Assembly (NCBI GenBank): GCA_023334545.1
Contig: JAADVB010000067.1
Coordinates: 13,690-77,689 of the forward strand
Length of the DNA stretch: 64,000 nucleotides
Source of the DNA: Salisapilia sapeloensis CBS 127946
Lineage: Eukaryota; Protista; Oomycota
Direction of reading: 5' to 3'
Position 1 is the stretch's first letter. Each line of letters opens with the position of its first letter. Below the pieces are notes generated by a model that saw nothing but the letters and a program-made list of their open reading frames with translations, did no database searches and was not told the origin of the DNA. Of the stretch, positions 1 to 64,000 are shown piece by piece. Both the position numbers and the translations under genes were made by a program.

Positions 1-10
1 AGAAACTTTC

Positions 11-296
11 GTGGCTTCTTCAGAGGAAAAGTGTGCAAAGGAGTATGCCATGAGTTTGATTGACATGAGCGAAGTTGGAAGCAATTCCGAGTGTCAGTCT
101 TGCAAAAAGCGATTTGGTCCTCTACATAAGGCTTTTCTCTGCACTCTACGTGATGCATCAGTCTGTAAAACATGTTCTCCCCATCTACTTAACGGACGTC
201 ATTCCTAGACTGAAACTAGTGACCAAGAAGACTCGGCTCTGTCCTACTTGCAACCAAATTGTTAGTCAAGTCAGCTCGTACAAAGTTGCTCGATAA
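11..296 (+). pseudogene. Degenerate FYVE-like zinc finger fragment split across two frames
   Basis: CQSCKKRFGPLHKAFLC...VCKTCS in ORF 11..208 and RLCPTCNQIV in ORF 75..296 together give FYVE-like Cys spacing. The RRHHCR core is lost and a frameshift is needed. The 5' part may lie outside the window. Confidence 0.35.
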
Positions 297-749
297 GAAA
301 TCTGAGCTGGGCGATATAGAAAAGATGGCAGTAGGTCTACTGTTATAGAACTATCTAGGATCTCTCAGCTAACGGAAGATTCGAGCGATTTGCACGGTAA
401 AGAAACATGTGCTGGTGAAGTCTATGAATTAGGCCCGAATCAACGTAGCCCTTCGACGAAAGGCACACTGAGCGCATTCGCCTAGTTCACATCATCCAGC
501 AACACTGCTCAGATGATTGAACATGAAAGAAAATCCACGGAGCAAGATCTTGTGGTACAAAGTGGTCCCAATGATGAAGAGGAAGTGGCCACTCTAATTG
601 AAAAGATATGGAGGGGTAGCATTTCGGAACTTAGTTTAAATGATCAAGAACGTGATCGGCAATTGGTGTGGCTGAAGATGACGGAGCCAGGACTTCGTCA
701 GGATGACTAGATCACTGGCAGATCGAAAAGAGAAAAGTTTGGATGTTTA

Positions 750-1964
750 AATCGTAGTTCAATTGCATCAAAATTGATATTACGGGCGATAGACGTTGTT
801 AAGATTGACTTTGGCCATTATACCTTTATCTGTGGGGTTTCCCCGGTCTAGCTACTATTCATGTCTCGATATACCGAAATAAACTCCATCCAGCATCTTT
901 GTCTGTGGCTTTTGTCATTCGATAGTCGGTACTTTCGAGATTTGACTTATGGCTTCGGTTATGGTCTTTAGAGTGTGCTACTTTCCGTGTGTAATGGAGT
1001 TATTGTTGTGCAGGTTAAGCTTTATACAATAACTTTAGGTTTCGAGCATACACATTTTAAATAATTTATTTTTTGCATTAAAGTATTTATCATTTTGTGA
1101 ATGTGGGATATGCTCGTGCAAACGCTTTTGCCCGATGAATGAAGCTTCAAAACACCATTTGCAAGAAGTATCATGTGAAGATATATGTAAAATGTCTTTT
1201 TGGTCATGCGAAGATAATCATCGAAAGAATTTACACTTTCAAGCAAGTAAACAAATTATACATTTAGCAACGAATCCTGCTTATGTGAGCTTATTGGTTA
1301 GAAGATATTGCAAATGCAATTACTCTGTTGATTGCCTGAAAGCTTTTTTAAAGTTTTCAATTACTTGGCTTTGTTGCTCGATCATCAATCGCATCCACTT
1401 GCCTTGCTCAGTAGCTTTGTCCAGCTCAATCTTGTAGTCACTCGCAATTTCCTTCCATCGCTTTAGTGCTATAGTTGGATAGCCAGCTGAGTCCTGGTGA
1501 TTCTGTTTTCGGAGCTGGATAAGCTCATCTTCCAATTTTCGCGTCTCTTTTCTAAGATGCTCCAATTCAAGGACGTGAGGTCGCTTTTTATAAGGAGTTT
1601 TCAAAGACGTATTGCTCTGATTACGACTTTTTCGTTTACATGATGCCTTTTTGTTTGCTGAGCCTCTTGCCGTGCTTTTGGAGGTACTACGAGAAGCGGA
1701 TGAATTATCATTCACTCGCGGTTGTTTGACGTTAAGAGGCAGCGGGTCTGAAGTTGTTGAAATTTCATTCGAATCGGCAATTCTTGGGGTGCCGAATGGT
1801 AGTTCGAGAGGGGTAGCGAGTAGGGGGCCGTTTTCACAAGCAGATATATCGTCATCGTTGGCATTCATCATGAGTAGGTCTAAAACTTCAGTGTCCACAT
1901 CAGACAAGCCAAGGCTATCTTGGGAAATGTTGGATGGGGAAGCAGGGTATGCACGGTTATTCAT
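750..1964 (-). pseudogene. Basic/coiled-coil family protein (M96-like annotation in Phytophthora) with intact 5' ORF and decayed 3' part
   Basis: ORF 1964..1320: KKRPHVLELEHLRKETRKLEDEL and WKEIA...ELDKA, matching the 39209 and 54241 paralogues. A downstream broken frame near 860-900 reads DAGWSLFRYIET*, resembling KGWVVFRQEES of the full-length 54241 copy. Confidence 0.55.
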
Positions 1965-2616
1965 CTACTCTAGGAAGCAAATTTGCGAGTGCAGTAAACA
2001 TGAAAAGAACTCTTTGTAGCATTCATCTGCGGGTTGGACAGAATTGTGTCTATAAACAATAGATTGAATACATAGAATACTAAGCGGACCTGTTGGACAC
2101 TAAAGCGTTTCGTATCGTTTCTTGTGGGGATATACGTTGCCTTTTGTTTCATAGTTGAAGCACATTTGATCGATGAGCAACAAAACCACTACCATGCTGC
2201 TTCATGATACAGTACAATCGACATTTGAAATGGATAGTCATCCAATGTTATGTGTTTCGTGGCCATATGGGTAGATTGTGCACCTTACTGTAATACTACC
2301 GGATATATCCTTGCACAAGTCGTGGATTACTGCTTGGATCGTAAGTTTTCATCCTTTTGCAAAAGAAGTCGTGGACGAATGATAATCAGCTGATATGGTG
2401 ACAGTATCCATATCTACAGTGTATACGCATGACACGACAGATAGCTACATGTACATTCCACCCTTGATTAAGTGGCTCTTGCTACATTTTTAGATCGGAT
2501 AAGGTTTAGACTGAGCTCATTTCGCAAAGTGATCTACCAATGAGGCGACAGGTGAAGATATTTTCATCGCCACATAAGAAACCGAGACTCCGTGTGTACT
2601 CGTCCGTTCACGGTCA

Positions 2617-4580
2617 ATGGCAAGCTCAAGCCTTATTCATTCCTCTTTAGTCAATAGCTCTAGATCGGCTTCGACACATCGTAGACAGACATCTTCTGCT
2701 TCATACAACCAAATGGGTAAGCTTGTGTCTTTATGCCGTATGAAGGTGTAACCGCTTACCATATTTAAAACGTAGTACCTGTCCGTGTGCCGTTTTCATC
2801 AAGACAGACGAGAGCACCAACTGTACTGAGCAACAACAGCGACGATTTACCATCTTCAAACACTCGTCAAAGTAGCTTGCGTTCATCTGAGCTTCGATCC
2901 AGTTTGGCTCGCACGCATCCGCTAGGTGCTCCATCTAATCCATCGACGAGTAGTAGGGAACAAGTTTCGCTGCCAGAATCAGTTACTCCGGCTTATTCGA
3001 TCGAATCTAGTGGTGCTTTATCCCGATCTTCATCACGCCGTGTTATGGGAGCAAGTTCGTCAGTTGTAGCCCCTTCGCACACTTTACGCCAGAGCAGTCG
3101 GGTCGATAACTATGCATGTGAAGAGGGTGAGCAGAGTAACCAACTGTCGACACGAGACGAGTTGCCTCCATTGTCGAATAGCAGTCTTACCTTGAGTGTG
3201 CGATCACAATGCTCGAGTGATGCAATAACGTCTTCTAATGAGAAGCGAAATGAACGGGATTCACCAAAGGGATTAGTTGGACTACAGAACCTGGGAAATA
3301 CCTGGTACGTACAATCTACATTAATATGACATGCAAATACTGATAACTTGCGAATGGTGAACGTATAGCTATATGAACAGTTGTCTACAATGCATCAGCA
3401 ATCTTCCCTCACTTGTGGAATACTGCACATCTGACAGATACACTAATGATATCAATCCCAAGAGCGCATCGAAAGGGACATTAATGGGGTATGGATTTAC
3501 CACAGCATGTCACTATCTTATAATATGTGTTGATAGATTTTTTGTATTCATATAGGATCTTTGGAAACTTGCTGAAGACACTTTGGTCAAAGGATGGGCC
3601 TTCGTCAACACGACCGACGGATCTGAAATCGGCCATCGGGAAGGCGTCTCGTCGGTTTGCCAAGTACGATCAGCAAGACGCTCAAGAATTTCTTCGCTTC
3701 TTGCTCGATGAATTGCATGAAGATGTCAATCGGATTCGAGAGAAACCTGTATATAAAGAACTCAAAGATGAACCAGATGCAAGCGATCGTGACGTCTCAG
3801 AACAGTACTGGCAGAACTACATTGAACGCAACTCGAGCTTGTTCTCAGACCTATTTTGCGGTCAGCTCAAGTCTGAAATTCGATGCGCTACTTGCAATCA
3901 TCGATCCATTTGCTTTGACACGTTCTGGGATCTTTCGATTCCTTTGCCAAAGAAATCTAAAAGGCCAGGGATGAGAATGACAAGCACTTTGCAGTCACGT
4001 CGTCCGACGCCATCCATATCAGCGGGAAGTGACAGTGATAGGAGTTCATCGGCACTTGGCAGCACTCTCCAAGATTGTCTTCGCATGTACACTGAACAAG
4101 AATCATTAGAAGAAGATGACGGTTATTACTGCTCAAGGTGTAAGACGCATCGCGCCGTGTCCAAGCAGATTGCACTCTATAGATTACCTTCGGTTCTAGT
4201 GCTTCATTTAAAACGATTTTCCTACTCTACTTTCAGTCGAGACAAGGTTACGACAGCTATTAACATCCCAGTCAAATCTCTCGACCTCGCCGACTATTGT
4301 GCTCAAGATGCTATTATCGACACAGGGAGTCTGTATGACCTGACTGGAATTGTACATCACATGGGGACATTAAACGGTGGACACTATACAGCGTGCGTAC
4401 ACCACTAAATAATATTTGTATTTCCAGGTAAACTTACTTTGTATTTGCTACAGTGAATGCTTGAACAGTGATACGAACGACTGGTACGACTTTAACGATG
4501 CATCCGTATCTTGGGTCAAAACGCCGCACGTATCGAGTGGTAGCCCATATATTCTCTTCTACAAACGAAGGGAAGCATAA
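2617..4580 (+). CDS. Ubiquitin-specific protease (peptidase C19, USP2/21-like), 570 aa, 5 exons
   Basis: join(2617..2716,2776..3304,3369..3488,3556..4392,4454..4580), all GT-AG, 1713 nt in frame. Cys box GLQNLGNTCYMNS (assembled across an intron), QQDAQEF, His box HHMGTLNGGHY, WYDFND, YILFY. Confidence 0.93.
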
Positions 4581-4687
4581 TTACAGCATTGTCTAGTATC
4601 TTAAATTGTGCATAGTACTTGTGAGGCAATAGAAACCTTTCTTTGAATACATCGACACGGCATCTCCTTCCCAATATCTATACGCTT

Positions 4688-7600
4688 CTATGAAAATGAC
4701 CTCGCACTGTCCTCCGCTTCATTGAGTGCGCATCCTTTGTCCTGGATGGCCCTTGCACCCTGCCAAGCATTGCTCTCTATTTTGTTGCTATGCATAAACG
4801 CTGTTTTTCGTTTTCGCAGACTACTCCACGTAGCAAGCTGCCAAGCCTGGAGGCACGTTGTAAGAGTAACTTTCTCATATTCGCACAAAACTCGCGGCGA
4901 AGTATCTATTGCTTGTGCCCATCGCCAAAACGCTAAGCTTACATTCACATTATCTGCTGTGTATTGCCACAACGCATAAGCCACCTGTCTGCGCTTTGTA
5001 AGCTGTATGAATGCCTTCAAGATTCTACGTTTTAGTATTTCATTTTGCTTTCTTTCCAAACTCAGCATCTTCTGTTGGACATTGAAAGCGTTCTGCCACG
5101 CACTAAAAGCCTTGCGTCCTAGCGTCGACCACGTCAGACAAGCTTGAATACGGCTGCATTGCTTATTCTTGGTAATTGTGCGAAGCCACCCGTCCCACAC
5201 AGCTCGGTATTGGTAACTCTGGTGAAAAGAGATAGCTTTGTATGTTTCACATCGAATACGCAGAGTGCGTGTTACATGGATCTTCCATTTGCTCACGGAT
5301 CTTTTCGCAGCTGTGGTGTCATAGTGTGTTTGAGCTGAACGCTGGTTTGCTTTGATATGCCAGTGAGATACCAGTGCCTGCCATGACCTTTTAATAAGAC
5401 ACGTACGATACCGTTGGTCTGCAATGTAAACGACGCCTACTGTTTGGTATTCAAGTGCGTGGAAATAGGATTGAAGTGTTCGAGTGCGATGGTGGGCTAG
5501 TGCCAGTCGCAGTCGACAGCTTTCTTCCTGCTGTGCCTGCCAGGCCTTAAGTGAATGCAAAAGTAGCTTTGTGCTTCTCCGCTTTACGATAAGTTCTCGA
5601 GCTTCTGCATATCGCAGACATTTGGCTGACCAAATGTGTGAAAAGAAGTACTGCAGCTGTCGGTATCGATGCTTGGACGTGACAACTTGAGCACGCTGTT
5701 CCAAGCTGCGATAGATGCTCAAGTTTTGAACCCAAAGTAGCAGTGCATGCTTCGATAGAGCACGATGGAGGTGGCGAATGGCTTCATGCCGACATCGACT
5801 ATGTCTTATACGTGCCTTCCATGAAAGAATGACTGTTTCTAGTCTCCAAGTTATTTTCTTTTCCAAGCATGCTCTCCACATTTGAAGAGCACAAGACTGA
5901 AGTCTACCCTCATATCGTGAGGCAACCTCTTTCCGTCTAGATTCTAATTGTATGTTTTCATGTTTAAGATGCGGTATCCATCGACATCGTATACTTCTTT
6001 GAACAAAGTAATTCGTAGCTTCTTGCTGACGCTTTCTCTTTTCTTGTCGTGCTAATTTATATGTGCGCCATGTCTGAAAGCAAGAAGCTGTCCTAGCTCG
6101 CTTATGAAATGCTGCTTTCCGTTGATAAAAGTTTGCTATGCATCTGCTTGTAGCGGACAAGCTTCGCCACTGATTGATTCCATTGCATATCTGTCGACGG
6201 AGCTGATAATATGTGAAATCCTCTACCATGCATGTCAACCTAAGAGACCATTGAATCTCTAAAGTAAACGTCTTCCATATCCGTCGTAGTCTCCGCTCTT
6301 TTAACTTGCTTTGAAAGTATTTTATACGCTGCAATCTTGAAAATTCCAAGCACCATGGATCCCACGCATATGTGTGAAGAAGATAGCGCGAATGGATCTT
6401 TTCTACTTTCAGTTTATACAGGCGAGCTCGACAAGTTGATTTCGAGCGATATTGCCAATTGATGAGCCTCTGCTTTGCTGTCCATAATAAGAGCATTCGT
6501 TCTTGATAATGTAGATGCTCTACGTAGTCATGCCATCGCACCCATAGCCTTCTTTTATACAGTCGGAAGAGAATTTTCTACATTAAGGCATTTCAGAGGT
6601 CGATTTTAAGCGCATTGGAGAAAAATGGAGCTTACTTTCAGTTTGTGTTGCCGGTGGATGCGGCCTTCAAACTGTCTTTGCCAATATCGAAGAGCTCGAA
6701 GCGCCAGGTTGCGTTTATATAAATTCTCGACTAGCTTTCGTCCTTCATGATACCGTCGATACTGTAGGATCATTACAATCCATGAGTCGAACGTCCTAGC
6801 TAGTAAATGCTGGTTACTCCAGTTGATGGCAAATTTCACTTGTCTCTCGCCATCAGCGTAAGTATTCCAAGCATTAAATATAAAACGTAGTTGTTGCTGC
6901 TTTCTTTCGCTTATCCACTGCTCCAGGACATTTCGTTCGTTTCTACATATCTCGATAGCCATCTTAAGTCGACGAAATAGGAAAAACTTGAACGCATGCG
7001 TTGCCAATCCCATCTCGCGTAAGTAGTCGGCGTGTAAAAGGATAGACTTTCTCCAATAACGTAGGCCTCGAATGCACAATAGCCTTTGCTGCATGACGCG
7101 ATAGGCTTTGTACCGACGGCGAAAGATAGAGTACCATGCCCAAGAAACCAATATGGTCTGTAACTTCCTCCATCTAGCTCTGTTCTGAAGCGAGCGATAC
7201 CGATGACTAAATACACACCTACGCAGCCAAGTTTCCACAACGTATTCCAGCCACTTTTGTCTTTGTATGGATTGTAAGAGGACAGATTTGTCGTGCAATT
7301 CCCGTCGAGATCGAGAGTATAGTCCCCACGTCGATACCACCCGACCGCAAACTCTCTTCCGATGGAAGCCTTGTGCCATCAGCTTTATGCTGCTAGTTCT
7401 GATCTTGATCATAATACACAACTTCCACGCACTAAATACCGTCTGAAGAGTGTTTTTCCGTGAAGCTTGATCTGTGCACGAATCGTGCCGATTACTATCA
7501 CTTGGTATTCGAAAAAGCGGTAACGCTTCTCGCTTGTCATTATATAGATCTTGAGCCGAGTTTTTACCTCTTTTAGTTGACGGTATTGCATGGACATTTG

Positions 7601-7796
7601 GAATGTATATATTTGATAGCAGTGCATCCACCTTGGCAAGAGAGGAGGACCGTGTTGACACTTTCGATTTCTTATGCTTCAATACATTATTTCGTGATAC
7701 GTTTTCATCACGTTCATTACACAAGCTTTGCAATTCTTGTTTTGCATCAACCAATTCCTGCTCCAAACCGCTGAGGAGGTTCTGAAGTCTCGACAT
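4688..7796 (-). CDS. Sfi1-like centrin-binding repeat protein, about 1016 aa, 2 exons
   Basis: join(7796..6636,6577..4688), with a 58-nt GTAAG..TAG intron joining two ORFs in frame. Very basic, helical sequence with recurring L/F-x-x-W motifs (FIFNAW, RTFDSW, KAFSAW, CLQAW) as in Sfi1 repeats. Confidence 0.6.
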
Positions 7797-7890
7797 GGCA
7801 TCGAAGCAGATATCACCGTGTCGTTCTTTAAAGGTCGTGTTAGACGACCTCTCCTGTGATTCGCTCTAAGGACACCCAGCTCGAATTTGA

Positions 7891-7915
7891 TTCGCGGAAA
7901 AACTTTTGGCGCCAA
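7891..7915. promoter_or_regulatory. E2F-like elements in the short divergent promoter between Sfi1-like and MCM7
   Basis: TTTGGCGC at 7905-7912 inside palindrome TTGGCGCCAA (7906-7915), plus TTTCCGCG on the minus strand (7893-7900). E2F consensus is TTTSSCGC. Confidence 0.5.
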
Positions 7916-7947
7916 TTTTGACACTAAAATATATAAGCTCCGAGAGG

Positions 7948-10532
7948 ATGGATTATAGCGCTGGTCGACGCTCGTTTGGTGCATCGAGCACGAATAACTT
8001 CCCTACAACTAGTACAGGCAATGACTCTCAAGCCACTAGTGTGAATAACGGCGGTGGAAACACTGGACAGTCAGATTATGCCGAAGAAAGAGGTACGAAG
8101 CGTCTGCTTATGGACTAATTTCGATATACAACTCACTCCGGGCTTTGTCTAATAGAAAAATGTATCGACTTCCTAAGTACTTTTCAGTCCAGTCTAGACG
8201 ATCCGAATGACCAGCCAAAGTATCTTCGGATGATGGTAGACTCTTGTACATGTCAATAATTATATACACTCCAACCTGTTCATTGCGACGTAGCAAGAAG
8301 TCGCGAATCGAGAACGCATTGCCATTCCAATCGAACTGGATGATCTCCAAAATGTAAGACTTCTCCGTTTTTTATATACACCAATAACGTATGAAAATGA
8401 TATGTTCGTCCTAGCATGTCACGGATCCAGAATTTGTCCATCGAATTGCTCGAAACGCAAAGCGTTACATTGAGCTATTTTCCGAAGCTATCGACCGCAA
8501 CCTCCCTGCTCCGACACGTGACATTTCTCATGAGCAGGACGTATTAGACGTCCTTCGCCTCCAACGCGCAGAAGAGATGGCAGAGATGGAACAATCGAAT
8601 AACGGGACCACGAGCCAAACGACTCCAGCCGGGTCTGTCGCCAGCTCTGTCTTCCCTCCTCAACTCATGCGTCGATTCGAAGTGCAGCTCGTTCCGGACG
8701 TAAAAGCCAAGCCCGTACCGATTCGACAAGTCAAAGCAGGTCAAGTCGGACGACTCGTGCGTGTCAAAGGGATGGTCACACGCGTGTCGACAGTCAAGCC
8801 ACTGCTAACCGTCGCAACATACACATGTGAGGCATGTGCATACGAAGTGTATCAGGAAGTCAAGTCGCGGCAGTTCAATCCTGTGACCACCTGTCCAAGT
8901 GAACGCTGCCAGACGAACGGTCTGAGCGGTCGATTGATCCTCCAGCCGAAAGCTTCTAAATTCGACAAATTCCAAGAAGTTAAACTGCAGGAACTTCCGG
9001 ATCAAGTTCCGATGGGTCACATCCCGCGCTCCCTCTCGGTCGTGTTAAGAGGTGAGTTAACGAGATCCTGTGAGCCGGGTGCGTTGATCACCCTCGCCGG
9101 TGTCTTTTTACCTGTCCCTACGTCTGCCCAGCGACAGATGATGCTCGGTCTCGTGACAGAGACGTATTTAGAAGCAACGCACGTGATTAATCATAAGAAA
9201 CGATATGCTGCGATGGAATCGAGTGAAGAGATGGAAGACGCGGTCCTGACACTCCAGAGCCAAGGAAATGTCTATGAAACGTTATCTCAGTCCCTTGCAC
9301 CAGAGATCTTTGGCCATGAAGATATCAAAAAAGCGTTGCTACTGTTATTAATCGGTGGTGTCACGAAACGCATGGATGAAGGCATGACTGTGCGAGGCGA
9401 CTTGAACGTCTTGCTCATGGGTGACCCAGGTGTCGCCAAGTCCCAGCTACTGAAACACATCGCGACCATTGCACCTCGTGGCGTCTACACGACTGGTAAA
9501 GGAAGTTCCGGCGTCGGTCTCACAGCGGCGGTGGTGCGGGATACAACGACGAGAGAGATGACGCTGGAAGGTGGCGCACTCGTCTTGGCTGATCGAGGAG
9601 TCTGCTGCATCGATGAGTTCGACAAGATGGAGGACGGTGACCGGACGGCTATCCACGAGGTCATGGAGCAACAGACCGTCAGTATCGCCAAGGCAGGAAT
9701 TACCACGACGTTAAACGCACGCACGAGTGTCTTGGCTGCTGCGAATCCGCTCTACGGACGCTACAACAAGCGTCTATCAGCGTCGACCAACATCAATCTT
9801 CCGAATGCCTTGCTTTCTCGATTCGATCTCCTGTTCCTTCTCTTGGACGTTGCCAATTATGAGCAGGATGAAGCTCTCGCAAGACACGTCACGTACGTCC
9901 ATCGTTATGCACGAAACCCACCGATGCAAGTGACACCTGTTCCGGCTGAAGTACTCCGATACTTCATCGCCATTGCAAAGCAGTATGAACCTAGTGTCCC
10001 GGAGCACTTGTGTGGGTACATTGTCGAGGCATACGTGACGCTTCGACAGCAAGACGTACATGACCAGAGACGTCAGAACGGGAATAAGAAGAACTTTGGG
10101 AAGAGTCAAGAAGATGTGAATCAAGCGCAGACAGCCATGACCGCTCGACAGTTGCTCAGTATCTTGCGACTGTCCCAGGCGTTGGCGAGACTTCGATTCG
10201 CGACGGAAGTCGTGCATCAGGATGTGGATGAAGCGATTCGACTCGTGTATGTTTCCAAGAACTCCTTGTCGGATCCAGAGGATGGAAATGGAGGATCAGG
10301 AGATGCTGTCCGGAGTCGAAGTGGAGCAGACGCAACGTCCAGAATCTATCGTCTCGTGCTGGAATTTGCTGAAGACCATCGGACGAGGTCCATTCCGTTG
10401 AATGATGTCGAGCCAGCAGTCTTGCGGAAAGGATTTACACAGCAGCAACTACGCGAGTGTATTCGATTCTATGAACGACTGGAAGTCATGCAGCTGAATG
10501 CTACGGGGACTACACTCAACTTGATCGATTAA
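7948..10532 (+). CDS. MCM7: DNA replication licensing factor MCM7, 800 aa, 4 exons
   Basis: join(7948..8092,8156..8235,8294..8353,8415..10532), 2403 nt in frame. Zn finger CEAC..CPSERC, Walker A GDPGVAKSQ, Walker B CCIDEFDK, arginine finger SRFD. MCM7-type IELDDL and TARQLLSILRLS. Confidence 0.95.
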
Positions 10533-10738
10533 TACATTCCCCCTTCCATCTCTTCTATCTGCTACTCGTGTCGATCGAAAGAGTAGTACTATCTCCATCT
10601 CTATACTTGTATGCATCAACCATCTCTTCAACCTCTATCCGACTCTCTCAGAGAAGGATGGGCATAATAGACAAGAGTTTGATGAGCATGTAGCAGTAGG
10701 AAGAATGGTACGAATCCCTCTAGACTGTATTGATTGAC

Positions 10739-11251
10739 TTATCGGAACCAGAGCTTTAGACGGAAGGCATCGTTTCCGTTCAAGTAATACCGGAACAACC
10801 GTTCGTCTCGAACGAATCCCAAATTCTCGTACAGCCGAATGGCCCCCTTATTGGACGTCTCGGTCTCCAACGACACTTCTTCGCATCCTTCGGTATGATA
10901 CAAAAGCTCGACTGCCTTGCGCACGAGATCGGAGCCGATGCCTCGCTGTCGGAATTTGTTGTCCACTGCTAGCATCGCAATGTACCCTCTCATCTTGCCT
11001 TTCGAGTCCGCAGCATCATTCTTCCCCGTCGGTTCGTGCTCCCCTCGTGCCAACGGTTCCAATCTGCAGACGATTGCACCAATCAGTTTGTTTTTCACGC
11101 GTGCCAAGACACATAGTTCCGGCCAATTGAAGAGAAAGTATCGATACGTAAACACCGAGTACGGTTCCGACAAATCTTTATCAATAAGTTTCACGAGCTC
11201 TGGCAGTTCATGCTCGCCATGATACGCCCCAAAGTCGACCGGATCATCCAT
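10739..11251 (-). CDS. NAA30: N-terminal acetyltransferase NatC catalytic subunit (Mak3/Naa30), 170 aa
   Basis: [28 protein letters not shown] acetyl-CoA motif, [29 protein letters not shown]. Confidence 0.93.
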
Positions 11252-11499
11252 ATTTGCTGATCCACTCGCGTGCCATCTGCGTCAAAAGTCCTCTTCTCGC
11301 AACGTCCGACCATTGCGAAATCAGAGCTTTAGCCAATCGCCAGTCGATTTTCGCAACTTCAATTACAGGCATACAAAGACCAAGTCAATTGCATCCTAGG
11401 CAGTTTGGCTGGACGAGAGCTCTCCGGTCTCTTGATCCGCCACGCATCCGTGCCCAGCCATTCCCCATCTTGCCTTCTAGCGCAGAAAAGTTAAAGAAA

Positions 11500-13860
11500 A
11501 TGGCCCCGAAACGTCGTTCTCGCAAGTCCACGAAGGACCCGCACGCCGCGCTATCGACGGATGAACGTGCCAAGCTCGGTGCGGAAGCCAAGGAGCGTGG
11601 TAACACGGCCTTCGCCTCCGGCGACCACGCCACGGCCATCAAGGAGTTCTCTTCTGCCATTGCCTATGAGCCGAAGAACGTTATCTACTACTCCAACCGA
11701 TCGGCCGCTTACTTGAGCGCCGGACAGGCCACGCCTGCCCTCCAGGACGCCAAGACCTGTATCGAGATCGACCCTAAGTTCGCTAAGGGCCATGCCCGTC
11801 TCGGTGCCGCCCACTACTACGTCAAGAACTACAGCAAGGCCGTCCAGGCCTACACGCAGGGTCTGACCGCCGAGAAGGGTAACAAGGCCCTCCAGACCGG
11901 TCTGACGCAGGCACAGGCTGCGCTCCAGGTGCAAGAAGAGGAAATCTCGGGCGTTGAGATGGACGAAGCCACGCGCAAGATGAAGCGTATGGAGATCGAG
12001 GAGAAGATCAACGCTGCCCGCAAGGAGCGTGAGGAGCGTGCCAAGCGCGCTGAGAAGGGATTCTCTGAGGTCATTGGTATCGATCTTGGTACGACCTACT
12101 CGTGTGTTGGTGTCTGGAAGGAAGGACAGGTCGAGATCATCGCTAACAGCGAAGGTAACCGTACCACGCCTTCCTGGGTCGCCTTCAACGACTCTGAACG
12201 TTTGATCGGTGAGGCCGCTAAGATCCAGGCTGCTGGTAACCCGGCCAACACGGTCTTCGACGCCAAGCGTATCATCGGTCGTCAGTTCAACGACGAAGTC
12301 GTCAAGAAGGACGCTGCTCACTTCCCGTTCAAGATCGTGGAGGGCGACAGCGACAAGATCCTCATCGAAGTCGAGTTCAAGGGCGAGAACAAGCGCTTCA
12401 CGCCGGAAGAAATCTCCTCCATGGTCCTTACCCGTATGAAGGAGACCGCCGAGGCCTACTTGGGCCAGAACATCGGCCAGGCCGTCGTCACGGTCCCTGC
12501 TTACTTCAACGACCAGCAGCGTCAGTCCACCAAGGACGCCGGTTCTATCGCTGGCCTTGACGTCAAGCGTATCATTAACGAGCCGACGGCTGCTGCCCTT
12601 GCCTACGGTCTCGACACCAACGCCGGTTCGGACGGTACGGCCTGCAACGTCCTTATCTTCGATCTTGGTGGAGGTACCTTCGATGTGTCCATCCTGTCCA
12701 TCGAGAACGGTATCTTCGAGGTCAAGGCCACTGGTGGTGACACTCACCTCGGTGGTGAGGACTTCGACAACAACGTCGTTGACTTTGTCGTGTCCGAGTT
12801 CAAGCGTAAGAACCGTGGCATGGACCCCACGACCTCGGCTCGTTCCATGCGTCGTCTCCGAACGGCGTGTGAGTCTGCCAAGCGTATGCTTTCCACGACC
12901 ACGAGCGCTTCCATCGAAGTCGACTCGCTCTTCGAGGGTGTTGACTTCTCCACCACGATCACTCGTGCCAAGTTCGAGAGCTTGAACGAGGAGCTCTTCA
13001 AGCGTTGCGAGGAGACCGTCCAGAAGGTCCTGAACGACGCTTCCATGAAGCCGGAGGACGTCTCGGACGTTGTCCTTGTCGGTGGTTCTACCCGTATCCC
13101 CAAGGTCCAGACGCTCCTGTCCACCCAGTTCGGCGGCAAAGAGCTCTCCAAGTCCATCAACCCGGACGAGGCCGTTGCCTACGGTGCTGCCGTCCAGGGT
13201 GCCATCCTCGACGGCATCCGTAACGACGCTACTAACAGCCTCTTGTTGGTCGATGTCACGCCGCTCTCCCTCGGTATCGAGACTGTCGGCAAGGTCATGA
13301 GTGTGCTCATCAAGCGTAACACGGCCATCCCGGTCCGTAAAACGCGTGTGTACACGACGGAAGAGGACTACCAGACGTCTGTCGATGTCTGCATCTACGA
13401 GGGTGAACGTGCCCACGTTGAGCAGAACAACAAGCTCGGAGAGTTCAACATCTCTGGACTTGAACGCGCTCGCCGTGGTGAGCCGCAGATCGAAGTTACG
13501 TTCGAGATCGATGCTAACGGTATCCTCAACGTGTCTGCCCGCGACAAGAAGACGGGTGCCAAGGCCGAGACGACCATCTCGAACAACCGTGGCCGTCTGA
13601 GTCAGGACGAGATCGACCGCATGGTCTCGGACGCTGAGAAGTACCGTAAGGACGACGCTGAGATGCTCCGCCGCATTGAGGCTCGCAACGAGCTTGAGCA
13701 GTTCATCTACCGTGCCATTGAGACCGCCCGTGAGAAGGGTGACACTAACGCTGAGAGCGCTATCCGTGACGCGCGCGACTGGTTGGAGGACCACGAGGAA
13801 GCGACGCTGCGCGAGATTGAGGACAAGAAGCGCATGCTTGAGCGTATGGTGCGTGCCTAA
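11500..13860 (+). CDS. TPR-Hsp70 fusion protein (Hop/Sti1-like 3xTPR plus cytosolic-type Hsp70, no EEVD), 786 aa
   Basis: Single exon from ATG 11500. TPR: [23 protein letters not shown]. Hsp70 signatures [35 protein letters not shown], linker [16 protein letters not shown]-terminus is [11 protein letters not shown]. Confidence 0.93.
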
Positions 13861-14049
13861 ACGAAGCGGAAAGACGATGCGAATGGCGGGTTAGCTTAGG
13901 GATCCCGTCATGAGTTTTTAGTAAACTTAGTACTTATCTTTCTTTTCCACCACAATCAGAAGAGCTTTTTACGTACAATGTTCCATCCGTCTTGTCTTCT
14001 GTTTTAAAGATACTGCATGTAAGTCGTGTGTGCTTAGTGTAGAGGATGG

Positions 14050-16500
14050 CGGAGAGTGGTTGACACAAAAGACTTCACCAGGAGTGGGTCTAGCGCTGTT
14101 GTGCTTATAAGCTGTGTTAGATAGGCGTTTGAAGGTGATGGGGACGAAACGAGCGAGCTGGAGTATTTGTAGGAACGGTCTTAGCTTTGGGCGAAGGGCA
14201 GTGAGATGGATGGATGATCTTTAGACGGACTGGACTGGCAGAGTTGGAAGGTTGTAACTGCGTTATTGATAGCAAGTGCTCGCTTCGGTTTCTTTCAGCA
14301 TGCTTGTTCGGGTACAAAAGGATAAAGACGGGGTTTTCGTGGGCTGATATCGTTCTCTACTTTTAGTCTGACATAGACAAAATGCTGTGCAGCTTGTAGA
14401 CGCCCAAGTCTTTAACATACTCCAAGATCATTCTATCAAACGTATCTTTATAGTAGCGATCGATTTCGTTGTCGGAATATGCCTGATTGGACAGCAAGGT
14501 AATTTAACCGTCCACGTAAGCACGATTTTATGTAGGATACTAGGCAAAGCTCTTGGAGAGAGTTGCGTGATTGTACAGGAAGACACACGGTTACCGACAG
14601 ACATCATGTCGAGCAGTTATTGGCTTTTGCTAGCTTCCTATCGACGTTCCAAACAAAAAAATCAATTGAATTAAAGTAAAATGCGAGTAATAGCGATATA
14701 TTAGCGATCCAAAGGGAGCAAACACTAGTGCAGCGTGTACAAACTGAGATCGGATGTTATGGTTGGTTAAAGCATCCAATTCATACAAAGAGTTGTTAGA
14801 TCTCGATGCGAAATGACTCATGGAAACCTTAAGAGAATCTCTATAAGCCCCTACTTTGATCTGACTTTCGATTGTAAATTCGCGACAGTCACGATCAGCT
14901 TATTCTCTTCGCAACGATCAATCTTCATTCGCTTTTGGTAGTTTAACACGCAAGTATCACTCCACTTCTGCCTCTCCGTCATTCGCAGTTTTAGAATATC
15001 ATGAGATCATGTCTCGTCGAGTTCACTTGACCATCTTTACGCCCAAACATTCTTGGTAACCCCTCCAAATGCAAAAATCTCCTTGTGGGACTATAGAGAC
15101 ATCACAAGTACATTCGCTTTAAACATTTAGTGCTCACGTTTCACGACATGCGATTGCTACTTCGCACACTGCTTGGAGTTGTAGGTGGTGAAGAGCTAAA
15201 GGCCATGCTTTTCAACCACATAGTGAATATGCAGGCTCTTGATGTCGACATGCAGCCCACAATTGACAGAGATTCTATTATTGGAACTTACCCGTGTATC
15301 CAAAGTACAAGCAGGACAAGTGGATCAAGCAGTAGTTTCGTGCATATACGACCAACTCATGCGCTCAGGACGCTGGATGATGCTCGCAGATACAATAGAT
15401 CAATGTGAGCGAAGGATATCAGGTCGCAGCTGCATGTCAAGGGAGATGATTTGGAAAAGAAGACCAAAACGTTCAATGGCAACCTGGAAATTTCACTTCG
15501 AAGACATGTCTGACTATCTATCTGATGTATTCTAAATAGTCTACTCCAGCTGATAAAAGGACGGTCATTCCTGCTACCAACTCTTCGTCTATCAGCTCTC
15601 CAAGTACGCCACTGACGTCCGATATAACAGTGCACTACTGGGCAAAATGCTCGAGAAAGCTCTTCGATAACATGTACTTCAAGTCTGAATGATAATCAGA
15701 CAGGTCGTTCGGTTGTGTATATGTACAAAATGCCATAACGAACCTCAGCCACCGATATTTGTAGATTTGAAAGAGGACCATTCATTTCAGCATTTGATAG
15801 GCAAGGGAAAGAGGATGAAATCTATTGATATTATGCTTCCTGACAAACTGATCTAGTGGTTGCTTTTAAGCTACCATTGGTGAACATGGAGCGAGCAATG
15901 CTACATGAGATTGCTGATTTCCCTACATGGTTTTCGCTCAGTTTATAAATGATGTCAACGTAAGCGAAAGTGCTTCCGTACACCTGTCTATTACGAACTT
16001 GGAAGATAAGAATTAGAAATCGCCGCTTATGCTGGCTAGCTACCAAACATTTACATGCTCTCTTTAAGTCAGGGCAAAATGAGCCGCAAGGAACGCGCAA
16101 GGAAAAGCGTATAGTCCAGCTGGATAGGATATAGTAGTAGGGTCGTATTTTGAGTTGGGGATCCATGACTAGCACGATGTTTCGACAAAGTGAAGGTTAG
16201 GCAGTTAGCTCTCGAGGCCGAGTCCAACTCTACCCGCTCTGCTATGTGCACGCTAGCATTTAAAAGCGACGTCATTTCCATCTTGTTGACATAAACCAAG
16301 TCATGTCAGCCTCCTAATCACCGTTTGTGTCTGGACGACTGATAGGAGTTGGGAAGTTCCTTCGCGTCACCATAATGTAGCCTAGACCTATTGGATAAAC
16401 TTCCGATTTGGTGGTGGAGCGACGCCAGCACATCACATTCAGGATATAGATGTCACCATGTGCTGGAGAAGGATATAGTGAAACGACGAAGAGAGAGCCT
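14050..16500 (-). mobile_element. Heavily decayed non-LTR retrotransposon (LINE ORF2) relic
   Basis: Ordered degenerate motifs in broken minus frames: endonuclease-like IYILNV and SKHRA (16.2-16.5 kb), ISVAEVRYGILYIYTTERPV* (15.7 kb; like ITxxEV..KAPGPDG), IVPQGD (15077-15094; RT QG motif), RHDLMIF (14994-15014; ADD motif). Many stops and frameshifts; boundaries approximate. Confidence 0.45.
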
Positions 16501-16992
16501 TACTACGAACCGGCTAGACAAGTAACCTGCATGCACTGATTCGTGTCGTGCGAATCGCTTCCACATGTCACCATCAGATGGCCCATTTACCGCCAGAAAT
16601 CAACCAAATTAATCAATCTACCTCACATATTAATCAAATTTAAGTCTCCAATATATCTTTTTAAGTACTTAATCTTCATCTCTTCTTGCAACATACCCAT
16701 ATCTGTCGCAATGGCATGTAAGAGTGGCGCTAGACTTGTATGAGATGACTCAGATTGCAGAAAAGATGATTTGTACAGTCGGAGGATGCGCGGACATAGT
16801 CAATTCTGCAGTATCGACGGTAGGAGATGGGCATCGTGTGGCCGTAAGAGTACCACTCTTTAAATCTGTCCGGTTTGTAAGTGACTCGTTTCTGTCAGGT
16901 CTCCTTGGTCACCTCTGCTGCGCCGAACAAACTACCACAAACTATTCGGCATACAAGGCGCAAGACGCTTCTGCCTCTCGACTTCGTCCAGT

Positions 16993-17008
16993 CCTCATTT
17001 TCCGATTT
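16993..17008 (+). promoter_or_regulatory. Oomycete core promoter (Inr+FPR) of POT transporter 1
   Basis: CCTCATTTTCCGATTT matches GCTCATTYBNNNWTTY with one mismatch, ending 24 nt before ATG 17033. Confidence 0.7.
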
Positions 17009-17032
17009 GCGCCCAGGACGTCAAAGCTAAAG

Positions 17033-18886
17033 ATGGCGGATATCAAATCGCCAGGAATCGAGTCCCCTTCGACAGGGTACGCGAATATATGGGATTCTCG
17101 ACCGAAGAAATACAAGAATATCATCTTCCAAGTAGCCATCTTCATCCTTGTGATGGAATTGTCTGAACGATTGAGTTACTATGGTATCAACCAAGGTCTC
17201 AAGAATTTCATGCAGAAGATCGGGTGGAGTGTCGTGTCCTCCAGTGCCATCAAAAGTACATGGACATCCTTGTGCTACCTCACGCCCATCCTAGGTGCGT
17301 ACATCGCCGATGAGAAGTGGGGGCGATATCGCACCATCCTCGTGTTCGGTGTCTGGTACTGCATCGGCGACTTCCTCGTCGGCATTGCCGCGCACCCTGA
17401 CATCATGGACAACTCGGCAGCAGTGAACTCGATCTTCGTTACCGGGCTCTTCCTTGGTATCGGTGTCGGAACTGGTGCTATCAAGTCCAATGTCATCACG
17501 TTCGGTGCCGACCAGTTCAATCCGCATGACGAAAACGAGATGCGTCAGAAGACCACATACTTCACTTACTTCTACTTCGCTATCAATGTCGGATCGACGT
17601 TCTCGTACGCGTACCTGTCTACGCTCTGTGTCAACGGCTCTCCTCAGATCCCAGCAGAGTACGGATACTTTGCCACGTACTTGATCTGCGCTGGTGTCTT
17701 CGCATGCTCCATCGCAATCTTTGTTTTGGGTTCCTCCCGTTACGTCTACATGCCTCCCGTTGATCGAGCGATCTCTACTCTTGCCAGAGTATGCTGGTAC
17801 GCGTCCAAGAAGACGGTCAAGGGCAAGGCTCTCGTCTACGGCTCTGGACTTTTCGTCATCGCCTTCTTCGTGAACATCGCGGCTGCATTCCTTACGACGT
17901 ATGAAACTCTATCGGAGGCACTATCTTACGTGTGTGCTGCGATCGTACTCATCGGAGTCGTCTGCTGGGTCGTTATCGGTATGAACCCCAGCTTCCTCGA
18001 TGTTGCCAGCACCGAGAACGGTGGTCCATTCGACCCTGCCAAGGTCCACGGTTACAAGTGCCTTCTGCGCTGTCTGCCATACGCCGCCTTCACGATCATC
18101 TGGCAGTGCGCATACGATCAGACGGATGCCAACTTCCAGACGATCACGCAGCAGTGTGATCTTCGTTGGGACCGTAGCGACCCTGAGAGCAGCCAAGTCC
18201 CCGGTGCCGCTCTCGGTGTCTTCAACCCGGTCGTCATCGTCATCTGGATCCCCATCCTTGACACATTCGTGTACCCGACGTACGAGAAGTTCGCTGGCAA
18301 GCCGCCGAGTCAGTTCGGCCGTACGTGTACTGGTTTCTGCGTTGCCATCGTCGGTTTGCTCTGGGCTGGTTTCTTCGAGATGATTCGTCGTGGCGCCGGT
18401 CCGCTCGAGCAGGCGAATGGCGAGCCCATTCTTGATGATGGCAGTGAACAACCAATGAACAACATCTCGTGGGCCGCTGCCATCCCGAACTACGTCTTCG
18501 TCGGAGTTGCCGAGACCTTTGTGAACGTGACGGCGTACGATGTGTTCTACGCAAACGTTCCGCAGGGCTTGAAGAGTATCTCGCAAGCGTTGAATCTGTT
18601 GATGGTTTGCATGGGCAGTATCATGACATCCGTCTTCACGATCATGTTCCAGCGGTACATTCCGACGGACAATCTGAACGACGCCAACCTCGAGTATATG
18701 TTCTTCACCATTTGTGCCGTCAGTGTCGTGAACCTCGCGTGCTTCATGTGGGTGATGCTCAAGATGGACTTTGGTCTCTCTACGTCGCCAGTCATCGACA
18801 CTGCAGAAGCAGATGATCCGAACGGCTTGGAGAAGATTTCTCAAGTTTCTTTATCTCGTCAAAGCTTCACGGAAGGCAAGCAGTAA
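17033..18886 (+). CDS. Proton-dependent oligopeptide transporter (POT/PTR2 family), 617 aa
   Basis: ExxER motif ELSERLSYYG, PTR2 signatures GAYIADEKWGRYRTI and FYFAINVGS, multiple hydrophobic helices. ATG chosen from the Inr position and the paralogue alignment. Confidence 0.93.
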   Translation: MADIKSPGIESPSTGYANIWDSRPKKYKNIIFQVAIFILVMELSERLSYYGINQGLKNFMQKIGWSVVSSSAIKSTWTSLCYLTPILGAYIADEKWGRYRTILVFGVWYCIGDFLVGIAAHPDIMDNSAAVNSIFVTGLFLGIGVGTGAIKSNVITFGADQFNPHDENEMRQKTTYFTYFYFAINVGSTFSYAYLSTLCVNGSPQIPAEYGYFATYLICAGVFACSIAIFVLGSSRYVYMPPVDRAISTLARVCWYASKKTVKGKALVYGSGLFVIAFFVNIAAAFLTTYETLSEALSYVCAAIVLIGVVCWVVIGMNPSFLDVASTENGGPFDPAKVHGYKCLLRCLPYAAFTIIWQCAYDQTDANFQTITQQCDLRWDRSDPESSQVPGAALGVFNPVVIVIWIPILDTFVYPTYEKFAGKPPSQFGRTCTGFCVAIVGLLWAGFFEMIRRGAGPLEQANGEPILDDGSEQPMNNISWAAAIPNYVFVGVAETFVNVTAYDVFYANVPQGLKSISQALNLLMVCMGSIMTSVFTIMFQRYIPTDNLNDANLEYMFFTICAVSVVNLACFMWVMLKMDFGLSTSPVIDTAEADDPNGLEKISQVSLSRQSFTEGKQ

Positions 18887-19204
18887 AGCGGATGTGCAGT
18901 ACCTGGTTGAAACTAGTCTCCAAAAAGAAATAAAGCCAGCCTTGTGTAAGTCAAACGATATTCTTGTTCTACTTCAACCGTTTTGGACTCTTGCATAGGT
19001 CGGCGCGAGAGTACCCTACACGTCTGCTTCATGTACGTACCACTTGGATATTCTAAATGAGAATGTATCAAGAATTTTTATACTAATGGTATGAGTATAG
19101 GTAGATGGAAGAGGGAGGAGATAAAACACTACATGAAAGTGCATTGTATTGTCAAGCAAAAGAGAGGTTACTATAGCTTTCCCCTATCGATCGCAGAAAG
19201 CTTG

Positions 19205-21055
19205 CTACTGCTTACCGTCCGCAACGCTGTGGCGGGACACAGAGATATACGACATCTTCTCGAGACCGGCAGGTTCGTCCTGCAGCGGGTCCACAGGTTC
19301 AGAAGAGGACAGACCAAATTCCATCTTGAGCATCACCCACACGAAGAAGGCGAGGTTGACGACACTGATGGCAGCGACCGTGAAGAACATGTACTCGAGG
19401 TTGGCCTCGTTCAGATTGTCCGTCGGAATGTACTTGGAGAACATGATGGTGAACGTCGACGTCATAATACTTCCCATGGAAACCATGAAGAGGTTAAGGG
19501 CTTGAGCAATACTCTTCAAGCCCTGAGGGACATACGAGTAGAACACATCGTACGCAGTGACGTTGATTAGACACTCGGCCATACCGATGAAGAGGTAGTT
19601 CGGGATAGCAGCGGCCCACGAGATGTTGTTCATCGGCTGGTGACTACCATCGTCGAGAATGGGCTCGCCATTCGCTTGGGTGAGAACACCAGCATTACGA
19701 CGGATAATTTCGAAGGCACCAGCCCAGAAGAGACCAACGATGGAGACGAGGAGGCCAGCAATCGTACGGCCGAACTTGCTCGCAGGCTTGCCAGCGAACT
19801 TCTCGTACGTCGGGTAGATGATCGAGTCGAGGATCGGGATGAAGATCACAATGATGATCGGGTCGAAGACACCGAGAGCAGCGCCAGGCACTTGACTGTT
19901 GTCCGGCTCACTCGTGTCCCATCGAAGGTCGCACTGCTGTGTGATCGACTGGAAGTTGGCATCCGTCTGATCATATGCGCACTGCCAGATGATGGTGAAA
20001 GAAGCGTATGGTAGGCATCGGATGAGCGCTTTGTACCCCTCGATCTTGTTCGGGTCATAGATGCCACCATACTCGGCGCTGGCAACGTTGAAGAACGACG
20101 GGTCCATACCGGACTTGACCCAGCTGACCATACCGATGAGCACGAGGACGAAGCAGACGTACGAGAGAGCCTCCGACGTAGACTTGTCCTCGGCCAAGAA
20201 GGCGGTGATGACGTTCATGATGAAAGCAATGATGTAGCTCAAGGTGCCGTACATAAAGATCTTGCCGCCCGTCGAGTGCTGGCATACGTACCACGAGACC
20301 TTGAAAAACGTCGAGATGCACTTATCGACGGGAGGCATGTGCACGTAGCGAGGCGTGCCGAGAATGAAGATGAGGATAGCGACACCGAAAACGGCGGAAC
20401 AGATCAAGTATGTGGCAAAGTATCCGTACTCTGCTGGGATCTGAGGAGAGCCGTTGACACAGAGCGTAGACAGGTACGCGTACGAGAACGTCGATCCGAG
20501 GTTGATGGCAAAGTAAAAGTAGCTGAAGAATGTTTCCTTCTGCTTCACTTCGTTTTCGTCATGCGGATTGAACTGGTCGGCACCGAACGTGATAACATTG
20601 GACTTGATGCAACCGGTTCCGACACCAATACCGAGGAACAGACCAACGACGAAGATGGGTGTGCAAATAGACGAGTTGTCCATGATGTCAGGGTACGCAG
20701 CGATAGCGACGAGGAAGTCACCAATGCAGTACCAGATACCAAAGATCAGGATGACACGCCACCGACCCCACTTTTCATCAGCAAGGTAGGCACCGAAGAT
20801 GGGCGTGAGGTAGCACAAGGATGTCCATGTACTCTTGATGGCACTGGCGGACACAACACTCCATCCGATCTGCTGCATGAAGTTCTTGAGACCTTGGTTG
20901 ATACCATAGTAACTTAGACGCTCGGCAAGTTCCATCATGAGGATGAAACTCGAAACTTGGAAGAGGACGCTCTTATATTTAACAGGTCGGGCATCCCACA
21001 CCGACGTGTAGCCGACATTCGGCGAGTCGGCCGCGGGGGACTTGATGTCAGCCAT
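19205..21055 (-). CDS. POT/PTR2 family peptide transporter paralogue, 616 aa
   Basis: ELAERLSYYG, GAYLADEKWGRWRVI, FYFAINLGS. Colinear with the 17033 gene (both start MADIKSP and end GKQ). Confidence 0.93.
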   Translation of the reverse strand: MADIKSPAADSPNVGYTSVWDARPVKYKSVLFQVSSFILMMELAERLSYYGINQGLKNFMQQIGWSVVSASAIKSTWTSLCYLTPIFGAYLADEKWGRWRVILIFGIWYCIGDFLVAIAAYPDIMDNSSICTPIFVVGLFLGIGVGTGCIKSNVITFGADQFNPHDENEVKQKETFFSYFYFAINLGSTFSYAYLSTLCVNGSPQIPAEYGYFATYLICSAVFGVAILIFILGTPRYVHMPPVDKCISTFFKVSWYVCQHSTGGKIFMYGTLSYIIAFIMNVITAFLAEDKSTSEALSYVCFVLVLIGMVSWVKSGMDPSFFNVASAEYGGIYDPNKIEGYKALIRCLPYASFTIIWQCAYDQTDANFQSITQQCDLRWDTSEPDNSQVPGAALGVFDPIIIVIFIPILDSIIYPTYEKFAGKPASKFGRTIAGLLVSIVGLFWAGAFEIIRRNAGVLTQANGEPILDDGSHQPMNNISWAAAIPNYLFIGMAECLINVTAYDVFYSYVPQGLKSIAQALNLFMVSMGSIMTSTFTIMFSKYIPTDNLNEANLEYMFFTVAAISVVNLAFFVWVMLKMEFGLSSSEPVDPLQDEPAGLEKMSYISVSRHSVADGKQ

Positions 21056-21087
21056 ATTTCGAAAAGACAGGCTGTGAGGTCGAAGAG

Positions 21088-21103
21088 AAATCGGCAAATG
21101 AGC
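21088..21103 (-). promoter_or_regulatory. Oomycete core promoter (Inr+FPR) of POT transporter 2
   Basis: Minus strand GCTCATTTGCCGATTT is an exact match to GCTCATTYBNNNWTTY, 32 nt before ATG 21055. Confidence 0.75.
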
Positions 21104-21299
21104 CTGAGTGGCGTGAAGAAATACAGACTGGTAAAGGGTGAACTAATACTGACGCTGCTATGCAAGAAGTATTTAACCCGGCTCTAGGCTCGAAGCTGTT
21201 GACGTAATTCGCATGCATGGCTGGTCTATGCACAGCCAGTGATCTTATCCATGTGCGAAGTGCGGGCTCTCGATTGGCCCACTAGGCGTACCTGGCTCA

Positions 21300-23800
21300 T
21301 CGTCACGAAATTTCTACCTACTAGGCGTACAAGTGCTTCCGACGTAGGTACATGCGACTCCTACGACTCGTGGCTAGATACATGCTTCGGAGACATTGGT
21401 CTATGTAAAACTTGTGTAGTAGATGAAGAAGAACTTGACTCAGATCAGAACGCTGCGACTTTGTAGTCTAAACAATTCTATGCCAATGGAATCGCTTGAT
21501 CGTCGAGGAAGCTGTCAAAGTGGTCCGGCTGAGATAGGCAGATGGAGATGGGCAGCAATTTTATTGGCTCGTCGCAGGATCTTGCCCGGATGTCAAGTGT
21601 GGAGACGAGGCGAGTGACACGAAAGTCGGTTTTTCATCGGACGAACGATTCGGGGAGCAGTCAAATACGCGTTCGAACGACAAAATGGACTTTTAGTAGA
21701 TGCTAGGAAAGCTACATGGCCGTCCAACAACGATATATAGGATTATATCAGTATCAAGACATCGTATGAGAATTGCGTCGGTAATTGTCAGCTACGAAAA
21801 TTTTCTCAGAACTCTACCCGCAGTTCTAGGTCACGACGTGCATCGAGGCGAAAAGATGTAATTAGTCGCATGAAGGTGACGTTATGCCTCATTAGCCTAT
21901 GAGATCGCTCGTTAGCGATGATGTAGCTCCGATGGGTTACTCTTGCCCAAGCACCAGCGCTATGGATCTGCGGCGCGCTGATACAGATGAATGCGATCTT
22001 GTCTATCTTGGTATCGCACGAAGTGTCTCGGTGTATATACCAACGGTCTTGGAGAAGCACCGTCGGAATGCAAGTGTATACTCGACATCTTTTGAGTTGT
22101 AGCGATACACAAGCTGACTAACGTATACCGCGGTCTTCAATCCCATAGTTAATCAGGTGAAAGATATACAACACAACGCGGGACGCGCAAGCTATCAGCT
22201 TCATCGCCAAGTTGAGATCAACCTATGATGACTGCGTCTGAGTACTGTACGACGAAAACCTGTCAGTTCGTAAGGTATCTATTCGGTTCGTAATGACGAC
22301 TATCTTCCGATCTACCAGAGTCGATACGAGTGGCATGCTCGCAGTCCACTTATCTTTTCTCCAAACGCCATTACTTCACCAGCACCAGGGCTTAGCATTC
22401 TCCACACGGCGCTACCAGCTTTAATCCTTTTTCCTAGGTTTCATTCCACCAATTCGCTTTAGTTGTACGTTAGAAATACTTCTCAGACATCATTGAATCC
22501 ATTCGAGCAACGGAATTTCCGAAGAAGATATAAGAAAATGTATGACAACAGACACGACAGATCTCCTGTCTTTGGTTCGGGAACTAAGATAGTCAAGATT
22601 CGGAATGCTCATCAAGTGCCTACTGTTTTTTAAACGATTGACCTACTTTAAGTGTGAGATAGTCCAGAATTGCATTCAGATCCAGCGTCGACCGTACCTG
22701 CGACGCGTCTGATTGCTGGAAACAATCAACAGCATCTTTTAGGATCGCAACAGAGAGTAGTACTCAGACACGAAAGTATCTGATGCGAACACATCACTTC
22801 ATGCAGCACATGTGTGGCTATGCGGAGTTACTGGATAGTTTAACCGAGTGTCGAGTAAGCCAAATGACAATATATTGCTTTAACGAATAGTAGTCGGAGT
22901 TGTGGTTCTCTTTCAATCTTTCACGTCGAGTTTTAGACATAACGTCAAGTCTTGGTCTTCTTGTGCAACCTGTTTAATATCATTATATTTACTCATAATG
23001 ATCTACACGCCATTTCCATCGATCAACTGAGCACGTTCGGCTCCCTGCATCCACATGAACAAGCGTAAATTTGGTGCATTGATCGTGTATACGAAATGCT
23101 TTACTACTAGTTCCGTACGACCAGTACCGTTTTCGTTTTGGTTGATTGCAACGCGCGAGAGCTCCTCGCAATCTAAAGAATACTCTCATCATTACAATGC
23201 CAAAGCGAAGTTGAAGCTGTTATGAATCGCACATCTGCCATGGTGGCTAGAGTGGTGTAGGGCGAAATTGTGAAGACAGATCACACAGTCATTTGGAACC
23301 TTGCCGAATATAAGCATAGCATCTAAGCTTGTACTATTTGAGCTCTGCCGTTTCGTTATTTATCCATCTGAAAGGCACTGAGTACAAGCGCAATCCGTTA
23401 AAGTTCATACTCATCTTGTACTCGCTCGATACGTCGTCTTCATCACAAGCGTCAACTTAGTCTCTTGGCGCATGTCACACTCGATTCTTTGTCACGCATT
23501 CATGTTTCACGCATATCCATGCTTATCCTTGTGAGATCGTCACCGTATACACCTGATCTGTTGGCAAAGCTCGAATTAACCATCCTTAAATCGTACAGCG
23601 ATCATCTGTTGGGAATACCTTGAGCGTACTTAACAAAGATAGTATATGCAGCATCAACCGTATCCACAGTCTATCCGATGTCTCCCCTTTACTCACAATG
23701 TTTAAACATCGCTTCTAGATTTAAAAGCATATTCGAGTTACCATGTAGCACTCCAGACCGATGAATCATCCTCTGGGTTTCCATTTGACTATCCACTACT
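21300..23800 (-). mobile_element. Decayed Ty1/copia LTR-retrotransposon pol relic
   Basis: Motifs in copia order on the minus strand: integrase SPYT..HG (23.25 kb), SYGTSSKAFRIHDQCTKFTLVHVD (23.05-23.12 kb; like GYxxxSKAYRxYD..VSRDV), RT end LYIVVGRP (21.72 kb), RNase H-like TASST, PKHVSSH, VPTSEALV (21.3-21.5 kb). No LTRs recognised. Confidence 0.5.
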
Positions 23801-23984
23801 TTGTTACAACAAGCAACATTTAACTAATATAGCAGAATACATTTAAATGCCTACCATCTAGCCTGGCTTCTCATGTTGTAACTTGGTCAGCAATGCAAGA
23901 AGCTCATGTTGAAAATGTCCAAAGCATGCTACGTTGTACACACAATTATATTATATACTTATAGTCAAAGTTCAATTTCAGCAA

Positions 23985-24057
23985 GTCGATGTCGTCTAGT
24001 GGTTAGGACGCGAGCTTCACACGCTCGAGATCGGGGGTTCGATCCCCCCCATCGATA
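23985..24057 (+). tRNA. tRNA-Val (anticodon CAC)
   Basis: Full cloverleaf: acceptor GTCGATG/CATCGAT (G1:U72), D arm GTCT-AGTGGTTA-GGAC, anticodon arm CGAGC-TTCACAC-GCTCG, T arm GGGGG-TTCGATC-CCCCC, discriminator A, followed by a T6 Pol III terminator at 24059-24064. Confidence 0.95.
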
Positions 24058-25366
24058 CTTTTTTCAATCAGTTGTTTTTGTTGATATCATATCGGCAAGT
24101 TGCCATAAATGCATCTTAAACAGAGTGCTTGTCTGGAGTTGCAGAAATATGCTTAACTTTCGAATTGTTTGGTTTTTATATGGTTACTCAAATGGTACAT
24201 TTGTACAAAGAAAATGACCTACCACTTCTGTGATATCGTTTACTTATCCACCACTATGCACTTCTACTGCAAAAAGCAAAGTTGTAAGAAAATTTGAATG
24301 GACTAATCTTGACATCTACTTGTGGAGTTAAAGAAACTAGATTATAAAGTTAATTGACGCATTGACTGTTTAGCCGTGAACGCTTCGACTAAATGTGCGC
24401 TATTCTTCTACATCCGGTTTGTAAAGCTCAATTTCTTTCCTGACTGGATATAATGATGTGCAAGGTGACTGAAGTGACTGCTACGATGGAAGCACAGATG
24501 AGGCAGATGTGTGACCTACCTGGTTTGATGGCTGCAACCAGAAGCATGACTGATAGTGATGTGGTGCCCGAAAGTTTCGAGTGATGTCTCGTAAAGAACA
24601 TCTAAGCAAGTTTCGAAGTGGGCACGAAAATAGCTCGTTTAGATACTTTCATTTCTTTCTGGGTAAAGAATCTTTGAAGATACTAGAGAATGACCTTACT
24701 AAGCGATGCTAGCAGGCGAGTGGCAACTGGTGCGGCAAGAAGTATGTGACCTGATCATCTACACTGTATTGCATTGTGTGTCGGACGCCAAAAGCTCAGT
24801 ACTACCGAAATTCAACGCCTTGCTACTGAATGAGTTGTAGCATACCAATGCAGAGCGCGACAAGTTACTGGTCATGGCCTACCACTTGTACAAGTAAGGA
24901 AGAGCGTATTGTTATCAGCTTACAATGTTGTATGCGGCAAGCCTGACAAATAATAATCTGCTTTTGTATGCACGTCCTTTGTCGAAACTGGAATGGAAAT
25001 TAACTGTGCAGAGTGATGAAATCATGATGCGAGCGCATCCAATGTACCCCTAGTGCTGACATCGCTCAGCTCATGTAGACATTTAATGCTCTCAATCATC
25101 AGTTTTTTCCGTACTTATAAAGTATCCGTGAATGAAATGGAAAACCCATCGATGAATACTCAACCACAACTCATTCCTTGTCATAACGTCCTATACAATC
25201 CTATCAAATACCGATCCAACACGTCAATCACTTCTACTTGCATCTATTATACTGATACTGATAGCCCTGTTCCGAATTAAGTAGACTCGATACATTCAAT
25301 TTCCACCGAATCGAACAATTGGTTTTTCCCGCCAAACACACTTGCGATCGTCGCATTCGCTCTGTC

Positions 25367-27505
25367 ATGGACGCTGCCAACAAGAAGACACGTAAAGATG
25401 TGCCTCCAACCGACACTACCACAAAAAGCAATCTTCCCTGTAGATCTAATCAACCCAGTCCGAATGCAACGACCCCAGCGTCTCGATCAAATACATCGGT
25501 ACGTCCACCACCAGTGTACTCCTCTATCCTTTCCACTGCAGTTCTGTCTCCACGACCTGCAGTTGTTCCAAGTACGCTACTAACCCCCACTGGTCAGAAT
25601 GCTGTAGATCCATTGGCATCCTCACCAGTGGTATCAGATCGCCAAGCATCACTCTCTCCGTCCGAATCGTCCGATCCAGACAGTCTAGACGTGGAGAACG
25701 ATGCACCTCACTCCTTTTTAGCTCCACACAACACGTCTATTTTAGCTCACGATCCTGCAAATGACGATCAGGTCTTTGAATGTAGAATTGACAAGGGCAG
25801 GGAACCCATGGGCATGACACTGAGTTTCCGCACTCGTCGTGTTTGTGTACAAGACGTAGTACAAGGTTCCTTGGCAGAAAAAGCTGGTATAAAAGTAGGC
25901 GACTTTGTGGTTGCCATTAACGGCAATTACCTTGATGGACTAAGCTTCCAACGTGTTTTAAAAGCCTTAAAGGCACATGCCATGGGGAAACTCGTTCTTA
26001 AGATACGACGCAACGACGATACGTCGTCTACTACCAGCACAAAGCGTCCTGCATGTGCATCGAATAAGACTGTTAAACGACAAAAGACAGAAGAAACGAC
26101 TGCAAGTACATCTACGACGTCACGAGTGACATCCGCGACACCTGCAGTGGTCGCACCACCGCCTAGTACCCAGAATCTTACGCCTCCCTCCCGTCTTACA
26201 GGATCCACTGACACTACTGCACACTCGTCCAAGACAAGTGCAAGGAGTACGATCCAACGGAATGTCGGTATCCGTGCCTCTACGTCTACTAGTCACCCGT
26301 CTACTACTCGTTCTACTAGAACAGTGACCACAGCAACATCTGCTGTCGTTACCTCCCGCCTTCCCAACTCACATAAATCCAACCAGAGCCGAGAGACCAT
26401 CGACCTCACAGACTCCACCTCTGACGACCGTCCAACCACAAGTCTACCTACCACTGCAATCACTCTACCTCCCTCTCGACCCTCGACTACAGCCCATACA
26501 GCCACCACTCTACCTACCAGTACAGTCGCTTTTCGTACCTCTCAACCCACTAGTTATATCTGCCCGCCTGCCTCTCGACCTACTACAGCTATTCCACCTG
26601 CCAGTAGTAGAGTCCGTCCAGCTGCATCAACTCTGTCTGGTACAGAGCATCCGCCTACTTCTCTGTCTAGTGATACAGTGCTTCCATCGACATCGATCGG
26701 CGGCTCTGTATCTACTGCACCAGAGAGGGTGGAGACAAAGGCGTCTGCAACCATGGACACTGCAACGCACACTCTATGTGCGATACGTGAAAAGTTCGAA
26801 AAGCAGATCGAGCTATTAAAGCAAGACTTGGCTGCAGCTGAAGCTCGAGCAATTGCCCATCACGAGCACTTTGAGCGTACTTCGAAGAGTCTCCAGTCCG
26901 ACTTTTTCACGACCGTCGGCAACCTCTGCAACATGTATCGTACGCTATCGAACGACAGCGCGTCTGGGATGATACAAAGAGAACTCACGAACGCCAAGGT
27001 CCAGTCGTGTCGAGATCGAGCTAAAGTGCAGTGGATGGTGAATCGAGACTTTCGACATGGACCGATTGAGGCACGTAGAATCCAGAGAGAATTGGTCGCG
27101 GCGTTCAAACGTACGTTGCGGAACGTCGACTGGAACGCATGTGTCCAGGCGTCGAATGAACGTCACATGCCATTTGCAATCAACGTCGAAAGCGTTCGAG
27201 AAGCTGCTTTTCGTGTCCTCTTCCAACGTCCGATGGCAGCTGGAGACATCAACGTGGCTGGACAAGAGCAGTGGTATGGGAATATGAATGGACAGACGAT
27301 GACAGAGGTACGTTTGCTACTCGACTATCGCTTCGTATCTAGACATAACTTGCTTCTGTAGATACTTGAATGGTCTTTGAATGGGTATGTGACGGAAAAG
27401 GGAGTAGAACGTCAAATCCATCTTGTCACGGGAAATACGTTGCGTCTCTTGTATGATCGAGAGATGGAACGACTGAATCTACAAGGCACATTCGTCATTC
27501 ATTAG
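25367..27505 (+). CDS. PDZ-domain protein with long Ser/Thr/Pro-rich linkers and an unassigned C-terminal domain, about 694 aa
   Basis: join(25367..27307,27362..27505), 54-nt GT-AG intron. PDZ: PMGMTL..VQDVVQGSLAEKAGIKVGDFVVAING..VLKALK..KLVLKIRR. Coiled coil KFEKQIELLKQDLAAAEAR. Confidence 0.75.
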
Positions 27506-27535
27506 CTAGAGATAGAGTCGTACGCTTGTTTGTTT

Positions 27536-28696
27536 CTACTGCTCTCGCATCGATCGAGCGATGGCTTCTGCTACTTCATCGTCATCAAACGTCCCGTCGT
27601 CCTCGTTCGTCGTAGAAGTCGTCGCTTGCGTAGAAGTGTTTGACGCTTGTGTCGACGTATTGGACACGACAGAGCCGCCGGTAGATGCGAATGGGTTCTC
27701 CGACTCGGAGGTGGAGGATGCAGATCCGGAGGATGCGAACGGATTGAAGCCACCGGCAGGAGGTGCGCCGCCCATCATCTGCTGCATCTGCGCCATGGCG
27801 TTCGGGTCCGTCATCATCTGCTGCATGCGCTGCTGCATGTTCGGGTCGCGTTGGATCATGTCCATGGACTGCCGGAGCATGTCTGGATTCGACAGCGCTT
27901 GAGATAGCATCGGGTTGTTGCGTACCATGGGGTTGTTCTGCAGTGACTGGAGCATCATGGGGTTGTCCAGCATTGTCTGCATCTGAGACGTCCAGTCGCT
28001 TGCCATGCCAGGCATGGACGGAGCGTTCGGAGTAGCAAAGGAAGGAGCAGAGGAAGAAGACGTAGACGACTGATGGAACTCATCTACGATGCGCTTGCAA
28101 GCGACGAGGTTCTCCCACTTGTCGGCACTGGGGATGAGGACGACGTGATCAGCTTCTACGCCTTCCTCAAAGCCGAGGACTTGGATGATATCACGGGCGC
28201 CGGCGGCACTTAGTAGACGGTTTTGAAGCGCTTGGTTGCCTAGACGTAATTTACGATACTTTTCCTCGTTCGGGTTCTTGATAATGTTATCACATATCTT
28301 GTACAACGTCTGGATGGCCGTAGAGTAGTTCGAAGCCGACTGCATTTGCTGTAAAAGCTGTCGAATACGTGTCAGATTGTCGTTGGAAGGAGTGGAGCTC
28401 GATTGTATCGGAGTAGAGGAGGTAGACGTCGACTGCGTCGGGATCTTGGCTTTGGAGATGGTCAAGTGCATCGTACATCCGTCTTCGAGACGATAGTCGG
28501 TCAAGGACTTGTCATCTTGGAGCACTTGGCCTTGGAAGATGAGGCGCTGTGCGACGGCAGGAAAGCGAGATGCGTCTTGCTGTTCAATCAGTTGCTTGAG
28601 CTCTGACACGGTCGTAGATTCCAAGCTCGGGACTTGGATATGGAGCGAGTCGCTTTCGCTACCGACAACTTTAACCGACAGTCCGATGGTGGTCAT
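27536..28696 (-). CDS. UBL-PUB-STI1-UIM protein (ubiquilin-like shuttle factor), 386 aa
   Basis: UBL: TVSELKQLIE..QRLIFQGQVLQDDKSLTDYRLEDGCTMHL. PUB: TLYKICDNIIKNPNEEKYRKLRLGN..LGFEE. STI1-like Met/Gln/Pro repeats: NPMMLQSLQNNPMV, DPNMQQRMQQMMTDP. C-terminal UIM-like DDEVAEAIARSMRE. Confidence 0.85.
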   Translation of the reverse strand: MTTIGLSVKVVGSESDSLHIQVPSLESTTVSELKQLIEQQDASRFPAVAQRLIFQGQVLQDDKSLTDYRLEDGCTMHLTISKAKIPTQSTSTSSTPIQSSSTPSNDNLTRIRQLLQQMQSASNYSTAIQTLYKICDNIIKNPNEEKYRKLRLGNQALQNRLLSAAGARDIIQVLGFEEGVEADHVVLIPSADKWENLVACKRIVDEFHQSSTSSSSAPSFATPNAPSMPGMASDWTSQMQTMLDNPMMLQSLQNNPMVRNNPMLSQALSNPDMLRQSMDMIQRDPNMQQRMQQMMTDPNAMAQMQQMMGGAPPAGGFNPFASSGSASSTSESENPFASTGGSVVSNTSTQASNTSTQATTSTTNEDDGTFDDDEVAEAIARSMREQ

Positions 28697-28954
28697 GCTC
28701 TTCTTCGTTTTCTTACAGGGAATGTATGGAAATGAGAAAGAAAAGAACAAGAAAGACTGATATTGAAGTTACATTGAAGTATCAGACTGGGCACTTGGGC
28801 ACTTCCAGGAGCTTGTTCTACTTGATCCTACGTGACAGATATAGTTTATGTGGTGGATGCAAGTAGCTATTTATAGTATTAGCTGATAAAGATCAGAGAC
28901 TAGAGTTGAATTAAAATTGCTTGCGAGACTTGCCTCGAAGGTAGAGGGCGTTCA

Positions 28955-31051
28955 TTGTGCGAAATGTTGCGACCTCAGAGTGCTCACCAGGAAGGGAGGA
29001 TGGACCGGAAGATGGAGATCAAGTCGGCGCTTTACACTAGCCAAAGTCCGGTTTGTGCTGAACGTAGAGTGTGCGTACGAACCAAGCCAGGTGTCAAAGC
29101 GGCGCAAATTAGAGGAGCGCAACGACCAGCTTCAGCACGACCTGCTGCTACGAAGACAACGGATGTGACATCGAGTGGTGGAGGAAAGTGGCCAAAGTCA
29201 GTCGATGCATGGTTTCGCAAAATTCTTAAGATGCAAAAGATGTCGACCATAGACTTGGCTGATGCGTTTTGCTTTGGAAACGCAAGCAAGCATCGATATG
29301 TCCAGCTGAACCACTTTTGTGACGTCTTGTTTAAACTTAATCCTGGAGGAATCAATGGACATAACCCCTTGACGGATGGAATGGAGGAATTTCTTTATTA
29401 CTTTACGACAGAACAAACGGACGGATTGGTCGTGGATGTCCAAAAGGCTGTCAAAGCTTTGGATGTATGGGATCCAAAGCCAGAGCGTCCACGATCATGC
29501 TCTTGCTGTTTTCCATCCGAAGGATGTGTACGCATCCAATCTCCTCACTCACTACGATCCTTAGTAGATGAGAAAGATAAACTTCGAAAAGAAATCTTTG
29601 CTTTAAAGCTACAAAACCTTCGACTAAGTCGAGAAATTCAAGGACAAAAGGATCGTGCCGAGTCCAGTGATGAAAGTTATGCTTTAGACAGTCCAGAGTT
29701 TACATCTTCTCCAGTCCGGAATGTGACGCCTACAGAAATAGATACACCAGGCCGACACTCATGTATCCGCAACTCTGCTGTCAATGGACACGAAGTACAG
29801 CTTGTGGACATTGCGACCAAGCTACAATATGATGGAGTGAGAAGATTGGAATCAAGTCTATATGAGGCAGATACGTCTCAAAGTGGCTTTCTGACTGCGA
29901 AAGAGATTTGCTGGGCGATGAAAGAGCTCCATATAAACATATCGCAGTCCGATTTGATTGAACTATGCCTCGGACTCAAGTTTGATGCGCACGCACGTAT
30001 CGACTACATAGAGTTCATCGATCTGTTACTAGACATTTTAGTCTACGAAAAGTTCCCAGACAAAGCACAAGCGAAGCATGCAGAGTGGCAATCTCTAGCT
30101 CGAGAGCTGCGAGAATACCTTAGTTTTCTCCAGAGCGACTCGACTGTTACAAGCGTCCACAGCAAGTTGTATGAGGTATACCGCATGATCTTTTCTGATG
30201 AAGAGTTATTACCAATGTCACGCACTGTCGCTTTCTTTATGACAGAGCTAAAGCATTTGCATCCAAAGCTCAAGAAATGCCCATTATCTCGAAGCGATCT
30301 TATTAAGTTTCTACAGCCTTTTGCTGGAAAGAGCCATGAAATGAGCACATTGTCTGATCAAAGAGTTGTCGATGTATCTGCGATGTTTGATGCACTTTGC
30401 AAAGACGATGGTAACGATGTGGTTTCACGACGAGCACCACTAGCTTTTACCAAAGCGTTTTGGACACACATACGTAACAAACTGTGCAGCTACGACAGTG
30501 ACAAGATTCCGCTCGTAAGTACTCAACTAGAGAAGATCTTTCACAAATTAGATCGATTTAAATCTCGATCTATCTCGCATAAGCAGTGGAACAAAATTCT
30601 GGATCGTCATCTTAATGATGAAGAAATGGAAGTTATATCAAAAGCACTTGAGTCAACAAGACTTCGGACTAGTTACCACCAAGCTCGGCACGAAAGAGAT
30701 TGGAGCCCTTGCAAAGCACACTGTCAAGATGGAGTTCGGTACGATATTTTCCTGTGCCTCGTGTTTGAACAAGACATCTCGCCTGACAATTCAATCGAGC
30801 AAGAGATTCGATTTGTATTGAAGCGGGAAATGCAGACGCATCGAGAAAGCTTCTTAACGAGCATTGCTGCCAGCTCGACCAACGGACTTTCATTAGACGA
30901 CTTCTACTCTGCCTTCCACTCGTTTACCACCAGCTTGTCCTCAATGGAGCTCTTGTATCTTTCTTGCAAGTTTGGCGTCGAACACGCTACAAGGATCCAC
31001 CCCAAGGTTCTATACGAGCGTCTACAAACGTTCCTCCAAGCTCGCGTGTAG
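28955..31051 (+). CDS. EF-hand-containing protein, about 698 aa (start could be the Met near 29003)
   Basis: Long open ORF. EF-hand pair EADTSQSGFLTAKEI..KFDAHARIDYIEF, further degenerate EF-like helices, and a coiled coil EKDKLRKEIFALKLQNLRL. Confidence 0.65.
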   Translation: MCEMLRPQSAHQEGRMDRKMEIKSALYTSQSPVCAERRVCVRTKPGVKAAQIRGAQRPASARPAATKTTDVTSSGGGKWPKSVDAWFRKILKMQKMSTIDLADAFCFGNASKHRYVQLNHFCDVLFKLNPGGINGHNPLTDGMEEFLYYFTTEQTDGLVVDVQKAVKALDVWDPKPERPRSCSCCFPSEGCVRIQSPHSLRSLVDEKDKLRKEIFALKLQNLRLSREIQGQKDRAESSDESYALDSPEFTSSPVRNVTPTEIDTPGRHSCIRNSAVNGHEVQLVDIATKLQYDGVRRLESSLYEADTSQSGFLTAKEICWAMKELHINISQSDLIELCLGLKFDAHARIDYIEFIDLLLDILVYEKFPDKAQAKHAEWQSLARELREYLSFLQSDSTVTSVHSKLYEVYRMIFSDEELLPMSRTVAFFMTELKHLHPKLKKCPLSRSDLIKFLQPFAGKSHEMSTLSDQRVVDVSAMFDALCKDDGNDVVSRRAPLAFTKAFWTHIRNKLCSYDSDKIPLVSTQLEKIFHKLDRFKSRSISHKQWNKILDRHLNDEEMEVISKALESTRLRTSYHQARHERDWSPCKAHCQDGVRYDIFLCLVFEQDISPDNSIEQEIRFVLKREMQTHRESFLTSIAASSTNGLSLDDFYSAFHSFTTSLSSMELLYLSCKFGVEHATRIHPKVLYERLQTFLQARV

Positions 31052-31485
31052 GTAGAACATTACAAAGGCGTAGATGTTGAGGCTAACGAAGAAAGTAGAA
31101 TCAATTGAACTGCGTAGATATACTTTTAATTAGAACACTTAAAATTTTACAGAAGTAGACATGGAAACATTCATCTATTTGTATGTCGACGGGAATAGTT
31201 TATGCGGATGCTCTAGCTATAATGATGTCAACATCACCCCCAACAAGCCTAGTCTAGTACACCTATCATACCTCGTTGCTTGTCTCTATCCGTAGCTACA
31301 CAGCTGAACGCATGTGGAAGATTCATGTACGTCTCAAGTCCTAACATTGTCGTGTTTCTTTTATTCATACGCCTACGAGTGTTCGGAATCTGTATCTAAA
31401 AAACGAGCATCCTCGCTCTCTTGACAGAGCGATCACCGCGCGCATTTAGAGTCGGTCAGACGTGGACAAAGGCTCATTGAGCGGC

Positions 31486-33369
31486 TTACATCATGCCGCC
31501 CATGCCACCCATGCCACCCATGCCGCCCATGCCGCCCATGCCACCGGCAGCAGCACCGTCGTCACCCGGGAGGTCAGCGATAAGTGCTTCGGCAGTCATC
31601 ATGAGCGAGGCAACGGAAGACGCGTCGACGACGCCCGTGCGCACAACCTTGGTCGGGTCGATGATACCAGCTTCGACCATGTCGACGTACTCGCCGGTCT
31701 GGGCGTTGAAGCCGTAGGTGGGCGAGTCGTTCTCGAGCATCTTGCCGACAACGACAGCGCCTTCTTCACCGGCGTTCTTCGCGATCTGCATAACCGTGGA
31801 GCGGCAAGCACGCTCGACGATTTCGACACCAACCTTCTGGTCCAAGTTCTGGCAGTTGTCGTACAGGCTCTTGAGCGAGCGCGAGCACCAAAGGAGGGCA
31901 GCTCCACCGCCAGGAACAATGCCCTCGGCAACGGCAGCACGCGTGGCGTTCAAGGCATCCGTGACACGGTCCTTCTTCTCGTTCACCTCGACTTCGCTAG
32001 CACCACCAACCTTGATGACAGCAACACCGCCGCTGAGCTTGGCAAGACGTTCCTGGAGCTTTTCCTTCTCGTACTCGCTCGAAGTGGCTTCGATAGACGA
32101 ACGGAGGAGGTTGCAACGCTCTTCCACGGCGTCCGCGACACCTGCGCCGTCCAGCATCAAAGTGTCATCCTTGGTGATCGACACGTTCTTGGCAGATCCG
32201 AGCATGTCAGCCGTCGTGCTCTCGAGACGGTGGCCGAGGTCCTCGGAGACGACCGTGGCACCAGTGAGCACAGCCATGTCCTGGAGAGAAGACTTGCGGT
32301 TCTCACCGAAGCCAGGGGCCTTGACGGCACAGACCTTGAGACCACCACGGATCTTGTTGATGACAAGGGCAGCAAGAGCTTCGCTGTCGACGTCCTCAGC
32401 AATGAGGAGCAACGGACGCTGCTGCTTGGCGACCATCTCGAGCACCGGGACAAGGGACTGGAGGCTGGAGACCTTCTTCTCAACGAGGAGGATGTATGGG
32501 TTCTCCATTTCGCACGTCTGCGTCTTGTTGTCCGTGACAAAGTACGGCGAGATGTAACCACGGTCGAACTTCATACCTTCAACAACTTCGAGTTCGTTGA
32601 AGAGCGTGCGGCCGTCCTGGACGGTGATGACACCTTCCTTGCCCACACGCTCCATGGCGTCCGAAATGAGGTCACCGATCTCCGTTTCGCTGTTGGCAGA
32701 GATCGTGGCGACCTGGGCAACCTTCTGCTTGTCGTCAACGCTCTGGGAGATGGACTGGAGCTCATCGGTGATCTTGTCCACGGCCATCTGGATGCCGCGA
32801 CGGAGGTCCGTCGGGTTCATGCCAGCCGCAACACTCTTGCAACCTTCCGAATAGATCGAACGGGTGAGGACGGTGGCGGACGTGGTACCGTCACCAGCCG
32901 TTTCGTTCGTGTTGTTCGCGACCTGACGGAGCAACTGGGCGCCCATGTTCTCGAACTTGTCCTTGAACTCAATGTTCTTGGCGACCGTGACACCATCCTT
33001 GGTGATCTTGGGCGCACCGAAGGACTGGTCGATGACAACGTTGCGGCCCTTGGGACCAAGCGTGACTTGGACGGCGTTGGCGAGTTGGTCCGCACCCTTC
33101 AACATAGCAGCACGTCCCTAGAATCATTGCAAAGAAAGATAAGTACATGTACGTTGCATGCAACTTGCATTGCCTCTTCCTCGATCAAGTGCAACTTCAT
33201 ATAAAAAAGAGTGCGGAATCGAAGTGAAAGAGCTACTAAGAAGAAAACAAGACGGTACCTCGACGCTGAACATGATCTCCTTGCCAGAGGCAAAGTTACG
33301 CGCACCAAAAGGCGCCTTGGTGGCGTGCTTGGCAGCACGCTTGGCGGCCGTCATGAGCTGAGGATTCAT
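31486..33369 (-). CDS. HSP60: Mitochondrial chaperonin Hsp60/Cpn60, 580 aa, 2 exons
   Basis: join(33369..33259,33117..31486), 141-nt intron. Basic presequence, [34 protein letters not shown]-terminal GGM repeats. Confidence 0.97.
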
Positions 33370-33386
33370 CGTTGACGTTTACGATC

Positions 33387-33443
33387 AAAAGTGAAAGTGA
33401 CTCGGAGATCCACACGTTTGGCTCTGGTCGAAAGTTCCAGATT
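33387..33443 (-). promoter_or_regulatory. Inr-like element and heat-shock-element-like site upstream of HSP60
   Basis: Minus-strand TCACTTTCACTTTT (33400-33387) fits Inr YCAYTYY. cGAAagTTCcaGAt at 33429-33443 is an nGAAn triplet with one mismatch. Confidence 0.45.
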
Positions 33444-34528
33444 TGGGGGTCGAGGGTGCTAGGGTTTGAATCTTCAAGCGAAGTAATGGCCTTGTCTGTC
33501 TATGGACATCCTTGGCGTTGGCTCACTTAACGCCTTGAGACGATGTGAGATATGGTAGGAGATGACTGGAGCGTGGATGTTACTATGAGAGGTAGTTTGG
33601 CGCTTCTGGTGTATGTTGAGTGCTTTGGTGTGGATAATCATGCTTGTAGCGCTCTAGGATCATCAACATATGAAGTGTTTGCTCAATTGTGATCGACTTT
33701 ATCTCGAATGTGTCTAGGATACTGGGCTACCGGCGGTGGAAGCTGTAGTTTGGATGTTTCTTATTACAAAAGCGTCCTTGTTGTTCGTCTTGGTAGACGT
33801 GCACGTCTAATTTTGACAAATTTAGCGTGGCTGCTTCTATCGATCAATATTGCTTTCATCCAAAAGTACTGTTGATTGCGCTTAGGTGGCGGCTTGATTA
33901 AATTTAAAGGCGAAATATAGAGTACTCATTGCTTCTATCGAGGTCGGTCAAGCGTTACGGCTCGGCTCGACCTGCGCAATTAGTTTAATCGACAGTTATT
34001 GTCTACACAACCAAAACTCAGGATCAAAATGTGTTCGCTTGTCCCTGTTTAGATTGCCTGAGAATGTATATCTGGACAAGAACCATTCCTATCGAAATGT
34101 GCTAAATGCAATGGATATGATTTTGCTCGTTGACGAAAGTGGATCAAGCTATTTTGTTCCCAGTCTTGACAACGACTTGAACAGCTATGGTCTTTCATTT
34201 CTACGCTCGGAAATTGCAAGTTACAATACTCAGTGGTAACTACATACCGGATAGTGTCGGAAGACCAACAAGCAACAGCACAAAGTCTTCATCAACGATG
34301 CAAAGCGTTGCTCCATCACATTCATTCAACATTATAGATTAAATTCCACATGAAGAACCATTTTAACTCATACTCTCTCGTCTATGGTATCAAATCTCTA
34401 CATCTCCTCGACCATTATCCACAACTTATATAAAGTACCGGCCAGCTCATTCACTTGAGTCTAAAAGCTCTTCATTTCCGGCACTTCTGGGAATACCACT
34501 GCAAACCGGTACCCTTGTGGTACCATGA

Positions 34529-36497
34529 ATGGCAACGCATAGAGAAACAAACGGTCACAAATTCCGAACTTTGAGTATGGACGCCACTGGGACGGTGTGG
34601 GATCCCCAAGCAGTGATCGCTGGGGCAAAGCAACTCATTAATGCGAGCAACGTGTGTGCCATAACTACTCTCTTGCATTCTCACAACATCTAAAAGCACA
34701 TTGTACTTCTGTATGATGCACATAGTATGAAAAAGTAGGCGAAGCTCGTACGAATATCGAGACAACGATGAAGCAGTGGGTGGATTACGCTCAGTCGCAA
34801 CAGAGCCCGGACGATCAAGCTATTCTTTGTATTGTACAACTATGGCAGTCATACGCTGGGCTAGAAATCGAACTGCGCCAGTTTAAACAAGCGACCAAAG
34901 TATATGAAAAAGCAGTAGCGTGTCCCATCGCCGGGACCAAGCTTTGTATATGGTTGGACTATGCCAATTTCTGTATCGAGCGAAAGAAGTTCTCGAACGC
35001 TCGCAAGCTCTTCCTCCGTGCACTCCAATCCCTTTCGGTACTTTCACCTCTATTTCTTGTACATATCCCCGCTGGTTTTGGTATTTCGACCATTCCGTCT
35101 TGCTATCGATTCCATGTACTTTGCAAAACAGAAAGATATACGTTCCTACTACAGTGTTGATTGTAGAAGATAAAATACAAGAAACGTACTGCATGACTGG
35201 CACTAACTGCGTATTTACGCAATAGAAATCGGACCATCCAAAGATATGGGAAGCGTATCATGCATTTATGAAAGCACACATTGATCCGAACGTGACTATG
35301 GAAAGTCTCCAGTCCCAATCAGCACAAGCCAAATCGCCAACGTCAACGCCAGCACCAGCTACGCAATCGCCATCTTCCTCTACAATCAATTCAGACGCAC
35401 GTTCGGATCCAAAGTCAGATCCAGGTCCGACCACAAATGATTTAAACGAACTTGCATACTTTCGTCATATTCCCGTCACACTTCCATACATCAGCTCCGT
35501 TCCTCACCTCCTATTCGACAAGATGGAAGGAGAAGAAGGGAAGGAAGCAAAGGACACTGTAACGAGCAAAGTCCTGGAAGACCTATCGGAAGTGCTGCGT
35601 GACATTAGTGTCTTCGACGCTGTGAACGAACTCCGTCGAGATCAGCGTACTCGAGACCGTGATACGCTTTATCGGTGGCAAGACTTGATCGCGACGCAGA
35701 TGAAGGAAGGCAGTGAGCTCTTTGCCAACCACACGAGTGTCGAGCAGTCGATTATGAAAGACCCAAAGCAGTTTATCGAGTGTAAGAACCTTCACATGCA
35801 ACAACGACGGGACTTTGTCACTCGCTGTCAGAGCTCCCAAGATCAGTTCATCGAACTATGCGCAGTCGAACGAGAGAAGCAACTGCGTCAGCAGCAAGAG
35901 GCTCTGGCGCAATTGAAGTTGCCGGATATGGAAGTGACGGCGGACTATGAGACCGTCCAACGTCAACGAGCGATCATCGCGCTTGTGGTTGAAACGGAGG
36001 AAGCGTGGAAGGCAGAGATGAACGAGACCTCTACGAAGGAATCTTTGGACGCTGCGCCTCGAACGTCCAGCCACGCACATACTTCTAGCCAACGGTATGA
36101 CCATCCAACTTCCACTCGACCGTCCGATCGCGATCGTCGTCGCCGAGTTGCTGATCGTCGGAACCACTACCAGTCAGATTCGAATCGGTCTCGCCCGAAT
36201 GGCTATCATGACCAGAGACAGCGTCCACCGCGGACGCAGAGCCAGTACCAGGCGAATATGATGCCGATGGATCCAGCCTATCAGATGCAGTACAATCTCG
36301 GGTTTCAGCAAGCCATGCAGATGCAGATGGGCATGCCACCGCAGTCGTTCCCACCTCCGTATCCGAATGACCCTCGTCGGCAGCCGTATGCAGATGAAAG
36401 GTACGCGAGACCGTATGGTCGAGAGAGGGAGCCTCCGAATGGGTATCGAGGTGGAAGACGCGATGATCGGCCAAGGCGTGGAGGGTATCGTCGGTAA
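34529..36497 (+). CDS. HAT/TPR-like repeat protein with Arg/Asp/Pro/Gln-rich tail, about 568 aa, 3 exons
   Basis: join(34529..34651,34726..35037,35226..36497), in frame. HAT-like LWQSYAGLE..VYEKAV, IWLDYANFCIE..ARKLFLRAL, IWEAY. Start codon uncertain (34529 or 34577). Confidence 0.65.
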
Positions 36498-37249
36498 AAA
36501 GAATAAGAGGGATTTTGCTTTGCAGATTTGAGTGTATATCTTGTTACTGGCAGGAGATTGCTGTCGAGGCATACGTAGCTTTTTCTACAGATAAGTGGTA
36601 TCGATATGCATGGTGATCTTTAGATGGACTTAATAAATGACCTTCTATACTTCTACTACTTGTAGAATAAACTTGTAGGCAGTACGAACTAGTACAGTGG
36701 TGTTTTATGCAGCAGAGCTAAAGCATAGAATCGGAATGAGTTGTCCTATAGAAAACCGGTCCCAACAATTGATATCTTAAACAAGTATCGATTCGTATAG
36801 TATAGACTCGATTTGGTTGTACCGATCACGAACGGATTTCGTCGACATGAAGACTCGATATCTCGAATAAAAGCTATACTAGACTTCAAGCGTGAGCGTC
36901 ATGGTCATCGTAGTCATGCATGCCGCCTAAAGAGTCTATTGGTTATCGCCATTAAAACGATGCTCTCGGAAGCACAGTATGCAAGTGTGTGCATAGTAAT
37001 GTAGCATCTTCAAATCTTCTGCACATACTTGACATGGCGCTAGGCTCACCTATCTCTTCTTTGTACTTTACTGACTTGTGGTAACCATCGACAGGTTTGG
37101 CAGTTGCGTGGCTATACATAAAAGGTTTGGAAGCGTCAGGCTGTGATATAGCCTAGCAGTCGTCATGGTACGTCGAGACACTCCGATGCATTACCCCGAG
37201 TTTCGTCTGACAGTAGTCAGAGAAAGTAACAAGGAGATTTTAATCTGGA

Positions 37250-37668
37250 TTTCTACGTACGATCCAAATGAGAACTGCTGCAATACTCAATATGACACGA
37301 TGATCGACGTGTAACTTGATGAAGCGTACTGCGAACTTCACTTGGTCATTCTTTTATCTCCGATATAGCTTTATCATTTCTTTCGAAATCGACAAGTTGA
37401 CTCCATTCATGCCCTACTACAAATGTTTTCGCATCTTCATAGCTTTCAATATCTCGCTCCGATCTATTTGCTTTTGACTGGAAGTACATGACTGTGCTTC
37501 GAGTCGGAGAGTTTCTCGATATGTGATTAAAATTAGGTGGTGCATCATTAAAACTTGTCTATCTATTTGATGTGACTCTGCTGTATCAGAGGTGGCAACC
37601 TTCAGTTCTTCATCTAAAGATAGAAGTCCGAAATCTCCACACTCATAAAGAGTGGATATAGGGTCCAT
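37250..37668 (-). pseudogene. Decayed copy of the basic/coiled-coil (M96-like) family
   Basis: Acidic N-terminus DFGLLSLDEEL, QKQIDRSEILKAMKMRKHL*, then after a frameshift EWSQLVDFERNDKAISE (W-x-x-x-A/V position of the family). Weak. Confidence 0.3.
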
Positions 37669-38399
37669 GAAAGAATCTCTACTGATGGAATAACTTATGG
37701 AAGAGCAAATAAGACCTAAACGAAAAGATATACGGTACTAAGCAACCACGACTACACCCTGTTCATTACCAGACGAATGTAGAGAATATTCTGATCAATG
37801 GACGACTTCAAGGATGGGTCTGGGTGCCCATTAGAGATTGAAAACTTGGTCAATTATAAAGAGCCAACCACAGTCGTTTTGTAAATCGATTAAAATACGG
37901 TTGTGCGTGGTATATGCGTTTGTCCATGTAGCATAGCTGGCTTGTATTTCTGACTCGAAATAAATGATGAAGATGTAGATGAATGCGATTTTTCTTAGTA
38001 AATTAGAATGCAAGAGGAGCAAGAAGAAAAGTATGCAGTCTTTAGTGAATTGCCGAAGTTTTTCTTCAAGCAGTGAGTTTCCTATACTCACATCCGGGCT
38101 GAAAGATAGGTTATACGGTATATCGTTGCATAACCTGTATCTGTTGGTACTTAGCGCAGGTAGGATAAAGGATACATCATCTAAACGCTCCACATGGTGC
38201 GGGTACGTTCATGATTTGTAGCATGAACGGCAAAGTCAACATTAAAAGTACTACTTTTGTACAGAATTCACGTCTCAATTGAAACACGCGATTGAAGCTC
38301 GTTCGACTCGTCTCAAATTACGCATTAAAGCTTAGGCGAAACAGCGAAATCAACTGCAGGGTCGGACAAGAAGTCGCCATCATCAAAATCTTCATACCA

Positions 38400-39095
38400 A
38401 TCGAAAGTCTTAATTGCAATAAAGAGCCCGATGTATCTTGAGAATAATAGGCGATATCAACTTATAGTTCACTACTCTACACGGGCTTATAGCTTGGTTA
38501 CTACACCTCTATTTGTATTCTTGAAGAAAATCTAGCATGCCACTTTATAAATCGAAATAGCCTCTGTATAGTCTCCCAGTTAGACATGTCGTTTGCATCG
38601 AGGAAGACACGATGTGCCTATGAATTTTGTTGATGCAATTATACCTTTTACTAGTACATACAGGACCACAGCTTGTCACACGTTGTTTTGAAAGTGATAT
38701 TTGCACAACGTTCAATTTTCATCTAATCAATCCGAGTGGAAACTTGGTCTTCCAATCACAAGATTTTATCTTAATATTATGCCATATCTTGAAGTCGTCT
38801 AGGCGCGTGCCTCGCTTCAACCCTTCCACCAAGATCACGCCACGTGCCATACTGAAGCAGATATCCAATGATCTTCTTTATGAGCCAAAGAACGATTTTC
38901 CATCCTTGCGCTTTTGCTACCTCTTGGAGAATACCGTAATTTAACACGGTGGGTATCTAGCAGTATAATAAAGCGTGGAAAGTCAATTTCGTCTAGAATG
39001 TAGGTAGTGGAAAATCGTGGTAAGTTTTCTTTCATTTTTCGCGACGTGTCGACAAACCTACATTCCGTCCAACTAATCCTTTCGTGATTGTGCAT
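38400..39095 (-). mobile_element. IS630/Tc1-like DDE transposase relic
   Basis: YILDEIDF...RYSPRGSK...WISA resembles the first-Asp block (DExGF..SPxG). A downstream YYSQD resembles PYSPD. No TIRs found. Confidence 0.35.
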
Positions 39096-39208
39096 AATCT
39101 GCAGTCAACAACATTTTGCCTTCATTGTGGCATAAACTTCCCCTTTAATGCTAGTAAACAACGAGAGTTCGTTCACTTTGTAATTTGACATTGTGTTCTC
39201 ACTTGGAT

Positions 39209-39829
39209 ATGGTCGATATTGGTATAAACTGGTATGGAATGGGGCCTTCGGTTCCGTTGCAAGTCTTGCTCGAGGATGTAGACATGGAGTGCATGTCCAA
39301 ATTTCCAGAAGAGTTAGACCTGATCGAATGGGACGATGCGCTCACATCTTCAAAAGACTTGGGCAGTGTATTACCAGTGTTGTCTCCAGAGGCGATTGAA
39401 CCCATTCCGCTGGAGATGTCTACATTATCTCCATCGCCCACATCTTCAAGCAAAGCAGACCAAAGCTCTCCCATGAAGCAATCTCCAGATCGAAAGAGGA
39501 AGCGGTCGAGCAGCCCTACATCGTCCTCAAAAAGCCCTTCAAAGAAGAGGAAGCGGCCACAACAACTCGAGCTAGAGAGATTGCGAGTGACGTCGAAAGA
39601 ATTGGAAGAGGTCTTGATTGAAGTGAAACGGGAGAAAGGGATCAGCATGGACGAAGAAGAAAGCGCGATGAGAGTCAGCTGGAAAGCGATTGCCGAAAGC
39701 CGTCGAAGTGAACTCTTGAAGGCAGAGGAAGAGCAAATGTGGCTTCAATCCATGGTGGCCGAGCATAGAGCATTTATTGAAGCAGTGTCTGCTCCAGGTA
39801 AAGCTTTTTCAAAAGGCTTCACGCTATAA
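39209..39829 (+). CDS. Basic/coiled-coil (M96-like) family protein, C-terminally truncated
   Basis: KKRKRPQQLELERLRVTSKELEEVL and WKAIAESRRSELLKAEEE align to the 1320-1964 paralogue. Possible donor GTAAAG at 39798 with no convincing downstream exon. Confidence 0.6.
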   Translation: MVDIGINWYGMGPSVPLQVLLEDVDMECMSKFPEELDLIEWDDALTSSKDLGSVLPVLSPEAIEPIPLEMSTLSPSPTSSSKADQSSPMKQSPDRKRKRSSSPTSSSKSPSKKRKRPQQLELERLRVTSKELEEVLIEVKREKGISMDEEESAMRVSWKAIAESRRSELLKAEEEQMWLQSMVAEHRAFIEAVSAPGKAFSKGFTL

Positions 39830-39849
39830 ATGTATGGATTCGTAACGGG

Positions 39850-41600
39850 CAGTATAAAAATAAGCATTTCGATCTCACGAGCATGAAGCTCAAAAGTAGT
39901 TTGTCCGTATTTCGCTTGTTTCTTCAAGTGATTGCATATATAATTTACATGGCGCCAGTCATACCACAATATGCTGACAAGACAATACCCAAGAATATTC
40001 TGAATAATGGCCTGGCATCGAAATGTGTGGCCAATCGATCGATCTACCGATAAAATGCGGTATATGTGAGCCTTGGGACCGTATCCAAATTGAATGATCT
40101 CGCTTGTTTTGTCGCAAAAGGTCGACAAGCAAATTGGTGCTAGTAAATTACCCACACATTTACCCCGTTTCATTCGCTATCTGTCTGGCTACATAAAGTT
40201 ATGGCCAGAAGGCAAACATGCTCGCCAATACGGTCGAATTAGTCATCCATTGTATACGCTCGCTTCCACCCATTAACATGCCGCGTGGATAAGTGTTGAT
40301 GCTCAATCGCCCCTCGACGTTTCTCTCCGCTCGTACTATGGCGTGCCTGTCCGGATAGCTGTCTTTGCTGACTCGTTTGTAGATACAAGCGACAATGCGC
40401 TTGATAGACCCCTCTCCCAACCTCTTATGGCGCTCAGACGCCGTTCTATTACTAGTTTTATGACTAGGATTGCCGTTGAGCCTAATAGTTTGGAACCATG
40501 GTTACCGATCTTGCTATATGCCACCGATCTTTTCAATCAGCGGTAAGCTTGATCGAAGTGTAAAGTCACTGCACCCTTTAACAGACATGTGATGAATAGG
40601 TCTCTCTAGTCGCGAGGATACGATCCCATCGCATGCTTCCTGGCGCAAACAGTTCAAGACTGAGGATGGGAAGACATAATCCATAATTAAAGCACAAAAC
40701 CACCGCGGCATGAAGCTTTAAAAAGTACATAAATAACCAAAGCATCTACACGGGAAGTTGATACAGCTTCAATACGACGTTATTGTCACGTTTCCAGTGT
40801 CCATTGTAACACGTGGCCTCAATTCGAAACAAAGGTGAAAGAGACTGACGGCTTGCAGTCGCATACGTGATCCAAAACACTAGTAGCTAATGTTTTGATG
40901 CGCCGAACTAAAAAGTGTTGACGAGCATCACTGCTCATCGTTTTCAAAAATTTTAAATGTCAGCGTTGGGAAGTCAAGTCATGAAGAGAAGACCATGACT
41001 TGTGGGTTCCTAGTCAGTGTCATTTGACACCAAATAGCATTCAGTTTAGCCCCATCCTCGTTTAACCATCACTTTACCCTATCGAAGATAGGGTCTTGCG
41101 GGTTTTCAAAAATATGAATGGAGCTCGCACGGTCTCACCGCAAGCGGGTCCATCTCTTACAAAGAACGCACCATCCCACTCCGAACAGACACGAATATTT
41201 GGAAGACATCTTCGCACTGTCTGAGTAGGCCGTCGGGTCAGGCATGCGCATTAGATACATTTTGTACCAAGCCCAATCTTTCATGTGATTTCTAGCAACA
41301 AATTCGTAAATCTGACGAATCACAGACGCCATCGATTGAAAGACAGGTGTCGCCGTCGGCTATGGCTCTAAACCCAGTCTCTTTCCCACAACAATTAAGT
41401 CACAAATAATCATTTGTGGCTCGCATTGCACGACGCGAGTAAAGAGACCGGACCACTTGATTTCGAACATAAAAGCGATGTCGTCCAACTTCGTCATCCT
41501 GTACGATCAAACTGGAAGCCATTTTTCGGCCGTCACATGGCACCGACCAGCAACTTCGTGTATGCACACAGATTGGTATGCATGTGTTAAAATTGAGCAA
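39850..41600 (-). mobile_element. Decayed LINE reverse transcriptase relic
   Basis: Ordered motifs: EACDGI..LPLIEK (40.5-40.65 kb; KAxGxDG..IxLxK), KLLGSTAILVIKLVIERRLSAIRGWERGLSS (40.4-40.5 kb), KRGKCVGNLLAPICL (40126-40170; RGVRQGDPLSPLLF-like). Endonuclease-like DGRKMASS..FYVRN at about 41.5 kb. Confidence 0.45.
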
Positions 41601-41674
41601 TTGCAACGAAGACTTCGGCTCAACTACCATTTCTAAAATTGCCACCAAGTTCGCAAATCCATCAAACCACCAAG

Positions 41675-42250
41675 ATGAACGCTACATCGATCGAGCCATT
41701 GCCCATTGGAATGGAAGACTTTCGACTCGATGGACTCGAAGTTGCTACGAACCTCTCCGACGTGCTGCTCGAAGACTTAAGTGACTTTACTGGAAGTTTG
41801 GACGGAGATCTTGGCTTGTCATGGCTTTGTGCTTTGGATGAATCTCCAGAGGAACTTCCAGCTTCTCCAACTTCCGTTGGTAAATCTGAAAGTCCTACGT
41901 CATCGGGCAAGCGGAAACGAGTCGAAACGGACTCGACGACTCCAAAGCCCAAGAAACAAGCTGCTTCAACCAACAATAAAGATAAGAAGGACAAGAAGGA
42001 GTCATCTCTAACATCGCGACAGGAAATCCGCCGCCATAACAACCGATTGTCTGCGGCTCGCTCGCGCCGACGACAGCAAGAACATCTTCGGCAGTTGGAA
42101 GAAAAAGCTGCAGCACTGCAGCAGCGAAACGACTACTTGACTGCAATTGTCTCTCAGCTGGTAGACACTGGGAATAGTGCGTACAATGTCGCTCCACCCA
42201 TGATGCCGGCTGACCAAGTATACTGCCCATGCCCGTCGTGGACATATTGA
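41675..42250 (+). CDS. bZIP transcription factor, 191 aa
   Basis: Basic region RRHNNRLSAARSRRR (N-x7-R) followed by leucine heptads LRQLEEKAAALQQRNDYL. Acidic N-terminus. Confidence 0.85.
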   Translation: MNATSIEPLPIGMEDFRLDGLEVATNLSDVLLEDLSDFTGSLDGDLGLSWLCALDESPEELPASPTSVGKSESPTSSGKRKRVETDSTTPKPKKQAASTNNKDKKDKKESSLTSRQEIRRHNNRLSAARSRRRQQEHLRQLEEKAAALQQRNDYLTAIVSQLVDTGNSAYNVAPPMMPADQVYCPCPSWTY

Positions 42251-43699
42251 CTTTCTAGTAATGTAACTTCATGGACTCGCGCGCAGAGCCATCCTTGTAG
42301 AATCGTGGGAATATGAACCAAATAAATGTTAAGTTTCCAATCCAAACTGGTCGATCATTGCATTTGATACTTTTAGATGTCTCTGACAGCTATTAAATGA
42401 CGGCCGTCCTTCATCTCTTGACGATAGAAAAATTGAACCAAGGTGAAATATTCCTGTCAATAGCTTGTGATTGCTCTATTTACCAATTTTGATGCCTTCA
42501 GTGTCAATTGAGCGTTTGTTAGCTCTTGGGTCTATCAAGACCTTCATGATGGGCAAGCATACTCCAAGTCAATTAAAATTTTTACCAAGGACTACCTCCT
42601 CTACATACGCCACTTGTGTTAACGGACGAGTCACAATCATATAGGCATAAAACTTTATTGGAGTACTTGATTTAAAAGACCATGTCATCAAGCAATATTT
42701 ACTGCATCAACAAGTTCCGAATCTTTCGTGGCAAAGTTCTGCCACGAGGCGATGGAGCACAACTACGAGCGCATAGAAAGCGGCAATTAGATCTTTGTAT
42801 GAACCTGCCACGACCAGTATGGCTTCAGGACGTGTTTATAAAGATGATACTGCAACTAAGTATCTTTTGATACTAAAACTAGTCAAGAAGAATAAGCGAT
42901 TCGATAGCATCATTAGAGCTCCATTGTTGCTACCACAATACCATGAAATGAGCAAGCGAAACACCCCGCTTTCTACACAATGTCTGTATGCTGTCTTTGT
43001 CGTATACGCTCGTACTTTCGTTGTCACTGTGGACGACCGCTGTTGCTCTACTTCAACTCCACTTCAATGTACACGGATCCTACTTCAACATACGGTTGAA
43101 CGCCATACATGAGATACGAGCGAAACGCACGCTTAACTTGTGCTGACTGCACACTTTCCTGCATTACGTGTACATTTTTCTTTAAAAATTTTGTTCGAGC
43201 TGAATAATTAAATCGTTGACTTGAATGAGCTGTCAATTTTCTGAACTCGACGACGATGACTGCTCTGTTCTGTGCGTAACAAGGAGCCGGTGTTTGGTTG
43301 ACTCATCTGTACTCGCATAAAAAGACTTGTGGTACTGACGTTGTAGATTCTGCTGCTTTATTCACTTTCTGTGCTTTTCTTGCTCTCTAGATACTCGTGA
43401 AAGCTGCTTGCATCATTGCTTCACATCCGCATCCTGACCCAATCATGTTAATGCATCAAGTATAAAGCAGCATCAATTCACCTTAGGATATATCTACTCA
43501 ATGTTGTACGGCGTCTGAGAATATCAAGTACAATTTAAAGCTTTCAGATGCTTGCAAGGGATACATATTGAAGTTTAGGAGAAATACATATCTTATTGAA
43601 GGCCCAGTGGCTATGTGCCGGTCTAGCCTACCAAAGAACACCGCTCTGTTTAAGCAAAACTTCGATTTTCAAATCTTATTCTGCACGAACAACAAAATA

Positions 43700-45100
43700 T
43701 GGCCTATCCTACTGATAGGATCTTGACTTCTTGCGTACTTCAATTTCTTTAGCCAGTAAGATACAATTTACATATACCAGACATGGCGATTGATGTCCAA
43801 GATATAATAGTGCGCTAAGCAATGTTTTGCCTTTTAATTGCCATGCGTGCAACCACGAAATAAAGGAACCGTTTACAGACATGAACATTGACAGTCCGGC
43901 GATGACCGATAATCCATTGTGAACTTATGGCTAGGCGTATTGTGCTTGTAGATGATTGTACGCTGTACATCTTCGTCTGCTACCCTCCATAGCGCAGGCC
44001 GAGAAAATTGAAGCATCGAATCTTGATGATTTAGTCACAAGACTGCGCCCATGGGTACAAGCTTGCCACGCATCCCTTCTAGGATTCAGCTAATCAGCAC
44101 GTGTTAATAAAACTAAAATTTATGTTTGTAAGCTTGTAAAAGCATCTAACAACGCGTGTTTTCTTCTTAGGACGTTATGCCAATGTGTAGGGAGATAATC
44201 AAGCTCAATTATTCACTGCGGTCATTGCGGTACCTCACGAAAATGTCTCTTGCAGGCATATTCGATGTGCAAAATCGATTTAAATTCTTTATTTCTTCGG
44301 TTAAAACGTAAGAAGGCCATCAAATTTTTGTATTTCATGTGGCATTTAGCATACATGTAGTAAGTGATAGCCATTATAAATTTTTGAAGCACAGATCCTC
44401 GAAGTACTTGCCTTTGATTTGTCTCTGTACCTTCGAATGGGCTGCAACTACTGTAGTGGGTACAATCTCTTAACCCATGCGTACCTTTTGACCAGGTCAG
44501 ATTCCAAGGGTCCACAAGTGACATCTGGGTTCTCAAACAAACAATTCTACAGACATTACCGTTCTATAGTTTCGTAGCGTACGCACGTCAGTCGACGTGT
44601 TGATGTGCAAGCAAAGTACACTTCAGCGAAGGAGAAAACAAAATTCAGTCGTATCTGTACCCTTCCATTTGCCATACACGTGCCTCAGAGAACGAATGAG
44701 CGGGTCCGTTGATCGAAAAACTTCCCAAGATCAACGAATGTAGTGGCCAGATAAGCGGCGTACTGCTGGAGTGGCACATGAGCAAGAGACACGGGAGGCG
44801 TCTGTCTGTGTTCCAACATGCTCTGACTTTCGTTACGGCACAGTTTTAATGCTAAGCGTGGACATGCTGCTCCTCTTCTGTTGGGCGGTATATGGATGGC
44901 TTAAGATCTTGAAATGACTGTCGCCAGGACACAACATGCAATAAGTATTGACGAATGTTTCCACTTCCACATAGACCGAACAAGTACCACTGTTTGGGCT
45001 AAAGTTTTCCCTGCATAAACGACAATCATTCTGCCCTTGACCGGCGATTTTGCTCAACTGCTACCAGCTCCAGAACACTGAATCAAGCGTTTATCGAGCG
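43700..45100 (-). mobile_element. Decayed Ty1/copia relic (integrase and RT)
   Basis: Integrase NTYC..LSHPYTAQQ (44.88-44.95 kb; PYTPQQNG), RT RGKLVPMG (44070-44047; KARLVAKG), SALLYLGHQSP and VYVNCILL (43820-43751; KALYGLKQSP and VYVDDILI). Copia order; boundaries approximate. Confidence 0.6.
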
Positions 45101-45616
45101 AGATGCTCGCACTAGGAGAAAATTACTGATGTGGCAATGTACGAAATTCGAGCTACAAAGGGAAATTTTACCTCATTGCACTCGTCTTCGTGCCGCAGTT
45201 ATGGCATTACTTTTACTATCATCAATTGATGCCTTAGCAAAGAATACTGACATGATTGAAGTCAGGCCGACAATTTCGTCTCGTACACTGGCAGTAACCT
45301 CAGTCTTCACGTTTCATTCTCTTTGCAAAGTTTTTATAGACTTCTGCTCTCATTTAACGTGCAAAGCCAAGGGAATAGGATAGTTTCACATTTCAAAGTC
45401 GCAAAATAAATGCAGTTGGTATGGTAACTAGTTCTTCGATTCTTGCTCTACCGAAATGGAAGCAGCAGGATGAAAGGAATATCAATAGACATGAGAGAAA
45501 TTGGAAGTAGAGACGAAATGAACTGCTACATTGACATGCTATTTCAAGGTTTTAAGCAATTGTACTACTACATGAAATTCTACACAAGTGCAAACCAATA
45601 CGCCGTTGCATGCATC

Positions 45617-46204
45617 TTATCTGAAGTTGATCGGCTCCAAGCACATCGGGTGCGGAGGATGACAAAGCGTGGAATTGGGCCCCGGGTATGGATGATTTTC
45701 CATAGTGATTGCATCTGCAGCTAGACCAGCAGCAAGATTCATTGCGAGCGCATTCAGTTCTTCATTCCGCTTTTGGAGCTCTTTGACCTGGTTCTCAAGC
45801 TCTTTCATTCGCTCTCGCTGACGCTGGCGAGAGCGTGCGGCGGATGCTCGGTTCTTTTCGCGTCGAACTTCATCCGGTTCGCAGCTAAACTTTCTTGGAG
45901 TGCGTCTGGAAGGCGCATGGGTGGAAGGATGAAGCAGGGACTTGCTGTCTCCATCCTGTCGCTTTCGCTTCTTAGAAATTCCTTCAGCACTATTGGTGTC
46001 ACTGCGCGTCGTGTAGCGAAGCTCCGGGGAGTTCACGAATTCACTTTTAATGTGTAAGGTTTCGCTATCGCGCTTCAAGTCATCGAAGATGGCACCGACT
46101 TGGATGAGATCAATGGATGGAAAGCTTGCGAGATGTCCATACGGCATGCACTTGGACTCCATATCAATGACATGTGGAGGCATAGCGTTGGGCAAATTGC
46201 TCAT
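45617..46204 (-). CDS. bZIP transcription factor paralogue, 195 aa
   Basis: RREKNRASAARSRQRQRERMKELENQVKELQKRNEEL: canonical N-x7-R basic region plus zipper. Confidence 0.85.
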   Translation of the reverse strand: MSNLPNAMPPHVIDMESKCMPYGHLASFPSIDLIQVGAIFDDLKRDSETLHIKSEFVNSPELRYTTRSDTNSAEGISKKRKRQDGDSKSLLHPSTHAPSRRTPRKFSCEPDEVRREKNRASAARSRQRQRERMKELENQVKELQKRNEELNALAMNLAAGLAADAITMENHPYPGPNSTLCHPPHPMCLEPINFR

Positions 46205-47160
46205 GTTTGCAAGGTTTCGCAAAGGGTGTTGTGGTGTTTGGCGGCAATTAGATAATGAACAAGAGCAAAGTGGTCGTGCCAAGCGCTTCGACCAGTCAAC
46301 TGGTGATAATTGTGGTCACTGCAAGTCTTTGAAGCTTTTGGGTTAAAGAGGTGCGACTCAGAAGCCGGCCAGTCCTCAGTCTCATCTCACAGTTGTACAA
46401 AAAAATCTAGTAATCGTACCACTATGGCTCAAACGGGATGGTGGCTATGGCTTTAAAAGCTTTCGTTGTATTCGTGCCAAGTCCCCTTGGTCTCTCGACT
46501 GCGCGACAAGATGTAACGGTACTTATAAGCACTCATTGTGCACATTTTGGTGCGTCATTTAGTTTCATGGTTCCTACATAAGCTGAAACCTTGGTATTAA
46601 TACCTACTTTTCTACGTATACGCATACCTGAATTCAGTTATATTTACCAAGATACCCATTAGATTCCCCAATTAGGTCAGGCATCCTTTGGTGCCCGATC
46701 TGACAATCCACCACCCGATGCTTTCGTCACGTTGCACGGTCCTGGAAGCCTAATTAAGAACGAAGAGATTTGTCCGAAAGCCGCTGCTATGTGTCATGGA
46801 GTCGCAACTTTCAGTTGATATACGGATGCTACTCATTGCTTGAACTCCTTGTCCAGACCATCTTAACCTCCATCTTTGTCAGGTGATGGGCAATTCGGTC
46901 CACGCGACAAATTCTATCGTACTCGGATACTCTACCATTCACCTTAATGCACTATCAAGTTATCAGATACGTCTTCGACGTACCATGAAGCAGCAACGTC
47001 AGTTGGAATTGAATACACCACTTGTCATCCAATACGACACAAACAGCATGCCATCATCATGCGCATAGTGAACAGTGGGATGTAAGGTACATAGCTACTA
47101 ATGACTGCTGCAACCACCAACAAGTGTTAATCGTTCTCATTCCAGTCTTCGTGGGCCTAC

Positions 47161-49242
47161 CTAGTCTAATTCCAAAGGCACACGCTTCACAAGTTCATGA
47201 ATTTCCGACGTCACGCGCTCCGGGACCGCGTCATATTCTCTCGCAGCGATGCGAAGCAGGTCGGATATCAAGTTGTGGTTGCCCATGATATCGACGTGGT
47301 CGGACGTCGCTGGACCGCCACGAGGATCGAACATCATCGGCAGTGGGTCGTGCACATACTCTCGCGAACGGACTTCCATTCCGGACGGATTATACCGTTT
47401 ACTACGCCATCCGTGGGAGCACATGTACCCTAGCGAGATCAGCGGGACGGTTCCATCTCCATCCGAGTATCGGACTCCTGCCTTGATCCAAGGCGCATCC
47501 GTATAGTCCAAGTCCATGACATAGGGCACGACGTCCTTGTCTCCGACCACATCGTCCTCTCCAGGGTTCTCTCGATAGATGTACCCTCTTTCCACTGGTT
47601 TTCCGACACCGTAAAGGCAGAAGATCTTCATCTGCGGTGCATATGGCAGACGCGTTTCCAGTGGATTGACCCAGTACTTGGAGTCATCATACTTATCATC
47701 ACTCGGATCATCAGCAATGCCGACACTAAAGTTCTGACGGAAGTGCTCTAGATTCTTATCGACGCTTCCTAAGAACCCATGGACGTTGCCTGCAGTAAAG
47801 TTCGCGTGCGTGTTGTTCGTGAACTGCACTACTTTCCCATTACTTCCATGCCGATGGACGTGTTCCGGGATTTGACTCTTGTTATACGTAGCACTCGTTC
47901 CTTCTGCTGGGACAGCGAACCGAGCCACAAGGTCATCCGCAGCATACTCTTCGTCACCCCAGATCGTGTCTCCACCAACTGGGAGCATCGCGTAGACACT
48001 CGGCCACGATCGAGCTAACAATGCCCTAGATTTCGGACCAAAGAAGAAACCGAGGACTTTAGATAGACCTCCAAGCTCGGCTGTGTCTTTCATTTCGCCT
48101 GACATGAGCGTACTGATACTTTTGATTGTTCCTAACGTCGGTCCGGCGATGTTTGCAAAGCTCTCGACGTTCTCATCCATCCAGGAGGATCCCATATTCC
48201 CTCCCTTTGGACTCTGCACCCACTGCATAAAGTAGTAAAAGACCTGGAGAGCATAGGAATGCGCGACGATCATGACTTTCTTGCCACCACTTGAAGCTCG
48301 TGCCATCTCGATCGTATATCGCAGTTTCGTAAAGTATTGATCTCGCTCTTCCATCTGTGCGGGTGCCATCCGCCAGTCGTATGCGGCCATGTACATAGAG
48401 TTACTGTCGTACCCGATATCCGCAAGGTTCTCAATCAACTTGGCCCAGACCCAGTAGCCTCCGATGACGTAATCTGCAGCTTCCAGTCCTTCTGCCGGGC
48501 GTAGCTTGATGCCGTCTGGATCCATGCCAGTGGTCCGGTTGAGCATAAGATGTTCCAACCAGCATCTCTGCGTGCATAGCGTTTAGAGAATTGAAATAAG
48601 TACAAGAGAAGGATGGTACGTACTTGGTTCATGAGGAACTGTTGGACCATTCGAGACGTGCCCCAAATGCGTTGTCGAAAGTATGTCTGGACGCACTCAC
48701 TGCCGTTCCAGATTTCCAATCCAGTGGAAGAGAATCCTGGTAAGAGAATGACTGGCGAGTGCGCGCCTAGTCCTTCACCACGTAGCTTGACGCCTGGACG
48801 CACGCCGTCTTCCGGAGCGGACGATGGGCGATAATCGATGGCATCAAAGAATTCGTCTCGGATATTCGTCGACCAGTTATCAAAGTTCCATTGATGCCGA
48901 AGCTGCTGGATCTACCGAAGAAGGATGCATGAGATTGGGAAGGTGGTAGCAAGATTGCAAATTAGCACAAGTAGACATGAAAATACGAATAAGTACCGTT
49001 TGGTGGTCCAAAAAGTCAGGAAAGTTGTCATCAAAGTAATGAATTTGCGTCATGAAAACGCCGACTACACCGAGGAGTGCACCGAAAAGGATCGAGTATC
49101 GCCGGCGGGACGTGACGTGATCCGTCGCTTTCTCCGACCAACTCTTCGTCCGCTCTAATTCCTTCGTATTCTGCTTTTCGCCATTCGATTTGCTGCCATT
49201 AGCAGACGTTCGCTTTCGCAGTCCATCCGTCTTGCCTGCCAT
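47161..49242 (-). CDS. Phospholipid:diacylglycerol acyltransferase (PDAT/Lro1, LCAT family), 646 aa, 3 exons
   Basis: join(49242..48997,48911..48624,48567..47161), in frame. N-terminal TM, PVILLPGFSSTGLEIW, GGYWVWAKLIENLA, AAYDWR, Ser motif AHSYA, GDGTVPLISLG, HVDIMG. Confidence 0.92.
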
Positions 49243-49443
49243 GAGCTCTGCTAAGAAGTGTATGCTTTCGACTGTCGTCGGAAGGTCTTCTCCCGTGACA
49301 TGAGGACGCTGCGTCAGGTGCAGATCGACCAATCACAAGGCTTCACCAGGTAGAAAAAAGCCAATTTATGGGTTTTATTCGAAAATTGACGCAACTTGAT
49401 GTAAAGTCGGAGTGAGATGGGTCCAGTAGATCCAAACGAAAGT

Positions 49444-51070
49444 TTATGTTAATACAAGTTTTTGCTCGTTGCCATCTTCATGACGTGGCACGATTTCAGG
49501 GCTGCGATAAATGTCCATGGAGGTGATAAGCTGTGTCTTTTCATTCTCAAGACGCTTGTACTTGCCATTGCTGGTATATAGTTATTAGACTCGATACTAG
49601 TGGATATAGAAATATATTTGGCGTACTAGATAGAGATGATGGCAAAGGTAGATAGCAGCATAAAGACTTGAATCCACTGCGGATCGGCATAAAAGTTTTT
49701 CAAAGGTACATGCCCGGACGAGTCCGTGTACATTCGGCGAAGGGCACCAAGTGTCGGTACCATGACCGCAGAGAGCACGTTACCACATAGTTGTTGCAAT
49801 GCTGCAACTGTTGCCTCACTTGTCGGATATGCACATTCAACGCCCAGTTCTAGGGCGACTGGTTGCTGTGGACCAATGCATAGTCCAACTAGCATCAGTA
49901 GGAGAAATGTAGAGATCCCTGTTAGATATGAACATGAGAGACTAAAGCATGCCAGAGAGATGGATGAACATAACGCCGAAACCATCAAAGCTTGCTTGTG
50001 ATTTTGGTGTTTGTCGACAAACGAGCTGATGACTTGCCCACCGATCGACATTGTAATGATAAACGCTGCGCCGATAATTCCAAGTTCGGATTTGGCAAAT
50101 CCATCTGCTCGAAGGATCTTTCCCATGAGCGTTGCCATCGCATTCATAATGCATTCGGCAATTGAAAACACAATCACAGTCGTAGTAAATCCAGGATGAG
50201 AGAAAGCTGCAAGCCATTGCTTCCAATCATAGTCATCTTGCGCACTGCTCACAAGAGAGTAAAAGCTACGAGATCGTTTCGCAGCTGGAAAAACCTTTGG
50301 GAACGATTGAAAGCATGAGATGGCAATCAAGAAGAATGCAGTTGAACATATTGCTACATACGCATTCCACATGGGCAGATCATGGACATCATGGACAAGG
50401 ATTGGAGCTACCATGTAGGTGATGGCTGTCCCAAGAGAGTTTGCATTCACTGCGATACTCGTAGCAGTGGCGCGTAGTGATGGTGGAAACCAATTTGCAG
50501 ACAACATCGGAGGAGAGTTTAGCATGAATGGTGATGCGGTTGCAGCGAATATTTGACCGACGACTGTCAAAATCACTTCAGTGGACGGCGAGCACAGGCA
50601 GCTTATGGCCCGTAAATTAGCTCCGAGCGCTTGGAAGAGCCCACCAATTAGAATTCCATATCGCAAGCCTTTGCTGTCCATAATCCAGGAGCCGAGAAAC
50701 GAGCACGGTATGTATGCAACAAAAAAGATCGTAATGAGCCAGGTAGAATGTATCTACAGTTCACGCGTCAGAGCTTTCAGTAGGATAGTATTATGTCAAA
50801 ATGAACAACCTTGTTATCCCATCGGGTCTCAGCTATTTCAGCAATCGGTGCATACGAAAAACAAACTGCTTGATTGATAGCAGTCAACACGGACAAGATG
50901 ATCAGCATAAGCCATTTCTTCATCGACTTGGTTGGTAGCATTCCATTGGGAATCGCGATGGAGCCACTAGCATCGCTCACAAAAGTTCCATAGGAATCTA
51001 ATAATGATGAGTTTGTAAAATTTATCAAGTGCACTAGCGACATATCCACACCTTGACGATCGTCTGCCAT
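49444..51070 (-). CDS. MFS transporter, FLVCR/SLC49-like, 504 aa, 3 exons
   Basis: join(51070..50810,50753..49627,49570..49444), 1515 nt. WIMDSKGLR motif A, SANWFPPSLRATATSI, ELGVECAYP, C-terminal YNGKYKRLENE. Confidence 0.88.
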
Positions 51071-51336
51071 TCCCGCCAAGCTAGGCGAACCCAAAGGTCG
51101 AATTATCGTTTCGCAGTCAGCCAGCTAAACGTATTATCTATTCTGGGCTTAGAAAACGATGGACTTTGTGCAGTTGACAGTGAAGAGTATAATTCATGCA
51201 GTGCATCATGGCCATGTATTTGTTCATATGACTCGAAAACAACAGCTCATCAATTCAAAATCAAAGTAGAACAATTTTTATTGTTTTAGCTTAAAGCCTA
51301 CAACAATACTTTCAACAAATTCCGTAGGGAGATGAA

Positions 51337-52128
51337 TTAGGCTCCTTTGCACAAATTGTCAGGGCAGAAGTTGGGACAGTTGGCGTTGCACCAGTCGTCC
51401 ATCGCTTCCTTGTTCATATCCTTGCCTGTGTACTTGTACTTGCCACTTGACTTTCCCGGAGCAGGAGTTTCGTACGCATCATCGGTATCTTCCTTTTCGG
51501 TCGCTGCATCGGTGTTACCATCCGAAGAAGGCTCCACTACTGGTGTATCCTCTTCCTTTGTTGACTCAGAATCGCCGGTTGATGTGGAAGAACCTCCAAT
51601 TTTTACATCGGCGCACTGGTTAAAGTGTTCATGAGGAGAAAGATGAACCGCTTCCCACTCGAACTTGAGCACACAGTGACCATCGCTGTTGCACGGTAGG
51701 TCAGACGTCGGCACATCGATCTTCATCTCAGCAGGAATTGGCGGGTCTCCCTTTTGACCATCGCCAGGGTGCAGTGAACGCATGCAGTCATCCATCTCAC
51801 CCACGAGAAGCTTGCTGTTCTCGTCGTCCGGATTGATCAGGTGGACTTTGCACGGCCCAATGTGGTTGGCTCCATCATTGGCACGCATCTTGATCTTCGA
51901 TTCACCACTGGGCAGTGTCTGGAGATTCTTTGCAGGGGTAAATCCGAAGCAGTCACCGCCCATGCCATTCGTAACATCCGCGCGCATTTTGACAGGGTAA
52001 CCAAAGGAGTTGTCGATGTTTAGACCCATGGTAGTAAGCGAGCGTGGCTCAGGCTCGACCATACCTCCGTGTGCGTTGACAGTGGCGACAGTTGCGGTGG
52101 CAAGAGCGAAAATCGTGGTGGTCTTCAT
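51337..52128 (-). CDS. Secreted LPMO-like copper protein (AA16/AA17-like fold) with C-terminal 4-Cys module, 263 aa
   Basis: 19-aa signal peptide ending VNA exposes His1 (HGGMVEPEPR). Second His in ANHIGPC (H70), CVLKFEWEAVH..EHFNQCAD, acidic S/T/E/D linker, WCNANCPNFCPDNLC. Confidence 0.8.
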   Translation of the reverse strand: MKTTTIFALATATVATVNAHGGMVEPEPRSLTTMGLNIDNSFGYPVKMRADVTNGMGGDCFGFTPAKNLQTLPSGESKIKMRANDGANHIGPCKVHLINPDDENSKLLVGEMDDCMRSLHPGDGQKGDPPIPAEMKIDVPTSDLPCNSDGHCVLKFEWEAVHLSPHEHFNQCADVKIGGSSTSTGDSESTKEEDTPVVEPSSDGNTDAATEKEDTDDAYETPAPGKSSGKYKYTGKDMNKEAMDDWCNANCPNFCPDNLCKGA

Positions 52129-52403
52129 TTTAGTCGTGAGTTGGTGTAGAGAGGAGTGGAGCTTGTGTGCTGGAAAGCAAATTGGATTGTGAATTGTTTG
52201 GTCTTGGTCTCCTGACAAAGTCTTTGCTACGACTACATCTCTGTGGTAGAACATATTACTGGAAAGATTGGCATTGAGATCAGGTCTAGAACCCCTCAGA
52301 CCACGTTACTTCGTCGAAGATATTGACTACTGAGGATGACATATCGCTTCATCTGCTGTAGACGAACAAAACTTGTGGCTACGATAACACTATACACCTA
52401 ACA

Positions 52404-52431
52404 AACGACTAACGACTAACGACTGACGACT
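52404..52431. repeat. 7-bp tandem repeat (AACGACT)3 GACGACT
   Basis: Read directly from the sequence. Confidence 0.85.
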
Positions 52432-54240
52432 CGTGTTCGTGTGGGCAGATGATCGAAGTACCCAGTAAGGTGGTCGAATTTTGGATCGAGCACGTCAAGA
52501 GGCACGAGTGGCAAGTGAAGTTGGAGTCGAACAATTTTTTGCATATATAGAGCAAGGGTATCGGCCATAAAATAGCTTTCACACTTCGATCGATATGACT
52601 TTATAGCTTTTTGACTTCATCAAAACCGTAACTAGTATTGTATAGGATGTAAATGCGCAGATAGCCTAAGCAAGCGTCATCTTCTTGATGGAAGTCTGTC
52701 AAGAAGCAGCTCCGAAACAATTTCTAGTCGCAGTCAGTTTGGTTTTATAAATCTAATCCGAAGTAGTCAATTTGTAGTCACTTCGCATGTGGATATCTAT
52801 CACTCCACAAATGGTGGTGGTTGAAAGGAATATGGCGGAATAGCTATCGAAGAAGACAGCTAAGACGGGCGATTCTTTGGTAACGAGCAAAGTTTTTCAA
52901 TATTTGCAAAAGCCTAACACGAACGATCATTACGTTCCTGTATGCAAGGAATTTCTGCTGAGGAGATTAAATCTAGTCCATGAAATACTGGCTTCCACGG
53001 AAAACGGATGCATTCAGCGCAAAAGGCAAGTTCTGAACTGTTTCCAGTAAGCAGCTTGTTTAACGACAAGCCTTGCTCGTCCCACGCAGTCTACCCGCAG
53101 CTTTAATCCCCGCTATAGACCCCACGCCAGCCAAATAAAGTCTATATTGTTTGATTTAGTGTACAAAAAACTATTTATAGGCGACTCCAACTTAAGACCA
53201 GGCTAATAACCAGTTAAGTGAGACTTCAAAGGGTACAAAGAGTATTTCTCTGCTTGCAAACCCAACGTAGCTAGGCGCAAGTGCAACAATCTACTTATAC
53301 ACGTAGGAAATGGAAACCTTGTATTTGTTTTTTTATGCATGAATCGATGCTTACACAAAAGCAGAGTAGCATATGCGGGTTATACCGGAAGCAGAAGTGT
53401 ACTAGATACGAGGCATACGCAGTAGAGACACAGGCATTGATTCTTGATAGAATATCAAATCAGACGAATCTACAAAGACAAAGCCTGATAAAGGATTTAA
53501 CAAGTTAAAGAGGAGCAATATGTCTACTGCACGAAAGTTTCTTAGTAGGCTATAATCTGATGCGTCTATTTAGGCAGAGCCTAAGGATGCAAGTATGTGT
53601 AGATGGTAATCTATAATATAAAGTGAAAATAGTACCCGCTAGTGAAGACTTTGAAAGAATATGCAGATCACCAATCTCGGACAAACAGTAATGGATCATC
53701 CAACATTATCAAAGCCTCCTTCCATAGCTAGAAAGGGGTATCAATGGCATCCAGCATTCAGTTTCTGTTCGAACCAAAATGACTTCTCTTAGCTTATCAT
53801 GCCAGCAGCTCACTTCACGTCTTCGAACAACTGAAAATTTTATAGTAGAACAAGACCGAAGTGGTTTCAGCATTTATTTACCTGCAAGCTCCTCAAAACA
53901 ACTACGTACGTCGTAGTCGTACTCGGAAGTGGCAAAATCAGCAAGCAACTAGCGATAAACTCGATCAAGTACAAAATCACTTTAACATCATATCTTTATT
54001 TATGTGAATCAAATAACTAGAGTTTAAAATTGGAAGATTTTAGCGCACACTAGAAGCTGCAGCTCTCCTCACCGAACGTACTTAGTCGAAAAAGTTGATC
54101 TGTGTCAAAGTTTCTGACATAAGTCAGTACACTGTTTCATATTATAACAATCACAACGTTCTAACAATAGACGAATATAACTAAAGCTATTTTATCGATA
54201 CGAAGTGCTGTAGTAGACATTGGCAACGTGATTGCAAAGC

Positions 54241-55626
54241 ATGGACTTGGGCAATAAGGATGACTTTGCTTCCTTCTTAGAAGGCTTTAGCGACGACGAT
54301 CTCTCTGTACCATTGCAAGATACTTGCAATATGTCTCCGCTACCATTTCCTGAAATCGATATCGATTTTTATTCGCCGCATGAGCAGGAAATGCCCACCA
54401 AGAAGCGTCGGAAGGACTCATCGTCGACTCGTCAGTCCCGAAGTGTCAAGCCAATGAATAGCTCTACTCGTCAGAAACGCAAGGATGAAATATCAAGTCT
54501 TCGGAAGGAAGCTGAAGAGCTAGAAGCTCAGCTCGACACGATAAAGCAGCAATTTCTATCCACTTGGAGCTACGGCCAGCCGTTGGTCTCGAGCGAGAAC
54601 CATGCCAGCATTCATAATCAGGTCACTACGACATCTCAGCTATGGAAACGAGTGGCTCGACATCAACTTGTCGAGAGGCAGAATGCTGTCCGACGTAATC
54701 GTCGTCTACGAGAAAAGGTAGTACAGCAGCAGCAGCTAGCTGGTAGTATCGGTGCCTTGTTACACCATCCTTCCGTGAAGGAAGAGCATGAAGCCAAGCC
54801 TTACTTTTCATTCCAACCAGCAGACCTGTCTCCACCGTATGTATCGGCTTCATCCAAAACCACTCCAATGCCAGCGCCATTCTTTCCACCCAAGACATGT
54901 AGCAACGGTCTTGTCTCCGCCTTTGAAAAGCTGCACTTAGAAGCAGATGAAAAGTATGCGCAAGTAGATGATGTGTGGAAAGAAGTTGGCATCCACTTTT
55001 CTCGTCACGAAATGGTAAAAGCGTATGAACGGACAAATCAATCGACTCGACCGTACATAGAAGTCATACATACAAAGATATTCCCATTTCCACTACAAGA
55101 AACCTGCGGAGCGTGCTGGTGGATGCTGTCTTTACAGGACATTAAGCTCAGTCATGGCGTCTACCACAGTGTCTCGTCGTCCGATGACACCATTGCGGCC
55201 TGCACATCGATGCGAGTGCAGACAGAAAAGCTATCGACGACATTGTATATCGATTTCCTTGTAAAGAAATACCAAGAGGAGGAGCGAGTAGTGTTTGTAG
55301 TAGAGTCCTCTGCAAGGTCGGACTGTACGAGTGAGCCGATAGTAGGTCCCATCCGAAAGGGCTGGGTCGTCTTTCGACAGGAAGAGTCGATCCATGGACC
55401 AGTGACAGTCTGTGAACTTTGCATGCGATCATCTCCGGTTGATGGCGCGAGATGTGATGGAAATGACGAGCGGGAGAAAAAGTCTGGGAAGAAAGATATG
55501 GAAGAACTGAAGCGCATTTGTCTAGAAAGGTTTTATGACTGTGCTGAAAAGATCTATCAGTACGTTGAAAATGTTCTCGTGGATGCGAAACTGCCAACAA
55601 GAGAAGGTAGTGAAGTCTCGGATTGA
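54241..55626 (+). CDS. Full-length basic/coiled-coil (M96-like) protein with an alpha/beta C-terminal domain, 461 aa
   Basis: STRQKRKDEISSLRKEAEELEAQL, LWKRVARHQLVERQNAVRRNRRL, FEKLHLEADEKYAQVDDVW, then alternating strands and helices suggestive of a START-like fold (inference). Confidence 0.75.
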   Translation: MDLGNKDDFASFLEGFSDDDLSVPLQDTCNMSPLPFPEIDIDFYSPHEQEMPTKKRRKDSSSTRQSRSVKPMNSSTRQKRKDEISSLRKEAEELEAQLDTIKQQFLSTWSYGQPLVSSENHASIHNQVTTTSQLWKRVARHQLVERQNAVRRNRRLREKVVQQQQLAGSIGALLHHPSVKEEHEAKPYFSFQPADLSPPYVSASSKTTPMPAPFFPPKTCSNGLVSAFEKLHLEADEKYAQVDDVWKEVGIHFSRHEMVKAYERTNQSTRPYIEVIHTKIFPFPLQETCGACWWMLSLQDIKLSHGVYHSVSSSDDTIAACTSMRVQTEKLSTTLYIDFLVKKYQEEERVVFVVESSARSDCTSEPIVGPIRKGWVVFRQEESIHGPVTVCELCMRSSPVDGARCDGNDEREKKSGKKDMEELKRICLERFYDCAEKIYQYVENVLVDAKLPTREGSEVSD

Positions 55627-56520
55627 GTGTAGGGCTCAAGTAGTGATGGGAATATATGTAGATGTGTATAAAGAATGTGCAGTATTTGTTGTTTGGTGGA
55701 TGCTTTGGTTGTTGGTCTAAATTGGAGCTGAAATGTGCCATATACAAGTAGGTAATTCGCTATCTTGTTTTATATAGCTAGAATCGAGGAGAAAGAGTGC
55801 GCTAGTTTCGTTATGCACTTTTATTAAGTATACGAGAAAGCTGCTTGGTCCTGCACAAAGATCTCTTTGCTGTGCAGCTATATGTACTGCATATGGGAAC
55901 CTCTTTATGATGAGTGAGCGGTAGCAAAAAGCGGTGTAGGTGCAGTGAAATATATCAACTAGCATTGTAGCTATAAACGCTGGGAGGATGGACGTCTACG
56001 CTACTGTGGACTGAGTTGACTTTGTCTATGCGTTCAGCTACATCAAAGTCGAAGAGGAGAGGTTCTTTGTGATGTTTGCACAAGCGACTAGTGAGATATA
56101 GATATTAGATATTAGATATTAGGAAACTACACACGAATCTAGCACCGATCACTTCATATCTCTTTCTCATGTATATTTACAAAAAAATCTTAGAACAAAC
56201 TTGTGTACGAGTAATATGTGTGCTCGCTCGTCCATTTATCTCATTTTACTCTGCATTATTTATCTAGTCGCGCTTTACGTTCTGGTAACCTAGATCGAAC
56301 AATTGAGCACGAAAGTTCAGGTAGAGCACGTTCGATTGATGATCTGCCGAGATTATAACGTTTTAACATCTGATTGTAAGCACGAACGCTCGACTGACAC
56401 GATCTCTATCACTCTGATGCGGCATACTTTGGCTTATATGCAGAAAGAATGCTTTCGAGACAACAAGGGTCCAGAGGCACATCAAGAGTCAATTGGTGAA
56501 AGCGATTTCGATCCAGGAAG

Positions 56521-57850
56521 GATGCAAGCACAGGCTTCAATGGCAACCATCGATGAAGTGTCTAGTTATTCTAAAGGACTTGATCATTCGTCAGACGACA
56601 TAATACAGGAAGAGCTTTTGCAGTTGAATTGGAGTGATGTTATTGCTTCTGGTCAGGCTAATGAAGCCGAAGCTCGGACGACTGATAAAGGCATATAAAA
56701 GAATACTATTTCTTTCGACTCGAACACTTCGAACAGTACAAAAGCAAAGATACATAACATCATACCCGCGAATTTAAAGCCATGCCGTGATCAGAAGGAA
56801 GAGATACGCCACTTATATTTTAAGATTAAAAAGCTATGTCATAGGCTCGAGAGACTGCAAAATTCGGGCGCATCGAACCGAAAAGCATGAATAGATGTAG
56901 AGGCTGAGAACGCGAAGCTTCGTATTCTAGCGAAACAGCAGACACGAGAGATCCTCCGAGTAACTCAAGCATTTCGTCAGCGTCGATCTTCGCTACATCT
57001 AGAGGTACAGACCGTGACTTATAATCTTATTCGCCTGATTTATTTTTGGTTACAATAAAGGGACTATTGCGCTCAATATCTAAATCTGTGAGAGGCAATC
57101 CGTTGATCGAGGAGATGATGCAGACTGTGTATCTATCTCCTGATGAAGACCATGAAGCATTCGAACGATTGATACAGCAAGTCGAAGATATCTTTGGAAA
57201 TATGAATGCAAATTTCGTGGCAGCAGACGAAGTGAAAGAGAGTTGACGAGGAAAACTGTGTTGTGTTCACTATTATACAGACAGCTCTGCTTCCCCTCGA
57301 CATGTACTTTTCGGAGTGAGAGACCACCAGTTTCGAATTGGCATCTTATCCCGTGCCTTTTGAAGAATTGTTGGAGCTGGAAGTACGCTACAATTTCATT
57401 TCGATGAGGCTACCACACATAAGCAAAGCAACCTTTATGTGCCGGCTTATAATAGTGATTTTCATGCTAGGTGTATAAATGCCCAGCGAAAATATGAAGG
57501 TGCAAAAGTTTGGCGTGTTGGAATGGGACGACTAGGCTAGGATGCATGCAGTCGGAAGAAGACTAACCCGGTGATAAATCGAATTAGACTGTGTTCGGAT
57601 TCTATGGGTCGAGAATGCATATTCTTTGGAAATTATGAGTACGAAAGTGATTGGAACAACTATCCGGCACATAGGATTGATCGTGATTTCGACCAAGGGC
57701 TCGTCTTTGTACAATGTCGAACTTTGAATGGAATGTACTTGTTGCGCAGAAGATGAAGAGAATAATCGGAATGACTTAAAAATGCTAAATTGGCGCAGTC
57801 GATACTAGCAAACGAGTATTCAAACGGACTTGAGTTTGAACAGGCCATAC
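56521..57850 (+). pseudogene. Pseudogenised M96-like paralogue
   Basis: One frame reads through TAA (56696-56698) and TGA (56888-56890): RDQKEEIRHL..KA*IDVEAENAKLR. After a probable intron, HEAFERLIQQVEDIFGNMN aligns with FEKLHLEADEKYAQVD. Confidence 0.65.
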
Positions 57851-57995
57851 AACATACTATATTGGAGGAAGCAAGGCGGGCAGGAAAGGAGAGTGAATGA
57901 CAGATTCACGAAACGGCGTCGTTACATTTGCAGCATTTAAAAAATTTGTTCATGTTTTATTCTTTAAAAATGCTCTGATCTAGGTTTAATGTAAG

Positions 57996-58150
57996 TCAAA
58001 TTACCTCCACTGGGTTGAGCCCATGGCCCAAAGCTGGGCACTTTTCATGATCGAAGCCACTCTTAATCCTGCCTAGAAAGAAAACAGTTTAGCAAAACTT
58101 GAGAGCGTTTATGTCAAAGCTTGCGGTGATCGAAAGCATTGAGGTGCTAT
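57996..58150 (-). mobile_element. IS630/Tc1-like transposase C-terminal relic
   Basis: CPALGHGLNPVEVI* (58040-57996) resembles WPAxSPDLNPIExLW, with TGA at the Trp position. Confidence 0.35.
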
Positions 58151-59307
58151 TGAGTAGATGTGTCAGCACTGAGGCCAGCAGCAGCAATGATAGCGACGGA
58201 AAGAGCAGTAACAGTGATGGAGATGCTAGCTTTATATTTTGCGATACTTTTTGAAGAAGTTAACTCTGTAATTTAGATCTATACTATTGAAATGTATTTT
58301 CCTTTAGCCATTCCTTCAGCATCATAGAGCAATAATGGTTCTAATGAATCTTCATGTATATGCTGAAACATGCCGAGAAAGTATAAAAGTGCCTTCCAAT
58401 CATACTGACAAGCATCATGTGCTGCTCTATCTTGTGCTAGGTATGCGGATCATGAAGTTACTTCTTAAAATCCAACCTGGTTCCAACATTTCATGGTCGG
58501 AATTAGCCTGCCTCTTCTTCGAAAGAAACCTGGGCTCGAAAACCACACATTGTGCACTCTGGGATGTGTACCAAAGCGGGAACTTAACGATAAACATTCG
58601 AAACACTTATACCGTTCTAAAATTGCCATTGACTCGAGGAGCAGCTTCCATATCTCTGGACAGTCTTCACGATCCCATGTGTCCGCTATCCTTGCTCACT
58701 TGTCCGACGAAACAACAGTGGTATCGCTACAATCCACTTGGTTCACAGAAATTAAGATCAGAATATCTAAGTTAGGCTTTCACTCGTTACGTGAGGTTCC
58801 TGCCCTTCACTAGCAGGCTTTTCTCCACCGCTATTAGCGCTTAAATTAGGTAGATAATGATGTAATGTTATAGACTGAGGTTTTAACCAAAAAAAAGAAA
58901 CAATCGTACTGATAGAACTTCGTGTTACAATCTAAACGACGACTTCACGTTTGGTTAGTGAGCGATGTCTTCTTATCACCTTTAGCTCTTCATCCTCTTA
59001 GTAATCCTACATCCTCTCTTGAGACTCGCATCACGTTTGTAAATATACGTTGTACTAGATAGTGTTGATTAATAAAAAATTTTGCTCAGACGTCCCAATT
59101 ATTTTCACCTTTCGACTTTCAATTGCTTGATAAATCCCATGACAGAGGCCATACAGTCGAGTAACTTGCATTTTGATCGTCGTTGAAGCTACGGAAACTT
59201 GGAAGAGGATTTCATATCTCACTTCAACACAACTTCAAGAAAAGCGTACATGTAGCTGTTTGTCTAATTTGTAGCTATTCTCAACCAAACAGCACTTGAG
59301 AAGCGTA

Positions 59308-61368
59308 ATGTTCGTACGTACTCCCTTCACCTGCGCGAGTGTGGTGACTCAAAGCAAACAGCTCCAGTTTCCATCTCTAAGCGACGACGTAGCTGAATTC
59401 ATCACGGCCTTCCTTGATCCATCTCCGAGTATACGTATTTTGAGAGCGAGTACATATGAGTCGATTCACCTTCTCCAGCGATGGTGCACACTCGTCGAGT
59501 GCTCTGTTCCTCGCATCGAATGGCTCAATGCAGTGGCAAATGCAGCTGAAGATGGTCGCTCAGAAGTGGTTGCTACTCTACATTCCTTTCGTCCAGAATG
59601 GTACTTTTCAATACGAGCGCTCGAAATCGCTGCCGCCCACGGGCATCTGGATTTAGCTAAATGGATGTATGCCAACCGACCATATGCATCATTCACCTAC
59701 ACATGCATGAACAAAGCAGCTAAAGGAGGCCATCTACAAACAATCCAATGGCTTCATTTACTTGGAGACGATATCGGCGGAGGCGCCACACACGATGCAA
59801 TGGACAATGCTTGCACCGGAGGGCATTTAGAGTTAGTCCAATGGCTTCACCAAAATCGAAGTGAAGGATGCACAACGTCTGCTATGGATGGAGCAGCAAC
59901 GAACGGTCATATGGATGTATTGGAGTGGCTAGAAGAAAACCGAAAGGAAGGATTTACGATTGAGGCGATGATAGGAGCGGCTTTGAATGGCCACATCCAC
60001 ATCCTCGAATGGTTATCCACTCGCAAGACCAAAAGAGGGCCTAAAACGTCGACTCGTATGCTCGAACTGGCCGCTCGGAACGGTCATATAGAAACGATCA
60101 AATGGCTATTAGCTCATCGAGAAGAAAAGCTCGTAAAGACAAAGGCGATTGAAGAGGCAGCTTCGAGAGACCAGTTGGAAACCGTCCAATTCCTGTATGA
60201 GCGAGTCTCAGCGTATAAGCAGAAGCAAGTGATCAAGGAATTGCTACGTAGAAGCGAATACAGGACGGGCGTGAATGTACTGCGTTGGCTGCTGCCCAAG
60301 ACTCCTTCTCAACACATTTCCGTCGGTCTTGGGCTCGATCAGTGTGCTTACGACGGTGATCTCGACTGCATTCGTGTGCTAAGTGAACACTATCCAAAGG
60401 TGTTAGAGCGAAACAAACGAGCGATGCTATCAATCGCAGCCAATCGTGGCCAAATGCATGTCGTAGCACATCTCGTTGGCGTATTACAGGACGATGTAGA
60501 AGCGTACGATCGGTTGGAAATGGTAAAGGGACTCCATGCTTTACATCCAGATGCGAATACAGATCATGTTAGAGATGCAGCGATACGGGATGCGGATATC
60601 GAAACACTTTCTTTTCTTTTGGAGACAAGGAAAGCGGATGCAATTTCCTGTGCTCGAGAAGCTGCCGTATATGGTCATTTAGAAATGATCCAGTTTCTTT
60701 TAAAGACTGAAACTATCTCTTCGACAAAAGTGATCATGGATGTGGCAGCAGCCTATGGACACATGAATGTCGTCAAGTGGCTACATGAGAATCGGGATGA
60801 TGGATGCACCGAAGATGCTTTAGACGACGCTTGCCACCATGGCCACTTACCAGTGGTCAAGTGGTTGCATGCTAATCGAAGTGAAGGGTGCACGCAAGAG
60901 GCCATGGATGGCGCAGCTGGCAGCGGAAATCTCGATATTGTCAAGTTTCTCCACGAGAACCGGTCTGAAGGGTGCACCATCGAAGCGATGAAGCAGGCGA
61001 GTATGTTCGGCTTTCTAGATGTCGTCCAGTGGCTGCATGAAAATCGATCGGAGGGATGCGACCACCAGGCGATGGATTTAGCCATCAGACTGGGACGCCT
61101 CGATGTCGTCAAGTTCCTTAACGAGAATCGGACGGAAGGATGCTCAGAGAGTGCAATTGATCTTGCGGCCTTAAATGGCCATTTGAATATTCTAGTCTAT
61201 CTCCATCGCAACCGACCGGAGAGATATTCGGCGAGTACGATTCAGACGAGTGAAAGGGCACATCGGGATGCAGTGACTCGATGGCTCAAGAAACACAACC
61301 CAGACTTTTCCAAATGCCGGGAATGTAAGCGAGAGTTGAAGTCGAGTAAGAAGCGTCGTCGAGAATGA
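59308..61368 (+). CDS. Ankyrin-like repeat protein with 28-aa repeat units, about 686 aa
   Basis: Repeats MDxAAxxGHLxVVxWLHENRSEGCTxxA: a run from 59800 and six consecutive units at 60736-61239. Basic C-terminus KSSKKRRRE. Confidence 0.88.
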   Translation: MFVRTPFTCASVVTQSKQLQFPSLSDDVAEFITAFLDPSPSIRILRASTYESIHLLQRWCTLVECSVPRIEWLNAVANAAEDGRSEVVATLHSFRPEWYFSIRALEIAAAHGHLDLAKWMYANRPYASFTYTCMNKAAKGGHLQTIQWLHLLGDDIGGGATHDAMDNACTGGHLELVQWLHQNRSEGCTTSAMDGAATNGHMDVLEWLEENRKEGFTIEAMIGAALNGHIHILEWLSTRKTKRGPKTSTRMLELAARNGHIETIKWLLAHREEKLVKTKAIEEAASRDQLETVQFLYERVSAYKQKQVIKELLRRSEYRTGVNVLRWLLPKTPSQHISVGLGLDQCAYDGDLDCIRVLSEHYPKVLERNKRAMLSIAANRGQMHVVAHLVGVLQDDVEAYDRLEMVKGLHALHPDANTDHVRDAAIRDADIETLSFLLETRKADAISCAREAAVYGHLEMIQFLLKTETISSTKVIMDVAAAYGHMNVVKWLHENRDDGCTEDALDDACHHGHLPVVKWLHANRSEGCTQEAMDGAAGSGNLDIVKFLHENRSEGCTIEAMKQASMFGFLDVVQWLHENRSEGCDHQAMDLAIRLGRLDVVKFLNENRTEGCSESAIDLAALNGHLNILVYLHRNRPERYSASTIQTSERAHRDAVTRWLKKHNPDFSKCRECKRELKSSKKRRRE

Positions 61369-63121
61369 ATCCGTGTACGGACGCTCGAGCCAAGATCTTA
61401 TTAGCTCTACATTCAAATGAAAATTTCTGTATTGTATCTTAATTCGTATAGATAAGTTTATTAACTACTTCCAAGTAGATTTTATACATCACGGATATGC
61501 AAATGCTTCGGTAACAACGAGTGTCTCCTCATGGGTGCATCATCCAAAAGCTTTAAATAAAAAGACAGATCTAATAACGAATATGACAATGGACACTCAA
61601 ACCAGCTCTCAAGCTTTTGGTATTGACGCTCATTTAGAGTTAACCAATATTCAAAAGTGGCGATCCAGTGACATCCGTCAGTGGTATCGGTATGGACCTA
61701 TAGGACATTTGGATGTCGACCACAAATCAGTGCTTCGTCCTATCCAGCACGATTAGCGTGTGATGGGTCAGACATGGAATATCATGACTCACTTGACGTC
61801 AATGTACGTCACTTTCGATTCAATTTGTCCTATCCTGAATGATTAAGATTCAACTCTGGAGTAGGCAGGAAAATGAAATTGATAGTGTATTGATGAGGCA
61901 AAGCTGGTTAAAACACCCAAAGATTGACCAGAGGAGATGAAACTCCTCTTTTTGGCATTTATAAAAGTAAAACAGAAAGCAACAACCTGCAATACTTGAG
62001 GGCTTGTGGAATCTTAAAACGACCGATCTCCACAATGATGGCGGACTGTGTCGAGACATAGCCCATCCCTCCTACCTATTCTCACTCACTTAACCAGAGC
62101 TTTAGTCTAGATAAGCAGCTACGAAATAGACCCTCGGTTTTATACCGAATCGAGCTACATCTCCTCCAGGTGCTGGATAGTAAAGTTCGCTGTCTGGCTA
62201 ATGGCAGATGGAACGCAATATACCACAAACTGATAATGCAGTCGTGCAATAACATATAAATTGTACTAGCGAGGAATCGACAATATGATGTCTGCTTTTA
62301 TCGAACATTGTTCTAGGCGCGGAACACGGATTTCACGTTGCCATTTAGTTTATATCAACACAGTTTGTGCTTTTGAACTTGCCTTTTTATAACGAATGCA
62401 CAATAAAATAAGCATTAATTTGATTTGGATGTGAGGTACATTGACGTCGACTAAGCTACAACGTCTAAAACGACAAAGTCAATATTAAAACATGCCCTTC
62501 TTCGACTTATGCTCAAGACACTGAAGTGTATACAAAAAGTAAATCTAAGTTATATGACGCTTTTCTAGCTTTAAAATCTGAACCGAGTCCGACCTCTAGC
62601 ACCCTTTCGACCTTCACGCTACTTCAACTTAAAACGTTCTTGAACCTTTTGAGATCGGACCGATACTCGAGAATACAAATGAGGATTTTTATTCTAGCAA
62701 TGAGTACTGTCTATAGGTCTCCATGGATTGTATTGATAGATTTATTAGGCAAATACGCGACAGGAGCTGTATTTAATGCGGCCATGGTAGGACAAGACGA
62801 ATGGTCTGGTAATTTCAAGGGAGGAATTCATGTCCCATTACATCGTATGCCAGGGCCATCATCATTTTATTAAATTAACGTACATGTTGGTTTCAGAGTA
62901 AAAGCAGGGGTAAGAACTCGGCGTTGAGCTTGCACCAACATCTTCTTTGGACTATAGAAATAGTCGAGCTTCGAGGTGAGCATTACGACTTCAACCAGAA
63001 GGTACTATGGGTTCTGACCACCATGCTCATCTCCTACCTACATCACATCTTTTATTTCATCTTTTATTCTTGCATTTGAAGTCAAGCTCCCATAACTGCT
63101 CTACTTCTTCGCGTCAGCAAT

Positions 63122-64000
63122 ATGCTCCGCATTACTTCTCGCTTTAAAATTTCCGCACGCACCTGTGGTAACCAACTTGGTGCTGCCTTATCTGTCCGTC
63201 ATTCGGTCTTAAATGTGATCGGTGATAAGAATGGGCACTCGATAGCGTATGGCTACCCAGGTTGCTACACGACGAAGCGTAGCTACGCCGTCAAGTCCCA
63301 ATTCTCGTACGATATTCCGAAAACGCAGCGTGCTGTAATATATGAAAAGAATAATGGACCTCTCCAAGTCCGTGATGATTGGCCGGTCGTGCAGCAAAAG
63401 GACCTCAAGCCAGGCGAAGTCCTCGTTCGCATTGCATACAGTGGTGTCTGCCATTCGGATTTTCATGTTTGGAAGGGCGAGTCGCATGTGCAAAGTAAAT
63501 TACCACTTGTTGGAGGCCATGAGGGATCTGGCTATGTGGCAGCTATTGGCGACAACACACAAACAACTTTGAAAATTGGAGATCCGGTCGGTATCAAGTG
63601 GATTGCCGACACCTGCCTAGGGTGTGAAGACTGTCGCAAAGGTCACGAGTCAACATGTGAGCATGCTGAAATGCATGGCTTGTCCGTCGACGGATCTTTC
63701 CAGCAGTGGGCTGTTTCGTACGCTGATCATTTGACTCCAATTCCAGAAGATTTGCCTTTGGATGCCGCCGCTCCGATCCTATGTGCTGGTCTGACCGCTT
63801 ATCGAGCGCTAAAAGAAGTGGAGGGCAATGCTGGCGACTACATTGTCATCCCAGGTGCCGGTGGAGGACTTGGCCACTTGGCGTGCCAGTACGCCAAGGC
63901 CATGGGCTACCACGTCATTGCTATCGACACGGGAGCCGACAAGAAGAAGCTGATCGAGTCGTACGGAATCAAGGACTTTATCGACTACAAGGAAGGCAAC
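63122..64000 (+). CDS. Zn-dependent alcohol dehydrogenase (MDR, yeast ADH1/3-like) with probable mitochondrial presequence; truncated by the window end
   Basis: Open frame from ATG 63122 to the end (absent from the ORF track because it has no stop). GVCHSD, GGHEGSG, structural-Zn CLGCEDCRKGHESTC, ILCAG, GAGGGLG. Arg/Ser-rich N-terminus MLRITSRFKISARTC. Confidence 0.92.
   Translation, partial: MLRITSRFKISARTCGNQLGAALSVRHSVLNVIGDKNGHSIAYGYPGCYTTKRSYAVKSQFSYDIPKTQRAVIYEKNNGPLQVRDDWPVVQQKDLKPGEVLVRIAYSGVCHSDFHVWKGESHVQSKLPLVGGHEGSGYVAAIGDNTQTTLKIGDPVGIKWIADTCLGCEDCRKGHESTCEHAEMHGLSVDGSFQQWAVSYADHLTPIPEDLPLDAAAPILCAGLTAYRALKEVEGNAGDYIVIPGAGGGLGHLACQYAKAMGYHVIAIDTGADKKKLIESYGIKDFIDYKEGN

Follow-up and report, generated by a model that had tools for sequence, protein, structure and literature searches.

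Hsp70 networks are normally wired through separate adaptor proteins that read an EEVD C-terminus. In one of these, Hop/Sti1, the domains TPR1 and TPR2B are described in PMC4403447 and PMC2939883 as sites for Hsp70, and TPR2A as the site for Hsp90. EEVD-binding TPR domains share a pattern of K5 and N9 in motif 1, N6 in motif 2, and K2 and R6 in motif 3, and single clamp TPRs such as that of CHIP take Hsp70 and Hsp90 tails alike (PMC2939883). On the other side of this interaction, canonical cytosolic Hsp70s carry a Gly/Pro-rich tail with EEVD at its end, while the fungal ribosome-associated Ssb1 (PDB 7OLC), an Hsp70 of cytosolic type, lacks EEVD and stops directly behind the lid. Adaptors that join one clamp TPR domain to an effector include CHIP, PP5, SGT and RPAP3/SPAG1, the effector being a ligase, a phosphatase, a J-domain or the like; DNAJC7/TPR2 is another clamp-TPR co-chaperone with a module of the Hsp70/Hsp90 cycle.

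The gene described here lies in a window of 64,000 nucleotides from the oomycete Salisapilia sapeloensis. It joins such a reader to a full Hsp70, and in all 69 members of the family to which it belongs the Hsp70's own tail has been removed.

The gene and its transcription

The ORF listing gives an intron-less open frame at 11254-13860 on the plus strand, whose first ATG lies at 11500 and whose stop codon ends at 13860, to yield a protein of 786 amino acids. All full-length orthologues begin at the same start (MAPKRR...). The features of the locus are as follows.

11252..11499, no strand: intergenic region of 248 bp, head-to-head with an NAA30-like acetyltransferase gene (ORF layout)
11500..13860, +: full TPR-Hsp70 coding sequence, 786 codons and stop, 0 introns
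11500..11556, +: K/R-rich disordered tail, aa 1-19 (pLDDT 39 at aa 1-10)
11557..11871, +: three-repeat TPR domain, aa 20-124 (Pfam; aligned with TPR1 and TPR2B of human Hop)
11590-11592, 11602-11604, 11695-11697, 11785-11787 and 11797-11799, +: clamp codons for K31, N35, N66, K96 and R100, respectively (Hop TPR1 alignment)
11884..11946, +: capping (seventh) TPR helix, aa 129-149 (AlphaFold2; aligns to the C-terminal helix of Hop TPR1)
11965..12057, +: E/K/R-rich charged linker helix from TPR to NBD, aa 156-186 (AlphaFold2, pLDDT 67-84)
12070..13224, +: Hsp70 NBD, aa 191-575 (PF00012; GIDLGTT and DLGGGTFD motifs invariant)
13258..13584, +: SBD beta domain, aa 587-695, with the interdomain linker just upstream (clade-specific changes conservative only)
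13603..13857, +: complete helical lid, aa 702-786, with helices at 702-714, 716-746, 749-764 and 770-785 (AlphaFold2)
13861..13955, +: approximate 3' UTR (high-depth contig ends at 13941 in run X1 and 13955 in X4)

Transcript-like contigs were taken from four 15-Mb runs (X1-X4), whose RNA nature is a guess. Contigs of all four runs span 11519-12685 and 12657-13955 without a joint, and in doing so cross the boundary between the TPR and Hsp70 parts at 11930-12070, where the preliminary description had sought proof of a single transcript. Contig depth in these presumed-RNA runs is 99-2081 over the gene, against 0-51 (mostly below 20) downstream; past the contig ends at 13941 and 13955 it drops from the hundreds or thousands to about 2-50. 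Upstream, contigs of X1-X3 read through 11252..11499, while those of X4 end at 11177 and resume at 11519. The frame is uninterrupted, as had been claimed, with neither a stop nor a change of frame, and the codon bias noted previously as extreme is confirmed by an effective codon number (Nc) of 33.7 and a GC3 of 0.75; MCM7 and NAA30 have Nc values of 53.5 and 46.6, respectively. The bias is equally strong in the TPR half and in the Hsp70 half. Codon bias and contig depth are both in keeping with the high expression suggested earlier. The TPR-Hsp70 fusion is a real oomycete gene and, by these signs, strongly expressed and transcribed as a single unit.

The NAA30-like gene, at 10739-11251 on the minus strand, diverges from the fusion gene, whose promoter and 5' UTR are presumably contained in 11252..11499. 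No heat-shock element TTCnnGAAnnTTC was found in this interval in either register, with up to one mismatch allowed. An antisense ORF of 747 amino acids at 11551-13794 (minus strand) was considered and rejected as a by-product of codon bias, the sense counts of TTA, CTA and TCA being 0, 1 and 0, respectively.

The TPR clamp and the Hsp70 engine

In the AlphaFold2 model (mean pLDDT 86, pTM 0.63) residues 1-11 are disordered, seven TPR-type helices occupy residues 20-149, and a long charged helix at 156-186 leads into the first strand of the NBD at 191. Pfam TPR_1, TPR_2 and TPR_11 match across residues 28-125. After the K/R-rich tail, column counts in the family alignment show conservation of the motif D-x-[YHF]-A-x-[LV]-S. 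The linker of the Salisapilia protein has an E+K+R fraction of 0.54; across the family its median length is 39 aa (range 9-66) and its E/K/R fraction 0.46. The basic N-terminal patch, the three TPRs and the acidic/basic helical linker of the preliminary description are all recovered in this way. Of the 65 complete family members, 61 have a K/R-rich segment at the N- and/or C-terminus, which hints at a nuclear or polyanion-targeting role.

The TPR domain shares with Hop/Sti1 TPR1 (PDB 1ELW; 7KW7 chain E) its three repeats, its capping helix and its clamp: K31, N35, N66, K96 and R100 align with Hop K8, N12, N43, K73 and R77, giving the K5N9-N6-K2R6 pattern of a clamp TPR. The earlier claim that all five equivalents are present thus holds, and these residues are invariant in 67-69 of the 69 fusions. 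Such conservation shows selection for an acidic C-terminal ligand; the identity of that ligand is not given by it. In a profile comparison that covered the Hop domains, TPR1 scored 127 bits, TPR2B 99-109 and TPR2A 53, and TPR1 was the best profile for 69/69 fusions; the clamp families SGT, PP5, RPAP3 and SPAG1 have similar scores in the PDB search. By these scores the fusion TPR is specifically Hop-TPR1-like, the type that would bind an Hsp70 tail. Because single clamp TPRs of the CHIP type accept both tails, this likeness amounts to a mere lean towards Hsp70.

The fusion has a single TPR domain, without DP/STI1, TPR2A or TPR2B, and shows no match to PF17830, which true Hops (540-600 aa) carry; its TPR is held covalently on an Hsp70, whereas Hop bridges two chaperones. 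The plan of one clamp TPR domain joined to an effector is that of the clamp-TPR co-chaperones, and CHIP and PP5 also have a long helix after the TPR, with alignments extending to fusion residues 178-183; but here the effector is an entire Hsp70.

That the Hsp70 part has complete NBD and SBD, as claimed, is borne out by HSP70 PF00012, which matches residues 191-784 (E 6.7e-232; 771.4 bits, where the cut-off is 20.6) over positions 1-590 of 599. Neither the nucleotide-site motifs nor DVTPLSLG vary in the family alignment, and the AlphaFold2 model contains an NBD, a beta-sandwich and a lid of four helices. The Hsp70 engine keeps all the family-invariant motifs, from the nucleotide site and the interdomain linker to the substrate cleft and the lid. 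Its best PDB matches are human HSPA2 (751 bits) and Hsc70 (743), with HSPA2, Hsc70 and HSP70-1A together at 739-751, BiP at 670 and Ssb1 at 648. These scores assign it to the cytosolic (Hsc70/SSA) type, with BiP and Ssb1 lying lower. Identity to canonical cytosolic Hsp70s (HSPA8, HSPA1A, HSPA2, plant Hsc70) is 61-63% over NBD, linker, SBD and lid, with about six clade-specific substitutions, all conservative; the fusion differs from them in its 190-aa N-terminal extension and in its missing tail.

The ending ...RMVRA without EEVD, reported in the preliminary description, is confirmed, and corresponds to canonical residue ~612-615 of 646, where the helical lid ends. What is absent is the disordered Gly/Pro-rich tail of ~35 residues with its EEVD, plus 2-4 residues deleted within the lid; apart from that small deletion the lid helices are complete, so that the earlier term "shortened lid" does not apply. 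An EEVD-like ending occurs in 0/69 fusions, versus 53/55 canonical cytosolic Hsp70s. Ssb1 ends in the same way, but its score below both Hsc70 and BiP speaks against Ssb-type kinship, and Ssb is fungal and has no TPR.

Distribution and kinship of the fusions

The family set comprises 69 TPR-Hsp70 fusions from oomycetes and other protists, 65 of them complete. Orthologues of 785-789 aa are found in more than ten oomycete genera; fusions of the same length occur in Phytophthora, Pythium, Globisporangium, Albugo, Aphanomyces, Saprolegnia and Thraustotheca, and the Hsp70 part is 82-91% identical across oomycetes. In the ESM Atlas, clusters with this architecture bear the labels Chlorophyta (green algae) and Bacillariophyta (diatoms), which rest on few members. 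The sequence searches made brought up no such fusion from animals, fungi or land plants. Oomycete TPR+Hsp70 models of the kind mentioned in the preliminary description do exist, but the architecture is not confined to oomycetes: it is found in many protists and carries database annotation. As to function, the earlier view that it is uncharacterised stands, in that no study of a natural TPR-Hsp70 fusion was found in the full-text literature; subscription journals lay outside this coverage, and such a study may exist elsewhere.

In a FastTree tree of the Hsp70 parts, built without a BiP or Hsp110 outgroup, one branch with support 100 splits all fusions from 54 canonical Hsp70 sequences, which sets the fusions apart as a group of their own, either inside the cytosolic Hsp70s or next to them. 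Bacterial proteins from Bacteroidota, Thermodesulfobacteriota and Pseudomonadota in the ESM Atlas likewise bear both Pfam families on one chain, but their TPRs are of the TPR_8 and TPR_12 families and they are look-alikes at the level of features (scores 0.77-0.91); the likeness is probably convergent. Kinetoplastid HSP70.a, considered as a possible TPR-bearing Hsp70, was set aside: a Leishmania chaperone review groups it with Grp170 and mentions no TPR.

Probable docking partner and place beside Hop

The reading we favour, with a probability of roughly 0.6, is that the protein is an abundant, probably constitutive, cytosolic-type Hsp70 paralogue whose Hop-TPR1-type clamp docks on the EEVD C-terminus of another chaperone. 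The most probable partner would be canonical Hsc70, with its IEEVD-type tail, and Hsp90 (MEEVD) a less probable one. Docking would set a second ATP-driven Hsp70 beside the partner, leading to joint handling or hand-over of clients in mixed chaperone assemblies. Because the protein has lost its EEVD, the clamp would stay available, with neither self-capture in cis nor head-to-tail polymerisation, and the protein would escape other EEVD readers such as Hop, CHIP and class B J-proteins. Its K/R-rich terminus would probably localise it to the nucleus or to some other polyanionic site. The fusion would work alongside Hop: because the oomycete Lagenidium giganteum has a canonical Hop (P0341) of 570 aa with an STI1 domain, and several diatoms have Hops too, the idea of a "Hop bypass" in the sense of a replacement is unsupported.

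The partner could instead be Hsp90, its MEEVD held by the TPR so that the Hsp70 loads clients directly without a Hop bridge. The clamp is intact and invariant, and Hsp90 is a ligand of many single clamp TPRs (PMC2939883). The TPR2A profile of the Hsp90 site, however, lies far below both TPR1 and TPR2B, so that an equal standing of Hsp90 as partner is unsupported, and with Hop known from an oomycete and from diatoms a bypass is unneeded; we consider this version unlikely. Somewhat less likely still is that the clamp reads a non-chaperone acidic C-terminus, or acts in cis on the Hsp70 NBD in the manner of Hip, tuning the nucleotide cycle. An engineered Hsp70-NBD/Hip-TPR fusion in the PDB (4j8f) argues that a TPR can act on an NBD, but no Hip chain appears among the 60 best PDB matches for the TPR, where Hop, SGT, PP5 and CHIP are present, and NBD binding would not require all five clamp residues to be invariant. 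Capture of the protein's own tail in cis is unlikely, the C-terminus being basic and not conserved between subfamilies.

An assembly or gene-model chimera of separate TPR and Hsp70 genes is refuted for practical purposes. Nothing was found in its favour; some database models of orthologues are split (P0013 with P0157, Saprolegnia) or truncated (P0004, 631 aa, Bremia). Against it stand the recurrence of the same fusion in seven genera from Phytophthora to Thraustotheca, the contigs of four presumed-RNA runs that cross the junction, the uniform codon bias and the intact frame.

It is tempting to go beyond docking on another chaperone, and to see in the fusions an old, undescribed third class of cytosolic Hsp70, of single origin in the Hsp70 tree, which protists such as oomycetes, diatoms and green algae would have retained and which is missing among the sequences seen from animals, fungi and land plants. 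Such a protein would be an obligate partner of Hsc70, its TPR1-type clamp on the Hsc70 EEVD making a tethered two-motor pair that the K/R-rich tail, at either end, anchors to a polyanionic site, for instance the nucleus, nucleolus or ribosome. Taken as a whole this proposal is doubtful.

The fusions offer a natural experiment on how an Hsp70 cooperates with another Hsp70 or with Hsp90, on why an EEVD and a clamp cannot share one chain, and on what the flexible TPR1 of Hop contributes. The protein is highly conserved and probably abundant in oomycetes, a group with major pathogens of crops and fish. Because animal, fungal and land-plant fusions were not found in the searches made, it represents a lineage-specific part of core proteostasis, and one that is easily tested.

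Gene layout and transcript continuity

The fusion gene lies in a frame that is open without interruption from 11254 to 13860 on the plus strand (ORF listing), and its first ATG, at 11500, is the start shared with all full-length orthologues (MAPKRR...), giving a product of 786 aa. The gene and its neighbours upstream are:

8577-10532, plus strand: MCM7, 651 aa, upstream of the fusion gene
10739-11251, minus strand: NAA30/MAK3-like N-acetyltransferase, 170 aa, between MCM7 and the fusion gene
11500-13860, plus strand: TPR-Hsp70 fusion gene

The NAA30-like gene and the fusion gene are head-to-head, 248 bp apart. No heat-shock element was found in this 248-bp upstream region in either register with at most one mismatch, which suits constitutive expression better than heat induction.

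The orthologue architecture, the joint-free, transcript-like contigs and the uniform codon usage establish a single gene, and together they refute in practice the idea of an assembly or gene-model chimera, to which we attach next to no probability. The same 785-789-aa architecture is found in Phytophthora infestans, P. nicotianae, Pythium, Globisporangium, Albugo, Aphanomyces, Saprolegnia and Thraustotheca (the Bremia database model, at 631 aa, is truncated), and oomycete orthologues are 71-87% identical over the first 200 residues and 82-91% over the Hsp70 part. Four public sequencing runs, each yielding some 15 Mb of contigs, contained 90-97% of the words of the stretch, and the contigs extend over 11519-12685 or more and over 12657-13955, free of joints, insertions and deletions. 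Continuity of the transcript across the TPR/Hsp70 boundary, for which the preliminary description had looked to reads over 11930-12070, is borne out by the contigs over 11519-12685, their RNA nature being guessed. The sole contig break, in all four runs, is at 12656-12686, a 31-letter word common to another abundant contig of about 3.3 kb (depth 296-757), which then runs into different sequence and presumably represents the organism's transcript of a paralogous Hsp70, perhaps a canonical one. Contig depth is 99-2081 within the fusion gene versus 0-51 (mostly below 20) in the ORF-poor stretch downstream, and the high-depth contigs stop 80-95 nt past the stop codon; both observations fit RNA as the guessed run type. 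Contigs of three runs read through the MCM7, NAA30-like and fusion genes, as is expected of a compact genome.

The two halves of the gene are alike in codon usage (Nc 36.6 and GC3 0.77 for the TPR half, 32.8 and 0.75 for the Hsp70 half), and in both the bias is much stronger than in MCM7 (Nc 53.5) or NAA30 (46.6), in agreement with the strong bias first described; there are signs that the gene is highly expressed. An antisense ORF of 747 aa spanning nearly the whole gene (11551-13794, minus strand) was rejected as evidence of a gene: it is a by-product of this bias, because the coding strand nearly avoids the three codons that read as stops on the opposite strand (TTA, CTA and TCA, with 0, 1 and 0 occurrences, respectively). 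Between 13.9 and 16.5 kb all ORFs are at most about 110 aa. A low-depth contig (6.5) leaves out 80 nt at 13998-14079, with ends CT..AC, equivalent to GT..AG on the minus strand, and a shorter flank of just 22 nt; it may stem from splicing of a non-coding or UTR transcript.

Architecture of the family and its Hsp70 moiety

Pfam places TPR_1, TPR_2 and TPR_11 at residues 28-125 and HSP70, matched over its full length (771 bits), at 191-784; no STI1/DP domain was found by Pfam. In an AlphaFold2 model based on an alignment of 76 sequences (mean pLDDT 86.3, pTM 0.63), disordered residues 1-11 are followed by six TPR helices (20-124), a capping helix (129-149) and a long charged helix (156-186) leading directly to the first NBD strand at 191, from which point the protein is modelled as an ordinary Hsp70 made up of an NBD, a beta-sandwich and a lid of four helices (702-785).

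Word searches gathered 69 fusions, defined as proteins that contain a complete Hsp70 and have at least 140 residues ahead of its start motif. None ends in an EEVD-like motif, as against 53 of 55 canonical cytosolic Hsp70s from the same search with EEVD or DEVD, which extends the reported absence of the motif to the whole family. The lid, by contrast, is not shortened as had been supposed: in alignment the fusion ends at about residue 612-615 of a canonical plant Hsp70 (646 aa), at the end of the helical lid, with merely a 2-4-residue deletion, and what is missing is only the Gly/Pro-rich disordered tail bearing EEVD. The last codon in Salisapilia (13855-13857) encodes Ala (...RMVRA); among the other sequences of the oomycete clade the last residue is aromatic or hydrophobic (...R-F, Y, L, V) in 21 of 24, and R or N in three.

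Since only some six columns separate fusions from canonical proteins, all conservatively (I/L, A/G, R/K, T/S, S/T, L/I), the Hsp70 engine looks fully canonical from its sequence. Its nearest solved chains are cytosolic HSPA2, Hsc70 and HSP70-1A (739-751 bits), with BiP (670) and fungal Ssb1 (648) behind. A FastTree phylogeny of 124 sequences, restricted to the Hsp70 part, places 54 canonical proteins on one side of a branch with support 100, and on the other the 69 fusions with P0173; this fast, unrooted tree, built without a BiP outgroup, suggests that the fusion arose once. P0173, a 598-aa JGI metatranscriptome record with neither TPR nor EEVD, sits beside the retrieved record P0164 within the fusion clade, and represents either secondary TPR loss or an internal-start model. 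Five more records (P0149, P0153, P0166, P0167 and P0184) are fusions with a truncated N-terminus.

TPR and NBD are joined by a linker rich in E, K and R (0.54 in Salisapilia; family median 0.46), which varies from 9 to 66 aa (median 39) and resembles a spacer more than a docking surface. Most fusions carry a pre-TPR extension of 30-45 aa with 5-11 K/R among the first 20 residues, and a subclade devoid of it has a K/R-rich C-terminal tail in its place; 61 of 65 complete, non-identical fusions have a K/R-rich segment at one terminus or both (canonical Hsp70s in the same windows: median K/R 2 and 1). Such a basic tail, usable from either end, might be a localisation or polyanion-binding signal.

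The TPR clamp and its predicted ligand

Residues K8, N12, N43, K73 and R77 of human Hop (7KW7 chain E) align with K31, N35, N66, K96 and R100 of the fusion, so the five clamp residues noted initially are indeed present. K31 and N35 occur in 67 of 69 fusions, the two exceptions being N-terminally truncated records, and the other three in all 69. The domain matches K5N9-N6-K2R6, the defining pattern of TPR domains that bind EEVD (PMC2939883).

When the fusion TPRs were scored against TPR1, TPR2A and TPR2B profiles made from about 177 Hop sequences, TPR1 was best for every one of the 69 (median 127 bits, against 99 for TPR2B and 53 for TPR2A). Hop/Sti1 engages Hsp70 through TPR1 and TPR2B and Hsp90 through TPR2A (PMC4403447; PMC2939883). 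Because TPR1 and TPR2B outscore TPR2A, the predicted ligand leans towards the Hsp70 tail. The lean is not settled, since single clamp TPRs like that of CHIP accept both Hsp70 and Hsp90 tails (PMC2939883) and a PDB search gave similar scores for SGT, PP5, RPAP3 and SPAG1.

Hsp90 as partner, envisaged along with Hsp70 in the preliminary description, is unlikely: the low TPR2A score counts against it, as does the presence of Hop itself. A canonical Hop of 570 aa with its STI1 domain occurs in the oomycete Lagenidium giganteum (record P0341), and Hop is found also in several diatoms. The earlier proposal of a Hop bypass, in the sense of Hop replacement, thus finds no support, and the fusion would act alongside Hop. 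More improbable again is a clamp that binds a non-chaperone acidic C-terminus, or a TPR acting on the NBD in the manner of Hip; this reading is weakened by the clamp being invariant at all five positions, and none of the 60 top PDB matches listed for the domain is a Hip chain.

Distribution and proposed role

Fusions with named organisms are all from oomycetes, and more distant ones (49-66% overall identity) come from EukProt, JGI, ENA and Logan records. The family extends well outside the oomycetes, as judged from ESM Atlas clusters with HSP70 and TPR that are labelled Eukaryota/Chlorophyta and Eukaryota/Bacillariophyta and from the placement of a distant fusion, P0124, in the Chlorophyta-labelled cluster (score 0.99), the non-oomycete labels being thin, with few members behind them. 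Bacterial clusters with Hsp70 and TPR (Bacteroidota, Thermodesulfobacteriota, Pseudomonadota and Actinomycetota; 635-805 aa) are probably an independent, unrelated architecture. The sequence family is not new, because automated annotation has already given the gene such database names as "heat shock cognate 70 kDa protein", "Heat shock 70 kDa protein 18" or even "Hsp70-Hsp90 organising protein"; a full-text literature search found no paper describing or testing a natural TPR-Hsp70 fusion, in line with the initial view that the architecture may be known but is functionally uncharacterised.

The clamp probably grips the EEVD tail of another chaperone, more likely canonical Hsc70 than Hsp90, and the docked fusion would add a second Hsp70 motor near that partner and its client. 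Loss of its own EEVD would be the simplest way to spare the clamp capture of its own tail in cis or the formation of head-to-tail chains, and would also withdraw the fusion from Hop, CHIP and class B J-proteins. The fusion would then be a canonical Hsp70 with an EEVD reader built in.
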